This document shows, piece by piece, positions 1 through 28,927 of a DNA stretch of 28,927 nt; within the stretch, counting starts at the first letter, position 1, and every line of letters begins with the position of its first letter. Origin of the DNA: a virus (lineage: Duplodnaviria; Heunggongvirae; Uroviricota; Caudoviricetes); IMG/VR virus record IMGVR_UViG_3300046474_000142; one strand, given 5' to 3'. The translations under genes and the position numbers were made by a program. The notes beneath the pieces were generated by a model. The model made no database searches and had not been told where the DNA came from. It saw nothing but the letters and a program-made list of their open reading frames with translations.

Positions 1-1151
1 AATAGTTGCACAATCAGGTCATTATTCAGAACGTCACGAATCTCGTTCAGGCGGTGTTCCATCGCCATTGCGCAAAGGTTTGTCTTCGTATCCTTGATTG
101 CGAACGAGCCGGATTCTGTCTGGCCGTTCTTCAAAACGTCTGCGCTCAACGCGGTCAGGATGTCGTTCTGAAGTTGCTCGATAATCTTAGGAATGTCGAA
201 TTTGTTGGCTCCCTTAGCTTCCAGCAAGTCGAATTCAAACAGTTTGTTCTGATTGTCATCGTAGACTTGCGGCATAACCATGAAGCGTTGCTTACCATCG
301 GCAATGCCTTGGCCCGCTTGCATGTAAGCTTGATATACTGCTTTCTCCGCATCGCTGGCATCTGCTGCCATGTATTTCGGAGGAATGTAGATCACTGGGA
401 CTGTTGCAATGTCTTTCGACACGCCCAACATCAATTGGTCTTTAAGCAACGATAGCTGTTTATATGGCAGGTACACCGACTTCAGTACCGACTTCCCTTC
501 CGGGTTGCCTTTTACGCTGTCAGCCGAGAACAGGAGGAATTTCGAACGGTCGATGCTAATCAAGCCGTTACGGTCAGCTAGATTCTGGAATCGAGCCGAA
601 TTCTCCATGTTACGAATGCTCTGTCCTACGCCAAGCAACTCACGACCATCTTCTGAAAAGTTCCAGTGACGAATCGTATCCTGCGGACGGGGAGCTAGCT
701 TACGTAGTCCTACCAAGCCATCGTTGTGTTTGCTACCGTTTCGTGTGAGGCGTCGGCGATAAACTTTTTCTGTAATGGAGAAGCCGTACTCAAGGTACGT
801 CACTACTTCTGCCATGAATTGAGGCCATGAGCCTTCCATATCCGCCATGCAGGTTTCAACGAAACGTGCTCGTTGCTTTTCTGCTTCGGTAGCGTTCTCC
901 GGTGGAGCTACACGCCACTTTACGCGGGTAAGCATCATTCGGTACACGTTAAGTGCCGCTGCTACTGTCGGATCGGTTGACATTTCTTTTACTGTCTTTA
1001 GAAAAGCTGGGAATCTAAATGCCCTATTCTGCTCTTCAAGGATTTGACCCGCCATTGTGGTCAACCCGGTAAATCCAACTTCTGATAGACTAATGCGAGG
1101 GATAACTGCACCGTCATCGGCCCCTAGGCCGCTTTGCTCTTTCTCAGCCAT
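1..1151 (-). CDS. Portal protein (DUF935-like), 3' end runs off the window
   Basis: Manually translated open frame from ATG 1151 (MAEKEQSGLG...RFPAFLKTVKEMSTDPTVAAAL...YGFSITEKVY...GNPEGKSVL), absent from the ORF track because it has no stop in the window; position after TerL. Confidence 0.85.
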   Translation of the reverse strand, partial: MAEKEQSGLGADDGAVIPRISLSEVGFTGLTTMAGQILEEQNRAFRFPAFLKTVKEMSTDPTVAAALNVYRMMLTRVKWRVAPPENATEAEKQRARFVETCMADMEGSWPQFMAEVVTYLEYGFSITEKVYRRRLTRNGSKHNDGLVGLRKLAPRPQDTIRHWNFSEDGRELLGVGQSIRNMENSARFQNLADRNGLISIDRSKFLLFSADSVKGNPEGKSVLKSVYLPYKQLSLLKDQLMLGVSKDIATVPVIYIPPKYMAADASDAEKAVYQAYMQAGQGIADGKQRFMVMPQVYDDNQNKLFEFDLLEAKGANKFDIPKIIEQLQNDILTALSADVLKNGQTESGSFAIKDTKTNLCAMAMEHRLNEIRDVLNNDLIVQL

Positions 1152-1779
1152 TAGTTGCCTTCCATTTTACATAGTCGGAGTCCTGTGAAGGAATCCAACC
1201 AGAGTTAAATTTAGCTGTTATTGTTTCTAGGTTATCGCTAGTGAACTTTCCTGAGATTCTTGCAAGGCGCTTATGTCCGCATTTAGGTAGCGCTGCAAAT
1301 AAGGCGTAAAGTTCTTCAGCGCTATTCCATACTAGTCTGTTCGACCTAGGATTATTCCAGTCTTTCTGTGCTTCTCTGTGCTCGTAAGTTCTGGCGGCGC
1401 GCATACTCTCAATTCGTTGCGTCGAAAGGCCAACTGCTTTCCTTCCGGCTGACATCGCAGATCGCGTAGCTGCTGAATGTTTCGTGCCTGTCCTAGTTGC
1501 TTTGCCACCTGAACAGATGTTCCATCCAATTTCAGGAACCGGCCTTAGACGATTTTCGATCATAAGGCAGTATTCTTCTGAGCCTTCAAGGAGTGTTTTA
1601 ATTACGATTCTGTTACCGTACTTTCTAATCGCCCGGTGAACTGTTAGGTCTGAACCTCTATTAGCAGATGATCTATGGCTCTTAAACCTAGTCTTTGCAG
1701 TAGTTTTCGAAATTCCTACGTAACCTCGGGAAGCAATATCAGTGTGTTCAGGTAAATGAATCCAGTACACGACTGCCAT
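1144..1779 (-). CDS. Free-standing GIY-YIG homing endonuclease (Seg-like)
   Basis: VYWIH...GYVGIS, conserved R/H, E and GWN motif; stop overlaps the portal ATG. Confidence 0.85.
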   Translation of the reverse strand: MAVVYWIHLPEHTDIASRGYVGISKTTAKTRFKSHRSSANRGSDLTVHRAIRKYGNRIVIKTLLEGSEEYCLMIENRLRPVPEIGWNICSGGKATRTGTKHSAATRSAMSAGRKAVGLSTQRIESMRAARTYEHREAQKDWNNPRSNRLVWNSAEELYALFAALPKCGHKRLARISGKFTSDNLETITAKFNSGWIPSQDSDYVKWKATNG

Positions 1780-1807
1780 AGTGCTCCTTCTTTAATCTAT
1801 ATCCGTG

Positions 1808-1846
1808 ATTGTACACTACGTAGTGCTCCTTGTCAAGTTTTTGCAA
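1808..1846 (-). promoter_or_regulatory. sigma70 promoter with palindromic spacer CACTACGTAGTG
   Basis: TTGACA-17-TACAAT, preceded by TTGCAAAAAC. Confidence 0.85.
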
Positions 1847-1888
1847 CAAAACGCTTGACTACCACTTTCTACTGTGGTAGGAAGCGTT
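1845..1888 (-). terminator. Intrinsic terminator after TerL
   Basis: AACGCTT..CTACCAC/GTGGTAG..AAGCGTT stem followed by TTTTGTT. Confidence 0.65.
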
Positions 1889-1889
1889 A

Positions 1890-3368
1890 TCAAATAGTTG
1901 GGATGGGGCTAGGCTTCGACAGGTCCGGTACAACGAAATCTGGGATGTTGCCGTTCTTCGCTAGGAAGTTGAAGGCATCGGCACAGGCGTCTACTTGGTC
2001 GTTCTTCTCGGCACGGATGCCTTGGAAGTGCTCAAGCTCCGTGAAGAAGTCTTCGTTCCAGTCTCCCTCTACGATGTCCACCAGACCGGCTTCGCACATA
2101 GAACAGAACGGCAGGAAGCGCTGAATCTTACTGGTATGGCCCGAAATAGGGATACCCTTGACAGTGATTCCTTGTTCTGCTAGAGCACGGATGAAGAACT
2201 GCGTAGCAGCCTTACCACCGCCGTTATCCTTCGGGATCGTCACTGGGACATCCAGCCCGTCCTCGTTGTGGGACGTATCGATCAACATCTTCACTACACC
2301 GTCCGTCAACTTGCGATCACGGTCTACGTGCTCGATTACATAACGGCCAGCCTTTGTACGGCTCATCTTAACGCCTGCCGTCCAGTCTGGGTCCGGGTAG
2401 ACTTCGCTTGGTACGGAGTGTGCCAAGTCCCAAGAGCGCACGCGTCCTGTTACATCGTGTGGAGCAAACTTAACCTTGTTCACCCATGCACGGTTGAAAA
2501 CGCTACTACCTTCCGTAACAGCAGTCCACGATCCTTTTAGGAATCGAAGCTGGTTCACACGGGACATCGATAGCAGGTTAGCCAGATAGCCCGGATTATT
2601 CTTCATCAGAACCGGGTTGTCATAGATGTTCATCGGGATGTACTTCATACTCGATGGCATCCAGTTCACGCCCTTGATGTATCCGTGGCCTACGCGCTCG
2701 TACAATTCGTCTGGATCGTCGGACCAATGAATCTTGTTATCGAGGATAACAAACCAGCGAACGATGTCTTCGGTTCCGGCTTTCGGGATACCCGTATCCA
2801 TATCAAGTGAGAACTTAACCCAGTCATATAGGTAACTGTTTCGATCCGGGTTACAGGTAATCATCAATTGCAGCTTGCCTTTGAACGTAGTGCTACGGAG
2901 ACGAGACTTGAGCATTAGAATCTGCTCCAATTTCATTTCCGCACCTTCGTCGCAGATAACAGTCGTGAACTGTCCGCCCTGCAATTCCGAAAGGTCGTCA
3001 GGCATTGCCTTGAATGTAATGGTAGCTCCATTCTTGAACTGCCATTCTTTTTGCTGCGCTTTCCAGACCGCACCAAATGGACGGTACAATTGCTTGCTAC
3101 TATCGATCAAACCACCCGGCTGCATTAGCTGCGGATAGGTCAGACGAACGATAAGCACGCGAGCTGCCGGGTCTTGGCAGTCACCCAAAGCTTTGAGCAA
3201 CGCAAGGTGACTCTTACCTGAACCCGCTGACCCGCCTTGAATCAAGATGTCAACAGAACTTTCCGTGAGCACCTTTCGCTGCTTTTCGGAACACGGCCCG
3301 AGAACAATCCCTTGCTCTTGTTCGTGCGCCTTCTCTACATTCTCTGTGATTAGCTTTTTTCGGGCCAT
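1890..3368 (-). CDS. terL: Terminase large subunit
   Basis: Walker A GGSAGSGKS, Walker B ICDEG, LRFLKGSW, RSWDLA and C-terminal NDQVDA nuclease motif; start moved to MARKK at 3368 (AAAGGA RBS). Confidence 0.95.
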   Translation of the reverse strand: MARKKLITENVEKAHEQEQGIVLGPCSEKQRKVLTESSVDILIQGGSAGSGKSHLALLKALGDCQDPAARVLIVRLTYPQLMQPGGLIDSSKQLYRPFGAVWKAQQKEWQFKNGATITFKAMPDDLSELQGGQFTTVICDEGAEMKLEQILMLKSRLRSTTFKGKLQLMITCNPDRNSYLYDWVKFSLDMDTGIPKAGTEDIVRWFVILDNKIHWSDDPDELYERVGHGYIKGVNWMPSSMKYIPMNIYDNPVLMKNNPGYLANLLSMSRVNQLRFLKGSWTAVTEGSSVFNRAWVNKVKFAPHDVTGRVRSWDLAHSVPSEVYPDPDWTAGVKMSRTKAGRYVIEHVDRDRKLTDGVVKMLIDTSHNEDGLDVPVTIPKDNGGGKAATQFFIRALAEQGITVKGIPISGHTSKIQRFLPFCSMCEAGLVDIVEGDWNEDFFTELEHFQGIRAEKNDQVDACADAFNFLAKNGNIPDFVVPDLSKPSPIPTI

Positions 3369-3378
3369 ATATGATCCT

Positions 3379-3708
3379 TTACTTAGTAATATCTTGTGTG
3401 TACGAGTACGTATCAATCAGGATCGTTCTAATTTTACCGAAAATGTCGTGCATTTCGATGTCGAAAAAGAACTCTCCCACGTGGTCCGCCTGCGCCTCAG
3501 TTGGTGAAAACTCAACTAGCCCAGATGCGGGGTCCGTCACAATCCCGGTAATTTGGTACACTGGTGCTGTTCCCACATCTGGTGCGGATGTGGTGCTTAG
3601 CGTCATTTTAAATGTGCAACCAGACAAATTAGCTGGTTGCCCCGTTGTGCTCATCGTGATAATGAACTGGTCGGCGTAGGTATCGCCCCTGATTCGTTTG
3701 ATAGGCAT
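3379..3708 (-). CDS. BppU-N-like (Ig-like) virion protein
   Basis: IRGDT start, beta-rich fold pattern, D..SGLVEFSPT..Q...G...FDIE typical of BppU N-terminal-like domains. Confidence 0.6.
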   Translation of the reverse strand: MPIKRIRGDTYADQFIITMSTTGQPANLSGCTFKMTLSTTSAPDVGTAPVYQITGIVTDPASGLVEFSPTEAQADHVGEFFFDIEMHDIFGKIRTILIDTYSYTQDITK

Positions 3709-3715
3709 ATTGTCC

Positions 3716-4102
3716 TTAAATTAAAGTAGCGTTGAAGCTGAAATCGATCCGTTTGATAGTTAGCTTATCAGACGCCTTAACCCCCGGAGATGCAAACGCC
3801 AACGTTCCGCTAGCTACGCTTACGCCGGCAGTTACGCCAGACAACGTGATACCTAGTCGCAGATTAGCTAGAGCGCTTGCACTGCCGAGAGCGGTCCCAG
3901 TAATTGATGCTCCGATAACCAAGTTGCCATTGGCAAGTCCTGCGCCTATAGCGCTACCTGCCAAGTCTGCGCTGAAACTCATTACGCTGGAAGCAGTACT
4001 AACTCCGACTGAAGCGCCTGACATTCCTGTAGTGGTGGGAGCGCCCTGCGTGCCGGGGCTATCGCCAAGTGCGGTTGCACCGAATGTGTTATATCCAAAC
4101 AT
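3716..4102 (-). CDS. Gly/Ala/Ser-rich putative virion protein
   Basis: MFGYNTFG start, roughly 22-aa repeats of L.G...G.....G.L; operon context. Confidence 0.55.
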   Translation of the reverse strand: MFGYNTFGATALGDSPGTQGAPTTTGMSGASVGVSTASSVMSFSADLAGSAIGAGLANGNLVIGASITGTALGSASALANLRLGITLSGVTAGVSVASGTLAFASPGVKASDKLTIKRIDFSFNATLI

Positions 4103-4111
4103 GGTGCGTCC

Positions 4112-5185
4112 TTATGGGTGAATACTAAATTGAAAAATCTTACCTTCACCACTTTGCACAACGTACGCAAACTTCCCATCTGCTGATGTGAGTACCCCGT
4201 ATGGCCCTGCGTTCGACGCGGCGATAGCAGAAGCGCTAGGGTTTGACGGAACCAAGAATGGAACCTTCTTGATCGGCAAGCCATTTGTATTGATTGCTAG
4301 GTCGCGGGTAAGCTGTGCGATGTAGTTGCCATCGCTTCCCGGAATGTAGATGCTCTTGCCATCCGGTGTAATGGCGATACCGTACGGCCCATTAATTCCG
4401 CTGATTGTGCCTACCGCCGACAGAGCGCCGGTTCCTGTATCCCGCGTGAAAATGCCGATGTTCGCTGCGGTATCATTCGCCACATACAGATTCTTACCAT
4501 CGGGAGAGACTACAGCTACGGCGGGCCAACCGGCACTTGGGACAGTTGCCGCCCCCATCTGGTTGAGCAAGCCGGTCCCGGTGTCGCGGGTGTACTGCGA
4601 AATCGAGCCGCCGTTATTGCAGGAGTAGACGCTAGCACCATCCGGTGAAATCGTAATGCCCTGCTGCGAAGTTACGCCGGGTACTGTTGCCGGACTTAGT
4701 GCTACCAGTGCGCCCGTACCTGCATCGCGGGAGAACTGCGATACGAAGGCGTTATTACCGTGGGACACATAAACGTGCGTATTGTTGGTGTCAGGACTCA
4801 GCACAATACCGAACGGCTGTGTTCCACAAACCATAGCAGTCTGCTTAGTTAGCAGGCCGGTTCCTGTATCGCGGGAGTAAATGCCGATATCACTATTGCT
4901 AAAGTTTGGTGCGTAGACAAACTTGCCGTCATTACTAATAGCGACGAAGCGTGGGTTACGCCCTGACCCGCCTGCGCTCACAGAGGCGGGCGTCAGAGGG
5001 TTAAGCTGGCCTGTGTTTACATCACGCGAATACTGATAAATCGAATTGTTGCCAGAGGCAGCGACGTAGGCGAAATCGCCATTTGGTGAGATAACCATGT
5101 ACCACGGCTGTGTTCCTGCTGCTACAGACGTACCAATTGGCGATAGCGTGCCGGTTGCTGCGCTACCGCGTCTACGGCGCGTCAT
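4112..5185 (-). CDS. Beta-propeller protein (lactonase/YncE-like), putative virion appendage or receptor-binding protein
   Basis: About 7 repeats of SPDG..vYv...I.QY.RD..TG.L; start at 5185 gives an ATGA overlap with the upstream stop. Confidence 0.75.
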   Translation of the reverse strand: MTRRRRGSAATGTLSPIGTSVAAGTQPWYMVISPNGDFAYVAASGNNSIYQYSRDVNTGQLNPLTPASVSAGGSGRNPRFVAISNDGKFVYAPNFSNSDIGIYSRDTGTGLLTKQTAMVCGTQPFGIVLSPDTNNTHVYVSHGNNAFVSQFSRDAGTGALVALSPATVPGVTSQQGITISPDGASVYSCNNGGSISQYTRDTGTGLLNQMGAATVPSAGWPAVAVVSPDGKNLYVANDTAANIGIFTRDTGTGALSAVGTISGINGPYGIAITPDGKSIYIPGSDGNYIAQLTRDLAINTNGLPIKKVPFLVPSNPSASAIAASNAGPYGVLTSADGKFAYVVQSGEGKIFQFSIHP

Positions 5186-5853
5186 TGCGCACCTACGCAG
5201 ACCCAAGCGCCTGCACCCGCGTTAAGGGCTGAATTCCACTTCAACAGAACCGACAGCATCGCACCAGCGGTAGTAGAAGCAGGTAGGGTGACAGTTGATG
5301 ACGCGAATTTCGTACCCCATAGCGTGATATTGCGCGCCCCGCCGTTGTCGGTGATTTCAATCTCAATTTCTTCACCATGTACAGGCGTACCTGTGAGGCC
5401 GCTCGTCATCGAAGTGATGTTCTGTGCAAGGCCGGTGATGCGAAACACATCGCCCAGATCGGAATTGATAGCTGGCGTGGCGGACTGTGCAACGGTAACG
5501 ACGCGAGGCTGTGTACGCTTGTTTGTAAGCGTAACAGCGTTCTCACTGTCCACTGCGTAGCTCGCTGGGTAGACAACCGTTACATCTTTGCTGCCACTGG
5601 CGAACGTGACTGGCGTGGTTCCGCCTGCACTGCTTGAAATGACGCCGTTACGAGTTAATACGCCACCTGATAGCGTGTAGTACCCCAACTCCCACGCGCC
5701 AGCCGAGTCTGGGCCTACCTTGACAGGGATACGTGTGGCTCCGTCCGCGTAGGCGCTTGCAAACGTAAGATAACCTAGAGGGCTACCTGTAGGCGTAAAT
5801 GAAGCTGCGCTTACACTTGTAGTTGCTTCTTTTACGTTGTCCTTGTAATTCAT
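5182..5853 (-). CDS. Putative fibre/appendage virion protein
   Basis: N-terminal D.VKE.TT...WELG..T...LTR..V.SSS...F..G.KDV.V.YPA and C-terminal GTP..G..I.I.DNG.AR modules typical of phage fibre proteins. Confidence 0.65.
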   Translation of the reverse strand: MNYKDNVKEATTSVSAASFTPTGSPLGYLTFASAYADGATRIPVKVGPDSAGAWELGYYTLSGGVLTRNGVISSSAGGTTPVTFASGSKDVTVVYPASYAVDSENAVTLTNKRTQPRVVTVAQSATPAINSDLGDVFRITGLAQNITSMTSGLTGTPVHGEEIEIEITDNGGARNITLWGTKFASSTVTLPASTTAGAMLSVLLKWNSALNAGAGAWVCVGAQ

Positions 5854-5937
5854 TGTATAATTGCTCCAATATTGTGTTTGGACGTAGAAGCCCTATCAAG
5901 GGCTTCTTATGTCATTGCGAGGACAGACTAATTAGGC

Positions 5938-6381
5938 TTAATCTTCTGTTACAAGGTTAGCTGCTGTAGTCATTGTCGGAGTGATGTTCACTGACAACGT
6001 TGTAGGGGAAGTCAGTTGGCCGGAGTAGAGAAGCTTACCAACGCCCGTCGCTGACGTACCGATACCGAAGTGGGAGATTGCCGCTCCCGGAGCGCCTGTG
6101 CAGGTTCCGAACGTTGCTGCTGCTGCCAGCGCTACAGCGTTAGCTGTTACCGTGAAGCCGGAAGTGCTACGAACCACAGGTACGCGTGCGTAGCCGGTGT
6201 AGGCCGTCTCGCTGGTGGACTGGTTGCCAGTCTCGTCCGGGTCGCCGGTGTGCAGGGACAAGTACAGGTTGCCAGCAGCAGCGCTGGGCTGTACACCGGC
6301 TGCGTCTCCCAGCGTGGCAATAGCTACGTTGTTGAAAATCAGGCGCATCAGGTCGTTTTCGAATGTATTGCTTTTTGACAT
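5938..6381 (-). CDS. Conserved phage virion/fibre-associated protein
   Basis: MSKSNTFEN..LYLSLHTGDP...E.AYTGYARV.V motif set seen in many phage fibre-associated proteins. Confidence 0.65.
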   Translation of the reverse strand: MSKSNTFENDLMRLIFNNVAIATLGDAAGVQPSAAAGNLYLSLHTGDPDETGNQSTSETAYTGYARVPVVRSTSGFTVTANAVALAAAATFGTCTGAPGAAISHFGIGTSATGVGKLLYSGQLTSPTTLSVNITPTMTTAANLVTED

Positions 6382-6422
6382 ATCTTTTCCTATTGTTAAA
6401 GTAGCTAAGCGGCTACATACGC

Positions 6423-6452
6423 AAAAAGCCCAACTCCGTTACAGAGTCAGGC
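6423..6452 (-). terminator. Intrinsic terminator at end of tRNA operon
   Basis: GCCTGACTC/GAGTTGGGC stem plus TTTTT. Confidence 0.75.
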
Positions 6453-6457
6453 GTGGA

Positions 6458-6535
6458 TGGCATACCCGGCATCGAATCGAACGCGCCACAGCAAGGTTTG
6501 GAGCCTCGCTCGCCAGCCTTGGAACATTCGGGTAT
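6458..6535 (-). tRNA. trnW: tRNA-Trp(CCA), bulged T stem
   Basis: ATACCCG/CGGGTAT acceptor, loop CTCCAAA, TTCGATT, encoded CCA. Confidence 0.85.
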
Positions 6536-6553
6536 ATGGTGTTATAATTTATG

Positions 6554-6681
6554 AGTGACTGGCTCGGCGTGTTAGCTACGGTTGAGCAAATCCCCTTAAC
6601 TTGTCGTGAAATCACGGCGGCTAAGACTTACAAGAAAGCAGCCTGCCTCTTCGGAGGGTCCGCTTTACAGGCACAGTCACC
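6554..6681 (-). ncRNA. Unassigned structured RNA candidate A
   Basis: GTGACTG/CAGTCAC closing stem with internal GCCTG/CAGGC, CCTC/GAGG, CTTGT/ACAAG, CGTGA/TCACG and GCTC/GAGC helices. Confidence 0.5.
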
Positions 6682-6713
6682 GGGGGCCGCACGAATGCGG
6701 CCTTCGTCATTTA

Positions 6714-6789
6714 TGGCACCGCTTACAGGAATCAAACCTGTTCAATAGATGGGTCAAAACCACCTGCCGTCTCATCTGGCTCAAGCGAT
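6714..6789 (-). tRNA. trnQ: tRNA-Gln(TTG), atypical D and T loops
   Basis: Loop TTTTGAC, G73, CCA; D loop lacks GG, T loop TTTGATT. Confidence 0.8.
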
Positions 6790-6800
6790 GATTGAAATCT

Positions 6801-6876
6801 TGGTAGTCCTACTGTGGATCGAACACAGATTGGTGGATTATCGGTCCACTGTTTTAACCAGTTAAACTACGGGACT
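6801..6876 (-). tRNA. trnI: tRNA-Ile(GAT)
   Basis: GTGGA-CCGATAA-TCCAC anticodon arm, TTCGATC, CCA. Confidence 0.9.
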
Positions 6877-6878
6877 AT

Positions 6879-7004
6879 TGGCGGGTTTGTACGGAAACCT
6901 CACATTAAACCGGCAGTAATCGCCTCAGTAGCACTTCCCTGCTTCCATGTACTTTAGTACCATCACGCCGTTCTTAGCCAATTAAGACCAATGTACGGCC
7001 AACC
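6879..7004 (-). ncRNA. Unassigned CCA-ended RNA candidate B
   Basis: Fills the gap between two tRNAs, ends CCGCCA; D-arm-like TCTT-AATTGGCT-AAGA inside GCCGT/ACGGC; GTAC-TAAA-GTAC, GCAG/CTGC and GGTTT/AAACC helices; no T loop. Confidence 0.45.
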
Positions 7005-7009
7005 TATTC

Positions 7010-7098
7010 TGGCGAAGGGTGAAGGAATCGAACCATTACCTGTTCCTCACAAGTACCAAGGATTTCAAGTCCTCTTTGCGTCCTACGCGGCACCCTCC
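7010..7098 (-). tRNA. trnS: tRNA-Ser(TGA)
   Basis: Loop CTTGAAA, long variable arm, G73, CCA. Confidence 0.88.
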
Positions 7099-7106
7099 AT
7101 ATTCTT

Positions 7107-7196
7107 TGGCGGAAGACTGACATCCCGACTGCCATACGCTCGACGCGTACCAAAGGCTTAGCAAGCCCCGCCAGCGCCCCGGCTGGTTAATCTTCC
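7107..7196 (-). tRNA. trnS: tRNA-Ser(GCT), non-canonical T loop
   Basis: GGAAGAT acceptor, loop TTGCTAA, long variable arm, T loop GTCGGGA, CCA. Confidence 0.8.
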
Positions 7197-7253
7197 TTTC
7201 ATTAGAATAAGCATTTTCAGCATTTGCTGAAACACTGCTTTGTAGTGAAAGTC

Positions 7254-7324
7254 TGGCACGTAGTAAAGGAGTCGAACCTCTCATCCAGCGTTCGTAGCGC
7301 CGAAGCCTGTCCTCTGGACCACGT
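7254..7324 (-). tRNA. trnR: tRNA-Arg(ACG), shortened D arm (atypical or pseudo)
   Basis: ACGTGGT/ACTACGT acceptor, loop CTACGAA, TTCGACT, CCA; 71 nt, about 4 nt missing after position 7. Confidence 0.7.
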
Positions 7325-7331
7325 ATTGTTC

Positions 7332-7405
7332 TGGACGCGATAGCGGTATTCTAAACCGCCTACGAAGCTTTGCAGGCAACTGCCTAGTCACTCGGCCATA
7401 TCGCG
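7332..7405 (-). tRNA. trnC: tRNA-Cys(GCA), atypical
   Basis: CGCGATA/TATCGCG, U73, loop CTGCAAA; T loop TTAGAAT, weak anticodon stem. Confidence 0.75.
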
Positions 7406-7430
7406 GGTTCTGTGCGCTGTGCGCTCATTC

Positions 7431-7501
7431 TGGTGGAGCATAACGGTATCGAACCGTTCCTACCGCAGTGCAAGTGCAGCGTCAAGCCCTCAAGATGCCC
7501 C
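7431..7501 (-). tRNA. trnA: tRNA-Ala(TGC), reduced D arm
   Basis: G3:U70 identity pair, loop CTTGCAC, CCA; only 15 nt between acceptor and anticodon stems. Confidence 0.75.
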
Positions 7502-7507
7502 GAAGCT

Positions 7508-7581
7508 TGGTACTCCCTGTAAGAATCGAACTTACGTAATCGCCGTGTAAGGACGAAGTTCTACCATTGAACTAAAGGAGC
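7508..7581 (-). tRNA. trnV: tRNA-Val(TAC)
   Basis: Canonical cloverleaf, loop CTTACAC, CCA. Confidence 0.93.
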
Positions 7582-7588
7582 AATGTAT

Positions 7589-7664
7589 TGGTATCCCGTG
7601 TGAGACTTGAACTCAACATTTGCGGATTGAAAGTCCACCGTCCTTACCTTTAGACGAACGAGAT
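7589..7664 (-). tRNA. trnE: tRNA-Glu(TTC)
   Basis: Loop CTTTCAA, TTCAAGT, CCA. Confidence 0.9.
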
Positions 7665-7670
7665 ATTGTT

Positions 7671-7762
7671 TGGTGCGCACAGATGGAATTGCACCACCGC
7701 CCGGTCGAGCCGACTACAGTTTTACAGACTGCGCTGACTTATCTAACATTCAGCTTGTACGC
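7671..7762 (-). tRNA. trnY: tRNA-Tyr(GTA)
   Basis: Loop CTGTAAA, long variable arm, CCA. Confidence 0.85.
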
Positions 7763-7771
7763 ATTGTTACT

Positions 7772-7846
7772 TGGTGCTCCCAGTTGGTATCGAGCCAACC
7801 TCGATTGCTTTTCAGGCAAACGCTAATCCATCTCAGCTACAGGAGC
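7772..7846 (-). tRNA. trnF: tRNA-Phe(GAA)
   Basis: Loop CTGAAAA, CCA. Confidence 0.9.
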
Positions 7847-7852
7847 AAATTC

Positions 7853-7976
7853 ATTTACGCATACGCCGACATCTTGCTAGGAGTCGTATTTCGTGAGCCA
7901 TGACCCCACGGTAGCTAGCACAGTACCGTTTACCAATGGGAATCGAACCCCGGTGTAGCACTACGTATGAGTAAAT
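7853..7976 (-). ncRNA. tRNA-mimic RNA candidate C (Y RNA/YrlA-like topology)
   Basis: ATTTAC-T-CATACG/CGTATG-C-GTAAAT terminal stem enclosing a GGG-TTCGATT-CCC T loop and an ACGGTA/TACCGT hairpin; no CCA. Confidence 0.55.
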
Positions 7977-7983
7977 AAATTCT

Positions 7984-8057
7984 TGGTGTGACGCTGGGTT
8001 TCAATCCCGATCCCTTAGTTTCACAGACTAAGATGCTCTCATTACACTATCGTCACC
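7984..8057 (-). tRNA. trnH: tRNA-His(GTG), atypical D and T loops
   Basis: TTAGT-CTGTGAA-ACTAA arm, possible G-1, T loop ATTGAAA, CCA. Confidence 0.75.
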
Positions 8058-8065
8058 ATTGAGCT

Positions 8066-8147
8066 TGGTATGCAAGGCCGGATTCGAACCGACAAAAGCG
8101 GAGGGTTTGAGCCTCTGGACTGTACCTATTTATCCTGCCACTCGCAC
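8066..8147 (-). tRNA. trnL: tRNA-Leu(CAA), short variable region
   Basis: Loop CTCAAAC, TTCGAAT, CCA. Confidence 0.8.
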
Positions 8148-8153
8148 ATTGTT

Positions 8154-8230
8154 TGGTAGGGAAGGTGGGACTTGAACCCACAGAATTTACTTTCTAAGAG
8201 TAACACGTATGCCAATTCCGTCACATCCCC
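8154..8230 (-). tRNA. trnL: tRNA-Leu(TAG), short variable region
   Basis: TTACT-CTTAGAA-AGTAA, TTCAAGT, CCA. Confidence 0.88.
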
Positions 8231-8327
8231 GTTGTTAGTGCTACCATTGCTGTCAGGCTGGATAGCGGCCTGTCCTTGTCGGGAGATTTGCCCTTCCGGG
8301 CTTTCCGGCTCTGCACGGGCCGAAACC

Positions 8328-8885
8328 TTACTTGTAGGACGCGCCTCTGCAAACCCTACTAATATTCGTGTGATGGACGTTGTACACGTTCGCTAATGCC
8401 CTTGCACCGTTCACCTTGCAACGCGGCTTGTATCTGCCCCGAATCTCCTTGACTTGATCCTCACTTAGACCGGCGTTCAAGTTATTACTCCCGCTGCGCT
8501 TCGCCACACTTGCTGCAAAGTTCGGTGCCAGCATGAAGTCAGCCGAGTTATCTTTGTACGTACCCCACGCTAGATTGCTGGCTGCGTTATCTGTTTTATC
8601 GCCGTTCAAGTGGCGAACGATTACGTTACCGTAGCCTTGTGAATTACACATTGACACTAGATCGTCGCTCGGAGCATCCAGAAAAGCCTCAGCGACCGCC
8701 CTGTGAATCTTAATGCAATGATTCGTCCCACCCCTTCCGCCGATCTTTGTTGCGACAGTCAGGTAGCCTTCCTTACTTACGTACTGCCTTAAAATCTTAC
8801 CGCTACGCTTGCTATACAGTGAGCCGAACTTCGACACTTTGAAGTACTCTTCGAATCCTACAACATCTTTCCAAACTTCCTGCAT
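8328..8885 (-). CDS. NUMOD4-HNH homing endonuclease inside tRNA cluster
   Basis: EVWKDVVGFEEYFKVS NUMOD4, IHRAVA, VRHLNGDKTDNAASNLAWG; C-terminal HTH. Confidence 0.9.
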   Translation of the reverse strand: MQEVWKDVVGFEEYFKVSKFGSLYSKRSGKILRQYVSKEGYLTVATKIGGRGGTNHCIKIHRAVAEAFLDAPSDDLVSMCNSQGYGNVIVRHLNGDKTDNAASNLAWGTYKDNSADFMLAPNFAASVAKRSGSNNLNAGLSEDQVKEIRGRYKPRCKVNGARALANVYNVHHTNISRVCRGASYK

Positions 8886-8982
8886 AATTACCCCTCCCAG
8901 AGTAAGTTGATAAATACGTTCAAGTCAGACGCCTCCTAGACACTGGGAGGGCGCTGTTGGCTGCGCCTGATTTGAAAGTACT

Positions 8983-9057
8983 TGGAGCAGCCTGAGAGTA
9001 CCGATCTCTCGTCCTTGTGCTTGGAAGGCACTCGCTCCACCATTGAGCTAAGGCTGC
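8983..9057 (-). tRNA. trnG: tRNA-Gly(TCC)
   Basis: Loop CTTCCAA, U73, CCA; T loop ATCGGTA. Confidence 0.88.
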
Positions 9058-9064
9058 TTTGTTT

Positions 9065-9140
9065 TGGCGCACTATAGCGGTTTCGATCCGCTTACCCTCT
9101 GCTCGACAGGCAGACGCTCTCCCGATTGAGCTAATAGTGC
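9065..9140 (-). tRNA. trnD: tRNA-Asp(GTC)
   Basis: TCTGC-CTGTCGA-GCAGA, G73, CCA. Confidence 0.9.
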
Positions 9141-9149
9141 ATATTGTTT

Positions 9150-9228
9150 TGGCTCCGTCCGCTGGAATCGAACCAGCCTAGTCATTGGTTAACAGCCAAG
9201 TCCATGCGCCATGCTCGGATTCGACGGA
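9150..9228 (-). tRNA. trnN: tRNA-Asn(GTT)
   Basis: Loop CTGTTAA, TTCGATT, G73, CCA. Confidence 0.88.
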
Positions 9229-9264
9229 ATAGAGACGCTTACGTGTATATCGTCACTCGTTAAT

Positions 9265-9340
9265 TGGTTGCGGATATAGGATTTGCACCTATGACGCACG
9301 GCTTATGAGGCCGCTCTTCTGACTACTGAATTAATCCGCA
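9265..9340 (-). tRNA. trnM: tRNA with CAT anticodon (Met, fMet or Ile2 unresolved)
   Basis: Loop CTCATAA, CCA; lacks the three consecutive G-C pairs of initiators. Confidence 0.8.
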
Positions 9341-9396
9341 AATGTCTCTGGCTTTCTGTTTCTCGGCTAGCCATGCCTCAGTGAGAGTAGATTAAC

Positions 9397-9801
9397 TCAC
9401 GCCGCTTCTGCGATTGCTCTTTCGCCAGCCGGTTTGTAAATCCAACCAAACTGCCTAGCAGTGCGGCGCTTGTGGCAGTTAGCACACCGAACGTCGCACT
9501 TATTAATCTCTTCTTGGAGCCTAGCGAGCGTTACATTGTTTCGTACCATGCGGGACAAAGAATCTGTCTTATCGCTTTGGTGATCGAACTCAAGTACCAC
9601 TGGGTCGCTTTCTCCGCAGTCCACGCAAGGGTGGCTGCTAAGGTATGTGGCAAGAAACTCGCGTCTCGCATTTTGCTGCTCTGCTTGACACTGTTTGCAG
9701 TGTCCAGACTTTTTCGTTGTACCGTAGAATTGATCCTTCGGCTTCCGTGTCTTACAACACGAACACAACTTATCGTCCAGAATCGGCCTTCCCATACCCA
9801 T
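9397..9801 (-). CDS. Zn-finger HNH endonuclease
   Basis: CxxC..CxxC then CVDCG...LEFDH...CDVRCANCH; start reassigned to MGMGRP at 9801 (AAGGAG RBS) because the longer ORF overlaps RNA elements. Confidence 0.8.
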   Translation of the reverse strand: MGMGRPILDDKLCSCCKTRKPKDQFYGTTKKSGHCKQCQAEQQNARREFLATYLSSHPCVDCGESDPVVLEFDHQSDKTDSLSRMVRNNVTLARLQEEINKCDVRCANCHKRRTARQFGWIYKPAGERAIAEAA

Positions 9802-9820
9802 GTAACTCTCCTTAACATCC

Positions 9821-9941
9821 CGCATACGTTCTTCAGCGGCGGATTCTCCTACGTACGTTAGGCCGGTCGTCTGCTGAATAGGCGTGGAATTGACGCCTCG
9901 TTTTAGGTCTGCTACCATCGTTGGGTAGCCTTTCGTATGCG
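9821..9941 (-). ncRNA. Multibranch RNA candidate D (between tRNA-like RNA and HNH)
   Basis: CGCATACG/CGTATGCG closing stem; GCTACC/GGTAGC, AGGCGT/ACGCCT, TTCAGC/GCTGAA and CCTA/TAGG helices. Confidence 0.55.
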
Positions 9942-9942
9942 C

Positions 9943-10067
9943 CGAGAACTGAGGGGATCGAACCCCCGACCTTCTTGCCAGTAGCAATGGTACGGTACGT
10001 TTCCGCACCAACGTGTGAACGTCTTCACCAAAACCAACAAGCTGCTCTACCGCTGAGCTAAGTTCCC
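9943..10067 (-). ncRNA. tRNA-like RNA with a 60-nt branched domain replacing the anticodon loop, no encoded CCA
   Basis: GGGAACT/AGTTCTC acceptor, GCTC-AGCGGTA-GAGC D arm, CTTG/CAAG stem, GGGGG-TTCGATC-CCCTC T arm; insert at 9978-10037. Confidence 0.8.
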
Positions 10068-10105
10068 ACTGAAATCTTTCGTAGCTAATTTCGCTACGTA
10101 CTGCT

Positions 10106-10144
10106 ATCATACAACATGACTTGTGTTTTGTCAAGTTTTGTGCA
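10106..10144 (-). promoter_or_regulatory. sigma70 promoter driving the tRNA-like RNA and downstream tRNAs
   Basis: TTGACA-17-TATGAT, preceded by TGCACAAAAC. Confidence 0.8.
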
Positions 10145-10147
10145 TTC

Positions 10148-10221
10148 TGGTCAGGGATGGTCGAATCGAACGACCGCTTCCTCGCTCCAAAGGAGGATGA
10201 CTACCATTATCCTAATCCCTG
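10148..10221 (-). tRNA. trnP: tRNA-Pro(TGG)
   Basis: CAGGGAT/ATCCCTG, loop TTTGGAG, CCA. Confidence 0.9.
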
Positions 10222-10225
10222 AAAA

Positions 10226-10309
10226 GAGTTTTACGACATACGTTTGTTGGTCGGCTGTTTTCGTCTCGCTTGACGCCTAGTTTGTTTCGTTGCGGTAACT
10301 AGGAAACTC
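10226..10309 (-). ncRNA. Cloverleaf-shaped RNA candidate E without tRNA consensus
   Basis: GAGTTT/AAACTC closing stem plus CCTAGTT/AACTAGG, CGTC/GACG and CGAC/GTCG hairpins. Confidence 0.45.
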
Positions 10310-10385
10310 TGGTGCCGTCACGAGGAATCGAACCCCGGACCTTCTGCTTACAAGGCAGTTGCTCTTCCAACTGAGCTATGACGGC
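10310..10385 (-). tRNA. trnT: tRNA-Thr(TGT)
   Basis: Canonical cloverleaf, loop CTTGTAA, CCA. Confidence 0.95.
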
Positions 10386-10457
10386 GAATTCTGCCCGGTT
10401 ACGTTTATCCGGGGCCGTAAGGCCGTATGGGCAACCAACCCAAGGAGAACATCGGAA

Positions 10458-10596
10458 GGGTAGTCGCCTACGGTAACACCGGAGCAATCCGTAGCGTACC
10501 GTTTCGGGGACAGGTTACTGCGCCAAGGCTCCTGCAACGTGGAGCCTATCGAGATGGGATCAACCTCCTTTCGGAATTGAACAATGGCGACTACCC
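10458..10596 (-). ncRNA. Structured RNA candidate F at head of tRNA operon
   Basis: Perfect 11-bp GGGTAGTCGCC/GGCGACTACCC stem enclosing a GAAA tetraloop hairpin, AGGCTCC/GGAGCCT and GTAAC/GTTAC. Confidence 0.55.
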
Positions 10597-10647
10597 AAAT
10601 CATCACAGCCCGTTGGTTCTTCGTGCTGTTTCATCTCTAGTACCGCT

Positions 10648-10686
10648 ATCTTACACTACGTACCCTTGTTTGTCAAGTTTTTGCAA
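10648..10686 (-). promoter_or_regulatory. sigma70 promoter of the tRNA operon (TACGTAGTG class)
   Basis: TTGACA-17-TAAGAT; 19 nt identical to the promoter at 1808-1846; -35 overlaps the HNH stop codon. Confidence 0.85.
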
Positions 10687-11221
10687 CAACCCTTGACTTA
10701 CCGAACCATTCTAGGTTATCTACGTGGTTGTTTTTCGCATTGTCGTCCTTGTGACGGATGTTGCGATTACCACCGGGATTCGGTAGGTGCGTAGCAGCCA
10801 CTAGGCGGTGTACGTACTTGATCGTAGTGCCAGTTGAAATGTACTGGTAGCCTTTGCTACCTTTCAGCGTAACCGGGCTAAGCCACTTTGCACGACAGTG
10901 CGACCAAATACGCCCGTCGCGGGTAGCGGACCACTTACCTTCGAAGCCGGGAACCGGCAGGGCGTCAGTGGCCTCAAACTCTGCGATGCGGGCTTCACGG
11001 GCTGCTGTGTCGGCTTCGACAGCTTCCACTACGTCCTTACCTACCTTCGCAATGCGCTTGTCACGCTTCAGTGTCTTGCGGACTTGGCGAAGCTGCTCTA
11101 CAATGTCAAGACGGCCATTGCTGGTGTACGTCTTGATTGCGATATGGAGCGCTTGCCGGGAGATTCCCTTAGCTCGTTCCACTGCTTCGTCCAAGGTTAA
11201 ATCTTTCCAGCTCTTCGCCAT
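10673..11221 (-). CDS. NUMOD4-HNH endonuclease with helical N-terminal extension
   Basis: PVPGFEGKWSATRDGRIWS, YVHRLVA, RHKDDNAKNNHVDNLEW. Confidence 0.8.
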   Translation of the reverse strand: MAKSWKDLTLDEAVERAKGISRQALHIAIKTYTSNGRLDIVEQLRQVRKTLKRDKRIAKVGKDVVEAVEADTAAREARIAEFEATDALPVPGFEGKWSATRDGRIWSHCRAKWLSPVTLKGSKGYQYISTGTTIKYVHRLVAATHLPNPGGNRNIRHKDDNAKNNHVDNLEWFGKSRVVAKT

Positions 11222-11246
11222 TTGTATTGTTCCTTGGGTTGTTAGA

Positions 11247-11582
11247 TTAGACTTCTTGGATATTGTTCATATCCAGACGGGGAGCTGCTGGTTTCGGTAC
11301 ATCGTCCCCTACCAGCGGAGTCTTCAACCCGCTAGCCTTGATTTCTGCGATCTGGCGAGTCAGTTCATCTTTGTTGATGGCCTCGCTTACCTTGATCTTG
11401 TAGTCAAGCAGCTTGTCAGCACATGCTACGCGGACCTTGACCGCCTCTTTTGGGTTGTTCATTGTGTCAACGAGAAGGTCAACCGCTTCCGGTGTAACTC
11501 TGTCGAGTTGCTTCAACAGGTCATCGAGTTCGTGTTTTCTCTTCAAAAACACGGCTCCTGCCTTTAGGGCTATAGTAGCCAT
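11247..11582 (-). CDS. Hypothetical protein, possible terminase small subunit
   Basis: Small helical protein with VRVACADKLLD resembling TerS central motifs; heads the packaging transcript direction. Confidence 0.4.
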   Translation of the reverse strand: MATIALKAGAVFLKRKHELDDLLKQLDRVTPEAVDLLVDTMNNPKEAVKVRVACADKLLDYKIKVSEAINKDELTRQIAEIKASGLKTPLVGDDVPKPAAPRLDMNNIQEV

Positions 11583-12196
11583 TATTTAGTTCCTTGATTA
11601 GCTCTCCGATCCCGCATTGCTTGCTTGATCTTAGCCTTATGTTCGTCTGACAGCCTCCTACCCTTGAGCGGTGATGGCTGCTCAGCGTAGCGTTTAGCCG
11701 TTGCCTCTTTATTCCTCTGCTTCCACAATTCCGACCTAGGCCGGGTTGCCGCAACGGACATCTTCTGCTTTGTTGCTGCTGTCATCGCTTGCTGAGCCTT
11801 CGACATATTTGCTCTCACAATCTCTGTTACAGTCGTCCCTAGCCTGCCCGCTGCTAATTTTCGTCTAGTGCTGTCCCCTACCTTCTTTCCAGAGGCTCCT
11901 TCGCCTCCGTCTGTTAGGTTTGCAAGAATCCCAGTACTATTGTCCTTCCTGCCGTACTGCGCGATAAGCTCAGCTTCTAGTTTAAATGCAGCAGCCTCAT
12001 CGGGAGTGCGGTGGAGAGTTTCCACTAAGACTTCAACACCTTCTCTCGTCGCTTTCTTAATCGTGTTGCTTTTCAATGAGTTCCGCGCAAGATTGCTAGG
12101 GTAGAAGTGATGTGACGAACGATTACCTTTGCCCTTGCCAATGTAGAACGGAAGCTCTGACGTAGCTAGTCTTAACTGGTAGACGTAAAAGTCCAT
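11582..12196 (-). CDS. GIY-YIG homing endonuclease with NUMOD3 repeats
   Basis: FYVYQL...PFYIGKG..R...H, E.ELI..YGR....G.LANLTDGGEG, LSDEHKAKIK; start at 12196 (AAGGAG RBS). Confidence 0.88.
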   Translation of the reverse strand: MDFYVYQLRLATSELPFYIGKGKGNRSSHHFYPSNLARNSLKSNTIKKATREGVEVLVETLHRTPDEAAAFKLEAELIAQYGRKDNSTGILANLTDGGEGASGKKVGDSTRRKLAAGRLGTTVTEIVRANMSKAQQAMTAATKQKMSVAATRPRSELWKQRNKEATAKRYAEQPSPLKGRRLSDEHKAKIKQAMRDRRANQGTK

Positions 12197-12225
12197 GTAC
12201 CACTCCTTAGTCTCTATGTACAGCG

Positions 12226-12265
12226 ATTGTACACTACGTACCACGTTTTGTCAACTTTACGCAAC
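12226..12265 (-). promoter_or_regulatory. sigma70 promoter (TACGTAGTG class)
   Basis: TTGACA-17-TACAAT with spacer ending TACGTAGTG. Confidence 0.85.
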
Positions 12266-12388
12266 ACTATCTATAAATACTACTAGTGCCATAGGCACAA
12301 AACATATAACTATAGTATTATTACTTCCCTTCCTATTGGCTTCCCTTCAGGAAGCCTTAATTATAGTAATAAGTTATAGTATGTCCTC

Positions 12389-12407
12389 ACTCGCTGCGCT
12401 CGTTCGG
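12389..12407. other. ssi/primosome-assembly-like hairpin
   Basis: ACTCGCTGCGCTCG, recalled as matching the ColE1/pBR322 ori-flanking sequence; minus strand folds as a tandem G.A hairpin with a GCA loop. Confidence 0.45.
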
Positions 12408-12411
12408 ACGT

Positions 12412-12440
12412 AGTGTACCATACGAGTTGCTTCCTGTCAA
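12412..12440 (-). promoter_or_regulatory. sigma70 promoter (leftward)
   Basis: TTGACA-17-TACACT. Confidence 0.7.
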
Positions 12441-12465
12441 GTAGGCGGTAAGAACGTAAGTAGTG

Positions 12466-12494
12466 TTGACTAAATCAGGAAGATGCAGTACAAT
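12466..12494 (+). promoter_or_regulatory. sigma70 promoter (rightward, divergent)
   Basis: TTGACT-17-TACAAT. Confidence 0.8.
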
Positions 12495-12524
12495 CTTACT
12501 TATCGTAACCAAACAGGAGGATTA

Positions 12525-12779
12525 ATGAACTTCGGACCTAAGCAGTACTACGTCCCTGTCGAACCTTCCGTGCCTATGGCACCTAAGAGGGAAAGCATCA
12601 ATGTGTACTTCCGCACCACCGAAGGGAAGCTGGGACAGCTCAAGTGGGAGGCAGACGATGCCTACTACAAGGAGCCTCACAAGGAAGCAATCATTACCGT
12701 GCAAGAAGCTCTCGTCGCAGATGGCGACGGGTTGGAAAACAAGGCGGTTCTCGCCGTAATCAAAGGAGGTAAGCAATGA
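12525..12779 (+). CDS. Hypothetical protein
   Basis: ORF with GGAGG RBS before ATG 12525; stop overlaps next start. Confidence 0.75.
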   Translation: MNFGPKQYYVPVEPSVPMAPKRESINVYFRTTEGKLGQLKWEADDAYYKEPHKEAIITVQEALVADGDGLENKAVLAVIKGGKQ

Positions 12780-13075
12780 GTACGAACAACGAAACACAGA
12801 AGCTCGACATCGTAGAGCACAACTTCGCAGCTTTCGCAAAGGAGCTGGAACTGAAGGTGCTGGACGGCTGGGCAATCAGCAAGACCAACCTCGGCGATGT
12901 CGTCGGCATGTATGGCGGGACGTTCACCATCTCCCTGTACCGCAATGCTGACACGATCCAGCGCTTTCACGGGGCCGCTGAGGGCGTACAGGCAGTCCCC
13001 AAGTTGAGCCGTGGTGAAGCTCTCGCCAAGGCACGGCAGGCTAAAGCTGTCAAGAACGCAACGAATAATAGCTGA
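12776..13075 (+). CDS. Hypothetical protein
   Basis: ATGA overlap, GGAGG RBS, phage-like codon use. Confidence 0.75.
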   Translation: MSTNNETQKLDIVEHNFAAFAKELELKVLDGWAISKTNLGDVVGMYGGTFTISLYRNADTIQRFHGAAEGVQAVPKLSRGEALAKARQAKAVKNATNNS

Positions 13076-13220
13076 CTGTTCATAAAGTGATGTGTGGAAA
13101 CAACAGGTGAAAATTTTCATGCAAAAGCCTGTTCTATTTCTCCATGAGCACTGCATAATGATGTTCAGCGGCAACACAAATTCCGCAGCACAAATCAACT
13201 ACCTCTAGGAGAATTTCAAA

Positions 13221-13616
13221 ATGAGTAACCTATCCGTCCTCCGCAATGCCCTGAAGCTGAACGCCGAACTCATCAACTTCATCCAGTACGCAATCTTCGA
13301 GTTCAAGGCCGAGGCTGCACGGTGGAAGTTGGAGGGCGAGACTGCTTACTTCATCGCCGCCAATGAAGACCGCCGCAAGCACGAGAAGAAGCTGGCGAAG
13401 GCGATTGAGATGCAGAAGCGTACGAAGGCAGAAATCGCTACCGCAGTCCGTAAGGAAGCGATCCGCCGCATGTTCCTGTTCGTCTTCGGAAAATGCCCGG
13501 AACAGCAAGTGAACACTTCGCAGGAACAGTACAAGATGCTGGCAACGTTGGCTGAAGAACGTCGCGCTGCGCTGCGTCTGGCGAAGAAAGCTGCGAGTGT
13601 TACGAATGCAGCCTAA
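13221..13616 (+). CDS. Hypothetical helical/coiled-coil protein
   Basis: AGGAG RBS, 131 aa. Confidence 0.75.
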   Translation: MSNLSVLRNALKLNAELINFIQYAIFEFKAEAARWKLEGETAYFIAANEDRRKHEKKLAKAIEMQKRTKAEIATAVRKEAIRRMFLFVFGKCPEQQVNTSQEQYKMLATLAEERRAALRLAKKAASVTNAA

Positions 13617-14328
13617 GTTCAAGGACATTGCAGGGTTGGAGGGGCGGTACGCCGCTTCTTCTGACGGAAGAATTTGGAGCTACAAGTCCGAAAGGTTCCT
13701 TAAACCGGCAAAAATCGGGAGGGGATACGATGCAGTGTCACTTCCGGTCGGGCCTGAAGGGAAACAAATTCGACAGTACGTGCATCGACTAGTTGCCAGA
13801 GCATTCCTCCCGAATTTGGAAGGCAAGGCTGAAGTAAATCACATCAACGGCGTCAAAACTGACAACCGTGCGGCGAACTTGGAGTGGGTAACTCGCCGGG
13901 AGAACATTGCGCACGCGGTGAGTACTGGGCTTTCGAAGGTCATGGGAGAAGACAATCCTATGGCTAAGCTAGACGAGATGCGGGTTGCTGAAATACGTGA
14001 GAGGTACTTCAATGGCCCGGAGACTCAGGATGAACTGGGGGTAGCTTTCGGGGTCCACAGGGTGCTGATAAAGAAGATCGTCACAGGGGCGATCTGGCCC
14101 CTTAACTGGAAAGCTGAATACAACCTGCCTCCCGGTTGGAAGACGAAGCTTCAGGTTGCGAAAAACAGCCGATACGACCACGCCCTCGCTACCGTCATCC
14201 GCCAAAGGTACGCCGAAGGCGGATGTACACATAGGGGTCTAGCGAAAGAATTTGGACTCCCCCATCCGACGATTAACCTGATTGTGAACGGAAGAGACTG
14301 GACTACGAAATACCCGTTGACCGTCTGA
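13606..14328 (+). CDS. NUMOD4-HNH homing endonuclease with two C-terminal HTH repeats
   Basis: FKDIAGLEGRYAASSDGRIWS, YVHRLVA, EVNHINGVKTDNRAANLEW. Confidence 0.92.
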   Translation: MQPKFKDIAGLEGRYAASSDGRIWSYKSERFLKPAKIGRGYDAVSLPVGPEGKQIRQYVHRLVARAFLPNLEGKAEVNHINGVKTDNRAANLEWVTRRENIAHAVSTGLSKVMGEDNPMAKLDEMRVAEIRERYFNGPETQDELGVAFGVHRVLIKKIVTGAIWPLNWKAEYNLPPGWKTKLQVAKNSRYDHALATVIRQRYAEGGCTHRGLAKEFGLPHPTINLIVNGRDWTTKYPLTV

Positions 14329-14345
14329 GTTTTATACGCTATGAT
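14317..14345 (+). promoter_or_regulatory. sigma70 promoter for the recombinase
   Basis: TTGACC-17-TATGAT. Confidence 0.7.
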
Positions 14346-14371
14346 GTCTCATCGACTACATAGGAGGCATC

Positions 14372-15034
14372 ATGGCGAAGAAGAAGATTCTGGGGTATTG
14401 CAGGGTGAGTACTAAGGAGCAGGGCAAGACCCGCAACGGTCTGGAAGCTCAGGCCGAAGCAATCCGCTTGTTCGCCCACTACAACGGGTACGAGCTGATC
14501 GAGATTGCTGAGGAAGTCGAATCCGGCGCTGACGATAGCCGTCCGGTGCTGGCCGATGTCACCAAGCGTGCAGCCAAGTTGGGCGCTTACGTGGTCGTCA
14601 ATAAGCTTGACCGCCTCTCCCGCGATGCCCTGTTCATCCTCACGTATGTGAAGACGAATCCCCGCTTCATCGTCACGATGTTGGGGGAGGATGTTGACCC
14701 GTTCATGCTTCACATCTATGCCGCTCTGGCCGAGAAGGAGCGTGCGCAGATTTCCGACCGCACCCGTGCTGCCCTTCAGGCAAAGAAAGCCCGTGGGGAG
14801 GCTCTTGGAGCGTCACAGGCGGTTTTGAAGAAGGCCACGGCCAGCTCCATCGTCGCCATGCAGTCGCAGGCTGACGCGTTCGCAGCTCGGATGAAGACCA
14901 CTGTTAAGCGGATGGTTGACGCTGGGATGTCTTACAGGGCCATCGCCGCTGAGTTGAATCAGAACGGCACCAAGACTGCCCGTGGCGGTGATTGGCACGC
15001 TATGACGGTGAGCAATCTGGTAGCGCGTTTCTGA
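14372..15034 (+). CDS. Small serine recombinase (resolvase/invertase catalytic domain plus recombinase-type DNA-binding tail)
   Basis: GYCRVST catalytic Ser, KLDRLSRD, AEKER..IS.RT; C-terminal SYRAIA.ELN..G..T.RGG.W. Confidence 0.92.
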   Translation: MAKKKILGYCRVSTKEQGKTRNGLEAQAEAIRLFAHYNGYELIEIAEEVESGADDSRPVLADVTKRAAKLGAYVVVNKLDRLSRDALFILTYVKTNPRFIVTMLGEDVDPFMLHIYAALAEKERAQISDRTRAALQAKKARGEALGASQAVLKKATASSIVAMQSQADAFAARMKTTVKRMVDAGMSYRAIAAELNQNGTKTARGGDWHAMTVSNLVARF

Positions 15035-15097
15035 CTGTGCGCAACGCAGCAGGCAGGCTCAGACCGCATACTGGGGCTTTCGACAACGGAGGCCAAA

Positions 15098-15553
15098 ATG
15101 ACACGGTATTTTTTGATTCGGGTAGTCGCCGTAGCAATCGGTGTGGCTTGCTGCTATGCCGCCCCTTCCGCTAAATCGCAGGAACTCGCAACCCCGGCAA
15201 CTGAACCCCAAAGGGGGAAATTCCGTGGGCCTGACGACCCTGAAAGGTGGGAATGGGAAGCCCGGATTGGAACCCGGCATCTGCGGGACGCAGTTGACTT
15301 CGACCGGGCGATGGAAAAGGTGTACGAGGCCGCAGCAGCCAAATGCCCCGACTCTGAAGGGGTTGATGGCTGGTTCTTGTGGCTGGGCCGAGTGAACCGA
15401 AACGGCGTGATTACGAAGACCCACAGATCGTCCGAGAGCGAGTTCCCGAAGTGTATGGATTCGAAGCTGCTGGGCGTGAAGGTGAAAAGACCGCCAAAAT
15501 GGAATCAAGCCGGTTATCCGGTAATGTTTATGTACGGGCCAGTGGGCCATTAA
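15098..15553 (+). CDS. Putative exported protein
   Basis: N-terminal basic plus hydrophobic signal peptide; GGAGG RBS. Confidence 0.65.
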   Translation: MTRYFLIRVVAVAIGVACCYAAPSAKSQELATPATEPQRGKFRGPDDPERWEWEARIGTRHLRDAVDFDRAMEKVYEAAAAKCPDSEGVDGWFLWLGRVNRNGVITKTHRSSESEFPKCMDSKLLGVKVKRPPKWNQAGYPVMFMYGPVGH

Positions 15554-15581
15554 GCGCCGCAGGCGGGCCGCGAAAAATTTT

Positions 15582-15618
15582 GCCGGGAATGCAGCCCAGT
15601 CGGGCTTCCCCGGCTTTT
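15582..15618 (+). terminator. Intrinsic terminator
   Basis: GCCGGG..AGCCC/GGGCT..CCCGGC plus TTTT. Confidence 0.55.
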
Positions 15619-15632
15619 ACAAGGAGAAGAAA

Positions 15633-16178
15633 ATGAATCAACAAGACATCAATGACGCCGTAGCCATCACGTTCGCAGCCGGGTTTGCCTGTGCTGCCCA
15701 CTCCGGCCAGAAGCGCAAATACACGGGCGAGGACTACTACACGCACCCGAAGGCAGTCAGCGAAATCCTGTTCCAACACGGCCATGAGGACTTGGAGTTG
15801 CTGATCGCGGCAATCCTGCACGATGTTGTCGAAGATACGCACGTAACACTACCTACGATTTACGACAGCTTCGGCGGTGAAGTGGCGATGCTCGTTGAAT
15901 TTGTGACGAAGACGGTGTGGCCCGACCCTCAGCCGAAGCGTGCGACGAAAAAGGCGTTTGAAGTCGCCCGTCTTGCGATGGCACCGGCGAAAGTGAAGAC
16001 CCTGAAGCTGGCCGACCGCCTGCACAACATGACGATCCTTCGGGACGACCCGGCATTCGCCCCGGTGTTCGCTGCGGAGACGCGTGCGCTGCTGGACGAA
16101 GCCCTTGTCGGCGGTTGCCCGGTGCTCTGGGCGAAGGTGGATGCCATCGTGCGTGAATACCAGCAACAAAATGCTTGA
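15633..16178 (+). CDS. HD-domain hydrolase, RelA/SpoT small alarmone hydrolase (Mesh1-like)
   Basis: AHSGQKRK..GEDY.THP, AILHDVVEDT, KLADRLHNM. Confidence 0.85.
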   Translation: MNQQDINDAVAITFAAGFACAAHSGQKRKYTGEDYYTHPKAVSEILFQHGHEDLELLIAAILHDVVEDTHVTLPTIYDSFGGEVAMLVEFVTKTVWPDPQPKRATKKAFEVARLAMAPAKVKTLKLADRLHNMTILRDDPAFAPVFAAETRALLDEALVGGCPVLWAKVDAIVREYQQQNA

Positions 16179-16203
16179 CAGCACACGTAAGTAGCCTTAC
16201 AAT
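16175..16203 (+). promoter_or_regulatory. sigma70 promoter
   Basis: TTGACA-17-TACAAT. Confidence 0.85.
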
Positions 16204-16247
16204 CCTACTTACCAGCTCGACAGAGCACACTAACCAAGGAGAACAAA

Positions 16248-16637
16248 ATGAACACCAAGCAATTCGAATTCGACGCTGTTGTGGCACACCTGTACGCGCA
16301 GGGCCGTCCAGCTAAAGCCGGTATGAACCAGTGCCTCTACCGTGCGGAATATGATGGCAAAACGCTCTCGTGCGCAGTGGGTTGCCGCATACCGGACGCT
16401 ACGTATGAGCCAGCGATGGACGCTCTGGACGATACCAGCGTGGATATACTGGTGGAAGAGTTCGGAAACGTGCTTCCTAAAGAAATCGAAGAATACCTGC
16501 CGATGTTTGAGCGCTTGCAAAGCGCCCACGACGACAGCTCGCACACCGTCGCTGGTGGCTTCAATCTCAAGGTGCTTGGTAAGCGGCTTGAGTGTATCGC
16601 TACGGAGTTCGGCCTGAACTTCACCAACCCGGAGTAA
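16248..16637 (+). CDS. Hypothetical phage protein
   Basis: AAGGAG RBS; CLYR..SCAVGC.IPD..LQSAHD pattern. Confidence 0.75.
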   Translation: MNTKQFEFDAVVAHLYAQGRPAKAGMNQCLYRAEYDGKTLSCAVGCRIPDATYEPAMDALDDTSVDILVEEFGNVLPKEIEEYLPMFERLQSAHDDSSHTVAGGFNLKVLGKRLECIATEFGLNFTNPE

Positions 16638-16671
16638 GTACTGCTACGATACTACAAGCGATGTCCACTAC

Positions 16672-16700
16672 TTGACTTCTGAGGTAGGGTGTGGTACTAT
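16672..16700 (+). promoter_or_regulatory. sigma70 promoter
   Basis: TTGACT-17-TACTAT. Confidence 0.7.
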
Positions 16701-16721
16701 ACACACTTTAAGAGGTACGTA

Positions 16722-17222
16722 GTGGCAGCTAAGATCGAAGACGGAATGACGCCAAAGCAGCGTTATTTCAAGAAAAAGTATGACGAAGCCCCGCTGATCG
16801 CATGTGCTTGCGGTTGCGGGGAACAGTTGAAGGCGGTGGACAAGTATGCTCGTCCGGTGAAGTATGTAAATGGGCATAACACGCGCATTGAAGAAGGGCG
16901 CAGCCTTACGGACTGGGAAGTAGAGAAACGCTGGCGGGTAAAGAATCCAGATAAGATGCGGGAAGCCAAGACTGCGTTCTACCGGAAGCGAAAGCTTCTT
17001 GCTATGGAACTGAAAGGGAACGAGTGCTCGTTCTGCGGTATGGGGTACAACGGAAAGAACGCTGCGGCTTTTGAATTTCATCACTCTGACCCTTCAGTTA
17101 AAGAGTACACGATAAGCAAAATGCTGATTAACAAGGCGTGGGATTCTACGCTGAAAGAACTTGAAGTTTGCGTGCTAGCGTGCGCTAACTGCCACAACCA
17201 ACACCACAGCCCCGGCTGGTAA
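16722..17222 (+). CDS. Zn-finger HNH endonuclease
   Basis: CACGCG, CSFCG...FEFHH.DP...CVLACANCH; GTG start after AAGAGG. Confidence 0.8.
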   Translation: MAAKIEDGMTPKQRYFKKKYDEAPLIACACGCGEQLKAVDKYARPVKYVNGHNTRIEEGRSLTDWEVEKRWRVKNPDKMREAKTAFYRKRKLLAMELKGNECSFCGMGYNGKNAAAFEFHHSDPSVKEYTISKMLINKAWDSTLKELEVCVLACANCHNQHHSPGW

Positions 17223-17232
17223 AGGAGAGAAT

Positions 17233-18447
17233 ATGCAATTGAAGACTACTGCACACCAAGTCATTAAAGATGAAGGTTCTGCACCTATCAAGATTTGGAC
17301 GAAAGACGTTGAAGACTCTGCCATGCTTCAGTTGAAAAACATCGCCCGTCTTCCGTTTATTGCGAAGGAAGGTATTGCTGTCATGCCGGACGTACACAGC
17401 GGGATCGGCTCTACTGTTGGCAGCGTTGTAGCTACGGAGAAGGCCATAGTTCCCGCGATGGTGGGCGTCGATTTGGGTTGCGGAATGGTGGCTACGCGCC
17501 TGTCGCTGAAAATGAGCCAGTTGCCGGATTCGCTGGCGAAGATTCGTAGCGCTATCGAAGCCGCTGTGCCGATGGGAACTGGCGGGGAGCACAAGAACGA
17601 CAGGTACTACTACGATAAGGTACGCGACTGGGCGAAAATCCCTGACGCAGTTCAGGTCGTTTTCAAGGGCGACGAAGGAAAGGCTGCACTGAAGGCTGGT
17701 AAGCAGCTCGGTACGCTCGGCTCTGGCAACCATTTCATCGAAATCTGCGGCGACGAGAACGATGATGTCTGGGTTATGCTGCACTCTGGCTCCCGTGGCA
17801 TCGGCAACATGATCGGTACGTACTACATCAACAAGGGCAAGGAGCTGATGGAACAGTTCCACATCACGCTACCGGACGGCGATCTGGCCTACCTGCCGCA
17901 AGGTACTGACCTGTTCGATGACTACGTAGCAGCCGTCCAATGGGCGCAAGACTACGCGATGGAAAACCGTAAGGCGATGCTGCAAGCTGTGCTGGATGTG
18001 CTCCGCAAGGAAATCACCGTCCCGTTCGGCATCACCGAAGAGGCGATCAACTGCCATCACAACTACGTAGTGAAGGAGAAGCATTTTGGAAAAGACCTGT
18101 GGATTACCCGCAAAGGTGCTATCAAGGCTGGTGTTGACGACCTCGGCATCATCCCTTCCGCGATGGGCCAGACCAGCTTCATCGTAAGGGGCAAAGGTAA
18201 CAAGGAGTCCTACTGTTCATGCTCCCACGGCTCCGGTCGTAAGATGTCACGAACGAAGGCTAAGCAGCAGTTCACTGTTGCCGACCTCATCGCACAGACG
18301 CAGGGCGTCGAGTGTCGCAAGGATAGCGCTGTGCTGGACGAGATTCCGTCGAGCTACAAGGACATCGAGACGGTGATGAAGAATCAAGAGTCGCTGGTGG
18401 AAGTCGTACACCGACTGAAAGCCGTTTTGTGCTGTAAGGGGGCGTAA
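17233..18447 (+). CDS. rtcB: RtcB RNA ligase
   Basis: MPDVHSG, VDLGCG, GNHFIE, HSGSRG, HHNY, SHGSGR, DEIPSSYK motifs. Confidence 0.96.
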   Translation: MQLKTTAHQVIKDEGSAPIKIWTKDVEDSAMLQLKNIARLPFIAKEGIAVMPDVHSGIGSTVGSVVATEKAIVPAMVGVDLGCGMVATRLSLKMSQLPDSLAKIRSAIEAAVPMGTGGEHKNDRYYYDKVRDWAKIPDAVQVVFKGDEGKAALKAGKQLGTLGSGNHFIEICGDENDDVWVMLHSGSRGIGNMIGTYYINKGKELMEQFHITLPDGDLAYLPQGTDLFDDYVAAVQWAQDYAMENRKAMLQAVLDVLRKEITVPFGITEEAINCHHNYVVKEKHFGKDLWITRKGAIKAGVDDLGIIPSAMGQTSFIVRGKGNKESYCSCSHGSGRKMSRTKAKQQFTVADLIAQTQGVECRKDSAVLDEIPSSYKDIETVMKNQESLVEVVHRLKAVLCCKGA

Positions 18448-18448
18448 C

Positions 18449-18703
18449 ATGCCGATGGAAGATGACAATTTCTGGAAGTACTTCGGCTGGGCAATGGTTG
18501 TAACCCTTGCCATAGCTGGCTGGTACTTGCACAGCGTACGTGGCCCTGAACTGGAACAAGAGCGTGCGGTTCGTCAGGAGCAGGTAAGTACGTTCTACAG
18601 GACGCACAACTGCCGTCCTGAAGGCTACGTAGCAACGCGGTATGAACCACTCCGTACCTACCGATGCGACAATGGTGTGTACTTGGCGCAGGATATGCGA
18701 TAA
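18449..18703 (+). CDS. Hypothetical single-TM protein
   Basis: N-terminal hydrophobic segment, two Cys. Confidence 0.7.
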   Translation: MPMEDDNFWKYFGWAMVVTLAIAGWYLHSVRGPELEQERAVRQEQVSTFYRTHNCRPEGYVATRYEPLRTYRCDNGVYLAQDMR

Positions 18704-18758
18704 TGTGTACGGCGGGAACCACAAACAGCTTTACGAGTTCAATCAAAAGGAGAAATAG

Positions 18759-18929
18759 ATGGAAATTTTAAGGAAAGTATGGACGTTCGTGAAGGCTGTG
18801 TTCTTCGCTGCGTTGATTTTGGTACTCGTTGGCGTTCTAGCTCTAGTAGCAACGTGGACGAAAGGCTTAGCCTTGCTGCTGATCCTGTTCGGCGTGACGG
18901 TGTGGTACTTCTACGACAGGATGGTGTGA
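18759..18929 (+). CDS. Small 2-TM membrane protein (56 aa, not in ORF track)
   Basis: AAGGAG RBS; MEILRKVWTFVKAVFFAALILVLVGVLALVATWTKGLALLLILFGVTVWYFYDRMV. Confidence 0.75.
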   Translation: MEILRKVWTFVKAVFFAALILVLVGVLALVATWTKGLALLLILFGVTVWYFYDRMV

Positions 18930-18932
18930 GTC

Positions 18933-19157
18933 ATGGTAAAGATCAAACAAGTGTTGGCTATCCTCTTAGCCTTCATGCTGGAAAGCGAGTTCATGATGAC
19001 CGTCATCTCCGGTTTCCTGGGCGTCATCGGCATTAGCGCCATTGTCACGCTCGTTATCGTGTTCTGGGGCTTTTTCAAGTTCGTGCTCGCCCTGGGCGTG
19101 GTAGTAGTGCTTCTATACGTGTTCGGCAAGTTCTTTCAAGAGATTATTGCTGCATGA
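18933..19157 (+). CDS. Small multi-TM membrane protein
   Basis: Almost entirely hydrophobic 74 aa. Confidence 0.7.
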   Translation: MVKIKQVLAILLAFMLESEFMMTVISGFLGVIGISAIVTLVIVFWGFFKFVLALGVVVVLLYVFGKFFQEIIAA

Positions 19158-19318
19158 ACGGGTTGAAGTACAAGGACACGTTTGCTGCTAAGGGGAGCCA
19201 GCTCTTCTTAGCCCTCACGGAAGGGCCAGCGGACGGACGAGCGAAGGCAGCTAAGGCTGTCTACGATGCAACCACGGAGCGTATGTACGCTCTGCTGAAA
19301 CCAAAGGAGATGAAATGA
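19154..19318 (+). CDS. Hypothetical protein (54 aa, not in ORF track)
   Basis: ATGA overlaps at both ends; MNGLKYKDTFAAKGSQLFLAL... Confidence 0.7.
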   Translation: MNGLKYKDTFAAKGSQLFLALTEGPADGRAKAAKAVYDATTERMYALLKPKEMK

Positions 19319-19515
19319 GCACTAAGGCCTGTATTAAGTGCAAACACAGGGTAAGGAGCATTATGAACATCCTTACCACGGAGTTCTTGGAGTGCAAGCA
19401 CCCATCCATCCCGGTTAATACGATCACCGGCAAGCCGGGAATTCAGTTTTGCAGCATTCAACGCAGAGGCTTCGGCTCTTGCGGACCAAAGGGGAGTCTT
19501 TATGACGAAGTATGA
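19315..19515 (+). CDS. Small Cys-containing hypothetical protein
   Basis: CIKC...C...C...C; RBS present. Confidence 0.65.
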   Translation: MSTKACIKCKHRVRSIMNILTTEFLECKHPSIPVNTITGKPGIQFCSIQRRGFGSCGPKGSLYDEV

Positions 19516-19825
19516 AATGAGCCAACGGGTAGAAATCCACGGCTTGCCTGAAAACGCTGCTGATGCCATCTACAATGGCTGCATTGGTACTGTTGTAGCA
19601 CTACCCGGCTACAATACGCTGGCACCGAAGGGTTACGGGGTGAGGTTCGACAGCGGCATTCACGTTGGTTCTATTGTCCCGTGCATCGACAAATTCCTAC
19701 GGCCCTTCCCGCCAAAACTGCCGAATGGCAGGGGTGACATCGACAAGCTGACGAGCTGGGCTGAGTTCGATAAGGTGACGGGACTGGAATCCATCGGCTT
19801 CCGCCGTCCTAACCACGACTATTAA
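19502..19825 (+). CDS. Hypothetical protein (SH3/KOW-like start)
   Basis: QRVEI..G..GTVV...YGVRFD pattern. Confidence 0.7.
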   Translation: MTKYEMSQRVEIHGLPENAADAIYNGCIGTVVALPGYNTLAPKGYGVRFDSGIHVGSIVPCIDKFLRPFPPKLPNGRGDIDKLTSWAEFDKVTGLESIGFRRPNHDY

Positions 19826-19836
19826 AGGAGAAACAC

Positions 19837-20154
19837 ATGAAAGTCAAATACGTACATAGCGGTAACAACTACGAAGTCATCGACGGCACCTTGGATGAGC
19901 ACGTAACACTCGTCTTCATCGGCCACGGTGAAAAGAAAACCAAACCAGACGGGACCAAGTACGAGAACTACTGCACGAGAGCGCATCTCGACAGTCGCAT
20001 TGCTTGCGGCGATGTGGAGGTTATCGAGGATGAGCGGCTTCCGCTGAAAATCGAAGTGGACACTTCCCCGCTGGACAAGGCCCTAGCGTCAGCTCAAGAA
20101 CTGGAAGCTACCCTGCTACGTATTAAGGAGCTGTGGCCGTGCTCTGGATCGTAG
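19837..20154 (+). CDS. Hypothetical protein
   Basis: AAGGAG RBS, 105 aa. Confidence 0.75.
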   Translation: MKVKYVHSGNNYEVIDGTLDEHVTLVFIGHGEKKTKPDGTKYENYCTRAHLDSRIACGDVEVIEDERLPLKIEVDTSPLDKALASAQELEATLLRIKELWPCSGS

Positions 20155-20246
20155 GCGTATGTGCCATCCTGCTATGGCTGGCCTCCGGGGATGATTTCTC
20201 CGGCCCTGACGGTGCTCCCGCTGGGTTTATGAACCCGTGGCCGTAA
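20139..20246 (+). CDS. Small single-TM protein (35 aa)
   Basis: GTG start 8 nt after AAGGAG; MLWIVGVCAILLWLASGDDFSGPDGAPAGFMNPWP. Confidence 0.5.
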   Translation: MLWIVGVCAILLWLASGDDFSGPDGAPAGFMNPWP

Positions 20247-20351
20247 GGAAATACGCGGCCTGCATGAGAAACGTCAAAGCCAGCTCAGCCGTAGAGCGTA
20301 AAGTGAACTCATTGACAACGGAGTAGGAGAGCGACACTGACGACATACGGC

Positions 20352-20387
20352 AAAAAGCCGGAGGGTTCTTCGCGGTATCCTCCGGCT
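20352..20387 (-). terminator. Intrinsic terminator
   Basis: AGCCGGAGG/CCTCCGGCT stem plus TTTT. Confidence 0.75.
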
Positions 20388-20401
20388 CCTATTCCAACAA
20401 C

Positions 20402-20890
20402 TTAATGCGTTGTCTGGGCTTCGGCCTTCGACACGGCTTCGCTTGCTTCAGCCGCCGCTACAGCCTTCTTCGTCAACTCTTCGCGGGTAGCCATCACCAG
20501 ACCTTCTACCCCGTGCTCGTTCGGGCTGGTGTGCTCGATCTTCTCTTGCGTCAGATGATCAATCCCGATCACGAGGAAAGACCCGCCTTCCAATTCGTAG
20601 GAAGCGACACTGGATACCCCGTGCTTTTTCGGGTCTTTCGGCATCCCTACTTCCAGCCCTACCAGCTTGGCCCCGTCTTCCGGGGGCGTCTGCCGGAGGA
20701 TTTTTAAGGCCACTTCCAGACCCCTTGCTTGAGTCTCGGCCCCTTCGATGGCGGCTGCTATCGCTTCCTCGTGTGTAGGTTCTTTCTCCGGCTTTGATCC
20801 ACCGAAGCGCTGTTGCAAGAGAGCCATCAGCTCGTCCATGCCTACTCGCTGGCCCTGCATCATCATCAGGCAATGAATGTTTCTGCACAT
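20402..20890 (-). CDS. Hypothetical acidic protein
   Basis: AAGGAG RBS, terminator downstream. Confidence 0.7.
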   Translation of the reverse strand: MCRNIHCLMMMQGQRVGMDELMALLQQRFGGSKPEKEPTHEEAIAAAIEGAETQARGLEVALKILRQTPPEDGAKLVGLEVGMPKDPKKHGVSSVASYELEGGSFLVIGIDHLTQEKIEHTSPNEHGVEGLVMATREELTKKAVAAAEASEAVSKAEAQTTH

Positions 20891-21154
20891 TTTCTAATAC
20901 TCCTTTTGGTTGTCTTCCCATAGATTCCTCCTTCCAAACTGTCAAAGGGTGAGGAACCAGATAGCCCCTCGACCCCTTGATCTTAATCAAACTTTCCCGC
21001 CTATGCCGCACAATATGCCAAACCGACCCAAGAAAATCACGTAACCCTTTGATTTTAAAAATTTTTATTGGAAAAGCGTCCTCGCCAGCGGGACTATCGC
21101 CAATGGCGAATTTATATCCGCTAGTTACAGGTGTTTTCGGGGGAATTTATCTAT

Positions 21155-21204
21155 GGGGAGGGGAGGCTGGGGAATGGGATTTGGGGAGGGAGCCGGGAGA
21201 GGGG
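21155..21204 (+). other. G-quadruplex-forming motif
   Basis: Eight runs of 3 or more G with 1-5 nt loops. Confidence 0.6.
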
Positions 21205-21377
21205 CAATCGGGCTTAGGCTCAAGAGCGAGAGGGTGGCTTAACCCCTCGCCGGGGCGGGTTTGAGGGGTCAGGCTTTGACCAAAAATATCCATAGGAGGC
21301 CGTTAGGGGGTCGTCTAGGGGAAGGGTCCAACTCTAGGCCGATGGCCTCTACGGGCCTCTAAACGCGTCTGAGGGGC

Positions 21378-21437
21378 TGTGTATAAAAGGCTGAGGAACG
21401 TCTGCCCTGTGGACAAAGGTGTTTCCAGTGTGGATAA
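21378..21437 (-). promoter_or_regulatory. DnaA-box cluster (left)
   Basis: TTATACACA 21378, TTGTCCACA 21408, TTATCCACA 21429, all same orientation. Confidence 0.75.
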
Positions 21438-22384
21438 CTTTATGGGCCATTGGCCCTAGGATGGGCCTAGGACCGCATAGGAAGGCCCATAAGGCTAGAA
21501 CGGGGATAGGCTAGGGGGTTGAGTAGGGTAGGAGATGCAAACGCCCTGTAGGCCGTCTAATCAGTTATAGCTTTGGCCTATGGCCTAGTGAGACTCGATA
21601 GCGTTTGGTAATGGGCCATAGGCCCGGAATGCAATTCCCATGCCAAGAAGAAGCCATTGGCTAATGTCCGGGTTAAACACCCGTCCCCCGCTCTGTCGTG
21701 TGGAATAGACTATTGAGCCTGTATTCGCCATTGGCGTAGGCTATAACTAGGCCATTGGCCCTTATATAACCAATTGCCATAGGCAAGCCATTTCTATATG
21801 CTTTCCAGCTATATGCTATCAATTCGCCATTGGCGATAGTGTAAGGCTATGGGCCACTGGCCAGAGTCTATATAACTGAAAGTAATGATAACTGGATTCT
21901 ATATACTTGCGTTTTGGCAATGTGTATGATACCCTAAACCCATGAGTGCCTAGCACGAATGGGGAAGTCAGTCAAATACATTTTAGTTATATAAGGTGCC
22001 ATAGGCACAGAACTAACTGTTATGGGCCTATGGCCCTAGTAGGTACTGTTACTTAGGCTCCCTGTAGAGGGGGAGCCAATAGGGAAGGGGAGAGGCTAGG
22101 CCATAGGCCAATAGAGATATGTTCTGTGCCTATGGCACTAGATACACTTGATACGCTAGCCGAATAACTGCTAGGTGGAAGATGTATGTACGGATTGATT
22201 AGAGGCTCTACAAGCGTTTTAAATGGCCTTGCCTATACCAGCCTAGCCAAGCAATGCCGAACGTTCAGTGGTGCGCCTATAAATGGCCTTCCTGAGCCTT
22301 TGCGGGGTATGTCCTAGGGCGTATTACCGATTACCCGGCGTACAGGGCTGATTGCGTGGTACGTGAGTACTCAAGTATTGCGAT

Positions 22385-22421
22385 AAAGAAAAGCCCGTAT
22401 AGCGGGCTAGGCTATACGGGC
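22385..22421 (-). terminator. Strong intrinsic terminator ending the early operon
   Basis: 11-bp GCCCGTATAGC/GCTATACGGGC stem plus TTTTCTTT. Confidence 0.85.
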
Positions 22422-22426
22422 CGGGG

Positions 22427-22642
22427 TTAGCAGTGGGCATGGGGCCAGCCGGTGTATTCAAGCTTTAAAACGTCTGCAATCATTTGCAATGGTTTGATGT
22501 CTTCACATACAGCGGCGATGTATTGATTTGTAAGGTTCCTCCCTGCCCTAGTGAAAAGGAACAACCGGAAGCCGTTTTGATAGGTTCCGATTTGGTAATG
22601 CGTATGCGCTATTGCAGGCGCTTTCGGATTAGCTTTAAGCAT
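22427..22642 (-). CDS. Early-type hypothetical protein
   Basis: Start MLKANP after AAGGGA. Confidence 0.7.
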   Translation of the reverse strand: MLKANPKAPAIAHTHYQIGTYQNGFRLFLFTRAGRNLTNQYIAAVCEDIKPLQMIADVLKLEYTGWPHAHC

Positions 22643-22754
22643 GGCGTTTCCCTTCAGGTTAGTAATCGGGGTCATACATCGATGTAACGTTTAAATGTCG
22701 TAGGAGTAGTCCCGAACCTGTTACGTTTTTGCATTTTGTATTACTCCCTTTGGA

Positions 22755-23174
22755 CTACCCGTAATGGTGGGAACGTACACAGCCCATTTCAAAATCACCG
22801 AATAGGCAAAACTCGCCGTATGGCTTGCTAGCGTCTGAGAGCAATTCGCCTAATTCATGGCCCCTTTCGTTTGAACGTGGGCATTCGTCCCAAAAGCCTG
22901 AACCATGCCCTTCCCTGTTAAGCCAAAACAGATAACCTAAGCGCCAATCGTCGCAAAGCGGCCCCGCTTCGGTTTTGAATTCTTCTAATACCTCTTTATT
23001 CGATTCCACAAAGTCTGTGCAATCGGAAAGCATTGCAGCTTTGCATTCATCACTTACGCTATCGAATTCATCATCTAAGTTGTAAGTGTCGTTTCCCTCT
23101 TCGTCCCGGCTATCCGTGGTGGACCACAAAGCGGCCCCGATATAGCCGGAAAGGAATTTGTTAATGTCGATCAT
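22755..23174 (-). CDS. Acidic conserved phage protein (FWLNREGHGSGFWD motif)
   Basis: ATGA overlap at 23174; motif resembles a widespread phage family of unknown function. Confidence 0.75.
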   Translation of the reverse strand: MIDINKFLSGYIGAALWSTTDSRDEEGNDTYNLDDEFDSVSDECKAAMLSDCTDFVESNKEVLEEFKTEAGPLCDDWRLGYLFWLNREGHGSGFWDECPRSNERGHELGELLSDASKPYGEFCLFGDFEMGCVRSHHYG

Positions 23175-23395
23175 TTGTAAATACCTTTCGATATGTCGTA
23201 ATTGGTTTTGGTATTCGGCTCTTTCCAATGGGTAAAGCCATTGTGAATTAACACGGCTTTTGCTCTTTCCTTTAAATCATCCTTCAGCATGTTATGTACC
23301 ACTTCATCAAATACGACATTGCCCCGATACGTTATGTACATGGCGAAATGGTTTGTCCCGTATGGCTTGTATTCGTCAATCGTTGCCGTTTTCAT
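23171..23395 (-). CDS. Early-type hypothetical protein
   Basis: Overlapping start/stop on both sides. Confidence 0.75.
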   Translation of the reverse strand: MKTATIDEYKPYGTNHFAMYITYRGNVVFDEVVHNMLKDDLKERAKAVLIHNGFTHWKEPNTKTNYDISKGIYK

Positions 23396-23706
23396 TTCTT
23401 AGCCCCTTTCGGCTTATCGAATAGCGCCCCGATAGCAAGCCGGGTTTCGAATTTCTCAGGGTCGCGCTTATAGGCGATTTGCAATTGCCCCAAAGGGGAC
23501 CGCGTGATAATGGCGTGGAGCTGGCCGGATTCGTTATCGTAGACTTCGCAAGATGTCGCCGGGTTCCGGCTTTCGTCCCGGTAGTGGGCAACCTGCATAT
23601 GCAATACGGCCTGAGCTACGGCAATGTTTGCATCCTTGCCGCTATTGGTTTGGATAGGATCGCTGTAACGCTTGCCGACGTAGTATTTCGTTTTGATGTT
23701 GCGCAT
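23392..23706 (-). CDS. Early-type hypothetical protein
   Basis: Start MRNIKT after AAGGAG. Confidence 0.75.
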   Translation of the reverse strand: MRNIKTKYYVGKRYSDPIQTNSGKDANIAVAQAVLHMQVAHYRDESRNPATSCEVYDNESGQLHAIITRSPLGQLQIAYKRDPEKFETRLAIGALFDKPKGAKK

Positions 23707-23719
23707 TAGTTGATTCTCC

Positions 23720-23953
23720 TTATTTCGGGTACGCCGCAATAAGCGGACGGTTTAGCAAGATATAGATTCCGGTTTGTGCGTTATGGTACGCCGGGTACAT
23801 TACCCCTTTGTATTTGAAATAGTCCATTCCGTACATTGAATACGGTTTTTGCTTGAATTTAGCAATCGGCTTTTCGTATCCCGGTTCCTGTTCTTCGTAT
23901 GCATGAGTACGGAAAACCAGTACGGTATTTTCAGCTTTATATTTCCTGTCCAT
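23720..23953 (-). CDS. Early-type hypothetical protein
   Basis: GGAGG RBS. Confidence 0.75.
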   Translation of the reverse strand: MDRKYKAENTVLVFRTHAYEEQEPGYEKPIAKFKQKPYSMYGMDYFKYKGVMYPAYHNAQTGIYILLNRPLIAAYPK

Positions 23954-24012
23954 AAATTCCTCCTTAGCGAAGTTAATCCGACAATGCCCCCGATGAAAGG
24001 GGCATTAGCTGA

Positions 24013-24207
24013 TTAGCTATTGATACGCTTCAGGCACGCGGCGCAATCTACTTTCGATTTATCCCGCACGCATTTAGCGTGATAACTGCCATTGCCGCAT
24101 ACGGCACGTAAGCGGTTTTCAAAGCAACTAGGATGTTTTCCCTGTTGGCTTGCAAACTCTTCACGGGTCAAGCCGTAATGCGTGTATTGCGTCAAATCGA
24201 TTGCCAT
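24013..24207 (-). CDS. Small Cys-rich hypothetical protein
   Basis: C..C..C..CxxC; TAATG overlap with upstream gene. Confidence 0.65.
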   Translation of the reverse strand: MAIDLTQYTHYGLTREEFASQQGKHPSCFENRLRAVCGNGSYHAKCVRDKSKVDCAACLKRINS

Positions 24208-25151
24208 TATTCGTCCCCTTTCATTTCACGCCACAGCATACCGATGCTTTCCATATCCGCTTTAAACTCTGCAATCAAACCCGGCAAGCGGGCCATCAAA
24301 AGCGCTTTCAATTCATCGGCTGGCAAGCTTAATTGTTCGTCCGTCGCTTCAGGCCATGCGGCGGCGCTGCGGGCCGCTTTGAAATCCCGTTCTTTACCTT
24401 CACCGAACAGGGTAGGAACCGATACAAATTCGATTTGGCATTCGGTCAATGCCTGTTGCCATTCTTCAGCCTCTTTAAGCGTGTCGAATGGGCATTCATG
24501 CCATTTACGCTCATAGCCCATAAACGTAAATTTCGGTTTGTACTGGTATCCGCTTGGTTCGTTGGCATGTTCGACAGGAACGGGAAGAAACAATTTATTC
24601 CCGTTGATTTTCGATTCGATAAACTCTTTCAAGCTTTTATTGATCTTATGGGAAATAGGCGAATTGCCAAACACAATGCGCGTTTCAATATGTACCGGGT
24701 TTTTGCTTGCCTCTCCTTTTAACAGTCCGTTGTAATCGCGGTTCGAAGCGTGATAGACGGCATTTGCGGCGCAATGCATAGGGCTATCCGTGCTAACCAA
24801 ATGCCATTTAATCAGCGAGGCCAATTCGGGAAAATACTTCGCAATTTCATCATGGATGCATCCGCCCGTGCTCCAATCACGCGTTCCCGGTTCTTTTACA
24901 TGCCCGGTAATGGCAAAGCTTTGATGCCCATTGCGGCAATTATCATCGAACCGGATTTCAACGGTAATTGTTGAACCGGCTTTGTATCCGCGTTCCTTGA
25001 ATGGACGGGATGCTACGAACGTTTGATTAACGAACAGGTTATTAGCCGTGTCCAGAATTTTGTTATTGAAACGGCCTTTAACGCCCAAAACTTCCCCGGC
25101 GTACTCTTTAGCAAAGATTTCGTTTTTCGATGGCTTGAGATTTTGACGCAT
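24207..25151 (-). CDS. Conserved early phage protein of unknown function
   Basis: FDDNCRNGHQSFAITG...GGCIHDEI...PELASLIKWHL...PMH motif block. Confidence 0.8.
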   Translation of the reverse strand: MRQNLKPSKNEIFAKEYAGEVLGVKGRFNNKILDTANNLFVNQTFVASRPFKERGYKAGSTITVEIRFDDNCRNGHQSFAITGHVKEPGTRDWSTGGCIHDEIAKYFPELASLIKWHLVSTDSPMHCAANAVYHASNRDYNGLLKGEASKNPVHIETRIVFGNSPISHKINKSLKEFIESKINGNKLFLPVPVEHANEPSGYQYKPKFTFMGYERKWHECPFDTLKEAEEWQQALTECQIEFVSVPTLFGEGKERDFKAARSAAAWPEATDEQLSLPADELKALLMARLPGLIAEFKADMESIGMLWREMKGDE

Positions 25152-25154
25152 GAT

Positions 25155-25454
25155 TTAGTTTCCTTTAATGTCGAATTCGTAATACGTGATTGGTTTAAAG
25201 CCGATGTTGTAATGGGTCAGGAACGCACCATAAGCGCTTGCAAGCGTTTGCCATGCGTCCGCATTATCCGATTCCCCGATAAGCTCCAAACGCTTATCAA
25301 TGGCCCGTTCGTAAGCCGTTGTAATGCTTTCCGGCGTAACGCCTAGGTCCGTTTGTTGTCCGCCCCCATTAACGCGGATTACATAGCCGTCATGTTGCCT
25401 ATGTTGCCTGAAGCTAATTCCACGCGGGGAACCGTCCCTATTTAAAAGTTTCAT
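25155..25454 (-). CDS. Hypothetical protein, possible beta-sheet DNA-binding (AP2/Arm-like) N-terminus
   Basis: RGISFR...GYVIRV pattern. Confidence 0.6.
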   Translation of the reverse strand: MKLLNRDGSPRGISFRQHRQHDGYVIRVNGGGQQTDLGVTPESITTAYERAIDKRLELIGESDNADAWQTLASAYGAFLTHYNIGFKPITYYEFDIKGN

Positions 25455-25546
25455 TTGTTGCCCCTGTTATCAATCCACCATTCCAGCAAACCGCCAATGA
25501 TTACCGCAATTCCGATAATCAAAACCCAAAGGATAAACTCATCCAT
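25451..25546 (-). CDS. Small single-TM protein (31 aa)
   Basis: MDEFILWVLIIGIAVIIGGLLEWWIDNRGNK; AAGGA RBS; ATGA overlap. Confidence 0.7.
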   Translation of the reverse strand: MDEFILWVLIIGIAVIIGGLLEWWIDNRGNK

Positions 25547-25560
25547 ATTCAATCCTTAAA

Positions 25561-25737
25561 CTAGTCCCACAATGCCGCGTCAATGCTCCACCCCCGAATG
25601 CACAGATAACGCGCTGCTACCTTTACGCCTAACGTACGGTTGATAATCCGGGCTTGCTCGATTTCCGTACGGTTTTGATTATTCGTTTTATTCTTGCCGT
25701 CGATAATCATGGTTACGGCTTTTTCAAACAGTTTCAT
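25561..25737 (-). CDS. Hypothetical protein (58 aa)
   Basis: ATGA overlap with upstream gene; ...ARIINRTLGVKVAARYLCIRGWSIDAALWD. Confidence 0.7.
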   Translation of the reverse strand: MKLFEKAVTMIIDGKNKTNNQNRTEIEQARIINRTLGVKVAARYLCIRGWSIDAALWD

Positions 25738-25952
25738 TCAGTCCCCCGATAAATTCTAATCAATTCGATTGCGTTGGTAATCAGCCCGATAAAAGAACCG
25801 ATAGCGGCAAATAAAGCAAAAGCAATTCCAACTGGGGGAATCAGCTTATCCCCGGCAACAAACAACAGAATCAAAGCAACAGAGAGAACTGCGCCGCACA
25901 GAACGATAAACATAATCGCATCGGTGCGTTTTACGATTTCAGACTTTCTCAT
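25734..25952 (-). CDS. 2-TM membrane protein
   Basis: Two hydrophobic segments. Confidence 0.75.
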   Translation of the reverse strand: MRKSEIVKRTDAIMFIVLCGAVLSVALILLFVAGDKLIPPVGIAFALFAAIGSFIGLITNAIELIRIYRGTE

Positions 25953-26160
25953 AAATCCCCACGATTGGCTCTTTGCACATTTCTTTAGCTGTGCCTAATG
26001 CGTCGTCCCAGTCGTCTGTAAAGTAATCAGCCGGTTCGTAATGTCCCCCGCTAATGTACAACTCACAAACGAATTCCTCCGTTTCCGCTTTCCAGTAGAT
26101 TTTAACAACGCGGCAAGTTTTACCGACGTCTTCTAATTGCACTACTCTTTTCAGTTTCAT
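25939..26160 (-). CDS. Small acidic early-type protein
   Basis: ADYFTDDWDDALGTA motif. Confidence 0.75.
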   Translation of the reverse strand: MKLKRVVQLEDVGKTCRVVKIYWKAETEEFVCELYISGGHYEPADYFTDDWDDALGTAKEMCKEPIVGIYEKV

Positions 26161-26337
26161 TTATAGCCCCTTATAACCGCAGCTGCGAACCAAGCGTTTA
26201 AGCCTCCGTTTATCGTTCATAGTGAACGCTTCAACTATTACCCCGGCTTCGTTACGCATGACGGCTAAGTATTGGCGTGGGAACTTTTTAAAAGGAACAG
26301 GAACTTTTTTATCCAGCATCTTTACTTTGATTTTCAT
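26161..26337 (-). CDS. Small basic protein (58 aa), first gene of early operon
   Basis: AAGGAG RBS; MKIKVKMLDKKVPVPFKKFPRQY... Confidence 0.75.
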   Translation of the reverse strand: MKIKVKMLDKKVPVPFKKFPRQYLAVMRNEAGVIVEAFTMNDKRRLKRLVRSCGYKGL

Positions 26338-26560
26338 TTTTAATGCTCCTTTGGTTAGCTGACAAATTCGAAACCGCTATTGCTAACGGTTTCTAGTTTT
26401 ATCAACTTTGCTAGGGACGCTCCCGCGTGCCTAGCGTGGTACAGGTCAACAGCACGCCTCCCGGCGTTCCTCTCTGTCCAACGGTATGCCTCCCGGCAAT
26501 CCGCGTTTATATGCCCCGTGCTTTCTCTTGAAAGGCGGTTGCATCATTGTCTAACTGTAG

Positions 26561-26571
26561 ATTGTTAAAGA
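26561..26571 (-). promoter_or_regulatory. boxA antitermination element in early leader
   Basis: TCTTTAACAAT matches the rrn boxA core. Confidence 0.65.
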
Positions 26572-26696
26572 TCGGCCCTTATCGGCTCCCCCGGCTTTAC
26601 CGGCCCCGCGTTTCAAGGTATCCACCCATCCGCACGGGGCCAGCGCTAACGGCTTTGCCCCTTCTCCTTGGTAGCGTTGTGTACTAAGGAGCCTCA

Positions 26697-26725
26697 ATTA
26701 TAAGGAGTGATTCAGGTATGTGCAA
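26697..26725 (-). promoter_or_regulatory. Strong sigma70 early promoter
   Basis: TTGCAC-17-TATAAT with upstream T-tract/UP-like element. Confidence 0.8.
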
Positions 26726-27154
26726 TACCCTACACATAGATTTATTCAAAAAAAAAGATACAGCCCACGGAAACGGGCCGGGGACAGCTCTAAAGAGAGA
26801 TCACGCCCGCGTCACGTACGCGCACGCGTAGCAATAACCGTGCCACCGGCGATTTTCGCCAACTGGGTTTTTATACAGTAAAACGCCGTAGAGCCGTTTT
26901 TAAGGCATGGTGGATATGCGGGGCTAGGTAGCTGTGTATAACTCACTGTACCCCCCTCAAAACGCGTCCAAATCGATGCCATTGTGGATAACTTTTGCCA
27001 TTTTCGGAGGGTTTCTGTAAATCGGGCATGTATTTTCTGTTACTTTTACATGCCGATTTGTGAAATCGGGCTGAGTTATCCACAGGCTAAAATGCACTTT
27101 CCCTTTAAAATCAAGTACTTAACTCTTATAGCAAATCACTTTTCGGTCCTATGT

Positions 27155-27186
27155 CTTATATAAGAGTGCTCTTATATAAGAGTGCT
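27155..27186. repeat. Tandem 16-bp repeat with palindromic core
   Basis: CTTATATAAGAGTGCT x2. Confidence 0.85.
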
Positions 27187-27344
27187 ACGAGAGCAACAAT
27201 AGTTGCTTTTATTCAACATACACCGTTAGGGACCATGCAAAACCCGTGCCAGAAAATTTCCTAACCCTTACAGGCCCGTGCTGGTCCATTTTGAAAAATT
27301 GCCAGCTAGTAATTTTCTAAAAAGCAATATTACTTGCTTGTACC

Positions 27345-27374
27345 GGGTCCGGGGAGGGATGAGGGGGCCGGGGG
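27345..27374 (+). other. G-quadruplex-forming motif
   Basis: Five runs of 3 or more G. Confidence 0.5.
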
Positions 27375-27857
27375 TCAGGTATGCGGCATAACCTGTTTTT
27401 ATATCTGCAACCCGGTTAAGCTGGTAGCTAGTGTTACGTAAATGTTTCATGGCCTAGCCGGGACCGGACACACTCCCCGGCTGGATAGCGTCCGCCTATC
27501 GGTTTCGTGAATCGATAGGTTGAGCCTATGGCCTGTGGATAACATGCCTCAGAAGCAACATTTTGAGAGTTATCCACAGCACGCCCGTGCTTTTTTAAGG
27601 TTGTCCACAGGGTTATCCACAGATGTGTTGCTCTGTGGCAACGTTTGTTGCATTTCGGAAACTTTCGATGACCGAGAGCAACCCGACCATGTTTTCAGAG
27701 GGAGAGGACGGGGGCGGCGGCTCTAAGAAAGAACTGAAAATTCCCCAGTCCTGTCTGAAAATCTGACTTTTGAATTCCAGAACCGTTTTTGAGAAAATGC
27801 CCCCGGCCCTTGGTAGGAACGGAGGCAGCGTTACGCGTGGAATTTTGCGTGGAAAAT

Positions 27858-28307
27858 TTACGGATAGTCTTCGTCAATACCGTCAACTACGAAGCCCTGA
27901 TTCTTCAGGCAGTGGAGCACTTCCTTCGGCAGTTGGGTAACGCCATCGTAGTCAAGCAGCCTTGTCTTCCCCTCTTCGTCTGTATCAAACAGCAGCGATC
28001 CGGCGCTGCACTCTCCCCGCGTATTGTGTTCGAACGATCCCCGCAACTTAGAAGGATCGTATTCCACCGTGTAGTTGGCAGTCTTGTACTCCACGGGGAC
28101 GGAAGGGATGCTGGGACGGCTCGCTATCATGTACCGCACCATAGCAGCCTCTAAGGCAGCGCAGCGGTCGTCTACGGCAACGTTGTGGTTTAGGCGCTTC
28201 GCGTTGGCGTGCAGATGGTCTACAGCGTTGGAAATGAGGAATTCCTCCGTAGGGGTGAGGGACGAGCGGGAGGCGAGTGCTTCCCGGTCAGCGGACGATA
28301 GGGTCAT
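27858..28307 (-). CDS. Hypothetical protein
   Basis: Start MTLSSA after AAGGAG. Confidence 0.75.
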   Translation of the reverse strand: MTLSSADREALASRSSLTPTEEFLISNAVDHLHANAKRLNHNVAVDDRCAALEAAMVRYMIASRPSIPSVPVEYKTANYTVEYDPSKLRGSFEHNTRGECSAGSLLFDTDEEGKTRLLDYDGVTQLPKEVLHCLKNQGFVVDGIDEDYP

Positions 28308-28623
28308 TCTGGTTCTCCTTGGTTGATGAGATTCCACTGTAACATAAACAACAACGCCCGCAAGCGGGGCGCTGACAATGTGGTAGCACTACGTACGTTA
28401 TTGGAACGCGTTGAAGAATTCGCTCTGTTCCCGCTTATCGTTATCGCGGGACCATTGCTTGCCGCGTTTCTGCTGCGGCTTGTGCTCGCTCTGTTCGCCG
28501 CGTGGAGGGCGGGCGTTGCGCTCTTTGCGGACAATGCTCTTGGATTCGAAATTGGTATTGCCTTGCATGGTAAAACTCCCTTGGTTTTGGCTCTGTGGCC
28601 GTTGTGGTTAAGTAGTGCTACGT

Positions 28624-28652
28624 ATGGTACAGACACATAAAAAGCCCGTCAA
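28624..28652 (-). promoter_or_regulatory. sigma70 promoter overlapping a terminator hairpin
   Basis: TTGACG-17-TACCAT; AGCCC-TTGAC-GGGCT-TTTT. Confidence 0.65.
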
Positions 28653-28655
28653 GGG

Positions 28656-28787
28656 CTATTTAGCGTAAAAGGATATGTTGCGTGGACGCCACACTGTCAG
28701 GCCGATGGTGGCATTCAGTCTGACCCACGCGGGGAACGTAACGTTCAGGGTACGCCAGATCGCGGGGATGTCGAGGTAGGTCTTCAT
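28656..28787 (-). CDS. Small hypothetical protein (43 aa)
   Basis: AAGGA RBS before MKTYLDIP. Confidence 0.6.
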   Translation of the reverse strand: MKTYLDIPAIWRTLNVTFPAWVRLNATIGLTVWRPRNISFYAK

Positions 28788-28857
28788 GGTCGTCCTTATG
28801 CAAAGAGGGAACAGGAGTGCAACTGTATCATGCCATCCTGTCCCGCACAACGCTCGA

Positions 28858-28927
28858 TTATTTCTTAGCCGGTGCGGATTTGCTGGCCGTCTTCGCAGGA
28901 GCCTTCTGCGGCCCCTTAGAGCCGTTT
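28858..28927 (-). CDS. C-terminus of a Lys/Ala/Pro-rich protein (partial)
   Basis: ...NGSKGPQKAPAKTASKSAPAKK-stop. Confidence 0.5.
   Translation of the reverse strand, partial: NGSKGPQKAPAKTASKSAPAKK

Follow-up and report, generated by a model that had tools for sequence, protein, structure and literature searches.

Six candidate non-tRNA RNA modules in the tRNA operon of an uncultured phage

The minus-strand tRNA operon of an uncultured ~90-kb phage probably carries, among its tRNA genes, six selected non-tRNA RNA modules that are independent of phage RtcB and Rsr. We consider this the best explanation of a 28,927-nt stretch of DNA (IMG/VR record IMGVR_UViG_3300046474_000142, hereafter the window) and of its relatives. 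The putative modules are a leader (A), a CCA-less, non-decoding tRNA-shaped RNA forming a composite with the four-arm element E, and elements F, I, and C. The initial annotation had proposed about eight structured RNAs on the basis of nine folds, and this was partly confirmed: about six folded non-tRNA RNAs appear to be kept by compensating mutations among related phages. Four folds were borne out as conserved RNAs (10458–10596, extending to 10386; 9943–10067; 9821–9941; 7853–7976) and one was real with other borders, while one was the 5′ untranslated region (UTR) of an HNH gene and three had no comparative support.

The operon, its tRNA genes, and its spacers

The operon (6428–10676) is predicted to have two sigma-70-type promoters and one terminator, and two HNH homing-endonuclease genes seem to have invaded it. 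The tRNAs and all previously listed folds were recovered on the minus strand with unchanged coordinates. The features, in the direction of transcription, and the RtcB gene are as follows.

10648–10676, minus: promoter P1 of the operon (TTGACA-17-TAAGAT)
10386–10604, minus: element A, ~215-nt structured leader RNA (covariation)
10310–10385, minus: tRNA-Thr(UGU)
10226–10309, minus: Thr-Pro spacer (z −1.85, no consensus pairs)
10148–10221, minus: tRNA-Pro(UGG)
10106–10134, minus: internal promoter P2 (TTGACA-17-TATGAT), followed by a 5′ hairpin
9943–10067, minus: CCA-less tRNA-shaped RNA (Rfam tRNA, 44.9 bits)
9821–9941, minus: element E, member of a ~115-nt phage RNA family (z −3.6, covariation)
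9397–9801, minus: HNH homing-endonuclease gene between E and F, 134 aa (phrog_2255, 1e-31)
9345–9425, minus: element F (conservation, covariation)
9265–9340, minus: tRNA-Met(CAU)
9150–9228, minus: tRNA-Asn(GUU)
9065–9140, minus: tRNA-Asp(GUC)
8983–9057, minus: tRNA-Gly(UCC)
8328–8982, minus: mobile HNH cassette (5′ UTR 8886–8982; NUMOD4/HNH_3 ORF 8328–8885, Pfam)
8231–8327, minus: spacer before tRNA-Leu (z −0.2; 46 nt common to L058 only)
8154–8230, minus: tRNA-Leu(UAG)
8066–8140, minus: tRNA-Leu(CAA)
7985–8057, minus: tRNA-His(GUG)
7847–7984, minus: element I, ~135-nt RNA (covariation)
7772–7846, minus: tRNA-Phe
7671–7762, minus: tRNA-Tyr (ARAGORN, relaxed thresholds only)
7589–7664, minus: tRNA-Glu
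7508–7581, minus: tRNA-Val
7431–7501, minus: tRNA-Ala (ARAGORN, relaxed thresholds only)
7332–7405, minus: tRNA-Cys (ARAGORN, relaxed thresholds only; Rfam 40.5 bits)
7254–7324, minus: tRNA-Arg(ACG)
7107–7196, minus: tRNA-Ser(GCU), non-canonical class II (cloverleaf covariation)
7010–7098, minus: tRNA-Ser(UGA)
6945–7008, minus: element C, two hairpins (covariation)
6877–6944, minus: remainder of fold 6879–7004 (unconserved, no homologues)
6801–6876, minus: tRNA-Ile(GAU)
6714–6789, minus: tRNA-Gln(UUG)
6536–6713, minus: Gln-Trp spacer, containing fold 6554–6681 (window-specific; z −1.1)
6458–6535, minus: tRNA-Trp(CCA), non-canonical
6428–6452, minus: intrinsic terminator at the operon end
17233–18447, plus: RtcB RNA ligase gene (PF01139, 1e-118), 7 kb from the operon

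A promoter-like sequence resembling P1 was also seen upstream of element A in relatives. The operon holds 21 decoding tRNA genes rather than 15, all with an encoded CCA, which cover 19 amino acids (Lys is absent). Six of the 21 are non-canonical and were skipped by ARAGORN at default settings. One of these, tRNA-Ser(GCU), has a 7-bp acceptor stem, G73, an invariant UUGCUAA loop, an extended variable arm, and an unusual T loop (GUCGGGA); its cloverleaf was 99.3% paired with 10 compensatory pairs (alignment A4), and ARAGORN called its homologues tRNA-Ser gct in L148 (default settings) and Ser in L064 (relaxed threshold). The view that nearly every gap above 80 nt is filled by a fold failed for 7099–7253, which holds this missed tRNA, and element F (9345–9425) had gone unlisted.

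In folding-energy comparisons with 200 shuffles, 10458–10596 and 9821–9941 reached z-scores of −5.2 and −3.6, while the remaining proposed folds ranged from −0.2 to −1.9. Thus only these two were thermodynamically supported, and related IMG/VR phages decided the rest; the single-sequence folding energies of I and C were unremarkable. Covariation in homologous clusters was found for A, C, E, F, I, and the tRNA-shaped RNA, from small sets for A (6–7 sequences), I (6–7), and the tRNA-like insert (2). None of 500 shuffles did as well as the real alignments of A, I, or E, a control that kin sequences without structure can also beat, and slid controls were low too. The RNAs had been called undescribed, and a search of Rfam 15 agreed, giving no match for the genuine structured spacers.

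Comparative support was lacking for 10226–10309, 8231–8327, and 6554–6681, which are best read as ordinary spacers. Conservation in the first was limited to a ~33-nt leader of tRNA-Pro (about 10226–10258). Fold 6554–6681 had no homologue in any locus compared, and in L008 and L065 the Gln and Trp genes are adjacent, without the window's spacer. The fold at 8886–8975, earlier taken for a discrete RNA of the array, is instead interpreted as the 5′ UTR of a mobile HNH gene because it appears to move with the HNH ORF to another site in L060, where a 92% identical copy directly follows tRNA-Glu and the ~620-nt Glu-Val gap could fit the ORF.

Elements A, F, C, and I

These four elements were confined to this ~90-kb phage clade, in 8–14 contigs each. 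An 11-bp stem closes the core of element A (10458–10596), beyond which a further two or three hairpins extend up to tRNA-Thr. The closing stem and inner helices covary: 94% of the 54 pairs were paired, and both sides had changed in 14 of them. Element A was kept in at least 10 contigs, and its indels, which are not multiples of three, mark it as non-coding. It had no match in Rfam or INPHARED.

Element F, present in 12 contigs, consists of three hairpins with a nearly invariant core, and its third stem covaries around the conserved loop CCRAGAAACAGAA. It usually precedes tRNA-Met. The frame of the neighbouring 134-aa HNH gene is intact from the ATG at 9801, and in L065 E and F are 130 nt apart with no intervening ORF.

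Element C corresponds to the 5′ half of the fold 6879–7004; the closing stem proposed for that fold was not conserved, and its whole-fold z-score was −0.68. Half of the pairs of C (8 of 16) were compensatory in 13 sequences, and its single strands AGGUUG, AAGAA, and GUGAUG were invariant. It lies directly 5′ of tRNA-Ile(GAU) in all 13 loci where the neighbour is visible, with Ser, His, or Arg as the upstream tRNA. Between L009 and the window, element C is 95% and tRNA-Asp 97% identical, whereas the neighbouring Gp80-like protein is 62% identical.

Element I is closed by a stem of ~19 bp and continues with a T-loop-like hairpin (GGUUCGAUUCC), a variable hairpin, and an invariant GCUACCG, after which come a covarying hairpin, an invariant CGAAAU, and a second covarying hairpin whose loop contains UAGC. 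For 7853–7976, 33 pairs were 95% paired and 11 were compensatory. Seven distinct copies were found, sited between His and Phe or between Glu and Val depending on the phage.

The long end-to-end stem, T-loop hairpin, and variable closed hairpin of I follow the module order of the bacterial Y RNA YrlA (PMC4201824), and two relatives, L009 and L052, have a TROVE (Rsr) gene within their tRNA clusters. It is nevertheless quite improbable that I is a YrlA-type, Y-RNA-like tRNA mimic bound by a host or phage Ro60/Rsr. The YrlA model (RF02553), which the searched Rfam library contains, gave no match even at E ≤ 10, nor did I match any other Rfam family; the GNCGAA motif is missing from the 5′ strand, and in place of a D loop with the conserved GG the loop of the corresponding hairpin varies freely. 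Element I also adds hairpins and the invariant GCUACCG, CGAAAU, and UAGC. Its distribution does not follow that of Rsr: it occurs in the TROVE-less complete genomes G001 and G004 and was not found in the examined part of the Rsr-bearing L052. The Rsr gene of L009 is flanked by other T-arm-bearing sequences, which the window lacks.

The tRNA-shaped RNA and the element E family

In the RNA at 9943–10067 the acceptor, D, and T arms are normal, but the anticodon loop is replaced by a 60-nt domain of two hairpins with the loops GACG and AAACGUA, and it is the sole tRNA-shaped gene of the operon without an encoded CCA. In L065 this insert recurs within a tRNA body whose acceptor stem is entirely different, and covariation is seen in both hairpins. 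Over this RNA and E together (9821–9941), 22 of 58 pairs were compensatory between the window and L065.

In archaea and animals, protein-dependent tRNA splicing uses RtcB as its ligase. Both carriers of the insert encode RtcB, and a good tRNA body (44.9 bits) with the insert in the anticodon loop would suit a true tRNA gene whose short intron is excised by an endonuclease, with RtcB joining the ends. We regard this as extremely unlikely: 60 nt is too little for a group I intron, there is no sign of a bulge-helix-bulge, and, judged by eye on the two copies, no common excision gives a canonical 7-nt loop with U33 and purine 37. The missing CCA also speaks against an intron, as do the counterparts in other phages, whose non-decoding anticodon arms are quite different.

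Element E folds into a closing stem and three inner arms. The conserved strands of its family are CAGAACUAAAAC, a GGUAAUCAG-type strand, and GGAAC; in the window the GGUAAUCAG strand has diverged to GGAGAAUCCG. The core pattern matched 27 IMG/VR contigs, and 16 of 26 pairs were compensatory across 11 full copies in 11 phages. Unannotated copies occur in unrelated phages, including the cultured Pseudomonas phages Psa21 and D6 and a Vibrio phage. No Rfam family was found for E, and by these patterns it is assigned to a widespread phage RNA family uncatalogued in Rfam. The copies usually begin 2–3 nt past a CCA-less, non-decoding tRNA-like gene, in unrelated phages too. In the Vibrio phage (MG592478), E is intergenic and is followed by a GC-rich hairpin and a T-run, terminator-like by eye.

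Theta (minimal HDV-like) ribozymes (PMC10879173) are likewise structured RNAs beside phage tRNA genes, and E resembles them in that only a few nucleotides separate its start from the acceptor end of the tRNA-like gene before it. It differs from them in its nested four-arm fold, as opposed to the double pseudoknot of HDV-like ribozymes, in having no Rfam ribozyme match, and in its upstream partner, a non-decoding tRNA look-alike.

Relation to RtcB and Rsr and likely origin of the RNAs

The RNAs had been proposed to act, as tRNA mimics, decoys, or scaffolds, with the phage RtcB against tRNA-cleaving host defences. The window encodes RtcB, two modules share features with tRNAs (the body of the tRNA-shaped RNA and, in I, the T loop), and within the clade every genome found to have the tRNA-like and E module, namely the window and G005, is RtcB-positive. 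RtcB was present in six of ten E-bearing genomes (the window, G005, G008, G009, G011, and G012), or about three of seven counted by lineage, raw figures not set against the RtcB base rate. The link to RtcB is nevertheless weak, and the proposal is improbable: A, C, and F occur in the RtcB-less complete or near-complete genomes G002, G003, and G004, and I in two of these (G003 and G004); E occurs in four RtcB-less phages (G006, G007, MG592478, and PQ358087); G001 has RtcB and lacks the tRNA-like and E module; and the RtcB gene lies 7 kb off on the other strand. A link to Rsr fared no better, as the TROVE gene of L009 and L052 is found neither in the window nor in three complete genomes keeping I or other RNAs. 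Because the elements persist in complete genomes without RtcB and without TROVE, the module set, which appears heterogeneous, is judged not to depend on either phage protein.

By analogy, the nearest precedent is the pair of T4 RNAs known as species 1 and 2 (rnaC and rnaD), a parallel already drawn in the initial annotation. In T4, the tRNAs, segB, and both RNAs come from one precursor (PMC2330249), and the T4 annotation places rnaC and rnaD beside tRNA-Arg and puts segB inside the cluster. Both phages thus have small non-tRNA RNAs on the tRNA strand and a homing-endonuclease gene in the cluster, and rnaC carries a T arm. Neither T4 RNA has sequence similarity to any element of the window, and the two lie at the 3′ end of their cluster, whereas six modules are spread through the window's operon, one as its leader. 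Spacer-derived small RNAs of bacterial tRNA operons, such as 3′ETS-leuZ of E. coli, are short base-pairing sponge RNAs. Like them, the elements here would be trans-acting by-products of tRNA-precursor processing, but they are larger and multi-helix.

It is possible, though unlikely, that the conserved spacers act only in cis on the 4.2-kb untranslated precursor, as folding insulators, nuclease entry or stop sites, 5′-end protection, or antitermination, with no function once released. Element A directly follows the promoter, C always accompanies tRNA-Ile and F usually accompanies tRNA-Met, closing stems draw the ends of neighbouring tRNAs together, and tRNA-Pro has a short conserved leader. Invariant loops on freely varying stems, however, exceed the needs of insulation, the neighbours of I differ between phages, and E stands alone before a terminator-like hairpin in the Vibrio phage.

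We favour released RNAs. The closing stems of the structured spacers start 2–5 nt past one tRNA and stop just short of the next, so that tRNA processing could free the RNAs. The modules, whose base pairing appears to be under selection, would be co-transcribed with the tRNAs, and RNase P cleavage at the following tRNA, combined with 3′ maturation of the preceding one, would liberate discrete, stable small RNAs, as for T4 species 1 and 2. The tRNA-like gene before E is probably a processing handle that fixes the 5′ end of E, and it may also be a site for docking. That the loops stay invariant while their stems vary speaks for a sequence-specific partner that reads each RNA, which may be a protein or another RNA.

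Phage relatives and the tRNA inventory of the operon

The window belonged to a phage, with genes for a Mu-type portal, a large terminase, a Gp80-like fibre protein, many homing endonucleases, and the RNA ligase RtcB (17233-18447, plus strand). No close relative was present in INPHARED, and the nearest cultured terminase, that of Pseudomonas phage G1, was 40% identical. We gathered relatives by a search with the Gp80-like protein and by DNA-pattern scans of IMG/VR, which contained ~14 related contigs of 85–92 kb with syntenic tRNA clusters. Comparisons with these relatives (blastn, nhmmer) showed that several non-tRNA stretches were conserved, some of them beyond the conservation level of the tRNAs.

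Features of the tRNA operon and homing-endonuclease-type genes (HNH, GIY-YIG, other; seven in 29 kb) of the window
6428-6452, terminator, end of the operon
6945-7008, minus strand, element C
7847-7984, minus strand, element I
9345-9425, minus strand, element F
9821-9941, minus strand, element E
9943-10067, minus strand, tRNA-shaped RNA adjoining E
10106-10134, promoter, proposed operon transcription
10386-10604, minus strand, element A (leader RNA)
10648-10676, promoter, proposed operon transcription
1144-1779, homing-endonuclease-type gene
8328-8885, homing-endonuclease-type gene
9397-9801, homing-endonuclease-type gene
10673-11221, homing-endonuclease-type gene
11582-12244, homing-endonuclease-type gene
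13597-14328, homing-endonuclease-type gene
16689-17222, homing-endonuclease-type gene

One of these seven genes lies directly upstream of RtcB, and the spacers occupied by small HNH genes in the tRNA cluster differ among relatives (e.g., the gap between A and tRNA-Thr in contig L058). Two further genes of the window are a serine recombinase at 14372-15034, with Resolvase N-terminal and Recombinase domains, and a lactonase-type beta-propeller protein of 364 aa (4112-5206), whose gene lies between those for the terminase and the fibre-like protein. The relatives of this recombinase-bearing phage have direct terminal repeats and a lytic appearance.

All tRNAs of the window were on the minus strand. 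ARAGORN with default settings reported 15, Rfam added a tRNA at 7335-7405 and a 125-nt tRNA match at 9943-10067, and ARAGORN at a relaxed threshold added Trp, Cys, Ala, Tyr, and Asn; apart from the 125-nt match, every one of these genes encoded CCA. A hidden tRNA-Ser(GCU) at 7107-7196 brought the operon to 21 decoding tRNAs, which cover 19 amino acids; Lys is not among them. This class II gene is a conserved stretch upstream of tRNA-Ser(UGA) and has a 7-bp acceptor stem, a 7-nt anticodon loop with U33 (invariant UUGCUAA), G73, CCA, a long variable arm that covaries, and an atypical T loop (GUCGGGA). The 27 pairs of its cloverleaf were 99.3% paired in 10 sequences, with 10 pairs compensatory, and ARAGORN called homologues tRNA-Ser in two relatives (gct in L148 by default, Ser in L064 at the relaxed threshold). 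Judged by these features 7107-7196 is a tRNA, and it was neither reported by the Rfam tRNA model nor recovered under very relaxed ARAGORN settings, which yielded noise.

In total, six of the 21 tRNA genes were non-canonical and missed by default ARAGORN (6458-6535, 7107-7196, 7332-7405, 7431-7501, 7671-7762, 9150-9228), and several of the six were missed by the Rfam tRNA model too. The tRNA-Ala has an odd D arm and keeps G3:U70. Default tRNA finders thus overlook about a third of the tRNAs of this phage, by which studies of codon usage and of tRNA-based counter-defence would be distorted. Among the relatives, tRNA-Thr, Pro, and Lys genes of 84–88 nt (L001:6614-6697, L008:6940-7026, L009:5209-5295, L052:1762-1849) have an additional small hairpin in their variable region, unusual for these class I tRNAs, and similarly long genes include Asn and Met.

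Conserved non-coding RNAs between the tRNAs

The initial annotation had proposed nine non-tRNA folds in the gaps of the operon. Three of them proved to be real RNAs: 10458-10596 (element A), with a folding energy z of -5.2 against 200 shuffles, covariation both in the inner helices and in the 11-bp stem that closes the fold, and sequence conserved as far as tRNA-Thr; 7853-7976 (element I), in which a ~19-bp closing stem and two hairpins covary; and 9821-9941 (element E), which belongs to a covarying family treated below. Element I also contains a T-loop-like hairpin and the invariant motifs GCUACCG, CGAAAU, and UAGC. The fold at 6879-7004 held only for 6945-7008 (element C), the remainder not being conserved; C consists of two hairpins and is always the immediate upstream neighbour of tRNA-Ile(GAU), while the tRNA upstream of C varies. 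Element F (9345-9425) had escaped the initial annotation. Its core is nearly invariant and its third hairpin presents a fixed loop on a stem that differs in almost every phage; an intact HNH gene (9397-9801, 134 aa) is inserted just upstream of F, and the end of this gene falls inside F.

Four other folds were not borne out. No conserved fold was found at 10226-10309, where a short tRNA-Pro leader alone is kept; 8231-8327 had a z of -0.2 and a 46-nt patch common to one relative only; and 6554-6681 had no homologue and a z of -1.1. The fold at 8886-8975 is instead the 5' UTR of the NUMOD4/HNH gene. A copy of this UTR, 92% identical, was present in L060 directly 3' of tRNA-Glu, where the gap has room for an ORF, so UTR and ORF are best read as a mobile cassette. 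At the start of this HNH gene (region 8886-8982), an upstream CCCUCCCAG is complementary to the ribosome-binding site CUGGGAGGG, which suggests translational occlusion of the HNH gene within a long precursor, as proposed for T4 segB.

The aligned copies established that the elements are conserved, covary, and do not encode protein. Small ORFs were considered and rejected: the indels of A are not multiples of three and the stems of C, F, and I vary in length, so A, C, F, and I are non-coding. A permuted or split tRNA was likewise considered for I, and complementary acceptor halves were not found by eye. Two sequences of leader A, at 10560-10580 and 10430-10450, do not vary: AAGGAGGU followed by GAUC, whose complement occurs in the 3' tail of 16S rRNA, and CUCCUU, which resembles an anti-SD. 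They might base-pair with one another, with the ribosome, or with ribosome-binding sites; as both are invariant, their pairing gives no covariation signal either way.

Rfam searches of the operon, at gathering thresholds and at E<=10, returned tRNA-type matches only, so the non-tRNA RNAs are absent from Rfam and in that sense undescribed, as the initial annotation had supposed. INPHARED gave no blastn matches to A or I. A metagenome pattern scan for C hit 78 loci, all but four of them chance matches, and scans of bacterial genomes gave none for C and 26 for I, each an ordinary tRNA with a chance match behind it. The complement of the F-loop seed occurred in the window at chance level.

The E family and its tRNA-shaped neighbour

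The E family shares a plan of a closing stem, AAGG, a hairpin, CAGAACUAAAAC, a hairpin GAGGCGU/ACGCCU, a stem around a conserved internal loop with a small hairpin, and then GGAAC. In the alignment of 11 full-length copies, 16 of 26 pairs were compensatory, with 95% paired overall (0/500 shuffles), and slid controls reached at most six pairs. The window copy scored 66 bits against the family profile with all helices aligned, its inner loop and small hairpin being the most diverged of the 11. On this evidence it is a member of an uncatalogued phage RNA family: no Rfam family matched the E copies. The Rfam models of known self-cleaving ribozymes (hammerhead, twister, twister-sister, pistol, hatchet, HDV-like) matched nothing in the operon at E<=10, and nothing at E<=0.1 in six loci that carry consensus E copies.

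The family is widespread. A 21-nt pattern of the central hairpin matched 27 IMG/VR contigs of 4 to 317 kb, and unannotated copies were found in Pseudomonas phages Psa21 and D6, in 47-kb Vibrio phages, and in phage TPWB-08. In eight of 10 full copies examined, and in TPWB-08, E begins 2–3 nt 3' of the acceptor strand of a CCA-less tRNA-like gene, whose anticodon arm departs from the normal form differently from one lineage to the next. In Vibrio phage MG592478 E is intergenic, with a terminator-like hairpin behind it (by eye). The central hairpin (CUAAAAC, then GAGGCGU-loop-ACGCCU) was also found elsewhere without the rest of E (L190:3077-3113, L193:4116-4153, L206:12857-12902, L211:9006-9043, and others). 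In several cases it is flanked on either side by a T-arm-like hairpin within a phage tRNA cluster, and so may be a module open to reuse.

In the window, the neighbour of E is the RNA at 9943-10067. The initial annotation had listed it among the non-tRNA folds; it is structured, as proposed, but tRNA-shaped. Its acceptor, D, and T arms are those of a tRNA (Rfam 44.9 bits), and two features set it apart from a decoding tRNA: 60 nt lie between the anticodon-stem strands, where a two-hairpin domain replaces the anticodon loop, and CCA is not encoded. L065 shares the two-hairpin domain on a tRNA body whose acceptor stem is changed on both sides at five of seven pairs, and both hairpins covary between the two copies. 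No isoacceptor identity of the tRNA-like bodies was clear, and a pattern search for the insert returned L065 and two chance matches only.

An intron in the anticodon loop was considered and rejected. The insert is 59–60 nt, whereas the P1-P9 core of a group I intron takes at least 200 nt, and a bulge-helix-bulge intron has two 3-nt bulges flanking a 4-bp helix, whereas the fold of the insert is a three-way junction carried by an extended stem. Inspection by eye found no excision shared by the two copies that would leave both with a canonical loop.

RtcB, Rsr and the comparison with T4

The initial annotation had linked these RNAs to RtcB and, through Y RNAs, to Rsr. In the clade of the window, RtcB was present in the window and genomes G001 and G005 and absent from G002, G003, and G004; the three RtcB-less genomes keep A, C, and F, and two of them keep I, which argues against RNAs acting with RtcB. 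Among complete or near-complete E-bearing genomes, six had RtcB and four did not, or roughly three of seven by lineage, counts that, taken without an RtcB base-rate control, are suggestive of enrichment and not of dependence.

The Rsr link fared no better. A TROVE/Rsr gene lies inside the tRNA clusters of L009 and L052 and was absent from the window, where no TROVE-like ORF was found, and from G001, G004, and G005. G001 and G004 carry element I without TROVE, so the presence of I does not follow Rsr. A bacterial Y RNA of the YrlA type is recognised by GNCGAAN0-1G in its 5' strand and by a conserved D stem-loop that follows a closed acceptor-like hairpin (PMC4201824). Element I has a 5' strand AUUUAYUUAC... 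without this motif and a hairpin loop at the D position that varies freely, and YrlA (RF02553) had no match at E<=10 in 6200-10900. The Ro60/Rsr gene of L009 (6415-7725, 436 aa; homologue L052:99-1403) is itself flanked by sequences in which a GGTTACTTC-type motif recurs and a T-arm-like hairpin is present. These flanks are possible Y RNA candidates, with homologues in L052 and L150 and none in the window.

Stable RNAs of unknown function in the tRNA region of phage T4 have been known for decades. Like T4 rnaC and rnaD, the RNAs of the window are encoded on the tRNA strand within a phage tRNA operon. Searches with nhmmer profiles of A, B, C, and I, and with rnaC and rnaD as blastn queries on the window, found nothing in common beyond a T-loop word. 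In T4, a single precursor gives the tRNAs, the segB mRNA, and the species I and II RNAs (PMC2330249). The operon here would be co-transcribed, with promoters at 10648-10676 and 10106-10134 and the terminator at 6428-6452; by analogy with T4, the cuts that mature the tRNAs would also release the elements, which would accumulate as stable RNAs; the tRNA-like gene before E would serve as a processing handle. As invariant loops stand on variable stems, we argue that each RNA probably has specific partners.

A bolder proposal is that the non-decoding, CCA-less tRNA look-alike and its E-type RNA form a new functional class, found beside tRNA genes in unrelated phages and over-represented in RtcB-encoding ones. 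They could act as a self-processing or RtcB-ligated (circularised) RNA, or as a tRNA-shaped decoy disarming tRNA-targeting host nucleases, with A, C, F, and I as further undescribed effectors. We regard this proposal as improbable. The kind of phenomenon is already known from T4; the RNA families themselves are absent from Rfam, and we found no published account of them in targeted literature searches. The phenomenon is richer here than in T4, with five RNA families of its own kept by one uncultured clade and a sixth, E, common to the unrelated culturable phages Psa21, D6, and Vibrio phage 1.106.O. Through E in these culturable phages, the role of non-tRNA RNAs in phage tRNA clusters becomes directly testable.

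Follow-up and report, generated by a model that had tools for sequence, protein, structure and literature searches.

Introduction

Group I introns are found in the anticodon loops of bacterial and phage tRNA genes, their core being a P1–P9 ribozyme that usually takes up 200 nt or more, and in collaborative homing an ORF-less intron is paired with an adjacent free-standing endonuclease, as in the case of psbA in cyanophages. To our knowledge, bacteria and their viruses are taught as having only self-splicing tRNA introns. The protein-spliced bulge-helix-bulge intron of archaea and eukaryotes displays, at its splice sites, two 3-nt bulges around a 4-bp helix and can occupy non-canonical positions, for example 29/30. 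Free-standing HNH homing endonucleases within phage tRNA clusters have T5- and T4-type precedents, and tRNA architecture also serves as the scaffold of other RNAs: tmRNA, YrlA, the Ponchon-Dardel tRNA scaffold and the stable RNAs C and D of T4 are examples of this.

For phage tRNA genes, non-group-I "enigmatic introns" have been described in Lak megaphages, in a study stating that phage tRNA introns had not been reported previously (Devoto et al. 2019, Nat Microbiol, PMC6784885). A literature search returned no later mechanistic paper on short phage tRNA inserts, which have been mentioned in print only once and in passing. Here we describe a tRNA-like gene, the anticodon arm of which is enlarged, in a 28,927-nt stretch of viral DNA (IMG/VR record IMGVR_UViG_3300046474_000142), referred to as the window. 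A prior sequence-only reading had proposed that this gene is either an uncleavable tRNA mimic or decoy, or a tRNA with a protein-spliced intron ligated by the phage RtcB; its remark that the latter would be unprecedented in bacteria does not hold, given the published Lak phage tRNA introns (PMC6784885).

Results

Genome context

The window belongs to a tailed bacteriophage and contains a cluster of 17 tRNA genes. Among its protein genes are those for a Mu-like portal, a T4-type large terminase (TerL), a tail-fibre-like protein, a resolvase, an HD-domain protein, an RtcB ligase and, in addition to the endonuclease described below, three more homing endonucleases (two HNH, one GIY-YIG). The TerL protein shares 40% identity with that of the ~88-kb Pseudomonas KPP10-like myoviruses, and the closest cultured phages of the window infect Proteobacteria. 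An archaeal virus was ruled out on the basis of these cultured relatives (by TerL and RtcB), and since the nearest cultured phages infect Proteobacteria, an archaeal host supplying a splicing endonuclease was set aside.

Several tRNA genes in the window and in its relatives deviate from the standard form. The genes for Asn(GTT) at 9150–9228, Ala(TGC) at 7431–7501 and Cys(GCA) at 7335–7405 (minus strand) are non-canonical and are missed by ARAGORN in default mode; all three were recovered by Rfam or once the ARAGORN threshold was lowered. Loops resembling those of Tyr and Ser(GCU) tRNAs were seen by eye in the gaps at 7665–7771 and 7099–7253. In relatives of the window, tRNA-Lys(UUU), tRNA-Thr(UGU) and tRNA-Asn(GUU) genes of 86–88 nt display class II-style variable arms, which is unusual for those specificities, with normal-length versions present in other relatives:

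L002:5259–5346 and L003:7024–7111: long-armed tRNA-Lys
L002:3321–3407 and L003:3308–3393: long-armed tRNA-Thr
L001:4063–4149 and L003:3897–3983: long-armed tRNA-Asn

A complete tRNA body encloses a branched 60-nt domain

The Rfam tRNA model RF00005 aligns to positions 9943–10067 on the minus strand with 44.9 bits (E 1e-6 window-wide; gathering score 29), covering all 71 model positions (1–71) and bypassing 57 nt in the anticodon loop. The element is composed of the following parts:

9943–10067, minus strand: tRNA-like gene (Rfam RF00005, full length); discriminator G at 9943; no CCA
10061–10067 paired with 9944–9950, minus strand: acceptor stem, 7 bp with one G·U
10044–10058, minus strand: D arm, 4-bp D stem and 7-nt loop
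10038–10042 (GCUUG) and 9973–9977 (CAAGA), minus strand: anticodon-stem strands, with 60 nt in between
9978–10037, minus strand: insert domain, consisting of a stem extension, hairpin 1 (10015–10028) and hairpin 2 (9988–10010)
9951–9967, minus strand: T arm, 5-bp T stem and UUCGAUC loop

Both the Rfam match and direct reading confirm the canonical tRNA body with 60 nt between the anticodon-stem strands that had first been noticed in the letters: the acceptor, D and T arms and the tertiary-contact positions of the cloverleaf are all present, and the standard 7-nt loop (U33 and a suitable purine 37) closed by a 5-bp anticodon stem is absent, 60 nt lying between the stem strands. In the minimum free energy (MFE) fold, the anticodon stem is lengthened to 9 bp, including three G·U pairs, and ends in a three-way junction from which hairpin 1 (GUGAA/UUCAC stem, GACG loop) and hairpin 2 (8-bp stem, AAACGUA loop) emerge; the extended stem branching into two hairpins that had been proposed was thus reproduced. 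The isolated arm has an MFE of -23.2 kcal/mol vs -16.6 +/- 2.8 kcal/mol for shuffled sequences (z -2.3; 6/200 shuffles equally good): the folding excess is real, yet modest and not overwhelming.

The element is also the only tRNA body without an encoded CCA, in line with the initial observation: a CCA is present in each of the 16 other tRNA-type genes of the window (17 in total), and GCGC follows the element instead. ARAGORN, the use of which with the intron option had been suggested as a check, detects the element in this mode only and calls it as Ser(ACU), placing an intron of 53 nt at 31/32, an unusual position; as TTG is repeated at both ends of the insert, placement of the junction is ambiguous and can range from 28/29 to 31/32. 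The insert of 53–60 nt is, as had been judged, too short for a group I intron and gave no RF00028 match at E<=10; neither a group I intron nor a ribozyme nor any other Rfam family was found at E<=10 in positions 9900–10110. Covariance models of hammerhead, twister, pistol, hatchet and HDV-like ribozymes gave no match at E<=10 with permissive filters, and no tmRNA, YrlA or other known tRNA-like family in Rfam matched the element.

Identity of the tRNA body

Exact matches in IMG/VR to the 5' acceptor strand and D arm of the element comprised three tRNA-Asn(GUU), one tRNA-Val, one tRNA-Phe and one tRNA with a UUA anticodon, whilst a phage tRNA-Asn in L295 has both acceptor strands identical to those of the element, displays G73 and is likewise CCA-less. 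G73 is an Asn identity element in the E. coli identity rules. Judged by these matches, the body is of Asn type and not of Lys type. The resemblance of the 5' half to tRNA-Lys that had been suggested was not recovered, with Lys absent among the exact 5'-half matches in IMG/VR, and a Lys identity was ruled out by the Asn, Val, Phe and UUA matches together with the acceptor stem and G73 shared with L295. Lys is indeed missing from the cluster, as had been stated: tRNA-Lys(UUU) lies between Leu(CAA) and His in all three relatives described below, and the window exhibits an 8-nt gap only (8058–8065) at this place. Nothing connects the element to this missing tRNA-Lys. The element as a replacement for a missing tRNA-Asn was ruled out as well, with an Asn(GTT) gene present in the window at about 9150–9228. 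A class I body with G73 is mismatched to Ser or Thr identity, and genes for Thr, Asn and Ser are already present in the window.

Excision would restore only atypical anticodon loops

As splicing options we considered all single deletions after which an anticodon arm of 17 nt remains. The restorable arms display the loops CU-ACU-GG (junction 28/29 to 31/32), UU-ACU-GG, UU-GCU-GG and UU-GGU-GG, which agrees with the earlier prediction that excision could yield only ACU, GCU or GGU anticodons (for single excisions, a 7-nt loop, U33 and R37). All restored arms exhibit a G27·A43 mismatch, with the stem being 4/5 paired, and every restorable loop of the element leaves U36-G37-G38. In order to place these loops, they can be set beside the 574 distinct ordinary U36 tRNAs in the examined loci: A37 is present in 560 and G37 in 9 of these, and GG at positions 37–38 in none. 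tRNAs reading A-starting codons generally have a modified A37, and the observed counts (560/574 with A37) agree with this rule. A usable spliced tRNA, as the intron proposal had implied, was therefore not borne out, given loops with U36-G37-G38 only (0/574 U36 tRNAs) and the G27·A43 mismatch, and the element is probably non-decoding.

In the predicted fold both would-be loop segments are locked into the 9-bp stem, and an alternative fold in which the 3'-proximal loop is free, with an additional arm next to it, is 12.8 kcal/mol costlier than the extended stem. This argument from a free loop is weak because members of the class of interrupted tRNA genes described below vary widely in predicted loop accessibility: the anticodon accessibility of the element (0.42) lies within the range of the class members (0.20–0.96) and is not discriminating. 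No bulge-helix-bulge was present in the predicted arm, in which the junctions fall within the continuous 9-bp helix, and a Pfam scan of the 29-kb window recognised no splicing endonuclease, RNA endonuclease or archease among the 30 ORFs scanned.

An HNH cassette absent from close relatives

Three IMG/VR contigs have terminases 70–91% identical to that of the window and share its tRNA gene order. For two of these (L001 and L003; TerL 88–91% identical), the gap between tRNA-Pro and tRNA-Met is 153 and 66 nt vs 807 nt in the window. The alignment with the relatives runs through tRNA-Pro and the promoter, after which L001 goes directly to a ~85-nt leader and tRNA-Met. Similarity to L001/L003 stops at about 10090–10095 and the right junction lies at about 9421, with L001 homology restarting within the last ~24 nt of the HNH ORF, which represent native leader sequence. 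The ~670 extra nt of the window (about 9421–10092), not present in L001/L003, comprise a leader, the tRNA-like gene, a spacer and the HNH ORF, so that the region reads as follows in the direction of transcription:

10106–10134, minus strand: sigma-70-type promoter, TTGACA-17-TATGAT, 11/12 consensus; conserved in L001 and L003
10068–10092, minus strand: left cassette end with short leader, from the alignment with L001/L003
9943–10067, minus strand: tRNA-like gene
9821–9942, minus strand: structured spacer of 122 nt, closed by an 8-bp stem and containing three hairpins; the loops of two hairpins are 7 nt long
9397–9801, minus strand: free-standing HNH homing endonuclease gene (phrog_2255, E 1e-31)
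9265–9340, minus strand: resident tRNA-Met, directly 3' of the cassette (ARAGORN, Rfam); follows the promoter directly in relatives

In the relatives, the promoter is predicted from the alignment to drive tRNA-Met directly. In the window no minus-strand terminator was found between the element and the HNH gene, and co-transcription of the element, the HNH gene and tRNA-Met is likely. The spacer at 9821–9942 folds with an MFE of -38.4 vs -27.7 +/- 3.4 for shuffles (z -3.2; 0/200 equally good) and may represent the 5' UTR of the HNH gene or be partly coding (ATG at 9918). The HNH motif CxxC...DH...N...CxxCH, with its metal-binding and catalytic residues, is intact and conserved in the alignments. 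The HNH frame is open through the element (245 aa); this protein-coding reading of the element was rejected, since the HNH alignments extend only weakly beyond residue 112 in the upstream direction and in two cases run into a preceding tandem HNH copy. By blastn the element is absent from the full records of the relatives G001–G003, and none of their tRNA matches exceeds 91 nt. The locus thus combines a presence/absence polymorphism with an intact HNH motif, as is the case for free-standing homing-endonuclease cassettes. Within the HNH coding sequence, two stretches show complementarity to the 3' portion of the arm of the element (9719–9737 vs 9980–9998, 19 nt, 79%; 9648–9661 vs 9967–9980, 14 nt, 86%), and chance is possible for both.

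Homologs of the phrog_2255 HNH gene were collected from viral contigs, metagenomes and bacterial genomes (n=240): a tRNA gene lies within 2.5–3 kb in 212/240 of these loci, with a same-strand tRNA <=300 nt upstream in 81/240 and <=300 nt downstream in 127/240. The order tRNA-HNH-tRNA is the normal habitat of this HNH family. Loci next to tRNAs include chromosomes and MAGs of many bacterial phyla, and tandem HNH copies are present in L234, L245 and L265. No closer relative of the HNH gene was found above about 67% identity in the viral, metagenome and genome collections.

The element is a singleton in the searches made

No homolog of the element was found by blastn against 50,697 phage records, and no exact 27-mer of it matched in IMG/VR; blastn-short over all HNH-homolog loci (viral, metagenome and genome collections) revealed nothing homologous to either the element or its insert, pattern scans for both were negative, and a covariance model of the arm run over about 2.4 Mb gave nothing below E 0.4. 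The insert motifs ACAGCAA and GTTACTT are absent from the element. It thus appears as a singleton in the searches made, leaving no homologs to compare for conservation or covariation. A one-off insertion, which the sequence-only reading had named as the outcome that would speak against its proposal, is in effect what we found: relatives are without the whole gene and no homolog was detected.

A wider class of interrupted phage tRNA genes

A pattern screen of IMG/VR for a common D arm, 63–93 nt and a T arm identified at least 117 loci. Fully paired acceptor and T stems were present in 60 of the 119 matches listed, on at least 58 viral contigs, with inserts of 40–65 nt. About 20 of the listed genes regain a unique perfect anticodon arm only by removal after position 28 or 29, which lies in the 5' strand of the anticodon stem, their anticodon types being Asn, Lys, Ile, Cys, Gln, Pro, Arg and Ser; in other listed genes the insert is located inside the loop. 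One insert family, consisting of a hairpin and ACAGCAA, has at least 23 distinct members in which the stem sequences differ and pairing is always kept, and because of this these inserts are selected as RNA. A second group (L022, L300-type and L303) comprises tRNA-Asn(GUU) genes with G73 and 47–61-nt inserts at 35/36. The loci of these and of a third insert family are:

L117:6304–6877, L098:710–1367, L143:56–563 and about 20 more (L096–L212): ACAGCAA family
L022:1317–1440 and 2183–2316, L300:4817–4940 (complement), L303:4518–4652 (complement): Asn group with inserts at 35/36
L235:275–415, 2772–2903 and 4044–4181: third insert family, in three tRNA bodies with encoded ACCA, beside an HNH homolog

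Inserts of the ACAGCAA family are 42–55 nt long, consist of an A/U-rich lead, one hairpin, ACAGCAA and a tail, are placed after 28 or 29 and occur in a wide variety of phage tRNAs, a single cluster often having several genes with such an insert. The L300 gene has identical copies in L302, L304 and L305; the bodies of the two L022 genes differ and their insert, which contains a T-loop-like hairpin, is nearly identical. The insert type shared by the L235 genes reads CAGCTC.CGCACTC ... GAGCACACAAGC.

There is no Rfam family for any of these insert types. Homing endonucleases were not enriched near interrupted tRNAs, with 3/58 vs 3/59 among the matches listed (five query endonucleases). The element displays the architecture of the class, namely a full tRNA body with a 40–65-nt insert in the anticodon arm inside a phage tRNA cluster; it differs from it in giving no canonical arm on excision (5/5 stem and a loop such as CU-GUU-AA) and in having no recurrent insert.

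RtcB and interrupted tRNA genes

The ligase invoked by the intron proposal is encoded at some distance from the element:

17233–18447, plus strand: phage RtcB RNA ligase (PF01139, E 1e-118), 7 kb from the element

It is context only here. The closest RtcB to that of the window, with 65% identity, is from Bordetella phage PHB04, which encodes this ligase together with three ordinary tRNAs. The complete relative G001 has RtcB and no interrupted tRNA, and G002 (98% complete) has neither. From this distribution RtcB is older than the element in the lineage of the window. RtcB was found in 705 phage records. Among the pattern-scan matches listed, it is present in 6/44 contigs with interrupted tRNAs vs 1/48 controls, and when only contigs that are >=90% complete are taken, in 5/16 vs 1/13; this enrichment is mild at most, and 11/16 complete phages with interrupted tRNAs among these matches are without RtcB. 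A tRNA intron ligated by RtcB was thus not borne out, with G001 and PHB04 having RtcB without an interrupted tRNA and 11/16 complete phages (matches listed) being RtcB-less. The case of the element weakens the idea that phage RtcB exists for the splicing of interrupted tRNAs.

Discussion

The most likely reading, which we hold with middling confidence, is that a mobile HNH cassette brought the element in as a passenger of foreign, tRNA-derived origin, which is probably 5'-processed like a tRNA and does not decode. The ~670-nt cassette would have landed between an internal tRNA-operon promoter and tRNA-Met, and the element, the HNH gene and tRNA-Met would now be transcribed together from the conserved promoter. 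Since the acceptor/T-arm half is intact, RNase P could cleave at G1 of the element, whilst the RNA would not be decoding because no simple excision yields a loop used by working tRNAs. When an HNH endonuclease spreads through the repair of double-strand breaks, co-transfer of an adjacent donor tRNA gene is to be expected, and carriage of such a gene is suggested by the phrog_2255 endonucleases adjoining tRNA genes; a foreign donor would explain why the element alone is without an encoded CCA, and a sole CCA-less gene in an otherwise CCA-encoding cluster fits this origin. The insert may first have interrupted the HNH target site in the tRNA gene of the donor. Several points speak against a passenger: the pristine body (44.9 bits in spite of the insert) and the stability of the arm (z -2.3) could reflect selection for function instead of recent arrival; neither the donor lineage nor an uninterrupted allele was found, leaving hitch-hiking without a direct witness; perfect arms are restored in other interrupted genes, and by analogy with these the element may be excised in a non-standard manner; and interrupted tRNAs show no general excess of neighbouring homing endonucleases (3/58 vs 3/59, matches listed).

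A selected, non-decoding tRNA mimic is a tentative alternative, in which the tRNA body would provide stability, RNase P processing and recognition by proteins, and the enlarged arm would be either an uncleavable decoy for anticodon nucleases and tRNA-targeting defence or the active part on a natural scaffold. The intactness of the body at all tertiary-contact positions, the stable arm, the position directly behind a strong promoter, the sequestration of both candidate loop segments in the predicted fold and the effort that this phage puts into supplying and repairing tRNAs (16 tRNAs and RtcB) are consistent with such a role, and the tRNA cluster of phage T4 encodes stable RNAs without known function. 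Against a mimic, the element is a singleton for which neither conservation nor covariation was seen, it has no match to YrlA, tmRNA or another tRNA-like family, its close relatives, among them a complete phage with RtcB, do without such a gene, and it arrived with a selfish element, for which no function need be invoked. We consider it unlikely that the element is a genuine intron-containing tRNA, in which a host or phage endonuclease would cut twice and RtcB would join the halves to give an ACU, GCU or GGU anticodon. In its favour, removal of the insert restores perfect arms in many phage tRNA genes interrupted by 40–65 nt, Lak phage tRNA introns have been published (PMC6784885), the removal point of the element after 28–31 is the commonest geometry of the class, and RtcB is encoded 7 kb away and is somewhat more frequent with interrupted tRNAs (6/44 vs 1/48 controls, matches listed). 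These points have to be set against the U36-G37-G38 of all restorable loops (0/574 U36 tRNAs), the G27·A43 mismatch of the restored stem, a class I body with G73 unsuited to Ser or Thr in a window already with Thr, Asn and Ser genes, the absence of a bulge-helix-bulge, the bacterial host, 30 ORFs in which no splicing endonuclease was recognised, and an RtcB that predates the element and is lacking in 11/16 complete phages with interrupted tRNAs (matches listed).

That the element is a cis-acting part of the HNH mRNA, which together with the 122-nt structured region would set the 5' end (through an RNase P cut), the stability or the translation of this message, seems quite improbable to us: the element is followed directly by the structured spacer (z -3.2) and this by the HNH gene, with no terminator in between, and a third of the HNH homologs have a same-strand tRNA <=300 nt upstream, but ordinary tRNAs would serve this purpose, the 60-nt arm is left unexplained and the arrangement is not conserved in the HNH homolog loci. 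More improbable still is a collaborative-homing pair, with the ORF-less 53-nt insert interrupting the HNH target in a tRNA gene and a bacterial or phage endonuclease excising it from the RNA before RtcB reseals the tRNA; if true, tRNAs would be spliced without a ribozyme in bacteria or their viruses.

It is clear that phage tRNA genes are commonly interrupted by short inserts that are not ribozymes, with at least 58 contigs and one family with compensatory changes. To these the element adds an interrupted gene travelling inside a homing-endonuclease cassette, and one whose anticodon is not restorable, which would point either to decay after transfer or to use as a tRNA-shaped RNA instead of a decoder.

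The element can be compared with several known systems. Like group I introns and collaborative homing, it combines an interruption in the anticodon region with an endonuclease gene next door and presence/absence between close relatives, whereas its insert of 53–60 nt is several-fold shorter, and the relatives are without the whole gene, with no uninterrupted allele. With archaeal and eukaryal tRNA introns it shares the small size, an insert that pairs with loop nucleotides and extends the stem, the availability of an RtcB-type ligase and possible junction positions within the anticodon stem; unlike these, it is without bulges, has a bacterial host and lies in a window in which no splicing endonuclease was found. 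The resemblance to tRNA-scaffolded RNAs lies in an acceptor/T-arm module joined to a non-tRNA domain that replaces the anticodon region, although the element matches neither tmRNA nor YrlA and its arm, being that of a singleton, is without conservation. As for free-standing HNH endonucleases of tRNA clusters, the HNH gene is located between tRNAs and is absent from close relatives, but here a tRNA-like gene whose anticodon arm is enlarged forms part of the cassette as well; proximity to a homing endonuclease gene is not general among interrupted tRNAs. The Lak and other interrupted phage tRNA genes share with the element a short structured insert in the anticodon arm, without an Rfam family and in a bacterial virus, that is removable with a possible 28/29 junction. 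In the interrupted class canonical loops are restored (CUGUUAA, CUUUUAA) and inserts recur, whereas the element exhibits two hairpins rather than one, only xxU-GG loops, a 4/5 stem and no common motifs: it belongs to a known, nearly unstudied kind, as a variant.

Follow-up and report, generated by a model that had tools for sequence, protein, structure and literature searches.

An array of 15 short hairpin-forming units occupies a gene-free tract in the DNA of an uncultured tailed phage from soil, and comparison of nine genomes indicates that this array is real, conserved and under structural selection for pairing with a capped stem length. The tract also carries an end signature shared with the mapped termini of cultured Pseudomonas phages, and judging from its sequence it is most likely a genome end. 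New in this analysis are the end signature with its predicted cut, the near-constant spacing of host-factor sites around that cut, and the recognition of counterpart arrays in cultured phages.

The mini-hairpin array and its conservation

The stretch of DNA analysed, 28,927 nt and referred to hereafter as the window, is part of a phage genome for which two contigs of the probable source run sum to about 92.8 kb (~93 kb). The nearest cultured terminases (about 40% identity) belong to the Nankoku-, Pakpuna- and Otagoviruses of Pseudomonas. The array sits in the gene-free tract 20890-22427, at the convergent junction of two gene blocks, with a minus-strand small-gene block (presumably early) on one side and the plus-strand RtcB block on the other. 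A blastn search of the tract against cultured phages gave no match. The main features are as follows.

3-1151: portal gene
1890-3416, minus strand: terminase large subunit gene (phrog_979), putative cutting enzyme, 40% identical to those of KPP10/PAK_P3-like and PAK_P1-like myoviruses with short direct terminal repeats (DTRs)
1144-1779, 8328-8885, 9397-10134, 10673-11221, 11582-12244, 13597-14328, 16689-17222: HNH/homing endonuclease genes
12280-12360, plus strand: outlying inverted copy (~85 bp) of the segment 22140-22050, including the unit at 12286
21097-22138, mixed strands: array of 15 units NN-GCC-nnn-GGC-N'N', each with a 4-5-bp stem, a C-G closing pair and a 3-nt loop
21097, 21336, 21444, 21574, 21613, 21651, 21725, 21749, 21774, 21824, 21851, 21996, 22024, 22098, 22126: starts of the 13-mer units
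22392-22422, minus strand: intrinsic terminator that closes the small-gene block and bounds the tract

The window also contains 15 tRNA genes, RtcB, HNH nucleases and a serine recombinase. At least seven HNH/homing endonuclease genes lie within 17 kb, several of them in or beside the 15-tRNA cluster, and a serine resolvase/invertase gene (14372-15034, plus strand; PF00239 with PF07508) adjoins HNH genes in a phage that is apparently of the lytic type. The gene preceding terL encodes a beta-sandwich protein not recognisable as a small terminase, and a 364-aa seven-bladed beta-propeller protein, lactonase-like (PF10282), is encoded upstream of the terminase block (4112-5206, minus strand). Between the tract and the convergent block is a 162-aa ORF (20402-20890, minus strand) without family or IMG/VR relatives. 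The outlying copy at 12280-12360 is found at the divergent junction of the late and middle gene blocks and is absent there in the relatives.

The pattern GCC-nnn-GGC occurs 27 times in the window, 15 times within 21099-22136 and 12 times dispersed in the remaining 27.9 kb. When the tract was dinucleotide-shuffled 2000 times, it contained 0.70 copies on average and five at most, compared to the 15 observed, and only the 3-nt spacing was enriched (15 copies, vs 0-2 for spacings 0-2 and 4-8). An earlier note on this DNA had counted 14 copies; all of these are present, and a GAT-centred unit at 21338 had been missed. The note's observation that the flanking bases are complementary in every copy, with all four pair types in use, extends to the added unit (15 of 15; G-C 8, C-G 3, T-A 3, A-T 1). 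Re-pairing shuffles of this flank gave a mean of 5.5 and never reached 15 in 100,000 trials. The second flanking pair is complementary in 9 of the 15 units (only p = 0.04 for the window by itself), and for the original set we obtained the same 8 of 14 as before. Perfect 13-mers outside the tract are present at 3924, 12286 and 12570, as had been reported. The TATA(T)AAC motifs described as interspersed with the hairpins are a different matter: TATAAC is locally enriched (five copies in the tract, six in the rest of the window) yet, because its copy number among relatives varies from 0 to 7, it is on this comparison no conserved part of the tract. In the first scans for the DNA pattern, most matches were chance occurrences or tandem repeats whose flanks do not covary. 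The computed stability of the units as single strands is modest (-3.5 to -4.2 kcal/mol). Their loops are mostly ATA/TAT and AAT/ATT with one GNA, and units that face opposite ways are able to pair mutually over long range.

Protein and pattern searches found this tract in eight more genomes (G001, G002, G004-G008 and L164). Their tracts hold 12-18 units each, except for G004, which has five plus variants; in the complete relative G001, 14 of 16 such units lie inside 1.2 kb. Alignment across relatives, which had been proposed as a check, showed that the flanks do covary: in the window and the eight relatives together, sequences whose shared ancestry means that counts are not independent events, the first flank is paired in 108 of 113 units compared to 33 by shuffling (shuffle maximum 52) and the second in 81 of 113 compared to 45 expected, while a third pair is avoided (14 of 113, 39 expected). 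The remaining counts come from the same nine genomes. There are 11 different perfect 2-bp flank types, and the first flank never shows a G-T pair. The core, CC-(ATA/TAT/AAT/ATT)-GG or CC-ATW-GG, is nearly invariant, and the outer pair of GCC/GGC itself covaries (G-C 93, C-G 7 and T-A 5 among 109 sites), with G-C replaced by C-G or T-A in 12 cases. Of 109 stems, 68 have 5 bp and 27 have 4 bp (95 of 109 in all), and only six are longer. Units are oriented evenly (60 vs 64 on the two strands). ATA/TAT loops were used 53 times, AAT/ATT 48 times and TAA/TTA not at all, and GTA/TAC loops were found in four of 131 stems of at least 4 bp.

Changes at single positions point the same way. The homologous unit at 21725 reads GTGCC, GCGCC, GAGCC, GCTCC or GTCCC in different genomes, with right arms that match, and a G-C to A-T double change within a core distinguishes strains with 97-99% identity across the region. 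Given the 11 perfect flank types and the changes at homologous sites, the covariation cannot, on these alignments, come from the copying of a few variants. The intrastrand hairpins proposed in the earlier note are thus supported over nine genomes, at homologous positions and between near-identical strains. At the corresponding junction of a more distant relative, G003 (TerL 51%), both the array and the end signature are absent.

The end signature and its surroundings

The mapped right ends of G1, Ab03, phiPsa300, phiPsa374 and Ab02 have the context TATTT-N39-GTT^AA in common. Their DTRs are 756, 771, 523, 526 and 1165 bp long, respectively, and those of the related cultured phages overall are 523-1190 bp. 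The ends of phiPsa300 and phiPsa374 were determined by PhageTerm (10.1101/2022.06.10.495718). The PaP1 record stops 7 nt before the signature motif, and in UNO-G1W1, which was held out, the signature ends 10 nt beyond the Nanopore-derived record end. The signature matches once per genome in G1, phiK7A1, Ab02 and Kremar; in Felix-O1-type phages matches were found at chance level only.

The elements in and beside the tract of the window are listed here.

21042-21054, minus strand: IHF consensus and adjoining A/T tract, ~200 bp beyond the predicted cut
21239-21288, minus strand: right-end signature TATTT-N40-GTT^AA, with the predicted cut between 21241 and 21240 (+/- 1-2 nt)
21378-21386, 21408-21416, 21429-21437, minus strand: three DnaA boxes
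21631-21645, minus strand: sigma54 (RpoN)-type -24/-12 consensus, oriented toward the predicted cut
21669-21700, no strand assigned: conserved block like the cut motif (GGTTAAAC ... TCTGTC), candidate left boundary of the terminal repeat
21907-21963, plus strand: variable module recognised by sequence inspection, a sigma70-like -35/-10 followed by a 25-nt covarying hairpin
22056-22095, no strand assigned: longer covarying hairpin and polypurine tract, second candidate left-boundary zone (about 22045)

The N40 form of the signature, to which the pattern was widened (together with R) after these sequences had been inspected, has a single match in the window, compared to 0.24 expected for the whole window. 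It lies on the strand that, judging from the terminase gene, runs in the direction of the genome. We predict the right end at this position because the signature lies inside the tract of all eight genomes that cover the site, the spacer is always 40 nt, and the sequence past the predicted cut resembles Otagovirus sequence. The terminase very probably cuts at this GTT^AA, in which case the final ~900 bp of packaged DNA would contain 14 of the 15 units. A plain weight matrix made from four mapped right ends did not return the predicted cut among its top hits, the best being the block at 21674 on the other strand; this failure probably results from a 1-2-nt offset after the predicted cut. G002, a near-identical contig, breaks off 82 nt before reaching the predicted cut; this agrees with an end there, but could also be dropout at a G-tract.

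A G-rich plus-strand stretch (21140-21270) straddles the predicted cut, and its G runs are far richer than in most relatives. In one relative, two contigs terminate at a common tract position, which lies next to a strain difference and was not taken as a physical end. The depth of the run X2 contig over 18620-21697 was 66.9, compared to 52-54 for two other shared contigs; this exceeds the effect of a short repeat and was not counted. Contigs over 21.9-27.8 kb, whose depth was not raised, were likewise not counted, since depth is not copy number.

For the left-end signature, (C/T)A^AGC, there are two candidates in the tract, at about 21676 and about 22045, neither of them convincingly conserved. 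The latter was chosen for its likeness to the CCCCTTTCC tract that precedes the left ends of Otago- and Pakpunaviruses by 26-56 bp. In G008 an insertion of ~200 bp with a small ORF (L163 7964-8164) separates the IHF site from the end signature, and a second copy of the cut-like motif is present at its border.

The IHF, DnaA and sigma54 sites are consensus matches. The IHF consensus is present in all eight genomes that cover it and lies 178-213 bp outside the predicted cut in seven; the first DnaA box lies 136-138 bp inside the cut in 8 of 8 genomes, the third 187-189 bp inside in six, and the sigma54-type consensus 389-391 bp inside in five. The sigma54-type motif occurs three times in the window (0.06 expected), is confined to two non-coding tracts, and is also found within the DTRs of PaP1, phiPsa300 and UNO-G1W1. 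Numbers of sigma54-type sites in G1, phiK7A1, PaP1, phiPsa300 and UNO-G1W1 were 3-8 per genome (control 0), mostly near genome ends; a literature search found no paper on such sites in cultured Pseudomonas phages. The sigma70-like element of the variable module is clearer in relatives (TTGACA-17-TACCCT), and the module is absent from G001, G005 and G006. Its 25-nt hairpin has tandem GA mismatches, and the module could give a small RNA product.

A second gene-free tract, 26700-27850, contains seven DnaA boxes (26933-27621), sigma54-type sites at 26831 and 27237, an IHF consensus at 27109 and a direct 15-bp repeat near 27156-27187. G001 and G002 share a conserved DnaA-box cluster here, and phiK7A1 (95.5 kb) has one too. 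This tract is possibly an origin, an early-promoter region or a host-factor sink. A short imperfect repeat at 27744-27799, probably a repeated promoter, recurs ~2.7 kb on and breaks the assemblies of both runs.

Possible roles of the hairpins

We favor, with moderate confidence, a reading in which the tract is the right genome end (a short DTR together with the adjoining upstream flank) of a ~93-kb relative of the Pakpuna-, Nankoku- and Otagoviruses, and the units are DNA mini-hairpins that act in concatemer-junction processing. Ejection, replication priming and packaging had all been suggested for the hairpins; packaging or end-processing fits best because the tract bears the terminal-repeat end signature of the cultured relatives, and ejection is less likely. 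Stems so short rarely extrude from relaxed duplex, so the units most likely fold when the region is single-stranded. In the scheme we envisage, the terminal repeat would be duplicated so that each genome of the concatemer receives two copies, as in T7. The repeat would be nicked and strand-displaced, or else resected, such that both strands become single-stranded and the units could fold on either strand into compact C-G-closed triloop hairpins. A phage protein, perhaps the small terminase or a priming factor, would read the fold and the CC-ATW-GG cap, coat the region and couple second-strand synthesis to the cut, while the host IHF, DnaA and sigma54 sites at fixed distances might help to bend or open the region.

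Parts of this scheme have precedents. T3 and T7 must duplicate the terminal repeat during packaging (PMC5923468), and a hairpin end on T7 concatemers has been proposed (Chung 1990, as cited in PMC11482910, ref. 53). Mini-hairpins of the GNA kind are nuclease-resistant and have little affinity for SSB, and folds like these occur at primase and polymerase sites (PMC3201870, PMC13037366); the ATA/AAT loops may, by analogy, behave like compact GNA triloops. The proposed mechanism as a whole, repeat duplication together with hairpin reading, has in our judgment about an even chance of being correct.

The three DnaA boxes and the consensus IHF site at conserved spacing would also suit a genome-end tract that is a replication origin or re-priming site, opened by DnaA and IHF, with the hairpins as primase-loading signals like those of ssi sites and the G4 origin. 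The priming sites G4 and ssiA do contain mini-hairpins, for which SSB has little affinity (PMC13037366), and GC skew shows a slight local shift around 21 kb. Such an origin is nevertheless unlikely, as the larger DnaA-box cluster at 26933-27621 is without a hairpin array, the G1 DTR has hairpins and zero DnaA boxes, and the units face both ways without a priming-type arrangement. We consider it quite improbable that the units are ordinary duplex sites for a dimeric phage protein (half-site GCCA), with flank complementarity arising incidentally from hairpin-templated repair of a single-stranded end region. The strongly fixed core, the restricted loop (no TAA/TTA), the perfect dyad GCCA-W-TGGC and the three lone units outside the tract would agree with it, but duplex recognition makes left-right covariation unnecessary, repair should lengthen stems whereas pairing ends at 5 bp, and the cultured relatives keep the stem size despite different cores. 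Quasi-palindrome correction in its simple form, which the earlier note held in reserve, is likewise disfavored because stems end at 4-5 bp and the following pair is avoided.

The same note had allowed for RNA hairpins. A structured non-coding RNA, or a selectively neutral array, might be suspected from the promoter-like sites in the tract and from a strand that folds better than shuffles (z -4.8). An RNA is disfavored because the two strands are used equally and G-T pairs are missing from the first flank; there was no Rfam match at E<=1, and the tract is positionally conserved in nine genomes at a mean column identity of 52%. These readings are very unlikely. The least probable is a two-step entry like that of T5, in which the first DNA to enter is a long terminal repeat (about 21.2-27.8 kb), with the tract as its injection-stop region. 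The tract does resemble T5 repeat region 3 in being gene-free, palindrome-rich and provided with DnaA boxes (10.1101/866236), and the second non-coding border at 26.7-27.8 kb repeats the DnaA-box pair 50 bp apart and the sigma54-type sites. However, homologues of A1, A2 and Dmp are absent from the complete relative G001 and the window (A1/A2 by tblastn, E<1), the repeats of related cultured phages do not exceed the 1190 bp given above, and in phiK7A1 a DnaA cluster of this kind lies upstream, 2.6 kb beyond the short repeat inferred for that phage.

Counterpart arrays and comparison with known systems

Cultured phages have similar hairpins beside their ends. Upstream of the left boundary, a stretch of 330-530 bp in each of Kremar, phiPsa300, G1 and Ab02 contains 6-9 short hairpins with a C-G closing pair, and in 4-6 of these the loop is GNA or GNNA (C-GNA/GNNA-G). 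The density of GNA/GNNA hairpins in this flank is 11-14 per kb, compared to about 0.1 in shuffles and 0.2-0.3 per kb in the bulk genome. Their stems vary yet stay paired, and the stem size is the same although the cores differ. Because similarly dense hairpins flank these ends, the array of the window is, by this comparison, the CC-ATW-GG version of an element that the cultured phages also have. Literature searches of incomplete coverage found no description of such arrays, and the published accounts examined give these terminal repeats by length only, with no mention of hairpins or palindromes. We suggest tentatively that the whole group of lytic short-DTR phages, with phages of therapy and biocontrol interest (PAK_P1, KPP10 and phiPsa374) among them, may mark its ends with structure-coded hairpin arrays whose lineage-specific loop cap is read by a co-evolving phage protein; this would be how phages other than T7 duplicate the repeat and place the cut.

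The duplication and cutting of short direct terminal repeats has been worked out mainly for T7 and T3, which use their own RNA polymerase. Our finding supplies cis-elements for this question: a bipartite end signature that matches termini in three cultured genera, and an adjoining covarying hairpin array. As counterpart arrays exist in cultured, tractable Pseudomonas phages, the question is directly accessible. With only assemblies to work from, the signature may also help in orienting and completing genomes of this group.

At the T7/T3 concatemer junction repeated short elements flank the terminal repeat, and T7 has sequence-conserved heptamer repeats, one long palindrome and an RNA polymerase of its own. 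The window has instead many dispersed 13-mers conserved in pairing, and no T7-type RNA polymerase (PF00940) was found in five complete relatives in a search run without a positive control. The likeness lies in a short repeat that needs duplication at packaging (PMC5923468) and in the proposed hairpin intermediate (Chung 1990, as cited in PMC11482910). Repeat region 3 of T5, with its injection-stop signal, likewise lacks genes, lies at the border of a terminal repeat and contains both palindromes and DnaA boxes (10.1101/866236), but T5 has a 10-kb repeat, the A1/A2 genes and eight paired DnaA boxes in 131-bp inverted repeats, and its iss region has five C-G-closed short hairpins per kb and zero GCC-nnn-GGC. 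Paired DnaA boxes in long inverted repeats were not found in our sequences; the three boxes in the tract are on the same strand, and the upstream pair at 26933/26983 is in direct orientation.

The GNA/GNNA mini-hairpins of the G4 origin, ssiA and the N4 virion-RNAP promoters have the same short stem, C-G closing pair and 3-nt loop, and recognition of such folds by proteins is established (PMC13037366, PMC3201870). In contrast, the loops here are ANA/ANT and rarely GNA, and the array is two-way and away from gene starts. Hairpin promoters of the N4 type, with GNA loops before early genes, were not found, the loops being ATW in both orientations; nor was a giant virion RNAP (3,500 aa in N4), the longest open frame in the complete relative having 1,853 codons. 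REP/BIME elements are a poor fit, being 20-40-nt palindromes with a GTAG-type foot, spread genome-wide and associated with a RAYT nuclease, whereas the units here are 13 nt long and confined to one tract.

The closest match is to the short DTRs of the Pakpunaviruses (PaP1, C2-10_Ab02), Nankokuviruses (G1, Ab03) and Otagoviruses (phiPsa300, phiPsa374, Kremar, UNO-G1W1). There the signature spacer is 39 nt rather than 40, the core is AGC-GNA-GCT or TTC-GAC-GAA rather than CC-ATW-GG, and the C(GNA)G loop is common, whereas here it is rare (the four GTA/TAC loops noted above). DnaA boxes lie inside the tract here, unlike in those DTRs, and there is no DNA similarity by blastn. The systems have in common the terminase family (about 40% identity), the TATTT...GTT^AA signature, sigma54-type sites and dense, short-stem, C-G-closed hairpins in both flank and repeat, and the ends of the Pakpuna- and Otagoviruses also lie at a convergent junction after a small-gene terminator, as in the window.
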